Assembly: GCA_050050035.1 (NCBI GenBank)
Contig: JASFVB010000001.1
Location: forward strand, 1-48,959
From: Acidimicrobiia bacterium
GTDB taxonomy: Bacteria; Actinomycetota; Acidimicrobiia; Spongiisociales; ZC4RG35
Direction: 5' to 3'
Length of the DNA stretch: 48,959 nt
Within the stretch, counting starts at the first letter, position 1. Each line of letters begins with the position of its first letter. Positions 1-48,959 of this stretch are shown here, one piece after another. Made by a program: the position numbers and the translations under genes. The notes beneath the pieces were generated by a model. It saw only the letters and a program-made list of their open reading frames with translations, did no database searches and was not told the origin of the DNA.

Positions 1-2
1 CG

Positions 3-887
3 CCGAAGGCCGTCGCCGGCTACCGAGAGCAGGTGCGTCAGATCGTTGACGATGTGCTCGACGATGTGGAAGCCAAGGGCGAGATGGAGGTGGTCAGGGA
101 CTTCGCCTACCAGGTCCCGATGACCGTGATCCTCGACCTGATGGGTGTTCCCGATCTGAACAGACAGAAGATCAAGCAGTGGTCGGAGGAGTTGGGGCTC
201 TTCTTCTTCATCCGGGCCGACGAGCCTCGTCGTCGCCATTTCGCCACTCGAGGGGTGAGTGCGCTGGCCGGCTACATGACACATGTGGTCGAGCAGAAGG
301 CGAAGAGCCCGGACGACAAGCTGATCAGCCTCTTCCTCGAAGCCGAGGCGAAGGGAACCATCACACGTGACGATGTGGTCGCCAACTGTGTGCTGCTCGC
401 TTTCGGGGGTCACGAGACGACGATGAACCTGATCGCCAACGGGACTCTCGCCCTCACCCGGCACCCGGATCAGTGGAAGCGGCTGAAGGAAGACCCGACG
501 ATGGTCAAGTCGGCCATCGAGGAGCTCCTCCGCTACGACGGATCGGTGAAGACGACCGTGCGTTGGGCGAGGGAGGACGTCGAGGTCGGCGGTGAGACCA
601 TCAAGGCCGGGCAACGTGTCCTGCTCGGTCTGTCGGCGGCGAACCGTGATCCCGGAAAGTTCGACGAGCCAGACGCCCTCGACCTGACACGTGACCCCAA
701 CCTGCACGTGGCCTTCGGACAGGGGATCCATGTCTGCGTGGGTGCCCCGCTCGCCCGTCTCGAGGCGCAGGAGGCATTTGCCGCCCTCACCGAGAGGTTC
801 GACGTCCCCGACATCGTCAGCGAGGACTACGAGTATTGGCCGACCGTCATCGGCCGGTCGCTGAAGTCCCTGGAGGTGAGGTTCTGA
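3..887 (+). CDS. cytochrome P450 (5'-truncated by window edge)
   Basis: The frame is open from the window edge. It carries an I-helix motif AFGGHETT, an ExxR motif (EELLRY) and the heme-Cys loop FGQGIHVCVGAPLA. GC3 is high. Confidence 0.9.
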   Translation, partial: PKAVAGYREQVRQIVDDVLDDVEAKGEMEVVRDFAYQVPMTVILDLMGVPDLNRQKIKQWSEELGLFFFIRADEPRRRHFATRGVSALAGYMTHVVEQKAKSPDDKLISLFLEAEAKGTITRDDVVANCVLLAFGGHETTMNLIANGTLALTRHPDQWKRLKEDPTMVKSAIEELLRYDGSVKTTVRWAREDVEVGGETIKAGQRVLLGLSAANRDPGKFDEPDALDLTRDPNLHVAFGQGIHVCVGAPLARLEAQEAFAALTERFDVPDIVSEDYEYWPTVIGRSLKSLEVRF

Positions 888-888
888 G

Positions 889-1110
889 ATGGCCGGGTTG
901 GACGTGACGGTCGACCACGACCTGTGCGTTGGCTCGACCATGTGCACCCAGTTCGCGGAAGGGGTCTTCGACCTGAACGACGAGGGTCAGTCGGTGGTGA
1001 CCGATCCGGCAGGGGCGAGTCGGGAGGCGATCGTGGACGCGGCGTCCCAGTGCCCCATGGAGGCCATCACCGTCGTCGACACCGCGACTGGGGAGAGGCT
1101 CTTCCCCTGA
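889..1110 (+). CDS. small ferredoxin (3Fe-4S/4Fe-4S type), P450 redox partner
   Basis: 73 aa. The ATG lies 1 nt after the P450 stop. Cys pattern is CVGSTMC...QCP, typical of P450-linked actinobacterial ferredoxins. Confidence 0.85.
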   Translation: MAGLDVTVDHDLCVGSTMCTQFAEGVFDLNDEGQSVVTDPAGASREAIVDAASQCPMEAITVVDTATGERLFP

Positions 1111-1147
1111 GACCCCCAGAGACCGGTTGCGACAAAGGATTGCACCG

Positions 1148-1194
1148 TTCTGTGAGGGTTTGTAGACCGTGGCGGTACAACAACCCTCACAGAA
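1148..1194. terminator. long hairpin in convergent intergenic region (13-bp stem TTCTGTGAGGGTT/AACCCTCACAGAA)
   Basis: Perfect 13-bp arms at 1148-1160 and 1182-1194, with a partly self-pairing 21-nt loop. It lies between the ferredoxin (+) and HD-GYP (-) stop codons. No U-tract follows. Confidence 0.5.
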
Positions 1195-1221
1195 GCGGGT
1201 CGAGGTCGCCGAAGGAGTGAG

Positions 1222-1830
1222 CTAGGCGGTGAGCTCGAGCGGGAGAGCGTCGACCTCGGCGAGACTGCTGAAGATCTCGACGACGGCCGGGTCGAATTGG
1301 GCACCGGCGTGCTTGCGGATCTCGTGGACGGCGAAGTCGACGGGCAAGGCAGGCTGATAGGCACGTTTCGAGGTCATGGCGTCGAAGGCGTCGGCGACGA
1401 GGACGATGCGGCTGAGGATCGGGATGGCATCGCCCGCCAAGCCGAACGGGTATCCGGCTCCGTCGAAACGCTCGTGGTGATAGAGGATGGCTTCCGAGAT
1501 CTTCGGGTCGAGACGGTTGCGTGTCATGGCGAAGCCAAGCTCGGGGTGACGCTCCATCAGGTCACGCTCGGTCGGGTCGAGTGGCCCCGGCTTGCCCAAG
1601 ATCCCCGGGTCCATGTGGATCTTGCCCACATCGTGCAGCACCCCGGCGAGGGCGAGGCGATCGAGATCGTCCTCGCCCAGCCCGAGTCCGCGTCCTAGGT
1701 CGACGGCGAGGTTGGATACGCGGTGAACGTGCCCGTGCAGGTCTTCGATGACGTCTTCCATCACCTTGATGAGGTAGTCGTCGGGGAAATCATTCATATC
1801 GAGCACAACAGGAGTTTCGTCAGTGCACAT
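1222..1830 (-). CDS. HD-GYP domain protein (putative c-di-GMP phosphodiesterase)
   Basis: Motifs HDVGK and HHERFDGAGYP. I trimmed the start to ATG 1830 (MCTDETP) because the upstream part of the 342-aa ORF is Arg/Gly-rich shadow sequence overlapping the next gene. Confidence 0.85.
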   Translation of the reverse strand: MCTDETPVVLDMNDFPDDYLIKVMEDVIEDLHGHVHRVSNLAVDLGRGLGLGEDDLDRLALAGVLHDVGKIHMDPGILGKPGPLDPTERDLMERHPELGFAMTRNRLDPKISEAILYHHERFDGAGYPFGLAGDAIPILSRIVLVADAFDAMTSKRAYQPALPVDFAVHEIRKHAGAQFDPAVVEIFSSLAEVDALPLELTA

Positions 1831-1898
1831 AAACCTGTGGATAAGTCGGCAGTCCCATTTGGCCTTGCCGGAAGGTCGAAATCGACGATTTCGTAGGT

Positions 1899-2699
1899 CT
1901 AGCGACCCGTTTGATCGTCTTTCGAGGCGAGTTGCTCGACGTAATTGGTCACCGCGGCCTCGTGCTCGGGCGTGGTGTGTGCGATTGCCTGGAGCGCAGC
2001 GGAGTACTCGAGGAAGCCGTCGAGGTCCATGCTCCTGGCTTGTCTCAGCAGCCGTTTGGTCATGGTCACGGCCGGTCCCGGCTTCGACGCGATGGACCGG
2101 GCCACCTCCATCACATGTGAGGAGAGTTGATCCTCCGGGACCACCTCGAGGAGGACTCCGTAGCTCTCCGCCTCGGCCGAGGTGATGAAACGTGAGGTCA
2201 GCGCCAACTCGGCCGCCCTCTGCCAGCCGACCACGCGTGGCAGCAGCCATGCACCACCATCACCCGGGACGATGCCGAGGTCGACGAAGGTGTGGGCAAA
2301 CCTCGCCTTTCTCGAGCCATACCTGAGGTCACACGACAGAACCAGATCGAACCCGGCGCCGACCGCGGGGCCGTTCACACATGCGATTGTGACGAGGTCG
2401 GTGGTGGCCATGAGACGAGTCAGTTGCTGGATGGTCTCTCGATAGCTCTCGACCGTCTCTGCGGGGTTGCCGGCGAAGAGCCCCTCCCGGGCGGCCATCT
2501 TCTTGACGTCGCCCCCGGCACTGAACGCCGGCCCCTCGGCGTCGATCACGGCGACAACCACATCGGGGTCCTTCTCGGCGTCATCGAGCGAATCGAGCAG
2601 GGCATCGAGCATCTCTGGCCCCGTGATGGTGTTGCGAACCTCCGGGGCGGCGAGAGTGATCCTGGCGACGCCGGCGTCGACATGGCTCTTGATGCTCAT
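1899..2699 (-). CDS. enoyl-CoA hydratase/isomerase (crotonase) family protein
   Basis: The sequence ITLAAPEVRNTIT...AFSAGGDVKK...NGPAVGAGFDL is a typical crotonase fold signature. The start is set at ATG 2699 (MSIKSH). Confidence 0.85.
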   Translation of the reverse strand: MSIKSHVDAGVARITLAAPEVRNTITGPEMLDALLDSLDDAEKDPDVVVAVIDAEGPAFSAGGDVKKMAAREGLFAGNPAETVESYRETIQQLTRLMATTDLVTIACVNGPAVGAGFDLVLSCDLRYGSRKARFAHTFVDLGIVPGDGGAWLLPRVVGWQRAAELALTSRFITSAEAESYGVLLEVVPEDQLSSHVMEVARSIASKPGPAVTMTKRLLRQARSMDLDGFLEYSAALQAIAHTTPEHEAAVTNYVEQLASKDDQTGR

Positions 2700-2721
2700 C
2701 AGAGCACTGGGCGTCGGGTGG

Positions 2722-3453
2722 TCACAGGAAGGTCTGCGCCAGCTCGACTGCCTTGTCTGCCTTCTCTCCCGTGACCTTGAGACGGGTTTCGGCAACTGTG
2801 GTGCGGCGGACCACCAATCGAGCCCAGTCCGAGGCCGAGCCCTTGATGAGGTTCTCGGCGTCCGTCGGCCCGTAGACCCACTTGGAGTAGCCGGGACCGA
2901 TGACCTCGACACGAACCGGCTCGTAATGCTCGCCCGCCTGCTTGAAGGCGTAGGGCAGGGTCTTCCAACCAAACCAGCACACGTGACGGATGCGGGGTGT
3001 GTCCTCCACTTCGATGCCGAGCGTCTCGTAGATGTCGAGGCCGTGGAGCCAGGTCTCGGTCAAGCGGAATGTGGCGAAGGTCCGCGCGCTCATGTCCCCA
3101 GCTATCCAGGGAAGCCGGTCTTCGCCGGTCATGTGTGATAGGGGCTCGACCACTCTGGCACGACCACCTCGCCACCACTCGATGACGTCCTGTGGCCGCA
3201 TCCCGCGACCCTTCTTGATCGGTCGCTGGCGCAGAGGTTCGATGTCGGTCGCCGCCTGCCATTCCTCGATCAGTTCGCCGTTCTGGAGGGCGTCGGCGCC
3301 GAGGTCCTCGAAGTCGGCGAGATGAGCGATGGTGTCACGAACCGTCCAGGGCTTGTTGGGCGTGACGAGATCCCACACCTTTATGGGGATTCTCTGCAGC
3401 GATTGATCGAGAAACTGCTGCTCGGCCACCAGATCCGAGAGAATGTCGCGCAC
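2722..3453 (-). CDS. DinB/maleylpyruvate-isomerase-like (mycothiol-dependent enzyme family, TIGR03084-like) protein
   Basis: 243 aa. The N-terminus (W.VRDTIAHLADFE) resembles the DinB-like metal-binding helix of the mycothiol-dependent isomerase family. The assignment is by recollection only. Confidence 0.6.
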   Translation of the reverse strand: MRDILSDLVAEQQFLDQSLQRIPIKVWDLVTPNKPWTVRDTIAHLADFEDLGADALQNGELIEEWQAATDIEPLRQRPIKKGRGMRPQDVIEWWRGGRARVVEPLSHMTGEDRLPWIAGDMSARTFATFRLTETWLHGLDIYETLGIEVEDTPRIRHVCWFGWKTLPYAFKQAGEHYEPVRVEVIGPGYSKWVYGPTDAENLIKGSASDWARLVVRRTTVAETRLKVTGEKADKAVELAQTFL

Positions 3454-3503
3454 ATGCCGATTCTAGTAGACGATTTCCGGCTAATACCAAGAGGGAGAGG
3501 CTT

Positions 3504-4586
3504 CTACCAGGGTCTTTCCGCCTGCTCCTCGGTCATCGGCATGGGTATCTCGGTGGTTCCCGGGAGACTCGCCAGGACGTTGAGACGGTCTACGAGCTGA
3601 CGGAGACGCCCGAACTGCCGGCGGTCGAAGTAAAAGGTGAGGCGCTCCATGTCCAGGGCGTCATCGTCGTCGATCTCCGCCTGGTTCGCCTCGGTTCTCT
3701 CGATGTGGCCCTCGACGACTATGTCCGCGAACTCCTCGTTGATCTGGGCCAGCTCGTCGTCGTCGGGGGCGCGACGGAGGCGAATGATCAGCTTCCCACT
3801 GGTGAAACGCTCGGAGTGGTAGTTGGAGTAGAAGGTGAGTATGTGCTCACACGCCTCGTCCACACTGGTTGTCGGGAAGAACAGGGCGAGGTCGGCGTCC
3901 GAGATCATCCCCTGGCCGAGCAGCCGTTGGTGGATGAAGTCGAGTAGTGGCTCCCAATAGCCGGTTCCCGGTGCTTCCAAGAGGACGATCGGATGCAGGT
4001 CGGACTTCCCGGTCTGGATGAGTGTGATCAGCTCGAACGCCTCGTCGAGGGTGCCAAACCCGCCCGGGAGGATGGCGAAGGCGTGTGACTCCTTGACGAA
4101 CCCGAGTTTGCGGGTGAAGAAGTATTTGAAGTTGACGGTGCGCTCTTCGGAGATGTACCCGTTGGCGGCAGCCTCGAACGGGAGCCGGATGTTGACTCCG
4201 TAGGAGTGGTCGATGCCCGCGCCCTTGCTGCCCGCCTCCATGATCCCCGGGCCGGCGCCGGTGATGACGCCCCAACCGTGACCTGCCATGACCGAGGCGA
4301 ACTCCTCGGTTATCTGGTAGTTGGGGTCGCCGGGAGCGAGTCGGGCCGAGCCATAGATGGTGACCTTGGGCTCGGAGTGTCTGCTGAAGACCAGGTTGGA
4401 GTAGCGCATCTCCTTGAGCGCGGTGTTTATCAGCCGGAGATCACCACGATTCGCCCCGTCGCGATGCAGCTTCAAGGCAGTGACCAGTAGCTCCTCGATG
4501 AGGTCGCTGTTGTCGTTCGACGAGCTGTCTGCGACGAGTCTGCGCAGACGCTCGTCGAGTTCCTCATTACCGAGGTCGTAGGGCAC
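3504..4586 (-). CDS. LOG family protein (nucleotide 5'-monophosphate nucleosidase / lysine-decarboxylase-like) with N- and C-terminal extensions
   Basis: Motifs GAGPGIMEA and PGGFGTLDEAFE are LOG/TIGR00730 signatures. The protein is 360 aa, with an extra acidic C-terminal region of about 100 aa. Confidence 0.8.
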   Translation of the reverse strand: MPYDLGNEELDERLRRLVADSSSNDNSDLIEELLVTALKLHRDGANRGDLRLINTALKEMRYSNLVFSRHSEPKVTIYGSARLAPGDPNYQITEEFASVMAGHGWGVITGAGPGIMEAGSKGAGIDHSYGVNIRLPFEAAANGYISEERTVNFKYFFTRKLGFVKESHAFAILPGGFGTLDEAFELITLIQTGKSDLHPIVLLEAPGTGYWEPLLDFIHQRLLGQGMISDADLALFFPTTSVDEACEHILTFYSNYHSERFTSGKLIIRLRRAPDDDELAQINEEFADIVVEGHIERTEANQAEIDDDDALDMERLTFYFDRRQFGRLRQLVDRLNVLASLPGTTEIPMPMTEEQAERPW

Positions 4587-4592
4587 GAGTCT

Positions 4593-5486
4593 TCAGCTCT
4601 CCCACTCGGCTAGGGCCGCCCGTGCAACCTCGTCGCCCCACTCCTGCACGAAATGGCCGGCGTTGGGAAGAGACAGTGGGTCGGGGCAGCCGTTGATGAT
4701 CCCGTGGATGAGGGGCATGACGGACGCCAGCACGGGGTCGGCCTCACCGATGGCCATGAAGCATCGCCCTTCAAACTCGGTGGCCCACCATTTGACGGCC
4801 CGCTTGGAGACGTCCACGCCGTCGGCGTCCGGCGAGGTGGGGACGAGGGCCGGGAATGTCCGCACCCCGGCCTTGTGCTCGGGACCCGGGAAGGGAGCGT
4901 CGTAGGCCGCGATCTCTGCGTCGGTTAGATGCTCGCACGACCGGCTCATCAGCTTCCCCACGTCGAAGTCCGGGGTGTTGGCGACGTAGTCCCGCCAGGC
5001 GATGAAGCCGTCGGTGGGCTCGACGCCGGTCCCGAATGCCGTGTTCATAATCAGCAGGCCGGACACTCTCTGCGGCATGTCGACCGGGACCGTCAGACCC
5101 AACAGCCCGCCCCAGTCCTGCACGACGAGCGTCACCTCGGAGAGGTCGAGACGCTCGATGAAGCGGAGAAGGCTGCCGCGATGGAAGTCCCAGGTGTAGT
5201 CGGCGTCGTTGATCGGCTTGTCCGAGCGGCCAAAGCCAAAGAAGTCGGGAGCGACCACACGCGCCCCCGAGCCCAGGAAGACCGGGATCATCTTGCGGTA
5301 CAGATACGCCCACGTCGGCTCACCGTGGAGGCAGAGGAACACGGGCGCGTCCGGCGGGCCCTCGTCCACGTAGTGCATCCGAAGCCCTTCGTATCCGGGC
5401 AGGTCATCGAGGTAGTGGGGCTCGTACGGCCAGTCGGGAAGATCGGAGAACCGGGAATCGTCGGTCCTCAGGGCATCGAGTGTCAT
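4593..5486 (-). CDS. haloalkane dehalogenase-type alpha/beta hydrolase
   Basis: HGEPTWAYLYRKMIP, the nucleophile motif VVQDWGG and a C-terminal NAGHFVQE match the DhlA/DhmA-like HLD pattern. Confidence 0.8.
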   Translation of the reverse strand: MTLDALRTDDSRFSDLPDWPYEPHYLDDLPGYEGLRMHYVDEGPPDAPVFLCLHGEPTWAYLYRKMIPVFLGSGARVVAPDFFGFGRSDKPINDADYTWDFHRGSLLRFIERLDLSEVTLVVQDWGGLLGLTVPVDMPQRVSGLLIMNTAFGTGVEPTDGFIAWRDYVANTPDFDVGKLMSRSCEHLTDAEIAAYDAPFPGPEHKAGVRTFPALVPTSPDADGVDVSKRAVKWWATEFEGRCFMAIGEADPVLASVMPLIHGIINGCPDPLSLPNAGHFVQEWGDEVARAALAEWES

Positions 5487-5510
5487 GGTGTGTGAGGGTA
5501 CCCGGTGCGT

Positions 5511-6500
5511 CTAGAAGGGCTTGTCGGACGGGCCCTTGCGGACGACGGCATTCCAGACCGTCTCGTAGTGATCGCGGTCGAAACGGTCGACCTGTGGCAG
5601 CACGAACTCTTCCCAGGCGTGACGCAGGGGGTCTTCGCGGTCGGCGAAGATGAGCAGCCCGGTGGGGAGACGGTCCAGCACCGAGCGCAAGGAGAGTGGT
5701 GTCTCCACCCTGGTGCCGGTGTCTGGGGTGTCGAACGAGGCGTTGATCTCGATCGTCAGCCGGGCGATCGCATCGACGTATACGTCCTTGAGGTGTGGGT
5801 AGCGCCGTTCCAACATCGCCTTCACCTGGTCTTCGCTGGGGAACGTCTTCTCCCAGATGACCCAACGGTCGGCAAACGCCTTGTTCAGGGTCTGCGTCCC
5901 GGCGTAGTCGCGGATGTCGGTGGGGTTCATCGTGCCAAACATGCGAACGTCGTCGCGAAGACTCACCGTCTCACCGTTGGGCAGATCGAGGGCGGCGTAG
6001 CGATCGAGCAGTCCGTGGAGTGCGAACAAGGTCTCGGCACCCGCCGCGTTCAACTCGGAGAGGTTGAGCAGGGCCGGTCCACGCAGCGCCCGGGTGATGT
6101 CACCGTCCTCCCAACGGCTCTCGGTGCCTCCTTTGCCGTCACCGTGGAGGTGCGTCGAGCCGATGAGCGTCACGTCCCTGACCTCACCCGTGAGCGGGAT
6201 TCGGAAGTAGGGGAGCCCCATGGCAGCGGCAAACTGCTCGATGTCGTGATCCTTGCCGGTTCCCATGTGGCCGCGGACGGCGACATGAAGTGGGACCAGC
6301 CCTTCGGCCTCGGCTCGTCGGGCCTGCTCGACCTGAGCGAACCGATAGAGCATTCCCAGATCGACGTAGTGCGGGTCGGGCTCGGGGATCTTTCGCATCC
6401 GCAACTCGCTGTCGGCGAGGTCACTCGGAACCTCGAACTTCTCCAGCTCGATGGCAGGGCCCTGACCGGATGGGTCGTCGAACACGACGTTGTCAGGCAA
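5511..6500 (-). CDS. CobS-like / MoxR-class AAA+ ATPase with non-canonical Walker motifs
   Basis: GHMGTGKDHDIEQ aligns to CobS GTGKSTHIEQ. LLNLSEL sits at the Walker B position, TMNP at sensor 1, and DRW is present. The gene overlaps the upstream VWA gene by 8 nt. Confidence 0.8.
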   Translation of the reverse strand: MPDNVVFDDPSGQGPAIELEKFEVPSDLADSELRMRKIPEPDPHYVDLGMLYRFAQVEQARRAEAEGLVPLHVAVRGHMGTGKDHDIEQFAAAMGLPYFRIPLTGEVRDVTLIGSTHLHGDGKGGTESRWEDGDITRALRGPALLNLSELNAAGAETLFALHGLLDRYAALDLPNGETVSLRDDVRMFGTMNPTDIRDYAGTQTLNKAFADRWVIWEKTFPSEDQVKAMLERRYPHLKDVYVDAIARLTIEINASFDTPDTGTRVETPLSLRSVLDRLPTGLLIFADREDPLRHAWEEFVLPQVDRFDRDHYETVWNAVVRKGPSDKPF

Positions 6501-8580
6501 TTGCTTTCTCCTTCTCGTAGTACTCCGATGCGCGCAGCCACCATGTGTCCATTCCCGAGTAGGCGAGGCTGCGTCTCAGGGCCCCTCGGGTGCCATCGAC
6601 CATGGCCGCCGTCAGCTGATCGGGCTGTTCGACGACCTCGTGACGTCGATAGGCCTGGTCGACGGTGTGGTCACCGATGCCAATGCCGATGACGGTCGTG
6701 CCGGTCGCCTCGACTGATTCGACGGTCTTGGTCAGTGCCTCCACCGAGCCACGTGTCATCCCGTCTGCGAGGACCATCAGTATGCGAACGTCGGCGCCGA
6801 GTCTTGCCATTCTCTCCGAAGCGTGGACGACGTTGTACTCGTCGACGTTCGCCGCCTTCTCGAAGAGCGAGACAGGAGGAGCCGACCGAGTGTCCTTGCG
6901 GGCCAGCGTCGACGCCTTTCTGGGGTTCATCGCGGTGTAGAAGAGCCCCGCCAACGTGGCCTGTGAGTCACGCCATCTCCGATCGAATGGCTTCACCATG
7001 TAGTGGTTGACCGTGGAGGTGAGCCGGTCCGCCGCCGAGCCCTGGGTTCGCTTCAAACCTGCGGTCGCTGCCGATCGGCCACGAACGTAGGTGTCCTCGG
7101 TGTCGTCTGGCCGAGCGGCGAACCCTCGATTGAACAGGGCAACCTCGAAGTCGATCTGTAGCTCGTCACACAACCTCGCCATGCTCCATGCGCCGAGGAG
7201 TGCCGCCGGCATCGCCCATTGTGTTCCGGCGTGGGCTCGTCTGCCCGGGCTCAGCATCGATGCCGACCCGTCAACCAGCAGGGACACCGCGTAGCGACGA
7301 CGTGTTCGGGACGCCCGACGCTCGTACAGACGCTGATAGAGCCCGGCGCCGATGAAGAGAGCTGCATGTGGGGAGACGTCACCCTGGTCGAATCCTGACC
7401 TCAGCCCTCGACGCTGGTTGGCTGCGAATAGCGGGTACAGCTCTCCCGACACGTGTCTTTGATCGACCGACCAGCGTCGTGAGGCGTCGGCGATGGCAGC
7501 CATCCCCTCCTCTCCGAATCCGGCGAAGGCGAACGGGATGGGGCTGACGAGGAGCTTGCCTCCCTGGCCGGTCGGTAGGAAGACCTGGGGTGCCTGGCTG
7601 ACACGAAGCAGTTGGCTCGTCGACTCGTCATCCGCCAGGTCGGACGCTCCTTTCTGGTCCGACTCACCGGATCGGGCGTCTGCCGATCGCCTCGTGTCCT
7701 GGTACGACTCGGCGTCGGTGAGTATCGGCGACGTCAGCCGGACCGTGTCGACCCCCTCGGCAGCCTTGTCCGCGTCGGTCTTCTCCAAGGCCTTGCGCTG
7801 GGCGTTGGTCGCAGTGTCGGGGGCCTCGTTGATCAGACCGTTGGCACGGGCGATCGCTTCGAGCTCGAGAGCGAGCTGCGCCACGTACCACGGATCGTCA
7901 GACTCGGCCGCTTGCCGGCAATGGTCCGTGGCGTCGTCGAGGGCCACGGCGGCCCGCGCCTCGAATCTTCTCTCGAGGAGCTCTCTCTCCACGTATCCGG
8001 CCGTCAGCAGGAAGCAGCCGAGGACGAACTGGCTGAGAGCACCGGAGCGTTGAATGGCCTGGCCGAGCGACGACATGTAGAGGTCCTCGAGCACCGATCT
8101 CGCTCCGGGGTAGATCGACAGGCCCTGCGACTCCTGACGGGCATCCTCCAGTGAGAAGAAGAGAACCTCGGCGACGGGCTTGTCGGTCCTCTCCAGTGCG
8201 GTGAGCAGGTCCATCTCGGCTTCGGGGACCGTCTCCCCGTCGATTGGCCACTCGTCGGGGAGCTGGCGGACATCGTCGAGGTTGGTGGACACCAGATGCA
8301 GCACCTCGTGGAGGGCGGATGCAAGCGCGACCTCGTCCGGTGTGACCGGGGCGTTTCGGTGATAGGCGGCCTGGAAGATGCGTGGATCGCACACGACCTC
8401 GTCCGAGGACGCCGACGACTCGGATCCGAGCCTGACCCGAAGGTTGGGGTTCTCGGAGAGACTGCGCGCCAGCCGTGTGACAGCAGGCGCGACACGCTGA
8501 TAGCGGCCGACCACGGCCTCGATGGCCTGGTCTTCAGGGCCGATCAGGTCGGTGAGGAATGTCTGGCTGCGTTCGCGCAC
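6493..8580 (-). CDS. CobT-like VWA-domain protein with N-terminal HExxH region
   Basis: VWA MIDAS (metal-ion-dependent adhesion site) motif DGSAS at 7258-7272, a C-terminal VLADG...IGIGIG segment, HEVLH at 8296-8310, and a long acidic low-complexity linker. Confidence 0.75.
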   Translation of the reverse strand: MRERSQTFLTDLIGPEDQAIEAVVGRYQRVAPAVTRLARSLSENPNLRVRLGSESSASSDEVVCDPRIFQAAYHRNAPVTPDEVALASALHEVLHLVSTNLDDVRQLPDEWPIDGETVPEAEMDLLTALERTDKPVAEVLFFSLEDARQESQGLSIYPGARSVLEDLYMSSLGQAIQRSGALSQFVLGCFLLTAGYVERELLERRFEARAAVALDDATDHCRQAAESDDPWYVAQLALELEAIARANGLINEAPDTATNAQRKALEKTDADKAAEGVDTVRLTSPILTDAESYQDTRRSADARSGESDQKGASDLADDESTSQLLRVSQAPQVFLPTGQGGKLLVSPIPFAFAGFGEEGMAAIADASRRWSVDQRHVSGELYPLFAANQRRGLRSGFDQGDVSPHAALFIGAGLYQRLYERRASRTRRRYAVSLLVDGSASMLSPGRRAHAGTQWAMPAALLGAWSMARLCDELQIDFEVALFNRGFAARPDDTEDTYVRGRSAATAGLKRTQGSAADRLTSTVNHYMVKPFDRRWRDSQATLAGLFYTAMNPRKASTLARKDTRSAPPVSLFEKAANVDEYNVVHASERMARLGADVRILMVLADGMTRGSVEALTKTVESVEATGTTVIGIGIGDHTVDQAYRRHEVVEQPDQLTAAMVDGTRGALRRSLAYSGMDTWWLRASEYYEKEKAIA

Positions 8581-8611
8581 AAGCCGTCCATTGTCTCATG
8601 TCTCGTCAAGG

Positions 8612-8636
8612 TGTCGAACCGCCCTGCGATTCGACA
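8612..8636. promoter_or_regulatory. inverted repeat TGTCGAA-N11-TTCGACA in divergent promoter region
   Basis: 7-bp perfect arms lie in the 130-nt gap between the VWA gene start (8580, -) and the M16 peptidase start (8711, +). No function has been shown. Confidence 0.25.
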
Positions 8637-8710
8637 TTCAGGTGCTCCACAACCGACCGTCTCGCTGAGCGACTTCCCGCAACGATCGCCCGCCCTTTAC
8701 CCTCACCGCC

Positions 8711-9973
8711 GTGCACTACGACCTCACCACCCTCCCCAACGGTCTTCGCGTCATCACCGAGCCGATGCCCTCGCTGCGATCGGTCGCGTTGGGCTGCTGG
8801 GTGGACACGGGGACCCGCGACGAGAACTCCAACGAGGCCGGCGTGTCTCATTTTCTCGAGCATCTGCTCTTCAAAGGGTCGGAGGAGCTCTCGGCCAGAC
8901 AGGTGAACGAGACGCTCGACGCCATCGGCGCCGAGTCCAACGCGTTCACATCGAAGGAGGCGACGTGCTACTGGACACGCCTCATGGACCAGGACCTGCC
9001 GGTCGGTCTGGACGTCCTGTCAGAGATCATCCAGCGGCCTGCCTTCCGGATCAACGAGATCGACTCGGAGCGTCAGGTGGTGGTGGAGGAGATCAACATG
9101 AACGAGGACGATCCCACCGACGTCGTCTTCGAGAACTTCACAACGGCGGTATTCGCCGGTCATCCACTCGAGGAGCCCGTGTTGGGCACACGTGAGTCGA
9201 TCCGCTCGATGACCCGGGACGACATCCACGGCTACTGGAAGCGACGCTACGGAGCGGCGTCGATGGTGGTGGCCGCGGCGGGATCGGTCGACCACGAGAA
9301 CATGGTGGCCATGGTGGAGGAGCGTTTTGGCGGATGGTCGGGGGAGACAGTCGATCATCAGCACTCGGTGGCCGGGGCCACGCCAAGGGTGAATCTGACC
9401 AGAAGAGAGACTGAACAAGCCCATCTCGTGATCGGTGGCCCGGGCATGCGGCGTGACGACGAGCGGCGGTGGGCATTCGAGGTGCTCAGTCGTGTGATGG
9501 GCTCGGGCATGTCGTCCAGGTTGTTCCGCGAGGTGCGTGAGGAGCGTGGCCTCGCCTATGCCATCTATGCCTTCAAGCTGGCCTATGCGGACAACGGTGC
9601 TTGGGGGGTCCATGTCGGCACCACCCCGAGCCAGACGGACACCGCCCTGAACGTCATCCGCGAGGAGCTTGCAAAGGTCGTCGAAGATGGGATAACCGAG
9701 GAGGAGCTCGACCGGGCCAAAGGATCGATGCGTGGCGGGCTCGCGTTGTCACTCGAGGATGCCAACAGCCGCATGGTCCGGCTGGGTCGTGACGAGCTCG
9801 CCGGCATGCCCCACTATTCGGTCGACGAGCGTTTGGAGAAGCTGGAGGGCGTCGACCTCGACGAGGTCAAACGTGTTGCGGGCGAGATCTACGGCGCCCC
9901 GACGAGGATGATCGGGGCGGTTGGGCCCTTCGACACCGACGAGTTGGACGCCTATCTGGAGCCGCGACTCTGA
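8711..9973 (+). CDS. M16 (pitrilysin/insulinase) family zinc peptidase
   Basis: Inverted zinc motif HFLEH with the downstream Glu region. 420 aa, GTG start. Confidence 0.9.
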   Translation: MHYDLTTLPNGLRVITEPMPSLRSVALGCWVDTGTRDENSNEAGVSHFLEHLLFKGSEELSARQVNETLDAIGAESNAFTSKEATCYWTRLMDQDLPVGLDVLSEIIQRPAFRINEIDSERQVVVEEINMNEDDPTDVVFENFTTAVFAGHPLEEPVLGTRESIRSMTRDDIHGYWKRRYGAASMVVAAAGSVDHENMVAMVEERFGGWSGETVDHQHSVAGATPRVNLTRRETEQAHLVIGGPGMRRDDERRWAFEVLSRVMGSGMSSRLFREVREERGLAYAIYAFKLAYADNGAWGVHVGTTPSQTDTALNVIREELAKVVEDGITEEELDRAKGSMRGGLALSLEDANSRMVRLGRDELAGMPHYSVDERLEKLEGVDLDEVKRVAGEIYGAPTRMIGAVGPFDTDELDAYLEPRL

Positions 9974-10054
9974 CACTTTGATGTGAGAGGCGGGTGCCGC
10001 GAACCGACGCCGCCGAGACCGCCGCTTCCGCACCCGTTCGAGTCTGCTGTGGCC

Positions 10055-10417
10055 CTAGCTGTCGGAAAGACCGAACGTGACCGACATCGGCGGCTCGCCG
10101 ATGTCGACAGTGCCCGCCAGCTCGTTGGCAGGGCGTTCGATGACCAGCCCGCCACCGAGTTGATGGGTGCCGTCGTCGGATGGCCAGCCTCTGGTCTCCA
10201 CGAGACTCACCGGGCCACCGAGCGACGACCAGAGCAGCGAGCCGTTGACCTGTGTCAGATCGACCAACAGCTCGGCGCCATCGGCCGGGGACAGGTTCTC
10301 GCCGGGTCCCCCCGCCGCAAAGACTGCGACGGCGCCCCCCGCCGTCACGGTCAGCACTGCGGCCAATCCCAACCCGGCGAGACTGCGCGTGATCACTCCC
10401 TGCATGCAATCGGTCAC
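10055..10417 (-). CDS. hypothetical secreted protein
   Basis: GC3 is high in this frame. The N-terminus is hydrophobic and signal-like (LAGLGLAAVLTVTAGGAVAVFAA). The start is either GTG 10417 or ATG 10405. Confidence 0.5.
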   Translation of the reverse strand: MTDCMQGVITRSLAGLGLAAVLTVTAGGAVAVFAAGGPGENLSPADGAELLVDLTQVNGSLLWSSLGGPVSLVETRGWPSDDGTHQLGGGLVIERPANELAGTVDIGEPPMSVTFGLSDS

Positions 10418-10438
10418 GCTAAGCGGTTGGTCCTGGTG

Positions 10439-10858
10439 CTAAATGGCTATTTCGACAAGCCGGGAAAGCACTAGTCCGTAGACCAGGGCAATGAGCAACG
10501 TGATGAGCACCGGCCCCGCCACCCTGCGCCCCCGGTTGGAGGAGTAGCGAGCCAGGGCAAACCCGATCACCACCCACAGGGTGACGTCCAGAGGCCAGGC
10601 AAGCACGAGGTCGCCGAAGAGCACGCCAAATACCGCAGAGACGGGAAGCCCGGCGTAGAGGAGCATGAGCCCCAGTGACTCACATCCCTCGGTGCAACCC
10701 GAGTCGTTCACCAGGCTGAGCCCCACGGCCATGAGGACGATGGCCGCGATGACGAGAGCCCCGGCGGCGAGTGCCGCCTCCCGACAACCGGGGGGTCCAG
10801 ATCTGCGAGTCACGATCGTCGATCGTAAGTACGAGTGGTGGCAACGACGTATCCACAA
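10439..10858 (-). CDS. hypothetical integral membrane protein
   Basis: Three to four hydrophobic segments. The start codon is uncertain. I recognised no family. Confidence 0.45.
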   Translation of the reverse strand: MWIRRCHHSYLRSTIVTRRSGPPGCREAALAAGALVIAAIVLMAVGLSLVNDSGCTEGCESLGLMLLYAGLPVSAVFGVLFGDLVLAWPLDVTLWVVIGFALARYSSNRGRRVAGPVLITLLIALVYGLVLSRLVEIAI

Positions 10859-10888
10859 CTAGCCTGTCGCCGCTCGAGAAGGAGTCGG

Positions 10889-11344
10889 ATGGACTTTCAT
10901 GATGTATTGCTGGTGCTGCACATCGTCGGTGTGGGCACCTGGCTCGGGGCCAACGTCATACAGGCGGTGATACCGCCCGTTGCCGCCCGGTCGGGCAGCG
11001 AGACACTGGGGTGGTGGTACCGGACGTCTTCGATGCTCTCCAGTCGTCTCTACATGCCGGCGGCCATCCTGATCCTCGTCACCGGTGTTCTCCTCGTGTT
11101 GCAACGGGAGGCCTACGGGTTCGGCACCCCATTCGTGACGATCGGGTTCGCGATGATCGTCGTCGGGGCAGTCTTGGGAATGGTCGTCTTCGGGCCAGGC
11201 GGGAGGGAGGCCGCGACCGCGGCCGAGACGGGTGACCGGCCGGGTCTGCAACGAGCCGCAGGCCGTCTGACCCGTTTCGGGATCGTCGACACGATCCTCC
11301 TCCTCTTCACGATCACCGCGATGGTCCTTCGTTTGGGCGTCTGA
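10889..11344 (+). CDS. hypothetical integral membrane protein (4 predicted TM)
   Basis: ATG 10889 is preceded by GAAGGAG. There are four hydrophobic helices. The earlier in-frame start at 10835 would overlap the divergent gene. Confidence 0.55.
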   Translation: MDFHDVLLVLHIVGVGTWLGANVIQAVIPPVAARSGSETLGWWYRTSSMLSSRLYMPAAILILVTGVLLVLQREAYGFGTPFVTIGFAMIVVGAVLGMVVFGPGGREAATAAETGDRPGLQRAAGRLTRFGIVDTILLLFTITAMVLRLGV

Positions 11345-11362
11345 GCCTTAGCATCCGGTCTT

Positions 11363-12649
11363 GTGAGCCGGATGCGCACACGTCTCGTGGTCCTCTGTGC
11401 TGCTCTGACTGCGTGTACGTCGTCGGTCTCCGGGGAGACGACGACTTCCACTTCCACGACGGTCGCGACCACTACGACGACCGTGGTCACCACGACCACG
11501 ACGACAGTGCCCACGATTCAGATCTCGGGACGGGTGATGTCCGACGCGGGTGCACCGGTCAGCCGTGCCACGGTGACCATGGGCGAGACGACGACGCTCA
11601 CGGCTCCGGACGGGTGGTTCACGATCGAGACGACGTCACCCGACGCGATGACCGTCTCCAAACCCGGCTGGGTGGGAACCGACGTCGAGCTCAACGACGA
11701 GATTTCGTTCTACGAGGCCACGATCGCGCCGGAGCGAATACGCGGTTTGCGCGTGGGAGGTAGTGCGGCAGCCGACGACTCGGTCTTCGAGCATCTGGTG
11801 AGCTTGGCCAACGACACCGCGGTCAATGCCTTCGTCTTCGACACCAAACAGGAGGGTGGCGAAGTCCTCTACGACACGGGTGTCGTGGAGGCACATGAGA
11901 TCGGTGCGGTGAGAGACCTATATGACCCGGCCAAGCGCATCGAGCAGGCTCGGGCCCACGGTCTGTACACGATCACCAGGATCGTCACCTTTGAGGACGC
12001 CCGCCGCGCCGCCGCGTTTGCCGACGAGAAGCTGGCGGGGCCCTGGCTCGACCCGGCGTCGGACACGGCACGCGCCTACAACCTCGCTCTCGCCTCCGAG
12101 GCCTGTGAGCTCGGGTTCGACGAGATCATGTTCGACTACGTGCGTTATCCGGCCGGGAGAACCGCCGACGTGAGCGGTCAGCTGGATCTGTCCGAGGCCG
12201 ATCGGGTCGCGGTCGTCGCCGACTTCATCTCGGAGGCGAGAGATCTGCTCAACCCGATGGGTTGTGCGGTCAGTGCGGCGGTCTTCGCGATCGTGGTCTC
12301 GGCGCCCGACGACCAGGGGCTGGGTCAGCGGCCCGAGGAAGTGTCGGCGCAAGCCGACGTCTTGAGCCCGATGATCTATCCAAGCCATTACTCGAACGGT
12401 TGGCTCGGGTTCGACGATCCGAACGATTATCCGTATGAGGTCACGACCGACGCGATCACGGATGCTCGCGGGCGTATGGAGCCCGGAGCGCGGCTCCGAC
12501 CCTGGCTCCAGGCCTTCTGGTGGACCAACGCCCAGATTCGGGAGTCGATCCAGGCCGCAGAGGACCTCGGCTCCGGGTGGATCCTCTGGAACGCCCGCAG
12601 CAACTTCGACCTGGCTGCGCTGCCGACCAACGAAGAGGTCGCTTCCTAG
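11363..12649 (+). CDS. lipoprotein, putative glycoside-hydrolase-like (DUF4015-type) with Thr-rich linker
   Basis: Lipobox LTAC after a basic/hydrophobic N-terminus, a poly-Thr linker, and MFDYVRYP and SPMIYPSHY motifs reminiscent of the putative glycosyl hydrolase family. Confidence 0.65.
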   Translation: MSRMRTRLVVLCAALTACTSSVSGETTTSTSTTVATTTTTVVTTTTTTVPTIQISGRVMSDAGAPVSRATVTMGETTTLTAPDGWFTIETTSPDAMTVSKPGWVGTDVELNDEISFYEATIAPERIRGLRVGGSAAADDSVFEHLVSLANDTAVNAFVFDTKQEGGEVLYDTGVVEAHEIGAVRDLYDPAKRIEQARAHGLYTITRIVTFEDARRAAAFADEKLAGPWLDPASDTARAYNLALASEACELGFDEIMFDYVRYPAGRTADVSGQLDLSEADRVAVVADFISEARDLLNPMGCAVSAAVFAIVVSAPDDQGLGQRPEEVSAQADVLSPMIYPSHYSNGWLGFDDPNDYPYEVTTDAITDARGRMEPGARLRPWLQAFWWTNAQIRESIQAAEDLGSGWILWNARSNFDLAALPTNEEVAS

Positions 12650-12655
12650 CCCCGA

Positions 12656-14302
12656 CTACTCACTGGTCCCGGTGCGGACGTCCGGGGCGCCGAGACGGGC
12701 AGCATCTGCGGTTCGATCGTCGGGCTGAGACTGTGAGTCGAGCTCGGCGCGGACACGAGCCAGATAGTGGTCTATCTCACGGTCGACCGTGCTCTCGTCC
12801 CAACCGAGGACGTCGGCCATGACTGCGGCGACTCTCGGGGCGGCCTCCACCCCCCGGTCACGTGTCTCGATCGACAGCCGGGTGCGACGGGTCAGCACAT
12901 CATCGAGGTGAAGTGCGCCTTCGTGTGTTGCCGCATAGGCGGCCTCCGCCATCAGATACGGGGCGTCGTCGACGATCGGCTCACCGAGCGCCGGGTTGGA
13001 GTCGACGAGGGCGTGGATGTCTCGCGTCATGGTCCCGTAGCGGGAGTTGAGCCGATCGTCGCTGTGGGGTGCCACGCCCACCAGTGGTATCGACTCGGTG
13101 GTCGACTCGGGCACGGGCCGCCCCACGTAGCCGGTGACGGCGTCCACGGCATCACGTGCCATCACGCGGTAGGTCGTGTACTTGCCTCCGGCGACAGTGA
13201 CCATCCCGCTGCCGTGGTCACGCACGGCGTGCTCGCGGCTCAGCCGGGACGTGTCCTCGGACTCTCCTTTGAGGAGCGGTCGAAGACCGGCGTAGACCCC
13301 GACGATGTCCGCGGCGGTGATGGGACGCTTCAACGCCGTGTTGACCCATGTGAGCAGATACTCGATATCGGATCGGCTCGCTGCCGGATGTGCTCGCCCC
13401 AGCTCCCATGGCGTGTCGGTGGTGCCGACGATCCAATGCCGGCCCCAGGGGATCACGAACAACACGCTGACTTCGGTTCGGAGGAGAACGCCGGTCTGGG
13501 AGTCGATGCGGTCTCGGGGAACCAGGAAGTGAATCCCCTTGGATGCCCGAACGTCGATTCCGTGCTCTCCGGCCAGGTCTTCGACGTCATCCGTCCACAC
13601 ACCGGTGGCATTGACGACCGACTTCGTCGGGATCGTCAGCTCCGTTCCCGTCTCGAGATCGACTGCACGCGCACGGACGATGTGACCCTTCTCGAACTCG
13701 AATCCGGTGACCCTGACACTCGAGGCTGCCATGGCGTCGTTGGCGACGGCCGTTCGGGCCACCGTCATGGTGTGACGAGCGTCGTCGACAACACAGTCCC
13801 AATAGCGAACACCCCCGACGGCGTCGAGGTCCGGGGACAGACGACCGAGCCGCTCACGGCCCAGATGCTGATGCCAAGGGAGGGGGTTGTCGGCGAGCCG
13901 AGCCAGGATCTCGTAGAGAAAGACGCCGGCGCCCACGTACAAGCGTTCCCAGAACCTGTGTTTGAGCGGGTATATGAAGGACGTGGGTGACACCATGTGA
14001 GGGCAGAGACGATTGATCATCAGGTTCCGCTCCCGCAGTGCCTCCCTCACGAGCCCGAACGAGAAGCTCTCGAGATAGCGGAGCCCACCGTGAAACATCT
14101 TCGAGGACCGGCTGGAGGTCCCGGACGCATAGTCACGTTGTTCGAGAAGACCGACACGGAGCCCGCGGCTGGCCGCATCCAAGGCGGCGCCGGCACCGCT
14201 CACGCCGGCACCGATCACGAGCACGTCGAGCCGGCCGTCCGCCATACGCGTCAGGTGCTCCCGCCGCTGGTCTCGGCTCAGAGCCGATGAGTCCGAAGCC
14301 AT
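12656..14302 (-). CDS. glpD: FAD-dependent glycerol-3-phosphate dehydrogenase
   Basis: The dinucleotide fold VLVIGAGVSGAGAALDAASRG is followed by SGTSSRSSKMFHGGLRYLE. 548 aa. Confidence 0.9.
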   Translation of the reverse strand: MASDSSALSRDQRREHLTRMADGRLDVLVIGAGVSGAGAALDAASRGLRVGLLEQRDYASGTSSRSSKMFHGGLRYLESFSFGLVREALRERNLMINRLCPHMVSPTSFIYPLKHRFWERLYVGAGVFLYEILARLADNPLPWHQHLGRERLGRLSPDLDAVGGVRYWDCVVDDARHTMTVARTAVANDAMAASSVRVTGFEFEKGHIVRARAVDLETGTELTIPTKSVVNATGVWTDDVEDLAGEHGIDVRASKGIHFLVPRDRIDSQTGVLLRTEVSVLFVIPWGRHWIVGTTDTPWELGRAHPAASRSDIEYLLTWVNTALKRPITAADIVGVYAGLRPLLKGESEDTSRLSREHAVRDHGSGMVTVAGGKYTTYRVMARDAVDAVTGYVGRPVPESTTESIPLVGVAPHSDDRLNSRYGTMTRDIHALVDSNPALGEPIVDDAPYLMAEAAYAATHEGALHLDDVLTRRTRLSIETRDRGVEAAPRVAAVMADVLGWDESTVDREIDHYLARVRAELDSQSQPDDRTADAARLGAPDVRTGTSE

Positions 14303-14328
14303 TGCCTGTCCACCTTACGATTGAGCAG

Positions 14329-15228
14329 ATGAAAGTAGGTGTCCAGCTCCCCGAGGTCGAACGCGAGGTCACCTGGGGTGAGGTAGTCGACATCGCCCGT
14401 GCGGCCGAGGATTGCGGATTCGACTCCATCTGGGTCGGCGATCATCTCCTCTATCGCGACGACCTGGGCTCGAGCGGGCCGTGGGAGGCCTGGACGTCCC
14501 TTGCCGCGCTGGCCCAGGAGACCAATCGGGTCGAGCTGGGCCCGTTGGTGGCCGCGACATCGTTCCATTCCCCGGCGATGATCGCCAAGATGGCGTCCAC
14601 GGTGGATGAGATCAGCGAGGGTCGTCTCATCCTGGGTTTGGGGGCAGGATGGAATCGGGTCGAGTACGACGCCTTCGGTTTCCCCTTCGATCACCGGGTA
14701 TCTCGATTCGACGAGGCGTTCACCATCATCCGGACGCTGATCCGAGACGGTCACATCGACTTCGAGGGCGCCTACTACACGCACCGGGACATGGAGCTCC
14801 TTCCCCCGGCCAGACCTGACATGAAGATCCTGCTCGGATCGAACGGACCACGCATGCTGCGTATCGGCGCGCCACACGTCGACATGTGGAACAGCTGGTT
14901 CGTTTGGTTCGGGAACCGCCCCGAGGGCTTGGCGTCTCTGCTCGACGAGCTGTCCGCCGCCTGCCACGACACCGGACGCGACCCGTCGACGGTGGAGAAG
15001 ACCGCGGCCGTGTTGGTCGAGTTGGAGCGGGGCAGCGGGCGGAGAGCGGGGAGTGAGGAACGGCCCGAGGCTCCGCCGATCAGGGGGTCGCACGAGGAGA
15101 TCGCCGAACGGCTTGGTGCCTTCGCCGCCGCAGGCATCTCACATCTCCAGCTGGTGGTCGACCCGATCGACACCGCAGCTGTAGAGGAGTTGGCCCTCGT
15201 GAGGGCGTTGCTCGACGGATATGGTTGA
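14329..15228 (+). CDS. LLM-class (luciferase-like) flavin/F420-dependent oxidoreductase
   Basis: MKVGVQLP...GFDSIWVGDHLL...ILGLGAGW is a typical LLM pattern. The start is trimmed to ATG 14329 because upstream ORF sequence overlaps glpD. Confidence 0.8.
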   Translation: MKVGVQLPEVEREVTWGEVVDIARAAEDCGFDSIWVGDHLLYRDDLGSSGPWEAWTSLAALAQETNRVELGPLVAATSFHSPAMIAKMASTVDEISEGRLILGLGAGWNRVEYDAFGFPFDHRVSRFDEAFTIIRTLIRDGHIDFEGAYYTHRDMELLPPARPDMKILLGSNGPRMLRIGAPHVDMWNSWFVWFGNRPEGLASLLDELSAACHDTGRDPSTVEKTAAVLVELERGSGRRAGSEERPEAPPIRGSHEEIAERLGAFAAAGISHLQLVVDPIDTAAVEELALVRALLDGYG

Positions 15229-15232
15229 CGTC

Positions 15233-15859
15233 ATGAGAATCACGAGTTCGAGCTTTGCCGACGGGGAGGTCATTCCTGCTCGCTACGCCTTTGCCAAGCC
15301 CGATCCCGAGACACGGGTGACCCTGTCGGACAATGTCAATCCACACCTGGAATGGTCGGATGTGCCCGACGGGACCCGGTCGTTTGCGTTGATCTGTCAC
15401 GACGACGACGTGCCGAGCAAAGGCGACGACGTCAACCAACCCGACCGGGAGATTCCCGCCGATCTGCCCCGCGTCGACTTCTTCCACTGGGTGCTGGTGG
15501 ACATACCCGCCGAAAAGCGATCGATATCCGAAGGTGAGTTCGCGGACGGCGTCGTGGCCGGCGGTCAGCAGGTTGCAGCCGGCCCGGGTGGGACCCGTCA
15601 GGGTCTCAACGACTTCACGGGCTGGTTCGCCGGGGACCAGGACATGGCGGGCAGCTACTTCGGATACGACGGACCTGCCCCACCGTGGAACGACTCGATC
15701 CTCCACCACTACGTGTTCACCGTATACGCTCTGGATGTAGCCTCGGTCGACGTGTCCGGGAACTTCACCGGACACGACGTCCGTGCCGCGATCGATGGTC
15801 ACATCCTCGCGAAGGCGTCTCTGCAAGGGACCTACACCCAGAACCTCCGTCTCCTCTAG
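15233..15859 (+). CDS. YbhB/YbcL-family PEBP (Raf kinase inhibitor-like) protein
   Basis: N-terminus MRITSSSFADGEVIPARYA, and later HHYVFTVYALD. An alternative start lies at 15221. Confidence 0.8.
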   Translation: MRITSSSFADGEVIPARYAFAKPDPETRVTLSDNVNPHLEWSDVPDGTRSFALICHDDDVPSKGDDVNQPDREIPADLPRVDFFHWVLVDIPAEKRSISEGEFADGVVAGGQQVAAGPGGTRQGLNDFTGWFAGDQDMAGSYFGYDGPAPPWNDSILHHYVFTVYALDVASVDVSGNFTGHDVRAAIDGHILAKASLQGTYTQNLRLL

Positions 15860-15863
15860 CCGA

Positions 15864-15892
15864 GACGTGTGGTGACCCGTTCATCACACGTC
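15864..15892 (+). terminator. hairpin after PEBP gene (GACGTGTG-N13-CACACGTC)
   Basis: 8-bp perfect stem beginning 5 nt after the stop codon. No clear U-tract. Confidence 0.35.
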
Positions 15893-15930
15893 GGCCCTGC
15901 ATCGTGTGAGCTCGCGACCAAACTGCGCGG

Positions 15931-17085
15931 ATGATTGCTCGTCGTCGTGCGCTGATCGCACTCACCCTCGGCTTCGTGTTGCTCGGGATGCCCGGTTCGG
16001 CACTTGGCGTCGCATGGCCGTCGATAGCCGATCAGCTGACGCGGTCGCTTGGGGATCTCGGCATCCTGACCTTGGTGAACGGTGCCGCCTACGGGGTCAT
16101 GAGCCTGTCGAGCGGAACGCTCACACAGCGCTATCGGGCCGGCATCGTCCTCACCGGAGCCTCCGTTGCGGCCACAGCATCACTGGCGATGTTTGGCGGG
16201 GCCGGCTCTTTCGTTTGGCTCGCGCTGGCATCGGTGCCACTTGGACTGGCCGGTGGGGCGCTGGACTCGATCGGGAACGGGTACGTCGCCGTCCACCACG
16301 GGGCCCGACCGATGGGGGCGATTCACGCAGCATTCGGGCTCGGATCGATGATCGCCCCACTCCTGATGACGGGGATCGATGCGGCCGGTGCCAGCTGGCG
16401 TGTCGGGTTCTTCGTCCTGGCCATGGCCGAACTGGCCGTGGGGCTCGGATTCTGGATCAACCGCAGGGCCTATCGGATGCCCATGGAGGGGCGTCCAGAT
16501 CGGCCGCGACGAGTGGGCTCGAGACGGCTTCTCACTCTGTCGGTCGCCACGTTCTTTCTCTACACCGGTGTCGAGGTCTCCACCGGGTTCTGGGTTTTCA
16601 CCTTGCTCAGCGAGGGCCAGGGCGTGGACGCGACAGTTGCCGGTGTCGCCGTCGCCGCACACTGGGGGGCGTTGTTCGCATCTCGGTTGCTGCTCGGAGT
16701 GCTCGGCGATCGGATGCCACCCAATCCCACCATCGCCGTCTCCGTCTCGCTGATAGTCGCCGGTCTCGCCCTGTTGTGGTGGCACCCGTCCCCGTTCGTG
16801 GCCATCACCGGCTTGATAGTCGCCGGTTTCGGAAGTGGTCCCGTCTTCCCCCTCGAGACAATGCTCACCAAACGCCGATTCGGTCTGGAATACACACCGT
16901 GGGCCGTTGGCTTCCAACTCGGGGCGGCGACCGCTTCCGCCGCGATCGTCCCGGCGGTGATCGGAGTCCTGGTCAACCTGACCGGCCCGCTCGTGATCGC
17001 ACCGGCGTTGTTCGTTCTCGCCGTCGGGTCGATGGCCAGTGTCGAGGCCTTGCGAGTCGGGAGCGCTCTGGAGATGGCGACGTGA
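15931..17085 (+). CDS. MFS transporter
   Basis: 384 aa with about 12 hydrophobic segments in an MFS-like arrangement. Confidence 0.75.
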   Translation: MIARRRALIALTLGFVLLGMPGSALGVAWPSIADQLTRSLGDLGILTLVNGAAYGVMSLSSGTLTQRYRAGIVLTGASVAATASLAMFGGAGSFVWLALASVPLGLAGGALDSIGNGYVAVHHGARPMGAIHAAFGLGSMIAPLLMTGIDAAGASWRVGFFVLAMAELAVGLGFWINRRAYRMPMEGRPDRPRRVGSRRLLTLSVATFFLYTGVEVSTGFWVFTLLSEGQGVDATVAGVAVAAHWGALFASRLLLGVLGDRMPPNPTIAVSVSLIVAGLALLWWHPSPFVAITGLIVAGFGSGPVFPLETMLTKRRFGLEYTPWAVGFQLGAATASAAIVPAVIGVLVNLTGPLVIAPALFVLAVGSMASVEALRVGSALEMAT

Positions 17086-17099
17086 CTGCCGCCGTCGAC

Positions 17100-17609
17100 T
17101 CAGCTCTCCGAGATGGTGACCTTGTTGATCACCACGTCTTCGTGGGGGCGATCGGAGTGGTCGGTGCTCGATGTGGCAATCGAGTCGACCGCCTCCAGCC
17201 CCGCAGTCACCTGTCCGAAGATCGTGTAGCTGTGGGGGAGCCCGACGTCGGTGTGGCAGATGAAGAACTGGCTGCCATTGGTGTTGGGGCCGGCATTGGC
17301 CATCGCCACGGTCCCGCGCTTGTACTCGCCGACACCATCGATCTCGTCGCGGAACCTGTATCCGGGGCCACCACGTCCTGTGCCCGTTGGGTCGCCACCC
17401 TGGATCATGAAGTTCTCGATCACCCGGTGAAATACGACGCCGTCATAGAAGCCGTCACGGGCGAGGAAGACGAAGTTGTTGACCGTCAGTGGTGAGCGAC
17501 CGGCGTCGAAGGAGATCACGATCTCACCATGGTTGGTGTCGAGAGTCGCGGTGTAGGTGGAGGTCGGGTCGATGGTCAGCTCCGGTGCGGAGTCGTATTG
17601 CTTGGTCAT
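17100..17609 (-). CDS. cyclophilin-type peptidyl-prolyl cis-trans isomerase
   Basis: The cyclophilin signature FHRVIENFMIQGGDPTGTGRGGPGY...GTVAMANAGPNTNGSQFFI. Confidence 0.92.
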   Translation of the reverse strand: MTKQYDSAPELTIDPTSTYTATLDTNHGEIVISFDAGRSPLTVNNFVFLARDGFYDGVVFHRVIENFMIQGGDPTGTGRGGPGYRFRDEIDGVGEYKRGTVAMANAGPNTNGSQFFICHTDVGLPHSYTIFGQVTAGLEAVDSIATSSTDHSDRPHEDVVINKVTISES

Positions 17610-17695
17610 TGCGTCCTTTCGGCTCGAAGACGAGCGGATTCGACCGGCATGCGGGTTGATGTGCGTGCGATCGCAGGTCCTGGCTGACCCCGAGT

Positions 17696-19174
17696 CTAGG
17701 GGTTGGCGAATCTGGCGATGACTTCGGCGAAGCTCTCGATCGACCCCTCCTTCGCCACGTCGGGAAGGGAGACGATGGAGTGTCTGGCTCCGGAGTCCGA
17801 GTATGCGTGGAACAGCTCGACGAGATGGTCGACGGTGCCGGCATTGACACGGGTCATGTATTCCTCCGCGGAGGTGTTGCGATCACGCATGGCCTCGACG
17901 CGCCGGCGAAGGCTCGTGCTGTCCTCGGCGGCCATGGCGTTGGTGAGATGTGTGACAGTGATCTCTCGGGGATCGCGGTCGACATCGTCGCAATGACGCC
18001 GGAGCACTTCGACCTTGTGACGGACAGTGCCCGGGTCGCCGAAGAGGTTGCAGGCGTCGGCGTACTCGGCCACGAGTCGGAGCGTCTTCTTCTCACCCGA
18101 GCCCCCGACCATGATCGGGATCGGATCCTGGATCGGCCGTGGGTAGCAGACCAACTCCCTCGCCGAGAAGGTCTTCCCCTCGAACGCGGGTGAGCCCTTG
18201 CCCCACAACTCGGGCAACATCCGGAGGGTGTCCTCGAGCAGGTCGTATCGATCGGCGGCAGGGGGGAACTCGATCCCGTAGGCGGCGTGCTCGGCCTCGT
18301 CCCACGCCACGCCGAGGCCACAGATCGCCCGACCGCCGGAGAGCACGTCGAGGGTGGCGATCATCTTCCCCAGAACCACCGGATGCCGATGGGTGATTCC
18401 TGTCACCAATGCCCCCATTCGGATACTCGACGTCGTGCCGGCGACATAGCCGAGAGCGGTGTATGCCTCGGGGATGTCTTCCCATGGCCGCCCGACCGCG
18501 TGGATCTGCCGGAAATGGTCCATGAGCCAGATGTCGCGAAACCCGGCCTTCTCGGCACGCACGGCAATCGCGGCGAGACGCTCTCCAAGGTGTGCGGAGT
18601 CCCAGTCGAACCTGGAGACCAACAGCCCGAAGCCGTGAGACTCACTCCGTCGATCTGACGTCGCTGATCGCGTGGCCGCGGCGATGACCGGGGGCACGGC
18701 AGCAACTGGCTGTTGGGTGTGGACACCGTCGAACGCCTCGTCCTCGACCAGTCCGCGAATCTCGGCGAATCGCCTGATCTGACGATTGAGGACCGTCTTG
18801 GGGATGGGTCGGTCCCGAGAGGAGTTTCGCTCTGCACACATCGCCGGTGGGGTGTCGAACACGATGCAGTGAGCCGGGATGCCCGCATCGTGTGCCATGC
18901 GGACCCAGCGGGCGCGTGACTCGGCGTCGAAGCCGAGCGTGTCGACCACCGTCGTCATACCCCGTCCCAAACGCTCGGCCACGACGATCTCGAGGATCTG
19001 AAATGCCGCTGTGCCGGCTGTCTGGTCATCTTCGCCGGCTCCGACCACCGACCGCAGCGTGTCTGAGGACACCACCTCGGTGGGCTCGAAGTGCTCCGAC
19101 GCCCAGGTCGACTTTCCCGATCCGCTCGGCCCGACGAGCACGACCAGGCACGGGGCGGGAAGACGCAACTCCAT
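17696..19174 (-). CDS. fusion protein: N-terminal Pnkp-like P-loop kinase domain + C-terminal LLM-class (F420-type) oxidoreductase
   Basis: The P-loop GPSGSGKST (19106-19132) and TEVVSSD...TAAF...TVVD resemble the polynucleotide kinase domain. From about residue 175 onward the sequence is LLM-like (WLMDHF...GLGVAWDE). Confidence 0.8.
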   Translation of the reverse strand: MELRLPAPCLVVLVGPSGSGKSTWASEHFEPTEVVSSDTLRSVVGAGEDDQTAGTAAFQILEIVVAERLGRGMTTVVDTLGFDAESRARWVRMAHDAGIPAHCIVFDTPPAMCAERNSSRDRPIPKTVLNRQIRRFAEIRGLVEDEAFDGVHTQQPVAAVPPVIAAATRSATSDRRSESHGFGLLVSRFDWDSAHLGERLAAIAVRAEKAGFRDIWLMDHFRQIHAVGRPWEDIPEAYTALGYVAGTTSSIRMGALVTGITHRHPVVLGKMIATLDVLSGGRAICGLGVAWDEAEHAAYGIEFPPAADRYDLLEDTLRMLPELWGKGSPAFEGKTFSARELVCYPRPIQDPIPIMVGGSGEKKTLRLVAEYADACNLFGDPGTVRHKVEVLRRHCDDVDRDPREITVTHLTNAMAAEDSTSLRRRVEAMRDRNTSAEEYMTRVNAGTVDHLVELFHAYSDSGARHSIVSLPDVAKEGSIESFAEVIARFANP

Positions 19175-19213
19175 CGACGCTGTTCTAGCGGGTCAGCCGG
19201 TATCCTTGCCGAC

Positions 19214-20107
19214 GTGACAGACAGACCTTCCGCTCCGTTCGGGCTCCTGGCCACGGCCATGGTGACTCCATTCGACGCCGATGGAGTGGTAGATCACCAG
19301 AAGGCGTGGGACCTGGCCCGGCATCTCGCCGACCACGGCACCGACACGCTTGTCGTGGCGGGGACGACCGGTGAGTCCCCGACGCTCAGCGACATCGAGA
19401 AGCTGGCTCTGTTCAAGACAGTCGTCGACGCGGTGGCCGAGAAGAAGACGAAGGTCGTCGCCGGGACGGGTACCTACGACACCGCTCACTCGGTCGAGAT
19501 GACAGAGAAGGCGGGGGAGTCGGGTGTCGACGGTGTCCTGGCCGTCACCCCGTACTACAACAAGCCGTCTCAGGGAGGTCTGGTCGAGCACTTCAACGCC
19601 ATAGCCGATGTCGGTGTCCCCGTGATGCTCTACAACATCCCGGGGCGGACGAGTCGTCTCATCGAAGTGGAGACGCTGGCGGTCCTGGCGGCACATCCCA
19701 ATGTCGTGGCCGTCAAGGACGCCGTGATGGATCTCGAATTCACGTCGAAGTCGGTCAACCTGGCTCCGAGCCTCCCCGTCTACTCCGGCCAGGACAGTTT
19801 GACGCTGCCGATGCTGGCGGTTGGCGCCGTCGGAGTGGTGTCGGTGGTCTCTCATCTCGCCGGTCCCACCGTGAAGGCAATGCTGAAGGCTGCAGACGCC
19901 GGGGACTACACCGAGGCGCGACGGCTGCATCATCAGTTGTTGCCGCTCTGCTTCGCTTGCTTCCTCGAGCCCAACCCTGCACCGGTCAAAGGTGCGCTGA
20001 GCAGGATTTGGGAGCCTGTCGGCGACGTGAGGCTGCCTCTGGTGACGCCAAGTGAGGAGACGCTGACCGAGATCGAAAAAGCGATGGGGGCAATCTCCGC
20101 CCTGTGA
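19214..20107 (+). CDS. dapA: 4-hydroxy-tetrahydrodipicolinate synthase
   Basis: FGLLATAMVTPF...GTTGESPTLS...YNKP...YNIP are DapA motifs. The GTG 19214 start is chosen to avoid overlap with the divergent gene. Confidence 0.9.
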   Translation: MTDRPSAPFGLLATAMVTPFDADGVVDHQKAWDLARHLADHGTDTLVVAGTTGESPTLSDIEKLALFKTVVDAVAEKKTKVVAGTGTYDTAHSVEMTEKAGESGVDGVLAVTPYYNKPSQGGLVEHFNAIADVGVPVMLYNIPGRTSRLIEVETLAVLAAHPNVVAVKDAVMDLEFTSKSVNLAPSLPVYSGQDSLTLPMLAVGAVGVVSVVSHLAGPTVKAMLKAADAGDYTEARRLHHQLLPLCFACFLEPNPAPVKGALSRIWEPVGDVRLPLVTPSEETLTEIEKAMGAISAL

Positions 20108-21738
20108 GCATCTCCGTCACATTCCTGGGTGGGCTCGGCGAGATCGGACGCAACTGCGCCGCCCTCGAGGTGGATGGCAAGATCGCCCTGATCGATGTCG
20201 GTTTGATGTTCCCCGAGGAGGACATGCTCGGCGTCGATCTCGTCTTCCCTGACTGGTCGTGGTTGGTGGACAGGTCGGATGACGTCGAGCTGGCGCTCAT
20301 CACGCATGGGCACGAGGACCACATGGGCGCTCTCGCCTACTTCCTCCGTGACATCCAGATACCCGTGTACGGGTCGAAGCTGACCCTCGAGATGGCCGGT
20401 GCGCGGGTTGAGGAGCTTGGCGTCGAGTCCGACCTGCGGGTCGTCAGTCAGAAGAAGTGGATCGAACACGGGCCATTCAAGTTCATGCTCATCCCGGTGA
20501 GCCACTCTGTGCCAGAGGCGTCCGCGGTGGTCTTCGACACGCCGGAGGGGATGATCCTCCACTCCGGGGATTTCAAGCTCGACCCGACGCCGATCGATGG
20601 GCGTCCCACAGACCTGCCTGCCCTGGCGTCGCTGGGCAACCGTGGGGTGAGGCTTCTCCTCGCCGACTCGACCAATGCGGAGAAAGAAGGCTTCGAGCCA
20701 TCGGAGAGCTCGGTCGGCCAGCCGATCGCCGACGTGATCCGGGATGCACCGGGCAGGGTCATCGCCGCCTGCTTCTCCTCGCACGTCCACCGTGTCCAAC
20801 AGATCGCCGATGCAGGCATCGCGGCCGGGCGCAAGGTTGCCTTCTTTGGGCGCTCCATGCATCGCAACACGAGCATCGCCACCGATCTGGGGGTGCTCGA
20901 TCTCCCTGACGGCTCCGTGATCGACATCAAGGAGCTGGGCGATCTCCCCGACGCCAAGCAGCTGCTGATCACGACCGGGTCGCAGGGCGAGCCCTTTGCC
21001 GCTTTGTCACTCATGTCTCAGGGCCGGCACAAGTTCGTCGAGCTCGACGAGTCCGACACGGTGCTGATCTCGGCCAAGCCGATCCCCGGGAACGAGACAG
21101 CCGTCTCGAAGGTGATCTCCAACCTGATCAGACGTGGGGCAACGGTGGTGCACGGCAGGAACTCCCACGTCCACGTGTCGGGTCACGCTGCCCGCGAGGA
21201 GCTGTTGACTTTCCTCAACCTGGTGCGCCCGCGTGCGTTCGTCCCCGTCCACGGTGAGTATCGGCATCTGGCGGCCCACGCCGCTCTGGCAAGGAGCATG
21301 GGGATCAGCCAGGTCGACGTCCTCGAGGACGGTGATCGCGTGATCGTCGACGGCAAGAAGACGTTCGTGGAGCGTCGGGCGGTGCCTGCCGGATATGTCT
21401 ATCTCGACGGCTCCGCCGTCGGGGATGTTCAGTCGGCAGTGCTGCGTGACCGGTCGCATCTCGCCGATGACGGAGTGGTCGTCGTCACGGTGGGCATCGA
21501 CCACGACACCGGGGAGATCATCTACGGGCCCGACCTCGACAGTCACGGTGTGATGGACGACCCGAGCGCAGTGTTGGAGAAGGCGGCCGATGCGGTGCGG
21601 ACCGCGGTGGATGAGCATGAGACGGGCCGAACCGACCACGCCGAGTTGCAGAAGACGGTGCGTCAGGCCGCGGGCAAGGTGATTCGCGCCGAGACCGCCC
21701 GTCGTCCCGTCATCATCCCCGTCATCATGGAGGTCTGA
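20104..21738 (+). CDS. rnj: ribonuclease J
   Basis: Metallo-beta-lactamase motif ITHGHEDHMGAL and beta-CASP architecture. 544 aa. GTGA overlap with the dapA stop. dapA-rnj synteny is typical of Actinobacteria. Confidence 0.92.
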   Translation: MSISVTFLGGLGEIGRNCAALEVDGKIALIDVGLMFPEEDMLGVDLVFPDWSWLVDRSDDVELALITHGHEDHMGALAYFLRDIQIPVYGSKLTLEMAGARVEELGVESDLRVVSQKKWIEHGPFKFMLIPVSHSVPEASAVVFDTPEGMILHSGDFKLDPTPIDGRPTDLPALASLGNRGVRLLLADSTNAEKEGFEPSESSVGQPIADVIRDAPGRVIAACFSSHVHRVQQIADAGIAAGRKVAFFGRSMHRNTSIATDLGVLDLPDGSVIDIKELGDLPDAKQLLITTGSQGEPFAALSLMSQGRHKFVELDESDTVLISAKPIPGNETAVSKVISNLIRRGATVVHGRNSHVHVSGHAAREELLTFLNLVRPRAFVPVHGEYRHLAAHAALARSMGISQVDVLEDGDRVIVDGKKTFVERRAVPAGYVYLDGSAVGDVQSAVLRDRSHLADDGVVVVTVGIDHDTGEIIYGPDLDSHGVMDDPSAVLEKAADAVRTAVDEHETGRTDHAELQKTVRQAAGKVIRAETARRPVIIPVIMEV

Positions 21739-21768
21739 GCGTGCCGAGGCGAACTGCGAACCTCCGGT

Positions 21769-21794
21769 AGTTGGGCCCATATATGGGCCCAACT
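21769..21794. terminator. 26-nt perfect palindrome AGTTGGGCCCATA/TATGGGCCCAACT
   Basis: Lies in the convergent gap between rnj (+) and the nitroreductase gene (-). A 13-bp arm hairpin is possible on both strands. Confidence 0.55.
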
Positions 21795-21821
21795 GCCTCG
21801 AGAACGGGATCACATGCCGGA

Positions 21822-21846
21822 TGCAGTTTCATTGCATGAAACTGCA
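21822..21846. terminator. hairpin TGCAGTTTCAT-tgc-ATGAAACTGCA
   Basis: 11-bp perfect stem with a 3-nt loop, in the same convergent gap and closest to the nitroreductase stop. Confidence 0.5.
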
Positions 21847-21866
21847 CCCGTGATGGCCTCACACCA

Positions 21867-22532
21867 TCACACCTCGACCATCACCTCGTCGAGCGGTTTC
21901 CGCGTCAGATCGGGGACCACGCAGTCGTCGGCCGGGTAGCCGATCGGGAACATGCAGAAGGGTCGCTCGGTCTCGGGACGTTTCAACAGCTTGGTGAGAA
22001 ACGCCATCGGCGAAGGCGTATGCGTCAGGGTCGCCAGCCCCATGTGATGCAGTGCGGCGATGAACAGACCAGCGGAAATCCCGCACGACTCCTTCACATA
22101 GAAATGGTGTCGTTTCGATCCATCGGCATTGAGCCCATAACGCTGCTCGAACAGCACCACGATCCATGGTGCCACCTCGAGAAACTCCTTGTGCCAGTCG
22201 GTTCCTAGTGGCTCGAGGGCCTCACGCCAGTGCTCCGGCAGCCTCCCGCCCTCGTAGTTGATTCTCTCCTCTTCCTCGGCGGCCTCGCGGATCTGACGCT
22301 TCACCTCGAGGTCCCCCGTGAGCACGAACGTCCACGGTTGCCGATGGGCACCCGACGGAGCCGTCGAGGCGGTGCGGATTGCCTGCTCGACGAGGTGCCG
22401 GGGGACCGGCTCGTCGGAGAACATCCGCACGGACCGTCGCCGGTTCATCTCCTCGTAGAAGGTGTCGGCGCGGTCGTGCTGCTCCTCGGGCCGCAGTCGA
22501 ACCGTCTCGTAGGGGATGGTTGGCGCAGACAT
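21867..22532 (-). CDS. nitroreductase family protein (iodotyrosine-deiodinase/BluB-like subgroup)
   Basis: RRSVRMFSDEPVP...TASTAPSGAHRQPW is a typical FMN nitroreductase fold pattern. The start is trimmed to ATG 22532. Confidence 0.8.
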   Translation of the reverse strand: MSAPTIPYETVRLRPEEQHDRADTFYEEMNRRRSVRMFSDEPVPRHLVEQAIRTASTAPSGAHRQPWTFVLTGDLEVKRQIREAAEEEERINYEGGRLPEHWREALEPLGTDWHKEFLEVAPWIVVLFEQRYGLNADGSKRHHFYVKESCGISAGLFIAALHHMGLATLTHTPSPMAFLTKLLKRPETERPFCMFPIGYPADDCVVPDLTRKPLDEVMVEV

Positions 22533-22549
22533 GCGCCGAACGTACCCGT

Positions 22550-23374
22550 TCAGCGTTTCCTGAGCTTCCAGACCTGCTCGGAAGGGAAGTCTCGGGCCCA
22601 CTCCGGGTCCTGACCGAAAGCCTTCTCCTGGTTCGGGTCGGGATTGCGGATCTCGACGAACCGAACCACGTCGAACCCGACATCGTCGAACAGACTCATC
22701 CACTCCGAGATCGGGAGGTTGAACTCGGTCCCGGCCTCACCATCCGGCTCCTCCCAGTTGATGCGATGCATCCCGAAGTACGGGTAGCGGAGGGTTCGGT
22801 CCGTGACCTCCGCTTCATCGCGGGGAACGACGAGATGGAGGAACGGGTGGTTCCCCAGGAATACGAGGTCTCCGCCCGACACGAGGAGGCGGTGGGCCTC
22901 GGGGATCCATTTGTACGGATCGGCCCAGATTGCCGCACCGTATTCGCTGATGGCGAAGTCGAACGAAGAGTCGGGATAGGGAACGTCTTCCGCATTTCCG
23001 TGGATGAGCTCGATCTCGACCTCGTGCTCGAACGCCAGACGTCTCGCGGTTTCCAACTGTTTCTCAGAGAGGTCGATGCCGGCCACTCGAGCGCCCCGGC
23101 GAGCCATCCACGCCGAGACGTAGGCTGTCCCACATCCGAGCTCGATGGCCCGCATCCCGGTCATGTCATCGGGTATCAGCTTCAGCTCGGACTCAGGGAC
23201 ATGCCAGATGCCCCAGTCGTTGGGCTCCAGGATTGCCCAGGCCCGCTCGCCCATTGCAACCCAGCTAGAAGCGTCCTCGTCCCACAGGGTCTGGTTCTTG
23301 ACGATGTAGTCGGGGTGATCGGTCACGAATTCACCGTAATGAGTTCCCACGCTGGGTAGTGTTGTGTCCCACAT
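22550..23374 (-). CDS. class I SAM-dependent methyltransferase
   Basis: Motif I AIELGCGTAYVS, then GIDLS. ATG 23374 is preferred over the TTG at 23425. Confidence 0.75.
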   Translation of the reverse strand: MWDTTLPSVGTHYGEFVTDHPDYIVKNQTLWDEDASSWVAMGERAWAILEPNDWGIWHVPESELKLIPDDMTGMRAIELGCGTAYVSAWMARRGARVAGIDLSEKQLETARRLAFEHEVEIELIHGNAEDVPYPDSSFDFAISEYGAAIWADPYKWIPEAHRLLVSGGDLVFLGNHPFLHLVVPRDEAEVTDRTLRYPYFGMHRINWEEPDGEAGTEFNLPISEWMSLFDDVGFDVVRFVEIRNPDPNQEKAFGQDPEWARDFPSEQVWKLRKR

Positions 23375-25643
23375 GCCATCCCGGACATCCACCCGCAAGG
23401 GCTCCGGGCGGAGACGGGTGTCCAAGAAACCGAAGTCAAAGACTCAAAAGACCACGTTCACGCAGAAGCTGGCTGCGGTCCGTGACTGGGTCAGGAACAC
23501 CCTGGGCAGACAGACCGATGACGTGTGGGGTCTCATCCTCGTGGTCCTCTCGCTACTCGTCGTTCTCGCCTTCTTCGATCTCGCCGGCCCCGTGGGCGAA
23601 GGCTTCGAGTCTGGCTCCCGCTTCTTGTTCGGCGTCTGGCGGTTTGCGGTGCCGGTCGCCCTGGCCGGCATAGGCATCGCCCTCATCGTCGGCAAGCCCC
23701 GCGATGGGGCGCGACGTCTCGTGGTCGGTGGGGTGACCACATTCATCGGGACCCTCGCTCTCTTCCACCTGCTCACCGGGGCGATCGCCTTCCGCACCAG
23801 TGTCGACATGGTCTCCGAGCGAGGTGGGGCCGTCGGATCACTCATCGCCTTCCCATTGCGCCGTGTTCTCGGCCATTGGGGTGCGTTCGTCGTGCTGGCG
23901 GCGTCGATCGGCATGGGGGTCTTGATCATGACCCGCACGTCTGTGCGCGAGTTGTTCTCCGGATTGGCCGAGCTCGCTCGTCGCGTTCGCAGGATGACCA
24001 GCCAATTGTTCGGCGCGGGGCGTGGCGAGCGTGTTCAGCAACGAGTTGCATCCCCTCCGGTGGTCCCCAAGCCGCGTGGCAAGCACGCCAAGCCGTCAGA
24101 ACCCAAGCCGCCGAAGACGAAGAAGGCCGCAGCGAAGAAGCCGAGCCAACCCCCGGTCGAGGTCACCGTCGATCTCAGTGACGGTGACTATCAGTTGCCC
24201 CCGCTCTCCCTTCTCGACGGTGGCACCGGTGGGGAGGTCAACAAGAAGTACCTCGAGGAGACCGCCCGCCAGTTGGAGGACACGCTGCTCCAACACGGCG
24301 TCGATGCCACTCTCACCAAGATCGTCCCCGGGCCGACCGTCACCCGCTACGAGATAGAGCTCGCCCCCGGCGTGAAGGTGAACCGGGTGTCCAACCTCTC
24401 CCACGACATCGCATATGCGCTGGCCACTCCGGATGTGCGTCTCCTCGTGCCGATACCCGGCAAGTCGGCGATCGGTGTCGAGGTCCCCAACACCAAGAGG
24501 CGACTGGTGTCCCTGGGTGACATCCTCGGAAGTGCCGAGGCGACCCGCCCGGCTCACCCGCTGACGGTTGGCCTGGGCATGGACATCTCCGGCCAGCCCC
24601 GGCTGCTGAACCTGTCCGAGCTGCCCCACGTGCTCATCGCGGGGGCGACCGGCGCCGGCAAATCCTCCTGCATCAACTCGATCGTGACGTCACTTCTGAT
24701 GCGCACCCATCCCGATGACGTTCGGCTGATCATGGTCGACCCCAAACGTGTCGAGCTGGGCCAGTACAACGGCGTGCCCCACCTGCTGACCCGGGTCATC
24801 ACCAGCCCGAAGAAGGCAAACGAGGCGCTGAAATGGGCCGTGGCGGAGATGGACCGCCGCTACGACCTGCTCGCGGACGCCAAGGTCCGTGACATAGAGG
24901 GATACCGGGCCAAGCTCGCAGCCGGTGATCTCGACCCCGAAGGGTTCGACAGGTTCCCGTACATCGTGGTCCTGATCGACGAGCTGAACGATCTGATGAT
25001 GGTCGCCGGGCGTGAGGTCGAAGAGTCGATCGTCCGCATCGCCCAGATGGCACGAGCCGTCGGCATTCACCTGGTGATAGCCACGCAGCGACCGTCGGTC
25101 GACGTCATCACGGGCGTCATCAAGGCCAACGTTCCGAGCAGGCTCGCGTTCAGTGTTGCCTCACAGACCGACAGCCGCGTGGTCATCGACGGAGCGGGTG
25201 CCGAGAAGCTCGTCGGGATGGGGGACATGTTGGTGGTGACCGCCAAAGAGCCGCGACCCCAGCGGATCCAGGGTGCCTGGGTTCGGGAGCCAGAAGTGCA
25301 CGCCGTCGTCGAGTGGGTCAAGAAGCAACGTGAGGTCCGATACCAGGACAAAGAGGTCCTCGAGGCCGCTGCGGCCGCGGCAGCGGCGCAAGCCCAGGAC
25401 GAAGACGACGAGGACGCAGCGCTCATCCGTCAGGCCATGGACCTGGTCGTGAGGTCACAACTCGGGTCGACATCGATGCTGCAACGCAAGCTCCGGATCG
25501 GGTTCGCCCGGGCGGGCCGTGTCATGGACTCGCTGGAACGGATGGGCGTGGTCGGCCCCTCGGTGGGCAGCAAGGCACGCGACGTCCTCATGACCGTCGA
25601 GGAGCTGGAAGAGGCCATGGAGGCGGAGACCGCCTCAGTCTGA
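23364..25643 (+). CDS. ftsK: DNA translocase FtsK
   Basis: N-terminal TM helices, a Pro/Lys linker, the motor domain with Walker A GATGAGKS, and the C-terminal gamma domain (MLQRKLRIGFARAGRVMD). The start is uncertain (GTG 23364, ATG 23373 or GTG 23418). Confidence 0.92.
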   Translation: MSHMPSRTSTRKGSGRRRVSKKPKSKTQKTTFTQKLAAVRDWVRNTLGRQTDDVWGLILVVLSLLVVLAFFDLAGPVGEGFESGSRFLFGVWRFAVPVALAGIGIALIVGKPRDGARRLVVGGVTTFIGTLALFHLLTGAIAFRTSVDMVSERGGAVGSLIAFPLRRVLGHWGAFVVLAASIGMGVLIMTRTSVRELFSGLAELARRVRRMTSQLFGAGRGERVQQRVASPPVVPKPRGKHAKPSEPKPPKTKKAAAKKPSQPPVEVTVDLSDGDYQLPPLSLLDGGTGGEVNKKYLEETARQLEDTLLQHGVDATLTKIVPGPTVTRYEIELAPGVKVNRVSNLSHDIAYALATPDVRLLVPIPGKSAIGVEVPNTKRRLVSLGDILGSAEATRPAHPLTVGLGMDISGQPRLLNLSELPHVLIAGATGAGKSSCINSIVTSLLMRTHPDDVRLIMVDPKRVELGQYNGVPHLLTRVITSPKKANEALKWAVAEMDRRYDLLADAKVRDIEGYRAKLAAGDLDPEGFDRFPYIVVLIDELNDLMMVAGREVEESIVRIAQMARAVGIHLVIATQRPSVDVITGVIKANVPSRLAFSVASQTDSRVVIDGAGAEKLVGMGDMLVVTAKEPRPQRIQGAWVREPEVHAVVEWVKKQREVRYQDKEVLEAAAAAAAAQAQDEDDEDAALIRQAMDLVVRSQLGSTSMLQRKLRIGFARAGRVMDSLERMGVVGPSVGSKARDVLMTVEELEEAMEAETASV

Positions 25644-25678
25644 CGGCAAGACCAGGCCCCAGCGAATACCGTGGTCTC

Positions 25679-27280
25679 GTGAAGTGGCGCCCTCTCCTCG
25701 TGCTGGGCCTGGCCCAGTTCCTCATGGTCCTCGACCAGGCAGTCATGAACGTGTCGATCTCCCAACTCGTCGAGGACTTCGACACCACGGTGACCGTGAT
25801 CCAAGGAGTCATCACCTTCTACGCCCTGACCATGGCGGCGTTGATGATCACAGGGGGCAAGCTGGGGGACAAGTGGGGCCGTAGACGGACGTTCTGGGTG
25901 GGGCACCTCATCTACGGAGCCGGATCTGCCCTGACGGCCGCGTCCTGGAACGTCCCATCACTTCTCGTCGGCTGGTCGGTGCTGGAGGGGGTGGGGGCCG
26001 CGTTGGTCTTGCCGGCCCTGGTCGCACTCATCGCTGGCAGCTACCGGGGCGCCGACCGGGCCGTCGCATATGGCGTGATTGGTGGGGTGGCAGGGGCGGG
26101 GATTGCCGTCGGCCCCATACTGGGAGGCTGGGTGACCACCGAGTTCACCTGGAGGTATGTCTTCATCGGCGAAGTCGTTCTCGCAGTGCTGATAGTGGCC
26201 GCATCGGTCTGGTTGACAGAGGTCGAGGGGCCCAAGCCGCCTCCCAAGATCGACTGGGTCGGTGCGGCAGTGTCCTCGGTCGGCCTCGCCCTGATCGTCT
26301 TCGGGCTTCTCCAGGCCAGCACGTGGGGATGGATCGCCAACGCGGACTCGCCGGTCACCCCGTTCGGGCTGGCGCTCACGCCGTTCGTGGTCGCTGCCGG
26401 GCTCGTTCTTCTCGCCTGGTTCTTCCGCTGGTCTGAGCGACGAATGAGACGTGGTCAGGATCCGCTGTTCCGGCTGTCCATTCTCGAGATCCGCTCGGTG
26501 ATGGGCGGCCTCAAGATGATCATCGCCCAGGGGGTCATCCTCATGGGGGTCTTCTTTGCCATCCCCCTCTACCTCCAGGTCGTCCTCGGGCTCAACGCAC
26601 TCGACACCGGTCTGAGGATGCTCCCGGTCTCGGTCGCCATGTTCATCATGTCCTTTGTTGGCGCACGTATGAGCGCCCGGTTCTCCCCACGTCGGATCGT
26701 GAAGGTTGGGCTCTGGGTGCTCCTCGGTTCCGTGCTGGTGCTGGCCGGCACCATCCGACCCGAGTTGCGGGGAGTCGTATTCGGTCTGTCGATGGCCCTC
26801 CTCGGTGTCGGCATGGGTCTTCTCGCCTCGCAGCTGGGCAACGTGATCCAGTCGTCGGTGACCGAGGAAGACCGGTCGGAGGCCGGTGGTCTCCAGTACA
26901 CGGGCCAACAGCTCGGGAATGCGATGGGTACCGCGTTCATAGGCGCCATCGTGATCAGCGTCCTCGCTACCGCGTTCGTCGATCAGATTTCGGAGGATCC
27001 GCGGATATCCGACCAGGTCTCCACTGAGATCGGCACGGAGTTGAATGGGACCATCGAGTTCATCCCCCTGGCTCAGGTGGAAGACGCGATAGCCGACGCC
27101 GCACTGTCGACCGAAGAAGCCGATGCCATCCTCGAAGCCTACGAGGAGGGCCAGCTCCAGGCCCTGCGCATCGGTCTGGTGGTGTCTGCGATGATCGTGG
27201 TCGGTGGTCTCTTCCTCGTCCGGCAGATCCCCGACCTGTCTTTCGAGGAGCTGGACGAGTCAACTGCCGAGCGCGTATAA
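25679..27280 (+). CDS. MFS transporter, DHA2 (14-TM, EmrB/QacA-like) family
   Basis: 533 aa. LDQAVMNVS..., GKLGDKWGRR (motif A-like) and about 14 hydrophobic segments. Confidence 0.8.
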   Translation: MKWRPLLVLGLAQFLMVLDQAVMNVSISQLVEDFDTTVTVIQGVITFYALTMAALMITGGKLGDKWGRRRTFWVGHLIYGAGSALTAASWNVPSLLVGWSVLEGVGAALVLPALVALIAGSYRGADRAVAYGVIGGVAGAGIAVGPILGGWVTTEFTWRYVFIGEVVLAVLIVAASVWLTEVEGPKPPPKIDWVGAAVSSVGLALIVFGLLQASTWGWIANADSPVTPFGLALTPFVVAAGLVLLAWFFRWSERRMRRGQDPLFRLSILEIRSVMGGLKMIIAQGVILMGVFFAIPLYLQVVLGLNALDTGLRMLPVSVAMFIMSFVGARMSARFSPRRIVKVGLWVLLGSVLVLAGTIRPELRGVVFGLSMALLGVGMGLLASQLGNVIQSSVTEEDRSEAGGLQYTGQQLGNAMGTAFIGAIVISVLATAFVDQISEDPRISDQVSTEIGTELNGTIEFIPLAQVEDAIADAALSTEEADAILEAYEEGQLQALRIGLVVSAMIVVGGLFLVRQIPDLSFEELDESTAERV

Positions 27281-27319
27281 GCTCGCCGCGATTCGTCTGA
27301 TCACATCAAGGAGCTTCGC

Positions 27320-28444
27320 GTGAGTTCACGCAAGTCGGGGCTGGGCCGTGGGCTCGATGCGCTGATTCCGTCCGGGGGCAAATCCGGGTCGATGACAAGA
27401 CAACCTCAGAGAGAGGGCGGGACATCGATGTTCGGTCTCATCAACCCTGATGGCAGTGTTCGCGAGAAACTGCCCGTGACTCTCGACGAGACGAGAGCGC
27501 TCTACGCCGACATGGTCGAGGCGCGGGCCTTCGACGACAAGTCGATAGCCATGCAGCGGCAGGGTCGTCTCGCGACGTACGCGCCGTTTCGCGGCCAGGA
27601 GGCGGCTCAAATCGGTGCCGCGTCGGCTCTCCGGCCGGACGACTGGGTCGTGGCCACCTATCGAGATGCCGCCCTCAACTGGCGAGCCGGCTATCCGTGG
27701 GGTCTGCTGACACTTGGGCGGACCGGAGACGAGCGCGGTGGTCGAGTGCCCGACGAGGTCAACATCCTCCCGCCTTCCATCACCGTCGGCGGGCACATGA
27801 TTCACGCCGTCGGCCTGGCGTGGGCAGAGGTTCTCATGGGCTCGGACCGCATCGCCCTGACCTCATTTGGTGACGGAGCGACGTCTGAGGGCGACTTCCA
27901 CGAAGCGATGAACATCTCCGCCGTCTTCAACACACCCACGGTCTTCTTCTGTCAGAACAACGGATATGCCATCTCCAACCCGACGTCTGCGCAGACACGG
28001 TCGGAATCGTTGGAGATCAAGGCCGCGGCCTACGGGATGCCGGGGATTCGAGTGGACGGCAATGACGTGGTGGCCGTGTTGGTGGCGGTGAGGGAGGCCG
28101 CATCGTTGGCCCGGTCCGGCGAAGGGCCGAGCTTCGTAGAGGCGGTGACCTACCGCATGGGGCCACACACGACGGCGGATGACCCGAGCAGATACCGGTC
28201 CGAGGTCGAGGCCGAGTTGTGGCTGGAGAGAGATCCCCTGGAGCGCGTGCGACGACTCCTAGAAGCCCAGGAGGCGTGGACGGCGGAGTGGCAGGACGAG
28301 TTGGAGACCCAGGCTGCGGAGACGATCGATAAGGCTGTGGAGTGGGCGGAGGCGGTGCCGGAGCCGACGTTCGAGGAGATGCTGGGTCGCATGTACGCCG
28401 AGCCGACCACGCCGCTGCGTGAGCAGATGGACGGTCACGGATGA
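27320..28444 (+). CDS. 2-oxoacid (pyruvate/branched-chain) dehydrogenase E1 component alpha subunit, TPP-dependent
   Basis: TPP motif GDGATSEGDFHEAMN. GTG 27320 lies 6 nt after AAGGAG. An alternative start is ATG 27428 (MFGLINPDG). Confidence 0.88.
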   Translation: MSSRKSGLGRGLDALIPSGGKSGSMTRQPQREGGTSMFGLINPDGSVREKLPVTLDETRALYADMVEARAFDDKSIAMQRQGRLATYAPFRGQEAAQIGAASALRPDDWVVATYRDAALNWRAGYPWGLLTLGRTGDERGGRVPDEVNILPPSITVGGHMIHAVGLAWAEVLMGSDRIALTSFGDGATSEGDFHEAMNISAVFNTPTVFFCQNNGYAISNPTSAQTRSESLEIKAAAYGMPGIRVDGNDVVAVLVAVREAASLARSGEGPSFVEAVTYRMGPHTTADDPSRYRSEVEAELWLERDPLERVRRLLEAQEAWTAEWQDELETQAAETIDKAVEWAEAVPEPTFEEMLGRMYAEPTTPLREQMDGHG

Positions 28445-28486
28445 GCCGTCGCCGGCACCCGTCCTTGGCTTCTGTGGGGAGGCGAC

Positions 28487-29464
28487 GTGGCTGAGGTCAA
28501 CCTCGCCCAGGCGCTCAACGGTGCGTTGGACACCGCTCTCGCGGTCGACGAGCGAGTCGTCCTCCTCGGCGAGGACATCGGGCAGACCGGCGGTGTGTTC
28601 CGTATCACCGACGGTCTCCGCACCCGTCACGGACGCAAACGCGTTTTCGACACACCCGTCGCCGAGTCCGGAATAGTCGGAGCGGCCTTTGGCATGGCCG
28701 TCGCCGGTCTTCGTCCGGTCGCCGAGATCCAGTTCATGGGCTTCTCCTATCCCGCCTACGACCAGATCATCAACCACGTGGCCCGAATTCGGAATCGAAC
28801 CGCGCATCGCTACTCGGCCCCGATGGTCATTCGCATCCCGTACGGCGGCGGGATCGGCGCCGCCGAGCACCACTCCGAGTCGACGGAGGCGATCTATGCG
28901 CATATCCCCGGGTTGAAGGTCGTCGTCCCCTCGACGCCCCACGATGCTCGGGGTCTTCTGCTCGCCGCCATCGAGGACCCCGACCCGGTGGTCTTCCTCG
29001 AGCCGATCCGGCTCTACAGGGCGGTGAAGGAGGACATCCCGGACACCTACTTCACGACCGAGATCGGCCCAATTCGCCTCGAGCGTCCCGGTGACGACAT
29101 CACGCTGATCAGTTGGGGGGCGATGATGAGAGAGACCCGCGCCGCGGCCGACGTGCTGGCCGGAGATGGTGTGTCGGTCGAGGTGATCGATGTGAGGACG
29201 TTGGCTCCCCTGGATCGTGAGGGGGTCGTTGCCTCGGCAGCCAAGACAGGCCGTGTCGTGATCATTCACGAAGCGCCGTTGACCGGTGGCTTTGGGGGGG
29301 AGATCGCGGCGACGATCTCCGAGCAGGCCCTCTACTCGCTTGATGCCCCGGTGCGGAGAGTGACCGGTTGGGACACGGTGTTCCCCCTGAAGAGGTCGGA
29401 GGGCCACTACCTTCCCTCCGTAGACCGAATCGTTGCTGCTGCCCGCGAGACACTGGAGGCATGA
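28487..29464 (+). CDS. 2-oxoacid dehydrogenase E1 component beta subunit
   Basis: LLGEDIG..GGVFR.T..L, a transketolase-like pyrimidine-binding and C-terminal domain pattern. GTG start after GGGGAGG. Confidence 0.92.
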   Translation: MAEVNLAQALNGALDTALAVDERVVLLGEDIGQTGGVFRITDGLRTRHGRKRVFDTPVAESGIVGAAFGMAVAGLRPVAEIQFMGFSYPAYDQIINHVARIRNRTAHRYSAPMVIRIPYGGGIGAAEHHSESTEAIYAHIPGLKVVVPSTPHDARGLLLAAIEDPDPVVFLEPIRLYRAVKEDIPDTYFTTEIGPIRLERPGDDITLISWGAMMRETRAAADVLAGDGVSVEVIDVRTLAPLDREGVVASAAKTGRVVIIHEAPLTGGFGGEIAATISEQALYSLDAPVRRVTGWDTVFPLKRSEGHYLPSVDRIVAAARETLEA

Positions 29465-30772
29465 GTGGCGCGTGAGTTCAGGCTCCCCGACATCGGTGAG
29501 GGGCTGACCGAGGCGGAGATCGTGCGGTGGCTCGTCGCCGAAGGCGACGACGTCGAGGAAGATCAGCCCATAGTCGAAGTGGAGACCGACAAGGCGGTCG
29601 TCGAGATCCCGTCTCCATTTGCCGGTGTCGTCGTTGCCCACGGAGGCGCCGAGGGAGAGATGATCGCCGTCGGAGACGTCCTGGTCACCATTGGCGAGCC
29701 CGGTGAGTCTGCGGTGTCTGCGCCGACGTCGACCGATGACGTTGAGCGTGTGGAGGTCGGGGTTGAGGCCGCTCCCATAGTCGGCACTCTCAGCGACCAG
29801 GCAGAGGTGCTCGAACCGGCGAGTGGGGATCCCGGCGGAATGCCGGTGACGATCCAGGCTCTCCCCATCGTTCGGAAGCTGGCCCGTGAGAACGACGTCG
29901 ACCTCGAGACCGTCGCCGGCACCGGTCCCGGCGGCCGGATCACCCGGGCGGATATCGAGGCTGTGATCGCAGGACGGGGCACGGTCGAAGCGGAGCTCGC
30001 CGAGGCGGTCCAACCGTCTCCAGAGCCGGAAGCGCTCGTGACCGAGGAAGTCGAGTTCACGCCGGAAGCGACCCGCGGTGGGGAGGCCGGCGAAGACGAG
30101 CGCCGCCCTCTGACCCGTCTGCGGCGGACGATCGCAGCCAACATGACCCAGAGTTGGACCGAGACTCCCCATGTGACGACGTTCGACGACGCCGACGCGA
30201 CGAGGTTGCTCGAGGTTCGCAAGGCCCTCGGGGATCGTCACGACATGAAGATCCCCATCGAGGCCCTCGTCATCAAGGCCGTTCTCCCGGCCTTGGACGA
30301 GTTCCCCGAGCTCAACGCGACCCTGGAGGGCGACGATCTCGTGCTTCACCACGCACGTGACATGGGAATCGCAGTCGACACTGCAGAGGGGCTGATGGTG
30401 GCCGTGATACGAGACGCCGACTCACGCAGCGTCCTCGACCTCGCCAAGGAGATCCGTCGTCTCGGTGACGGTGCCAGGGAGCGAACCCTGACCCCGTCCG
30501 AGTTGACCGGCCAGACCTTCACGGTCTCGAACATCGGGGCCGTCGGAGGTGGCCACGGGACTCCGATCATCCCCCCGGGAACGACGGCGATCTTGTCGGT
30601 CGGAGTGGCCCGTCTGCGCCCCGTCGTCTACGAAGGCGACCTGGCGATCGCTCCGGTGATGCCATTGTCGCTCTCGTACGACCATCGGGTCATCGACGGG
30701 GCGGTGGGGCGACGCTTCATGGCGCTCGTTTTGGAGAACCTCGAGGAGCCGGCACTGTTCCTGGCAGTTTGA
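29465..30772 (+). CDS. dihydrolipoamide acyltransferase (E2) with one lipoyl domain
   Basis: Lipoyl-Lys motif VETDKAVVEIPSP, a peripheral subunit-binding domain (PIVRKLARENDVDL..GTGPGGRI), and the catalytic motif SLSYDHRVIDGA. Confidence 0.92.
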   Translation: MAREFRLPDIGEGLTEAEIVRWLVAEGDDVEEDQPIVEVETDKAVVEIPSPFAGVVVAHGGAEGEMIAVGDVLVTIGEPGESAVSAPTSTDDVERVEVGVEAAPIVGTLSDQAEVLEPASGDPGGMPVTIQALPIVRKLARENDVDLETVAGTGPGGRITRADIEAVIAGRGTVEAELAEAVQPSPEPEALVTEEVEFTPEATRGGEAGEDERRPLTRLRRTIAANMTQSWTETPHVTTFDDADATRLLEVRKALGDRHDMKIPIEALVIKAVLPALDEFPELNATLEGDDLVLHHARDMGIAVDTAEGLMVAVIRDADSRSVLDLAKEIRRLGDGARERTLTPSELTGQTFTVSNIGAVGGGHGTPIIPPGTTAILSVGVARLRPVVYEGDLAIAPVMPLSLSYDHRVIDGAVGRRFMALVLENLEEPALFLAV

Positions 30773-31338
30773 TGCCACACGTCCACGTGCTCACCTACGA
30801 CGAGACCACTGGTGTGGCACGGCGGGAGTACGACTCTGCGCGACGAAGGGCCGGTCGTATATGGAACATCGTCTCGATCCAGAGCCAGCTACCCGAGGTC
30901 ATGCGTGACTCGATGCGCCTCTATCAGTCGATCATGTTCGGGCCGTCACCGCTGACACGGGCACAGCGGGAGATGATGGCCGTCGTCACGTCGCAGGCAA
31001 ACGACTGCCACTACTGAATCGCGGCCCATCTGCACGACCTCCGTGCCGAGGTCGAAGACCCGACGGTGGCGGACGACGTGGCGGCTGACTGGAGGAGCGC
31101 AGACCTGTCGTCAACAGATCGCGCTCTCTGTGAGTACACCGAGAAGCTGACGGAGTCACCTGCCGACGTCGGTGAGGAGGACGTAGACCAACTGCGAGCG
31201 GCCGGGCTCGACGATGCAGCGATCTCGAGTGCCACACAGGTTGTGGCCTACTTCAACTACATCAACCGGATCGCCGAGGGTCTTGGCGTGCCGATGGAGA
31301 CCTGGCTCAACGCCGACGGCACCGTGAGACATACCTAG
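30772..31338 (+). CDS. AhpD-like / carboxymuconolactone decarboxylase-family peroxidase-related protein with in-frame TGA (codon 82): candidate selenoprotein, or a pseudogene
   Basis: ORFs 30769-31017 and 31066-31338 share one frame and are separated by a single TGA (31015-31017). The motif reads NDCHY[TGA]IAAH, against the family pattern CxxCxxxH. The ATG overlaps the E2 stop codon (TGATG). Confidence 0.6.
31035..31054 (+). promoter_or_regulatory. candidate bacterial SECIS hairpin (CGACCUC-CGUGCC-GAGGUCG)
   Basis: 7-bp perfect stem with a 6-nt loop containing GU. It starts 17 nt after the in-frame UGA. Confidence 0.35.
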
Positions 31339-31351
31339 GGTCTGCCCGGCC

Positions 31352-32824
31352 ATGGCAAAGGACAAGAAGAAAAAGAAGAAGGCCCCGAAGTCGAAGACCC
31401 CGAAGATCAAGGACCAGAAGGTCACCAAACAGCTGCGGGGAGAGTTCGGTGGCGAGGAAGTCCCGTACACGGTCACTGCGGCGACGCATGTGTTCGAGAC
31501 CGGCGGAGAGAAGGTCTCGTTCTTCTACATGGCCTACACCAAGGACGAGGCCGATCCGGCCACGAGACCCATTCTGTTCTGCTTCAACGGTGGCCCGGGA
31601 TCGTCGACGGTCTGGCTGAACCTCGGCCTCTTTGGCCCCAAGCGGATGGAGTTCGACGAAGAGGGGTTCAAGCTGGGCATGCAAGGGCGTCTCATCGACA
31701 ACGAGTACTCGATTCTCGACGTCGCCGATGTGGTGTGCATAGATGCCATGGGGACCGGCTTCAGCCGTACCGCCGAGAAGGGCGAGGAGAAGAAGTTCCA
31801 CCACTTCAAAAAGGACATCGAGGCGTTCAGCGAGTTCATCGTCCACTACCTGAATCGCAACGGGCGCTGGGCGTCGCCCAAGTACCTGTCGGGTGAGAGC
31901 TATGGCACCCTGCGTGGAGCGGGCATCGCGCACGAGTTGTTCGAGAACCACAACGTGGAGTTCAACGGGATCGTCTTCATCTCGGTGATCTTGAACTACC
32001 AGACGTCGGCCATCGGGGAGAACATGCTGGTCCACCCGGGCAACGACCTGCCGTTCGCTCTCTATCTACCCACCTATGCGGCAACGGCCCATTACCACGG
32101 CATGGTGGCCGAGGAGTACCGGGAGATGCCGCTCCGCGACTTCCTGGACGAGGTCGAGGACTTCGCCCTCGGTGAGTACTGGACGGCCCTGGCCAAGGGA
32201 GACACACTCGATGACGCCTCGCGTAAGGCCGTGATGGACAGGCTGCACGCCTACACGGGCCTCGGTAACCAGTTCCTGGACCAATACGACCTCCGTATCC
32301 ACATCATGCGTTTCTGCAAGGAGTTGCTCCGTGATCGCAAGCGCACCGTGGGTCGGCTGGATTCGAGGTACGTGGGCATCGATCATCCCGGTGCCAGCAC
32401 CAGTCTCGAGTCCGACCCCAGCGGGGATGCGACACGGGGTGTCGCGGCGTCGGCGCTGAACCAGTATCTGCGGAATGAGATCGGTTTCGAGTCCGACGAC
32501 GTCTACAACGTCCTCTCCATGGATGTCTGGAAGAACTGGGATTACGAGGACTTCAAGGGCAGGTATGTCGACACGTCGGAGAAGCTCCGCGAGCTCCTTT
32601 CCCGCTCACGGGGGACGCGGGTCATGGTGGCCAACGGCTACTACGACCTGGCGACGCCGCATTTCGCCACCGAGTACACGTTCTCCCACATGGGTCTGGA
32701 CCCCGACGTGCGGGGGAACGTGCAGATGGAGTACTACGACGCCGGGCACATGATGTACGTGCGCCGTGCGTCGTTGGAGAAGCTGGCCACCGACATCCGG
32801 ACCTTCGTCGCCGAGACGTCTTGA
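31352..32824 (+). CDS. S10 family serine carboxypeptidase-like peptidase with poly-Lys N-terminus
   Basis: NGGPGSS, the catalytic Ser motif SGESYG and a C-terminal DAGHMMY. N-terminus is MAKDKKKKKKAPKSK. Confidence 0.8.
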   Translation: MAKDKKKKKKAPKSKTPKIKDQKVTKQLRGEFGGEEVPYTVTAATHVFETGGEKVSFFYMAYTKDEADPATRPILFCFNGGPGSSTVWLNLGLFGPKRMEFDEEGFKLGMQGRLIDNEYSILDVADVVCIDAMGTGFSRTAEKGEEKKFHHFKKDIEAFSEFIVHYLNRNGRWASPKYLSGESYGTLRGAGIAHELFENHNVEFNGIVFISVILNYQTSAIGENMLVHPGNDLPFALYLPTYAATAHYHGMVAEEYREMPLRDFLDEVEDFALGEYWTALAKGDTLDDASRKAVMDRLHAYTGLGNQFLDQYDLRIHIMRFCKELLRDRKRTVGRLDSRYVGIDHPGASTSLESDPSGDATRGVAASALNQYLRNEIGFESDDVYNVLSMDVWKNWDYEDFKGRYVDTSEKLRELLSRSRGTRVMVANGYYDLATPHFATEYTFSHMGLDPDVRGNVQMEYYDAGHMMYVRRASLEKLATDIRTFVAETS

Positions 32825-32913
32825 CGTAACACGCCGGAGCCGGTACCGGTGTGGCGGCCACCCTTTGATGCCCCGTCGACGGTCCGGCCGCGAGGTGGTG
32901 GTGCATCTCCCGC

Positions 32914-32943
32914 TTGACGGATCGGGGGTCCATCCGACATAAT
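32914..32943 (+). promoter_or_regulatory. sigma-70-like promoter TTGACG-N18-CATAAT upstream of the ABC-2 operon
   Basis: The hexamers are read directly from the sequence, 33 nt upstream of GTG 32976. AGGAGG RBS at 32965-32970. Confidence 0.45.
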
Positions 32944-32960
32944 TCAACAAGCGTTGAATT
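32941..32960. promoter_or_regulatory. palindromic operator candidate AATTCAAC-aagc-GTTGAATT (probable TetR site)
   Basis: Perfect 8-bp arms overlap the -10 hexamer. It is AT-rich in a GC-rich genome, and a TetR gene closes the same operon. Confidence 0.5.
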
Positions 32961-32975
32961 AACCAGGAGGCAGAA

Positions 32976-34010
32976 GTGCTGGCCATGATCCGCAAGGAGT
33001 TCCGTCAGGTGCGTCGCGACCGGCGGACGCTGGCGATGCTCATCGTGATGCCGGTCGTGCTCCTGCTCGTCTTCGGGTACGCCGCCAGCTTCGACGTCTC
33101 CGAGATCCCCACGGTCGTCGTGGGCTCGCAGGCCGATGCCGCGGCAGACCGTCTGCCCGACATCCTCGTGGTCGACTCGGTCGACACCGACGGGACCGCT
33201 GCAGATGCCGAGCAAGCGCTCGTGGCTGGTGATGCCCAGGTGGCCGTTGTCGCAGAAGCCTCCGCGCCGACGATGCTCATCGACGGGTCGGAGCTGTTCA
33301 TGGCACAGGCGGCCGTTCAGGTTGCGACGGCGATGTCACAGGTCGTCCCCGGCCTGACCCACCAGGTGTTGTTCAACCCCGATCTCGACACCTCCGCCGT
33401 GCTCGTCCCCGGGCTCGCCGGGTTGATAATCGTGTTCGTGGGGACCTTGGTGACCTCGATGTCGGTGGTTCGAGAGCGCGAGGCGGAGACCCTCGAGCAG
33501 CTGGCGGTCATGCCCTTCAAACCACGCGACGTGTTCGTCGGCAAGATCGCCCCGTACTTCCTCATCGCCTCGATCGACATCACGGCCGTGATCCTCATCG
33601 GGATTCTGCTCTTCGACGTCCCCTTCAACGGGTCGATCATTCCCCTGGCGTTTGGTGCACTCATGTTCCTCTTCGTGGCGCTCGGTGTGGGCGTCCTGAT
33701 CTCGTCGGTGTCGGAGAACCAAGGCCAGGCGATCCAGTTGGCGTTGATGACTGTCCTGCCTCAGATCATGCTGTCCGGGATCATCTTTCCCCTGTCGTCG
33801 ATGGCGCCGGCTGTGCGCTGGATCGGCTATCTGCTGCCGCTGACATACTTCAATCAGGTGGCCAAGGGCGTGATGATCCGGGGAGCGGGATTGGGCGATC
33901 TCCTCGTTCCGCTCGGTCTGCTCGTTCTCCTCGGCTCGGTCATCTTCGCTCTCGCAGTGATCAGGTTCGCAGGCCAGCTGAGACCGGCTCGGGCCAGGGT
34001 GACCGCATGA
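32976..34010 (+). CDS. ABC-2 type transporter permease
   Basis: 344 aa. One N-terminal TM segment, an extracytoplasmic loop and 5 C-terminal TM segments, which is the ABC-2 layout. ATGA overlap with the next gene. Confidence 0.8.
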   Translation: MLAMIRKEFRQVRRDRRTLAMLIVMPVVLLLVFGYAASFDVSEIPTVVVGSQADAAADRLPDILVVDSVDTDGTAADAEQALVAGDAQVAVVAEASAPTMLIDGSELFMAQAAVQVATAMSQVVPGLTHQVLFNPDLDTSAVLVPGLAGLIIVFVGTLVTSMSVVREREAETLEQLAVMPFKPRDVFVGKIAPYFLIASIDITAVILIGILLFDVPFNGSIIPLAFGALMFLFVALGVGVLISSVSENQGQAIQLALMTVLPQIMLSGIIFPLSSMAPAVRWIGYLLPLTYFNQVAKGVMIRGAGLGDLLVPLGLLVLLGSVIFALAVIRFAGQLRPARARVTA

Positions 34011-34810
34011 AGTGGGGAGCGCAGAACGTCACGGTCGAGTTCGGAGGCCGTCCCGCGCTGAGGGACGTTGGCCTCGATCTCGTGCCTGGTCGCATAGCGA
34101 CAGTCGTCGGAGGTGACGGTGCCGGCAAGACGACCTTGTGCCGAACGATCGTGGGTCTGGAGAGATTGAAGGCCGGAGAGGTGAGCCGACCTCGTCGCAC
34201 CTGCTTTCAGCCGGAGACGTCGGGCGTGTGGGCCGACCTCACCGTCTCGGAGAACCTCGAGTTCGTGGCGGGGGGTTACGGTCTCGATCCGGCACATGCC
34301 CGCTCCCGGATCGCCGAGCTCCTCGAAGTGACGGCTCTGGCTCTTGCCCGCGACCGGCTCGGTCGTCAGCTCTCAGGAGGAATGCGCCAGAAGCTGGGTG
34401 TGGCGATGGCAGTCCTCTCCGAGCCCGAGCTCCTCGTCCTAGACGAGCCCACCACCGGGCTGGACCCGGTGAGTCGGCTCGAGTTGTGGTCGTTCATCAA
34501 CATGTCGGCTCGAGAGGGACGGGCCATCCTCGTCAGCACCTCCTACATCGACGAGGCCTATCGAGGTGACACCCTCCTGGCCCTGGACGAGGGCAGGGTC
34601 CTCGCCGACGGGACCGTCGCCGATGCGATCGCTGCAATGCCCGGAGAGCTGTTCCAGACGGACCACAAGGAGGGTTCCCACTCGTGGCATCGAGGAGGCT
34701 CATGGCGTGTTTGGTCTCCTGACGGCTCTCCGATTCCAGGTGGCACCGCGTTGTCGCCGGACCTGATGGACGCGGTGACGGTCGCGGCCCTGGCGGGGGA
34801 GATGAGATGA
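34007..34810 (+). CDS. ABC transporter ATP-binding protein (canonical signature, degenerate H-loop)
   Basis: Walker A GGDGAGKTT, signature LSGGM (34370-34384), Walker B LLVLDEPT. The H-loop position reads STSY (Ser at 34541-34543). Confidence 0.85.
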   Translation: MKWGAQNVTVEFGGRPALRDVGLDLVPGRIATVVGGDGAGKTTLCRTIVGLERLKAGEVSRPRRTCFQPETSGVWADLTVSENLEFVAGGYGLDPAHARSRIAELLEVTALALARDRLGRQLSGGMRQKLGVAMAVLSEPELLVLDEPTTGLDPVSRLELWSFINMSAREGRAILVSTSYIDEAYRGDTLLALDEGRVLADGTVADAIAAMPGELFQTDHKEGSHSWHRGGSWRVWSPDGSPIPGGTALSPDLMDAVTVAALAGEMR

Positions 34811-35649
34811 GTCTGGTGGAGGCCCGAAATCTGACGAAGCGATTCAGTCGTTTCGTGGCTGTCGACGACTTGTCCTTTCGCGTCGATTCCGGCGAGGTTG
34901 TTGGCCTGTTGGGAGCGAATGGAGCGGGAAAGACCACCACGATGAAGATGCTCCTCGGTCTTCTCGCCCCGACCTCCGGCGAGGTTCTCATCGGCGGCAC
35001 CCCGGGCGCGGAGGCCGATCGACGTCTGGTGGGGTATGTCCCCCAAGGTCTGGGTCTCTATCGCGATCTGACCGTCTTGGAGAACCTGCAGTTCGTCGCC
35101 TCTGCATTCGGCGTGGAGCCGCCCTCACCGGAGAGTGAAGGGTTAGGTGAGGTGGCAAACCGGCGCGTGGGCTCGTTGTCACTCGGTCTGCGTCGGAGGG
35201 CAGCCTTCGTGGCATCGCGGTGCCACGATCCGCGAGTTCTCATCCTCGACGAGCCGACTTCGGGCGTGGGGCCCCTGGGACGCGCCCGTCTCTGGGAGAC
35301 GATTCACGAGACGGCCAGTGCGGGTGCCGCCGTTTTGGTGTCGACCCACTACATGGATGAGGCCGAGGAGTGTGACCGCGTCGTGCTCATGGCAAGTGGC
35401 CGGGAGGTCGCGTCAGGGACCGTCGGCGACGTGGTCTCCGGCGCCCGGTCGTTGGCGTTGGAAGGCGACATCGACACCGAATCCGCCGACGAGCTGAGAC
35501 GGCACGGTGCCAAGGTCTTCCTCGATGCGGGCGGATGGAGGGTCGTCGGCATGGACAAGGACGTGGTGCGGTCGATCGTCGGTCCTGATACGAAGGTCAT
35601 CGAGGTTCCGGCGTCTTTCGAGGAGGCGTTCGTGGCCTTGTCGTCGTGA
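34807..35649 (+). CDS. ABC transporter ATP-binding protein (degenerate signature, canonical H-loop)
   Basis: Walker A GANGAGKTT, signature position LSLGL (35176-35190), Walker B LILDEPT, H-loop STHY. Confidence 0.85.
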   Translation: MSLVEARNLTKRFSRFVAVDDLSFRVDSGEVVGLLGANGAGKTTTMKMLLGLLAPTSGEVLIGGTPGAEADRRLVGYVPQGLGLYRDLTVLENLQFVASAFGVEPPSPESEGLGEVANRRVGSLSLGLRRRAAFVASRCHDPRVLILDEPTSGVGPLGRARLWETIHETASAGAAVLVSTHYMDEAEECDRVVLMASGREVASGTVGDVVSGARSLALEGDIDTESADELRRHGAKVFLDAGGWRVVGMDKDVVRSIVGPDTKVIEVPASFEEAFVALSS

Positions 35650-36233
35650 CCGGTCGCGGTGCCGGACGTCGCCCCGGCTCACCCGATACCCGGGCCGAGA
35701 TCCTCGAGGCTGCGCGACGTGTGTTTGGCTCGAACGGCTACGACCGGGCGACGATCAGGGTCATCGCGGGCGAAGCGGGTGTCGATCCGTCTCTGATCCA
35801 TCACTATTTCGGGACCAAGAGCGAGCTGTTCGCGGCGACCATCGATGTGCCGGAAACGGCGGCGAGGGGCGTGTTGGCCCTACTGGAAGAAGAGCGTGAC
35901 GACTTGGGGAGGACGCTCGCCGAGGCTTTCTTCACCGTCTGGGAGGACGAGGCGGCTCGATCTGCGTTGCTGGGAATACTTCGTTCGGCGATGGGAGGCG
36001 AGGACCAGGCGGTCGTGGCATTCCGACAGTTCCTGACCTCGGCCCTTCTCTCTCAGATCGCACCGAAGATCGAGGGGGAGGGCGCCGAGCTGCGTGCGTT
36101 GCTCATGGCGTCTCATCTGGTGGGTGTGGCGATGACACGTTATGTGATGAGGGTCTCTCCCATCGCCGATGTCTCCGTAGGCGAGATCGTCGACCTGGTC
36201 GCCCCCCGCATCCAGTCATATGTCCACGGCTGA
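35646..36233 (+). CDS. TetR/AcrR family transcriptional regulator
   Basis: The N-terminal HTH ILEAARRVFGSNGYDRATIRVIAGEAGVDPSLIHHYFGTK is a classic TetR signature. GTGA overlap with the upstream ATPase gene. Confidence 0.88.
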   Translation: MTGRGAGRRPGSPDTRAEILEAARRVFGSNGYDRATIRVIAGEAGVDPSLIHHYFGTKSELFAATIDVPETAARGVLALLEEERDDLGRTLAEAFFTVWEDEAARSALLGILRSAMGGEDQAVVAFRQFLTSALLSQIAPKIEGEGAELRALLMASHLVGVAMTRYVMRVSPIADVSVGEIVDLVAPRIQSYVHG

Positions 36234-36246
36234 TGACGTCGGCTTC

Positions 36247-36267
36247 GAGTCCGATGTGATCGGACTC
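36247..36267 (+). terminator. hairpin GAGTCCGAT-gtg-ATCGGACTC
   Basis: 9-bp perfect stem, 14 nt after the TetR stop codon. Confidence 0.45.
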
Positions 36268-36281
36268 GGGGCCAGTCGTCC

Positions 36282-36334
36282 CCGTTCTGTGGAGGCTGGA
36301 CGCGCGTCACGCGCGTCCAGCCTCCACAGAACGG
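36282..36334. terminator. 25-bp perfect-stem hairpin with 3-nt loop
   Basis: CCGTTCTGTGGAGGCTGGACGCGCG-tca-CGCGCGTCCAGCCTCCACAGAACGG. It separates the TetR operon from the MacB-like operon. Confidence 0.6.
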
Positions 36335-36496
36335 AGTGCTGCTCCTCCGCGGTCTGGTGAGAAGACAGACGGCGAAGACCGGCTGATCCTGGGGGACATC
36401 CCTGACACGATCAGGGTCGGAAGGGGGGTCTCCCCAATATCGGGATCAGACAATGCCCCATACCTTCGAGATGCATTCGCAATTCGGAGGTGATTC

Positions 36497-37207
36497 ATGC
36501 CGATCCTCTCGGCATCCAACGTATCCAAGACCTACCGGTCTGGCTCACTCGAAGTCGAGGCCCTGCGAGGTGTCGACATCGAGGTGGAAGCCGGTGAGAT
36601 GGTCATCGTCATGGGACCCTCGGGGAACGGGAAGACCACGCTCCTCAACTGTCTCTCGGGTCTCGACGACGTCGACAGCGGCGAAGTCGTGGTCGAGGGC
36701 CGATCGATACACGATCTGAGCGATCGGAAGCGGACCCGGCACCGCGCCGAGTCGATGGGCTTCGTGTTCCAGGCCTTCAACCTGATCCCGGTGCTCTCCG
36801 CGGTCGAAAACACCGAATTGCCTCTCCTGGTCAATGGTGCGAGGTCCAAGGTGGCGCGTCAACGAGCGGCCGAGATGTTGGAGCGCGTGGGCTTGGGCGA
36901 CCGGATGAGTCACCGGCCCAACGAGCTCTCGGGTGGAGAGCAGCAGAGAGTCACCATCGCCCGGGCACTCGTCAACTCGCCCTCCATCGTGTGGGCCGAC
37001 GAGCCCACGGGAAACCTCGATGCCGAGACCGCGGGCTCGGTCCTCGAGCTCCTCGGCGAGGTCAACCGTCAAGGTCAGACAGTCGTCATGGTCACCCACG
37101 AAGGGTTCATCGCTGACATGGCCGACCGTCTCGTGCTGATCCGCAACGGAGCAGTCGAATACGACGGACACCCGGCACAGGCGCCACGGCGACTGGAGGC
37201 CGTCTGA
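36497..37207 (+). CDS. ABC transporter ATP-binding protein (MacB/LolD/FtsE-like)
   Basis: GPSGNGKTT, LSGGEQQRVTIARAL, VWADEPTGNLD, VMVTHE. RBS GGAGGTG lies upstream. Confidence 0.9.
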   Translation: MPILSASNVSKTYRSGSLEVEALRGVDIEVEAGEMVIVMGPSGNGKTTLLNCLSGLDDVDSGEVVVEGRSIHDLSDRKRTRHRAESMGFVFQAFNLIPVLSAVENTELPLLVNGARSKVARQRAAEMLERVGLGDRMSHRPNELSGGEQQRVTIARALVNSPSIVWADEPTGNLDAETAGSVLELLGEVNRQGQTVVMVTHEGFIADMADRLVLIRNGAVEYDGHPAQAPRRLEAV

Positions 37208-40044
37208 TGTCGCTCTTCGCCTTGGTGATCGCCCTGGCTCTGTTGGTCCCTGCGTTGTGGGTCGCCCGCCGGGGCATGCTCCGACGTCTCGCGTGGAGAA
37301 ACGTCACCGCCCGGCCCGCTGAAGCAGTGCTGGTGGGCGTCGGCACCATGCTGGGCACGGCGATCATCGTCGCGTCGTTCGTCGTTGGAGACACCGTCGA
37401 GTCCGGCGTGGGCAGCGTCGTCGACACGTCGCTCGGGCCCATCGACGAGTCGGTGACCATCGAGGACCCGGTTGCGTTGGCCGACTTGGAGACGGCAATC
37501 AGGAGTGCCGACCTCGATGACGTCGACGGCGCCGTCGGTCTTCTGTCGCTTCCGACCGCAGTCACCACCGTTGGTGACGACCCGGTCGGGGAGTCGGGTG
37601 TTTGGATCGCCGAAGTCGACTTCGACGAGGCGCGCGCATTCGGCGGCGACACGCCGACAAGCGGGTTCGCCGATGCGGGTCACACACCCGTTCGAGATGA
37701 AGCCGTCATCAACTCCAGGATCGCCCGTCAGCTGGGTGTCGAAGCGGGTGATCGATTGACTGTCCACGTGTTCGGATCCTCACTGGACCTCGAAGTCCGT
37801 CAGGTGATCGATCGCTACAGCGCGGCCGGCTTCAACTCCGTGTATATCGCTCCCGGCACCATCGAGGGGCTCGTGGCCAATGCGTCGGCCGAGGGCCCAC
37901 AGCCACGGGCGGAGGTAGTCGTCTCCAATCGTGGCGACTTCGTCACCGGGGCGGAGCTCACGACGTCGGTCGTCGAGGGACTGGAGGCCGTTACCGCCGA
38001 CTTCGAAGGTGTCGACATCGAGAACCGCAAGGAGAGTGCCCTCGAGCAGGCGGAAGCCGACGGTGTCGAGTTCACGACCCTGTTCAACGGCATCGGGAGC
38101 TTCGCCGTCATCGCAGGGATCCTGCTCATCGTCAATCTGTTCGTCATGCTCTCCGAGGAGCGGAAGACCGCACTCGGAATCCTGCGTGCCATCGGGTTCA
38201 GCCGTGGACAAGTGGCACGCGCCTTCGCCATTGAGGGAGCGGTCTACTCCGCCACGGCGACCGTCATCGGCGTCGGAGCCGGCATCGGTGTGGGTTGGGT
38301 CCTCGTCCAGGCGTTGAAGGCGATCTTCTTCGATGAGAACGACTTCCTGACCATCGGGTTCGATCCCCAGGTGGAGAGTGTGATGCTCGCAGCAGCGATC
38401 GGTCTCGGCATCACGATGATCACGATCTGGTTCACCGCTTTCAGGATCTCGAGGTTCAACGTCATCGCGGCCGTCCGCGACTTGCCCCAGCCGCCAAGCG
38501 AGAGGGGCAGGGTGCGAGGGGTCGTTCTAGGGGCCCTCGGCATCGTGGCCGGCTCGGCAGTGACGTTTCTCGGGCTCAGTCAGGAGATCCCGTCGGCGGC
38601 CATGGCAGGCATACCGGTGATGGCGTTCTCGGCGATCCCGATCCTCCGGCTGTTCACCAGTGAGCGGATCACCGGCCTCATCGCCGGCGGTGCCGCCATG
38701 ACGTGGGGCATCCTGGTCTTCGCGGTCTACCCGGACGTGATGAGGGAGTCGGACATAGACACGTTCGTCGTGCAGGGTGTGGTGCTGGTCACTGCGGCGG
38801 TCGTCATGTCCGCGTCCCTGTCGAGCGTATGGTCACGCATGGTCGACTTGGTGGCCCGTGGTGGTGCCGGGCTTGGCGCCCGGCTCGGGCTCGTCTACCC
38901 GCTGGCCCATCGTGGCCGAACCGGGTTGTTGCTTGGGATGTTCTCGCTGGTGATCTTTACGATCACGTTCCTGTCGGTGTTTGCGCAGATGCTCGGCGAT
39001 CAAACCCGTGGGATCGCAGACGACAGTCGCGCCGGATACGACATCATGGCTGCCTCGGCACGGTTCAACCCTGTGACCGAGGAACAGGTCGACGATGTCG
39101 ACGGCGTCGGCTCGGTGGCGTCGTTGGCGTTGTCTTGGGCCGAGTTCGAGGTCGAAGGGGAGGACGAGCCCGTTTTCTGGCGAGTCACCGGCTTCGACTC
39201 GAGCCTCCTGGAGTTGGGGACGCCGGCACTTTCGGAGCGCGCCGCCGGGTATGAGACCGATCTCGAGGTCTTCCAAGCCGTCATGGCCGATTCGTCCCTG
39301 ATCGTGATCGACGATTTCTTCCTCGACAACGGTTCGGGGCCCGGTACCGAGCGACACGCCGTGGGCTCCACGGTGACGATGTACACCGAGGACGACATCC
39401 CCGTCGACGTCACGATCGCCGGCATCATGTCCAGTGACTGGGTGTTCGCGGGCTCGTACATGAGCGGCGAGTACGTCGAGGCCAACCTGGATGCCCGCGA
39501 CAGCCGCTTCTACGTCGCGGCCGAGGACGGGGTCGACCCCGAGGTGCTGGCGGGGCGGCTCAACGCGACGTTGCTGGACCACGGGATGGAGGCCGAGACC
39601 TTCACCGCGAGTGTCGAGGCCGAGGTGGCCGAGACACTCGGGATCTTCCGTCTCTTCCAGGGGTTCCTCTCCCTGGGTCTGCTGATTGGGATAGCCGGGC
39701 TATCCGTCGTGCTGGTTCGAGCCGTCCGCGAGCGCCGTCGTGCCATCGGTGTCCTGCGGGCGCTGGGGACGCAGCCGAAGGTCGTGCGTCGGGCGTTCCT
39801 GGTGGAGTCGGCGTTCATTGCAGTGCAAGGTGTCGTGATCGGGGCCGTGCTCGGTCTGGTGACTGCCTATCAGGTGATCGTGAACTCGTCCACGTTTGGC
39901 GACGCGAATCTCGACTTCGCCTGGCCGTGGGCCGGTCTCGCGGTGGCGCTTCTCATCCCGACCGCCGCCGCTCTACTGGCAGCGGCGCTTCCGGCGAAAC
40001 GGGCCTCGGCGATCTCTCCGGCGGTCGCGCTCCGAACCGAATAG
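37207..40044 (+). CDS. FtsX-family ABC transporter permease (duplicated FtsX module, 945 aa)
   Basis: Two repeats of a large extracytoplasmic domain followed by an FtsX 3-4 TM bundle (ILRAIGFSRGQV... and VLRALGTQPKVV...). The start overlaps the ATPase stop codon. Confidence 0.85.
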   Translation: MSLFALVIALALLVPALWVARRGMLRRLAWRNVTARPAEAVLVGVGTMLGTAIIVASFVVGDTVESGVGSVVDTSLGPIDESVTIEDPVALADLETAIRSADLDDVDGAVGLLSLPTAVTTVGDDPVGESGVWIAEVDFDEARAFGGDTPTSGFADAGHTPVRDEAVINSRIARQLGVEAGDRLTVHVFGSSLDLEVRQVIDRYSAAGFNSVYIAPGTIEGLVANASAEGPQPRAEVVVSNRGDFVTGAELTTSVVEGLEAVTADFEGVDIENRKESALEQAEADGVEFTTLFNGIGSFAVIAGILLIVNLFVMLSEERKTALGILRAIGFSRGQVARAFAIEGAVYSATATVIGVGAGIGVGWVLVQALKAIFFDENDFLTIGFDPQVESVMLAAAIGLGITMITIWFTAFRISRFNVIAAVRDLPQPPSERGRVRGVVLGALGIVAGSAVTFLGLSQEIPSAAMAGIPVMAFSAIPILRLFTSERITGLIAGGAAMTWGILVFAVYPDVMRESDIDTFVVQGVVLVTAAVVMSASLSSVWSRMVDLVARGGAGLGARLGLVYPLAHRGRTGLLLGMFSLVIFTITFLSVFAQMLGDQTRGIADDSRAGYDIMAASARFNPVTEEQVDDVDGVGSVASLALSWAEFEVEGEDEPVFWRVTGFDSSLLELGTPALSERAAGYETDLEVFQAVMADSSLIVIDDFFLDNGSGPGTERHAVGSTVTMYTEDDIPVDVTIAGIMSSDWVFAGSYMSGEYVEANLDARDSRFYVAAEDGVDPEVLAGRLNATLLDHGMEAETFTASVEAEVAETLGIFRLFQGFLSLGLLIGIAGLSVVLVRAVRERRRAIGVLRALGTQPKVVRRAFLVESAFIAVQGVVIGAVLGLVTAYQVIVNSSTFGDANLDFAWPWAGLAVALLIPTAAALLAAALPAKRASAISPAVALRTE

Positions 40045-40060
40045 AGCCTCGGCGACGTTT

Positions 40061-40095
40061 GTGCGGTGAGTGCGGCCGAGCCGTTCTCACCGCAC
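40061..40095. terminator. hairpin GTGCGGTGAG-N15-CTCACCGCAC in convergent gap
   Basis: 10-bp perfect stem between the FtsX permease stop (40044) and the regulator stop (40110). Confidence 0.45.
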
Positions 40096-40109
40096 GACGG
40101 AGCGTGGGC

Positions 40110-41555
40110 TCAGCCGGAGTGCGCCTCCACGACAGACAACACCTCGGGCATGTCCAGCTCCGGGTAGGGGTCCGGAGTGATCAACCCGAGAATCCTCGAC
40201 TGTGATCGCGCCGAGACGATCACGCTGTCGGCCCATTTCCCGGCGATGTCGGGGCTCGCCGTTCGGCAGCACTCGGGTGCGGGGCACGTGGATGTCTCGC
40301 GGTTGTCGGTCTCGCGCCCCCTGAACCAGCGGGCGTCCTCGAAACGAGTCCCCAGCGTGATCGCGTAGGCCGGGTCGCGCCCCGCTTCGACGTGCGTTGA
40401 GCAGAAGTAGGTCCCCTTCGGGGTGTCGGTGTATTGGTAGTGCGTGGCGAACCGGTCACCCGAGTCGAACGTCCGCCGGGTGCCCCAACGTCTGCACAGA
40501 CGTTGCGTCTCGACACCGCCGTACTCGTCCCGGGGGAGGGGCACTCCGTCGTTGGCGTAGCCCTTCACGACCACGCCCATGTCGTCACTCACCAGCACGT
40601 GGGACTTGATGCCCAGATGACGGGTGAGGAGGTTCGCAGTCCGCCATGCCGCCATCTCGTAGGAGAGGTAGAACAACTCCTTCACGTCCTCGGGGTCGAT
40701 GTCATGGGCTTCCTTCGACACGTGGAGCCGTGCCGCCAATGGATCCTCCGGTGCGAGGACGGCCGCCGCGAAGTATGCGCTTTCCATTCGTTGGCGGAGA
40801 AACGTCTCCAGGTCGGGCTCGCTGGTGTGACCGAGGACGAATCCGGCGACGGTCTGGAGCACGGCCTTGCGCGCCTGTCGGGTGCGAAGCTCGTTTCGCT
40901 GTGCGATGTAGATGCGTTTGTTCTTGGTGTCGATGATCGACCGCGCGAAAGGTGGCATGTCGTCGATCGGCATCAGCTCGAAACCCACGTTGGCGGTGAG
41001 ATCGGTCAGATTTCGCGAGGAGAAGGGCCCGTCACCGGGGTAGCCACAGTTCTCCAACGCTTCCCTGGCCGCCGTCTCGATGTCCGCCAGGTAGCCGTTG
41101 CGTGAGACGAGATGTTCGTGGACCGCGCCGTTGGCCCGACGCACCTCGTCGGAGCCGGCGCTGGCCAGCGTCGACTTCTCTCTGACCGCGTCGTGAAGCC
41201 CGACGATGTGGGCGAGAGTCCGATTGTCGATCTTCGCGGTCGGCTTGATCGTGGGGATGTCGAGCGTCTCGAAGAGACTGGTCTCCTGGGCCCGTATGAG
41301 GGCGATCTCGAGAGCATCCCGCCGTGATGGCGGGTTGGGCTCGAGCAGCTCCGAGATGTCGATGTCGAGCGACGCGGCGATCTCCATGACGAGGCTGAGC
41401 TTTGGCTCTTTGCGTCCGTTCTCGAGGAGGGACAGATATGGCGCCGGTTTGCCGACGAGGGAGCCCAGTTGATCGAGAGTCAATCCCGATTCTGTGCGGT
41501 AGTGACGGATTCGTCTTCCCAGAATGAGCCGATCAGTCGCGTGAGGTTCGGTCAT
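40110..41555 (-). CDS. RamB/PrpR-like XRE-family regulator (short-chain fatty acyl-CoA regulator family)
   Basis: N-terminal HTH (LGRRIRHYRTESGLTLDQLGSLVG), a central ImmA/IrrE-like region, and a C-terminal Cys-containing domain. 481 aa, divergent from aceB-aceA. SD GGAGGA is upstream. Confidence 0.8.
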   Translation of the reverse strand: MTEPHATDRLILGRRIRHYRTESGLTLDQLGSLVGKPAPYLSLLENGRKEPKLSLVMEIAASLDIDISELLEPNPPSRRDALEIALIRAQETSLFETLDIPTIKPTAKIDNRTLAHIVGLHDAVREKSTLASAGSDEVRRANGAVHEHLVSRNGYLADIETAAREALENCGYPGDGPFSSRNLTDLTANVGFELMPIDDMPPFARSIIDTKNKRIYIAQRNELRTRQARKAVLQTVAGFVLGHTSEPDLETFLRQRMESAYFAAAVLAPEDPLAARLHVSKEAHDIDPEDVKELFYLSYEMAAWRTANLLTRHLGIKSHVLVSDDMGVVVKGYANDGVPLPRDEYGGVETQRLCRRWGTRRTFDSGDRFATHYQYTDTPKGTYFCSTHVEAGRDPAYAITLGTRFEDARWFRGRETDNRETSTCPAPECCRTASPDIAGKWADSVIVSARSQSRILGLITPDPYPELDMPEVLSVVEAHSG

Positions 41556-41638
41556 TTCTACTCCTCCGTGAAAGATTGGTCGATCTTGCTACGCTCGTGA
41601 GTCGAATGTCAAGCGAATGAACAAGAAACTATCATCTT

Positions 41639-43198
<1,560 letters not shown>

Positions 43199-43206
43199 GA
43201 GAACCC

Positions 43207-44484
43207 GTGACACATCTGGACCAGGAAGCAGCAAGACTCGCCGAGGAGTGGGCGAACAGCCCCCGTTGGGATGGGGTCGCCCGTGACTACACGGCCGAGG
43301 ACGTCGTCCGTCTCCGGGGCAGCATCAGAGAGCAGCACACGCTTGCCTATCGCATGGCGGAGAAGTTGTGGGATCTCCTCCACGCCGAGGACTACGTCAA
43401 CGCCCTCGGTGCCCTCAGCGGAGGCCAGGCGGTGCAGATGGTCAAGGCCGGGCTGAGGTCGATCTATCTCTCCGGGTGGCAGGTTGCGGGTGATGGCAAC
43501 CTGGCAGGTGAGGTCTACCCGGACCAGTCCCTGTATCCCGCCAACTCGGCGCCGGCAATGGTGAAGCGGATCAACAACGCCCTACGTCGCGCCGACCAGA
43601 TCCACTGGGCCGAGGGTGACACCGACATCGACTGGTTTGTCCCCATCGTCGCCGACGGTGAGGCCGGCTTCGGGGGCGCTCTCAACGTCTTCGAGATCAC
43701 CAAGGCCTTCATCCAGGCGGGAGCCGCCGGGGTGCACCTGGAAGATCAGTTGGCCGCCGAGAAGAAATGCGGCCACATGGGCGGCAAGGTGCTCGTGCCC
43801 ACGAGTCAGCACATTCGCACCCTCCAGTCGGCCCGACTCGCCGCGGACGTCATGGGTGTCCCGACGGTCGTCGTCGCCCGCACCGACGCCAACTCGGCGA
43901 CATTGCTCACCTCCGACGTCGATCCCCGCGACCGGGAGTTCATAGTGGGGGAAAGGACCGCAGAAGGCTTCCATCAGGTGAGTGGCGGGCTCGACTCGGC
44001 AATCGCCCGCGGACTCTCCTACGCACCGTATTGCGACCTGATCTGGTGTGAGACAGCCAAGCCAGACCTCGAAGAGGCACGTCGCTTCGCCGATGCGATC
44101 CACTCCGAGTACCCACACAAGATGCTGGCGTACAACTGCTCGCCATCGTTCAACTGGAGCGCCCACCTGGACACGGACACCATCTCTCGCTTCCAAAAGG
44201 AGCTGGGGGCGATGGGGTATCGCTACCAGTTCATCACACTCGCCGGGTTCCACGCTCTCAACGAGTCGATGTTTCAGTTGGCCAGTGGATACGCCGAGAC
44301 CGGCATGCCCGCATACGTCGAGCTCCAGGAGCGCGAGTTCGCCGCGGAGAGCCGTGGCTACACGGCCACCAAGCACCAACGCGAGGTCGGAGCCGGCTAC
44401 TTCGATCTGGTCAGCCAGGCGGTCTCGGGTGGTGAGTCCTCGACGCTCGCCTTGAAGGGGTCGACGGAAGAGGATCAGTTCTAG
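43207..44484 (+). CDS. aceA: isocitrate lyase
   Basis: Catalytic motif KKCGHMGGK and an N-terminal [28 protein letters not shown] 43207 follows AGGAGAA. The upstream part of the track ORF overlaps aceB. Confidence 0.92.
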
Positions 44485-44498
44485 CTCGCTTCGCTCGC

Positions 44499-44540
44499 AG
44501 TACTGAGTACTGAGTACTCGGTACCTGGTACCGAGTACCT
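44499..44540. repeat. six RGTACYN heptads (GTAC cores every 7 nt) containing a 12-bp-arm palindrome (44514-44538)
   Basis: AGTACTG AGTACTG AGTACTC GGTACCT GGTACCG AGTACCT. GTAC cores start at 44500, 44507, 44514, 44521, 44528 and 44535. The array sits between the aceA stop and the next start codon. Confidence 0.7.
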
Positions 44541-44548
44541 TCTCGTGC

Positions 44549-46495
44549 ATGAGCGAGCGCCCCACGACGACATGGCACAAGGTGGCCGACCTCGACGAGC
44601 TTCCCGAAGGCCGGGTGAAGACCGTCACGGTGGGGAGACGATGGCTCGCTCTCACTCATCACCAGGGCTCCTACGGCGTCCTCGACAATCGCTGCCCGCA
44701 CCAGGGAGGGCCACTCGGGGAGGGATCGATAGAGAAGGGATGGCTGCGCTGCCCGTGGCACGGCTACGACTACAACCCCCTCGACGGATCGCCTCCAGCG
44801 GGCTTCGACGACGCCCCGACCTGCTTCCAGACCGAGGTGAGAGAGGACGGGGTCTACGTGGCACTGCCACCCGAGAGCGAGAGGGTGCGGACCGTTAGCG
44901 ACGTTCTCGTGGAGACGATGGTGAACTGGGGGGTGACCCACGTCTTCGGGATGGTGGGTCACTCCAATCTCGGGTTCTCCGACGCCATGAGGGAGGCCGA
45001 GGAGAGAGGTGATTTGACCTTTGTCGGGGTGCGGCATGAAGGCGCTGCCTCGTTCGCGGCGAGTGCGTACGGCAAGGTCACCGGTGAGCTCGCGGCCTGC
45101 TTCGGCATTGCCGGGCCCGGCTCCACGAACCTGATGACAGGCCTCTACGACGCCAAGGTCGACCGGGCGCCCGTGCTGGCCATCTCGGGACAGGTCCCGT
45201 CGAAGGTGAAGGGGAGAGGAGCCTTCCAGGACCTCGACCTCGAGGCAGCCTTCTCCGACGTCGCCCGATACTCAGAGACCGTCCTGCCCGGTGGCGACTA
45301 TGCCGAGCTGATGAACATGGCGTGCAAGCACTCCCTGGTGGAACGTGACGTCACCCACCTGATGCTGCCCGACGAGGTGCAGGTGATCCCGAGCGACACG
45401 CTTCCGGGACAGCGCGAAGGGCGGATCTCGTCGCGCGCCATCGCCCCTCCCGACGACGTGCTCGATGCCGCGGTCCGGCAGATATCCCAAGCCGAGCGTC
45501 CCCTCTTCATCGTGGGGGCTGGGGCGCGCCACGACATGGGGCCGATCGTCGACTGCGCCGAGAAGATGGGGATCCCGGTCGTCACCACATTCAAGGCCAA
45601 AGGGCAGATCCCCGACACACACCCACTCGGGTGTGGCGTTCTCGGCCGAAGTGGCACACCGGTTGCTTCGTGGTTCATGAACGAGAGCGATCTGCTCGTC
45701 GTCTTCGGCGCGTCGTTCTCCAACCACACCGGCATCGCCGACTACAAGCCCACCATCCAGGTCGATTCTGACCCGCTGGCCCTCGGCCGGTTTCATCCTG
45801 TGGACATCCCGGTCCAAGGCGATGTCGGAGTCACCGCCCGGCTCTTCGCCGAGCGGATGCCCGCAGACACCATGTTCAGCGACCGGTCGAACGAGGTCGC
45901 CGAACGATGGGGTATCTGGCGCGAGGAGAAGAAGAGCCGTCGCGCTGACGATTCCGGCGAAGGCGTCAACTCCGCGGCCATCTTCGACAGCCTCAGCCGG
46001 CTAGCCCCGCCTGACGCGGCGATGGCCGTGGACGTGGGCAACAACACCTACTCCTTCGGCCGGTACTTCGAAGCCGAGCGGCAGTCGATCGTCATGTCCG
46101 GCTATCTCGGCTCGATCGGCTTCGCGTTCCCCGCGGCGATGGGGCTGTGGGCGGCAGTCGGTGGGGAGCGCCAGGTCATCGCGGTTGCCGGTGACGGCGG
46201 GTTCGGGCAATACGCCATGGAGTTCAACACCGCGGTGAAGCACGACATGGACATCACGTTGATCCTCCTCGTGAACGACGAATTGGGGAAGATCAGCAAG
46301 GAACAGCGTGGAGTGGCGTTCGACGTGTGGCAGACGGAGCTGACCAATCCAGACTTCGCGGAGTTCGCCCGCAACTGCGGGGGATTCGGGGTCAGAGTGG
46401 GCAAGGTCGATGAGCTCGACGACGGAGTCAGTGCCGGTCTGGCCCATCGCGGCCCGGCAATCGTCCAGATCGACGCCGATCCGTTGCTCGTCTAG
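44549..46495 (+). CDS. fusion protein: N-terminal Rieske [2Fe-2S] domain + thiamine-pyrophosphate enzyme (pyruvate oxidase/acetolactate synthase/glyoxylate carboligase superfamily)
   Basis: Rieske motifs CPH...CPWH lie at 44693-44761. These are followed by the TPP N-domain (GIAGPGSTNL), a middle domain, and the TPP-binding motif AGDGGFGQY...LLVND. Confidence 0.8.
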   Translation: MSERPTTTWHKVADLDELPEGRVKTVTVGRRWLALTHHQGSYGVLDNRCPHQGGPLGEGSIEKGWLRCPWHGYDYNPLDGSPPAGFDDAPTCFQTEVREDGVYVALPPESERVRTVSDVLVETMVNWGVTHVFGMVGHSNLGFSDAMREAEERGDLTFVGVRHEGAASFAASAYGKVTGELAACFGIAGPGSTNLMTGLYDAKVDRAPVLAISGQVPSKVKGRGAFQDLDLEAAFSDVARYSETVLPGGDYAELMNMACKHSLVERDVTHLMLPDEVQVIPSDTLPGQREGRISSRAIAPPDDVLDAAVRQISQAERPLFIVGAGARHDMGPIVDCAEKMGIPVVTTFKAKGQIPDTHPLGCGVLGRSGTPVASWFMNESDLLVVFGASFSNHTGIADYKPTIQVDSDPLALGRFHPVDIPVQGDVGVTARLFAERMPADTMFSDRSNEVAERWGIWREEKKSRRADDSGEGVNSAAIFDSLSRLAPPDAAMAVDVGNNTYSFGRYFEAERQSIVMSGYLGSIGFAFPAAMGLWAAVGGERQVIAVAGDGGFGQYAMEFNTAVKHDMDITLILLVNDELGKISKEQRGVAFDVWQTELTNPDFAEFARNCGGFGVRVGKVDELDDGVSAGLAHRGPAIVQIDADPLLV

Positions 46496-46514
46496 GCAGC
46501 CCTAGGCTCCGAGC

Positions 46515-47558
46515 ATGAAGAAGCGACCACTTGGCTCATCGCAACTCGAGTTGAGCGTGCTTGGTCTCGGCACGATGACGTTCGGCGCGGAGGCGGACGA
46601 GGCGACGTCCCACGCGATCCTCGACCACTACACCGAGGCCGGGGGCCGTTTCGTGGACACCGCAGACGTGTACTCCCGCGGTGTCTCCGAGGAGATCATC
46701 GGCCGATGGCTGGCGCGGACGTCGGTCGAGGGGATCGTTCTGGCCACGAAGGCGCGATTCCCGATGGGCGACGGACCCGACGACGTCGGGGCGGGTCGCA
46801 AGCACCTGGTCAAGGCACTCGACGCAAGCCTGGGCCGTCTCGGCGTCGAGACAATCGACCTCTACCAGATCCACGCTTGGGACCCGGACACGCCGCTAGA
46901 GGAGACGCTGGAGACTCTGAGCGATTTCGTGACCGCCGGGAAGGTCCGCCACGTGGGTGTGTCCAACTTCCTCGGATGGCACCTGGAGAGAGCCACACAG
47001 CTCGCCGACCGCAACGATTGGCCCCGGGTCGTCTCGCTACAGCCGCAGTACAGCCTCCTGGCCCGGGAGATCGAGCTAGACGTGCTCCCATTGGCCCTGG
47101 AGCTGGGCGTCGGCATCCTCCCGTGGAGCCCTCTCGGCGGAGGCTGGCTGACCGGCAAGTACACCGCGAGCCAACGACCCACCGGCGCCACACGGCTCGG
47201 TGAGAACCCCACTCGGGGAGTCGAGGCCTACGACCTGCGCAACAACCAGCAGACATGGGATGTCGTCGACGCAGTGGAGAAGATCGCGGGCGATCATGAC
47301 GTCGTGATGAGCCAGGTGGCCCTCAACTGGCTGCGTGCCAGGCCGGGGGTGACGTCGGTATTGCTCGGCTGTCGAAACGTGACCCAACTCGATCAGAATC
47401 TCGGATGCCTGGAATGGGACCTGGCGGACAGCGAGATGGACGAGCTGAACCGTGTCAGCGCACCGGGCATCCCGGCCTATCCGCACGGATTCCTCGAGAC
47501 GCTGGCAAACGTCGGCTCCTGGTCAGATCTCGCGACTCGAGCCGAGCCGCCCCTCTGA
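46515..47558 (+). CDS. aldo/keto reductase
   Basis: LGLGTMTFG...FVDTADVYS.G.SEEIIG and the later GVSNF motif. 347 aa. Confidence 0.88.
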   Translation: MKKRPLGSSQLELSVLGLGTMTFGAEADEATSHAILDHYTEAGGRFVDTADVYSRGVSEEIIGRWLARTSVEGIVLATKARFPMGDGPDDVGAGRKHLVKALDASLGRLGVETIDLYQIHAWDPDTPLEETLETLSDFVTAGKVRHVGVSNFLGWHLERATQLADRNDWPRVVSLQPQYSLLAREIELDVLPLALELGVGILPWSPLGGGWLTGKYTASQRPTGATRLGENPTRGVEAYDLRNNQQTWDVVDAVEKIAGDHDVVMSQVALNWLRARPGVTSVLLGCRNVTQLDQNLGCLEWDLADSEMDELNRVSAPGIPAYPHGFLETLANVGSWSDLATRAEPPL

Positions 47559-47644
47559 GGCGCCGCACTCCGTTGGATCGCCCGGGCGCCCCGGTACCAT
47601 GACGGCCCGGACATGAACCGGCATCGGCTTCGGAGGGACCCCCA

Positions 47645-48700
47645 ATGAGCATCGTCCACGTCGTGGGCACCGGCACGATCGGTGAGCCTCTCATCGGTCT
47701 CCTGGCAGACGACAAGGAGCAATTCGGCATCGACGAGGTGACGTTTCACAAGAGGACGCCCCTCGTCAGCGAGAAGGCCAAGGTCGAGGATCTGGTCCGC
47801 CGGGGCGCGATCCTCGCCGTGGACGAGGATCGCCGGTCGACATTCGAGGAGCTGGGCCACACCCCGAAGTACGGGACCATGGAGGCCATTGAGCGGGCGA
47901 CTGTGGTCATCGACTGCACTCCGGTCGGAAACCAGATGAAAGAGGACATCTACAAGGACGTGACCGGGCCGATCGGGTTCATGGCCCAGGGCTCGGAGTA
48001 CGGATTCGGGAAGATGTACGCCCGGGGCATCAACGACGAGGCGCTCGTCCGGGGAGAGGACAAGTTCCTCCAGATCGTGAGCTGCAACACGCACAACATC
48101 TCGGTGTTGATCAAGGCGCTGGCGATGGACCTGGACGGGACCAACCACCTCGAGAACGGTCGTTTCCTGTGTATGCGACGCGCCAACGACATCAGTCAGG
48201 ACACCGGGTTCATCGCGAGCCCGGTGGTCGGAGGTCATGGCGACGAGCGGTTCGGCACGCATCATGCCCGGGACGCCCACGACCTCTTCACCACACTCGG
48301 CTATGACCTCAACATCCATTCGTCGGCGATCAAGCTCAACACCCAGTACATGCACTCACTGCATTTCTCCCTGACCCTCGACCGGGAGATCGACATGGAC
48401 GAGATCCGGGATCGTCTCGACGCCAATACGAGAGTTGCCGTGACCCACAAGCAGTCGGCCAACCAGGTGTTCTCATTTGGGCGGGACCACGGCTACTACG
48501 GGCGGATCATGAGCCAGGCGGTGGTTTCGCTCGAGACTCTGGCAGTTCGCAACGGCAACGAGATCGTCGGGTTCTCCTTCACCCCTCAGGACGGCAACCC
48601 CCTCCTATCGACGGTCGCGGCCATTCTCTGGTACCTGGACCCGGAGACCCGTGACGACCGCATCGACGTCCTCCGCAGGTACTTGTTCCCCGAGATCTGA
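47645..48700 (+). CDS. type II (archaeal-type) glyceraldehyde-3-phosphate dehydrogenase-like oxidoreductase
   Basis: Rossmann motif VVGTGTIGE, VIDCTP, a catalytic-Cys motif VSCNTHN (archaeal GAPDH has SCNTT) and YMHSLHF. The assignment is by motif recollection only. Confidence 0.55.
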   Translation: MSIVHVVGTGTIGEPLIGLLADDKEQFGIDEVTFHKRTPLVSEKAKVEDLVRRGAILAVDEDRRSTFEELGHTPKYGTMEAIERATVVIDCTPVGNQMKEDIYKDVTGPIGFMAQGSEYGFGKMYARGINDEALVRGEDKFLQIVSCNTHNISVLIKALAMDLDGTNHLENGRFLCMRRANDISQDTGFIASPVVGGHGDERFGTHHARDAHDLFTTLGYDLNIHSSAIKLNTQYMHSLHFSLTLDREIDMDEIRDRLDANTRVAVTHKQSANQVFSFGRDHGYYGRIMSQAVVSLETLAVRNGNEIVGFSFTPQDGNPLLSTVAAILWYLDPETRDDRIDVLRRYLFPEI

Positions 48701-48712
48701 CCGGGCTTTCTG

Positions 48713-48959
48713 ATGGAGCAGAAGACGTTGGAGTTCGCCGCTGAGGCAATCACGGCGATTGGCCGGCTCGACGTCGCCACGGCCCGGATGTCGATTGGCC
48801 AGGCCTTCGCAGCGGACAGACAGCTCGGTGCCCTCGCCGACGCCGTCTATCTCGCCTGTGCGGAGATCGAGGAGGAGTCCGGGGTGAGCACATCGACGTG
48901 GAACACGTTGGCCGATGCCGTCGCCTCCGACGAGCTGCTTGCCGTCATCGAGTCCACCC
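48713..48959 (+). CDS. hypothetical protein (3'-truncated by window edge)
   Basis: An ATG at 48713 opens a frame with high GC3 that stays open to the window end. I recognised no family. Confidence 0.35.
   Translation, partial: MEQKTLEFAAEAITAIGRLDVATARMSIGQAFAADRQLGALADAVYLACAEIEEESGVSTSTWNTLADAVASDELLAVIEST

Follow-up and report, generated by a model that had tools for sequence, protein, structure and literature searches.

In the 48,959-nt stretch of DNA analyzed here (the window), the single in-frame UGA of an AhpD-like gene most probably encodes selenocysteine (Sec), with a SECIS element downstream of it, in an already known AhpD-like selenoprotein family; on the comparative evidence set out below, we put the probability of this reading at roughly 93%. 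The proposal of the first-pass annotation of this DNA, a CxxU selenoprotein of the AhpD-like type accompanied by a SECIS-like hairpin, is supported by conservation of the TGA, by selection on the sequence, by the fit of the hairpin to the bacterial SECIS (bSECIS) model and by covariation. Three rival readings, in which the gene is a pseudogene, is split into two genes or is read through with an amino acid other than Sec, together retain a small share of the probability. The features discussed are collected in Table 1.

Table 1. Positions of the AhpD-like gene, its signature, its hairpin and the neighboring genes in the window
Feature	Position	Strand	Evidence
E1 alpha (PDH-type)	27320-28444	+	NCBIfam TIGR03181 above cutoff
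E1 beta (PDH-type)	28487-29464	+	NCBIfam match
Lipoyl E2 acyltransferase	29465-30772	+	NCBIfam match
AhpD-like (TIGR01926) predicted selenoprotein CDS	30772-31338	+	Translation; TIGR01926, TIGR00778 and Pfam CMD matches
Redox signature E67-x11-C79-x2-U82-x3-H86	30970-31029	+	Read from sequence
Codon E67	30970-30972	+	
Codon C79	31006-31008	+	
UGA codon 82 (U82), predicted to be read as selenocysteine	31015-31017	+	Aligned to Cys of homologues; TGA kept in relatives
Codon H86	31027-31029	+	
Predicted SECIS core hairpin CGACCUC/CGUGCC/GAGGUCG	31035-31054	+	MFE, published criteria, covariation, codon constraint
Hairpin 5′ arm	31035-31041	+	
Hairpin apical loop CGUGCC	31042-31047	+	
Hairpin 3′ arm	31048-31054	+	
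Serine carboxypeptidase-like Peptidase_S10 gene	31352-32824	+	Pfam on identical protein and orthologue; synteny

Translation of the window from the ATG at 30772 to the TAG at 31336-31338 yields one frame of 188 codons in which the TGA at codon 82 is the only stop before the TAG. The earlier description of two same-frame ORFs that are parted by one TGA and join into a product of 188 aa is borne out by this translation; the predicted selenoprotein would consist of 81 aa, the Sec residue (U) and a further 106 aa. The start codon shares its A with the stop codon of the upstream E2 gene (TGA at 30770-30772, giving TGATG). Around the in-frame TGA the motif reads N-D-C-H-Y-[TGA]-I-A-A-H, and the TGA had been assigned to the place of the second Cys of a CxxC motif. 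Both the column analysis described below and an alignment with PDB entry 6k40 agree with this assignment, the second Cys of 6k40 aligning with the TGA (NRCVYCAVSH versus NDCHY[U]IAAH). Reassignment of the genetic code was rejected, as TGA is the normal stop of the E1 alpha, E1 beta and E2 genes of the same operon, and a sequencing error was rejected on the recurrence of the TGA in >150 independent assemblies. A scan of the window for other genes with an in-frame TGA gave ordinary gene boundaries only and no second selenoprotein. An exact look-up of the 90-aa C-terminal fragment returned no match.

With Cys replacing the TGA, the product scored 155.6 bits against the NCBIfam model TIGR01926, 'peroxidase-related enzyme' (cutoff 81.8), in a match that spans residues 3-175 of the product and positions 2-175 of the 178 in the profile. 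The AhpD core model TIGR00778 was matched with 43.3 bits (cutoff 27.8) and the Pfam CMD family PF02627 with 46.3 (cutoff 23). Three further models were not reached, namely those for mycobacterial-type AhpD (TIGR00777, 17.6 bits versus a cutoff of 191.95), for the CFYUT-type AhpD-related selenoprotein (NF041238, 61.3 versus 175) and for YciW-related proteins (NF053654, 19.9 versus 310). We take E-x11-C-x2-C/U-x3-H to be the form of the AhpD/CMD signature. In an alignment of 16 diverse homologues, E67 and H86 were invariant and C79 was nearly so; H86, D89, R91 and E93, all invariant, follow the TGA and precede the next possible start codon. Judged from sequence, the assignment to the family is already unambiguous. 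The nearest solved structures, 6k40, 2oyo and 3c1l, are AhpD-like proteins of the CxxC type from the same subfamily, with homology over residues 17-173 (E = 2e-28); the E-x11-CxxC-x3-H region is common to them and to the window protein, with Cys there where the window gene has UGA. PDB 6k40 is presumably the AhpD-like protein DR_1765 of Deinococcus radiodurans. In DR_1765, the CxxC motif is required for H2O2 tolerance (PMC8945050).

We surveyed the column that corresponds to the TGA in the 120 best database homologues. It held 'W' in 41, Cys in 22 and 'R' in 2; 47 entries were C-terminal fragments beginning just past the site, 4 were N-terminal fragments ending exactly in ...CHY, and the 4 others were gapped. 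When the DNA was read, the two 'W' homologues that were checked (L001 and L004) had TGA, translated with genetic code 4, and the fragments L002, L003 and L006 proved to be TGA-split genes, while one 'R' homologue (L005) had a genuine CGA codon. The first-pass annotation had predicted that gene callers would split or discard this gene; 51 fragments and 41 'W' translations occur among these best 120 homologues. In most public protein sets the gene is thus split or mistranslated with Trp, and a model of one Sec-containing protein corrects the annotation.

Among 80 loci from about ten phyla, taken as one genome per species, the homologous codon was TGA in 80/80. These loci came from Acidimicrobiia (best identity, 81%), Ca. 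Actinomarina, Chloroflexota, Gemmatimonadota, Planctomycetota, Latescibacterota, Acidobacteriota, Thermoleophilia and others. In metagenome relatives, recovered in a scan seeded with the Cys-form clade, the codon was TGA in 72/75 and TGC in 3/75. The first-pass annotation had proposed an alignment of orthologues as a check on this codon, and the outcome is TGA throughout the first set and in all but 3 loci of the second. It had also offered an alternative, namely that a TGC/TGT-to-TGA nonsense mutation made a pseudogene of an ordinary CxxC AhpD-like gene. One base change would be enough for this, Cys-form orthologues do occur at the same syntenic position (L088-L090 and L171), and Sec machinery was not seen in the window. 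Against these points stand the conservation of the TGA in the genomes and metagenomes just described, dN/dS values of 0.11-0.33 past the TGA (window versus ten relatives; dS about 1-2, near saturation), a frame free of extra stops and frameshifts, and an RNA hairpin that is conserved with covariation. On this evidence the pseudogene is excluded for practical purposes, its probability being close to nil.

The dN/dS values indicate purifying selection on the sequence past the TGA. This selection, taken with the invariance of H86, D89, R91 and E93, shows that the downstream half is translated within the same protein. The same region bears on the possibility of a split gene, in which a product of 81 aa and another of about 90 aa, begun at GTG 31066, would assemble after translation. 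The 47 C-terminal and 4 N-terminal database fragments are called in just this way. However, the starts of the C-terminal fragments vary (M, V or L, at 1-20 residues past the TGA), and in the window the first start lies 16 codons downstream, losing the four invariant residues. The stretch from the TGA to this start is itself conserved coding sequence. The catalytic residue would, moreover, be wholly missing from such an assembly. We consider a split gene very improbable and return to the single Sec-containing protein.

The hairpin described earlier as perfect, of 7 bp and 17 nt past the TGA, is confirmed by the sequence; its loop G and U are G31043 and U31044 (loop positions 2-3), and it encodes (H)-D-L-R-A-E-V. 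Taken alone, it is no better than chance in DNA of 64% G+C. The single-sequence fold of 31015-31075 had z = -0.62, with 54/200 shuffles folding at least as well, and the fold of 30995-31095 was likewise nonsignificant (z = +0.33). Neither a search of the entire window at gathering thresholds nor one of 30960-31120 at E <= 10 returned a relevant Rfam family. The hairpin being unremarkable by itself, the case for a SECIS rests on comparison with relatives.

The bSECIS model describes an upper stem of 4-16 bp capped by an apical loop of 3-9 nt, a G at loop position 1 or 2 that is usually followed by G or U, a UGA-to-loop distance of 16-37 nt and an MFE of <= -7.5 kcal/mol (PMC13188914). The window hairpin has a 6-nt loop and a 7-bp stem, both within these ranges. 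Its loop, C-G-U-G-C-C, has the G followed by U, the distance from UGA to loop is 24 nt (31018-31041), and the MFE of the 20-nt core is -10.5 kcal/mol. The earlier suggestion that the placement is compatible with bacterial SECIS geometry thus holds on 4/4 published criteria. The offset between UGA and hairpin is identical in all relatives, in an ungapped alignment, and among 159 TGA genes, 99 have CGG as the loop triplet and 60 have CGT. With only the 20 nt of the core folded, the MFE was <= -7.5 kcal/mol in 48/71 distinct relatives and fell short of this in 23/71.

Comparison of 83 distinct sequences showed that 93.5% of the helix cells were paired, versus 25-46% when the 3′ partner was slid. 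Double-sided changes numbered 33, versus 9.6 +/- 2.4 in shuffles, and 0/500 shuffles reached 33; these shuffle statistics are inflated, as the aligned sequences share ancestry. Pair 24:37 is C-G in 65 sequences and U-A in 14, a change that couples a synonymous choice of GAC or GAU with a Val/Ile change, and CUC...GAG has become UUC...GAA in several lineages.

Part of this conservation lies at the protein level, the hairpin overlapping the conserved peptide D-L-R-x-E-V. Because the helix encodes a conserved peptide, we used a within-gene codon control with 154 unique Sec-form genes. In these genes, the codon for Arg91, which lies in the loop, was CGG in 96 and CGU in 58, and never CGC, CGA or AGR; at four other invariant Arg sites, CGC made up 30-37% and all six codons were used. 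Leu90, in the stem, was encoded by CUC in 143/146, versus 59/148 for the control residue Leu61. The AT-rich genes of Ca. Actinomarina still hold CUC-CGG-UCG-GAG. This constraint at synonymous sites reflects selection on the RNA, and it agrees with the G[G/U] loop rule. Whether orthologues keep the hairpin had been raised as a check on the initial proposal; they do, with both covariation and synonymous constraint. Taken together, the comparative data indicate that the hairpin is a bona fide bacterial SECIS.

In six Cys-form genes, the hairpin is mostly weakened (-3.5 to -5.4 kcal/mol). In one of them (L169), the loop codon is CGA and a pair is broken (-3.5 kcal/mol), and in the TxxC forms a UAU disrupts a central pair (about -5 kcal/mol); another Cys form (L170) retains an intact helix (-8.1 kcal/mol). 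The Sec-versus-Cys contrast comes from a small sample, these 6 Cys sequences only, and its direction is the one expected if the SECIS decayed after replacement of Sec. The TxxC variants hold only the second motif position, which suggests that this position is the essential nucleophile. Cys133 of mycobacterial AhpD agrees with this assignment.

The window, apparently a whole contig of 49 kb, contains no tRNA and, in particular, no tRNA-Sec, selA, selB or selD. Of the 22 tRNA genes at the fetched loci of relatives, 5 are tRNA-Sec, located 1-5 kb from the AhpD-like gene. The gene order at one locus (L074) is selC, AhpD-like gene, selB, selA, with selA scoring 463 bits versus a cutoff of 267.9, and selA and selB adjoin the AhpD-like gene in at least 10 loci of a Thermoleophilia/'Actinomycetes' clade. 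The presence of sel genes beside family members in relatives makes a strong guilt-by-association case for the family, and the gene marks the source organism as a probable Sec user.

These neighborhoods also bear on the possibility that translation inserts Trp, Cys or Arg at the UGA, a standard amino acid supplied by a near-cognate tRNA or through a reassigned code, with the hairpin serving as a read-through stimulator. No Sec machinery was found in the 49-kb window, 41 homologues were translated as Trp with code 4 by gene callers, and the CGA (Arg) variant L005 exists, all of which would accord with such a reading. However, TGA ends three genes of the operon in the normal way, the site aligns with the catalytic Cys and not with Trp, the hairpin follows SECIS-specific rules including the G[G/U] in the loop, and in relatives the gene has selC, selB and selA as physical neighbors. 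We regard decoding as a standard amino acid as very unlikely and retain Sec as the preferred identity of residue 82.

If the UGA encodes Sec, a ribosome arriving at this codon would meet a SECIS hairpin that presumably recruits SelB-GTP with Sec-tRNA(Sec); selenocysteine would be put in at residue 82, and translation would continue to the TAG ending at 31338. The product would be a thiol-selenol oxidoreductase of the AhpD/CMD fold with the signature E67-x11-C79-x-x-U82-x3-H86, in which Sec82 would be the nucleophile, placed second in the CxxC motif. Most likely, a peroxide or a peroxidase partner would be reduced via a Cys79-Sec82 selenenylsulfide, which would then be re-reduced, in this Acidimicrobiia clade probably by the co-transcribed E2 through its dihydrolipoyl arm.

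This last step draws on M. tuberculosis, where the lipoyl-E2 protein DlaT, together with Lpd and NADH, reduces AhpD, which in turn hands electrons on to AhpC (PMC12028322, PMC8945050). About 45 loci of one Acidimicrobiia clade, Cys-form orthologues included, share the order E1 alpha-E1 beta-E2-AhpD-like gene-S10 peptidase, which is absent from the loci of other phyla. From the mycobacterial relay and this gene order, we infer as the reductant the dihydrolipoyl arm of the E2 encoded alongside. That it might be the dedicated reductant of the selenoprotein in one Acidimicrobiia clade is a tentative proposal by analogy, which we hold at somewhat below even odds. The window protein shares with M. 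tuberculosis AhpD the CMD/AhpD fold and the CxxCxxxH active site, and it would work in the manner of an AhpD, but the two belong to different subfamilies, as the TIGR00777 score given above indicates, and the lipoyl-E2 is the reductant in M. tuberculosis, whereas the link to E2 is only genomic here. Neither ahpC nor lpd was found within the window. If correct, the proposal would supply the first concrete, testable electron donor for a family with its function listed as unknown, and it would give the mycobacterial Lpd-DlaT-AhpD relay a counterpart based on Sec. The overlap of the E2 stop with the ATG of the selenoprotein gene, the fourth gene of a PDH-type operon in one Acidimicrobiia clade, is mildly new. 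Both the operon link to E2 and the sister-clade neighborhood of selC, selB and selA are useful pointers to what the family does.

The statement in the first-pass annotation that AhpD-like CxxU selenoproteins had already been reported is confirmed by three publications. The Sargasso Sea survey of 2005 described 27 sequences of AhpD-like (COG2128) CxxU selenoproteins and predicted SECIS elements for them (PMC1088965), the GOS selenoproteome table of 2008 contained 'AhpD-like 1' with 299 sequences, fourth by sequence number (PMC2398784), and the table of a 2026 review has the entry 'AhpD-like protein, TIGR01926, CxxU' (PMC13188914). The window gene is an ordinary member of this family, of a kind already known. 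It shares with the family the TIGR01926 model, the CxxU motif, in which Sec comes second, and a SECIS-like hairpin just downstream whose small apical loop contains a G. Nothing essential differs in the window copy, which lies on a high-G+C Acidimicrobiia contig; its linkage to a PDH-type E1-E2 operon goes unmentioned in these three publications. With both the AhpD-like CxxU family and its SECIS known since 2005, the biological novelty is small. Ca. Actinomarina and the other marine relatives found here are presumably the marine sequences of the Sargasso Sea and GOS surveys.

In the SECIS of E. coli fdhF and in the bSECISearch model, the stem-loop lies just downstream of the UGA within the CDS, as it does in the window, although the primary sequence of the fdhF element is unrelated to that of the window hairpin. 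The E. coli fdhF SECIS has a GGUC tetraloop, and a GGUC tetraloop is also present in the hairpins of some relatives of the window gene.

The stop codon of the lipoyl-E2 gene overlaps the ATG of the AhpD-like selenoprotein gene in the window (TGATG at 30770-30774). A conserved gene order, E1alpha-E1beta-E2-AhpD-like-S10 peptidase, is shared by ∼45 loci, all from one Acidimicrobiia clade, and was found in none of the other phyla sampled. In the relatives' loci L009, L011, and L110, an insertion of ∼1 kb separates the AhpD-like gene from that for E2. Orthologues with Cys in place of Sec occupy the same syntenic position (loci L088-L090 and L171; database proteins P0005-P0012 and P0014) and carry the motif N-S-T-R-Y-C. 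Thr thus stands at the first Cys position, and the sole Cys retained is the second, equivalent to Sec, which suggests that this second position is what the motif requires. Arg was found at the Sec position in two homologues, P0013 (L005, codon at 844-846) and P0040. The L005 codon is CGA, a single step from TGA, and its SECIS hairpin is wholly intact (-10.5 kcal/mol). The CGA may have arisen by recent mutation, may mark an inactive allele, or may be a misassembly, as it comes from a single short contig.

A perfect 7-bp hairpin was also retained in a CxxC (Cys) homologue, L170 (793-1374; GACUUCCGGGACGAAGUC, -8.1 kcal/mol). Its loop codon is CGG, and the hairpin may be a fossil SECIS from a recent Sec-to-Cys conversion. 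The AhpD-like selenoprotein gene of a Thermoleophilia/'Actinomycetes' clade is flanked by tRNA-Sec on one side and by a convergent selB-selA pair on the other; across all fetched loci, 5 of the 22 tRNAs were tRNA-Sec. The codon following Glu in this sel-linked clade is GGC (Gly), not GUC (column 38 of the hairpin-region alignment A2), a change that disrupts A-U pair 23:38. It affects 15 sequences, in which the core stability falls to about -5 kcal/mol. The SECIS of this clade may use a different register or additional pairs. On the minus strand of L074 (10859-14186), SelA and the N-terminal GTPase part of SelB lie within one ORF, with the remainder of SelB in a different frame; a frameshift or an assembly error could account for this arrangement, as could an overlap between the genes.

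The AhpD-like selenoprotein family is mis-handled by public protein collections. Among the 120 best homologues (P0001-P0120), 41 have 'W' at the Sec position, and in both of those checked in DNA (2 of 41) code 4 had been used to translate the TGA. A further 51 cover only half the length of the protein. Some of the marine clusters contain hundreds of sequences.

Features of the window and of related loci
Feature	Location	Strand
Loci with E2-AhpD-like synteny	window 27320-31338; L002, L008-L014, L088-L129 (many), L162, L171	
AhpD-like gene with sel neighbourhood	L074 8952-13916; also L037, L056, L059, L072, L085, L143, L145, L148, L151, L158	
GGC-codon sequences	L037, L059, L061, L062, L072, L074, L085, L143-L151 and others	
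695-aa ORF, good coding signal	window 6493-8580	-
Second luciferase-like monooxygenase	window 14038-15228	
AAA_33 kinase-like domain and luciferase-like monooxygenase, one 492-aa ORF	window 17696-19174	-
Malate synthase and isocitrate lyase, adjacent (glyoxylate shunt)	window 41639-44484	+
N-terminal Rieske [2Fe-2S] domain and full thiamine-pyrophosphate enzyme, 648 aa	window 44549-46495	+
351-aa ORF, good coding signal	window 47645-48700	+

Elsewhere in the window, the longest ORFs for malate synthase and for isocitrate lyase share ∼300 nt, so the true start of isocitrate lyase is probably farther downstream. The pair also adjoins in L171 (10108-12439), near the E1alpha-E1beta-E2-AhpD-like operon there. 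The 648-aa ORF contains all of the TPP_enzyme N, M, and C domains, and their combination with a Rieske domain in a single ORF seems to be unusual. Pfam gave no match for the 695-aa or the 351-aa ORF; the former is adjoined by an AAA_5 (MoxR-like) ATPase at 5511-6500.
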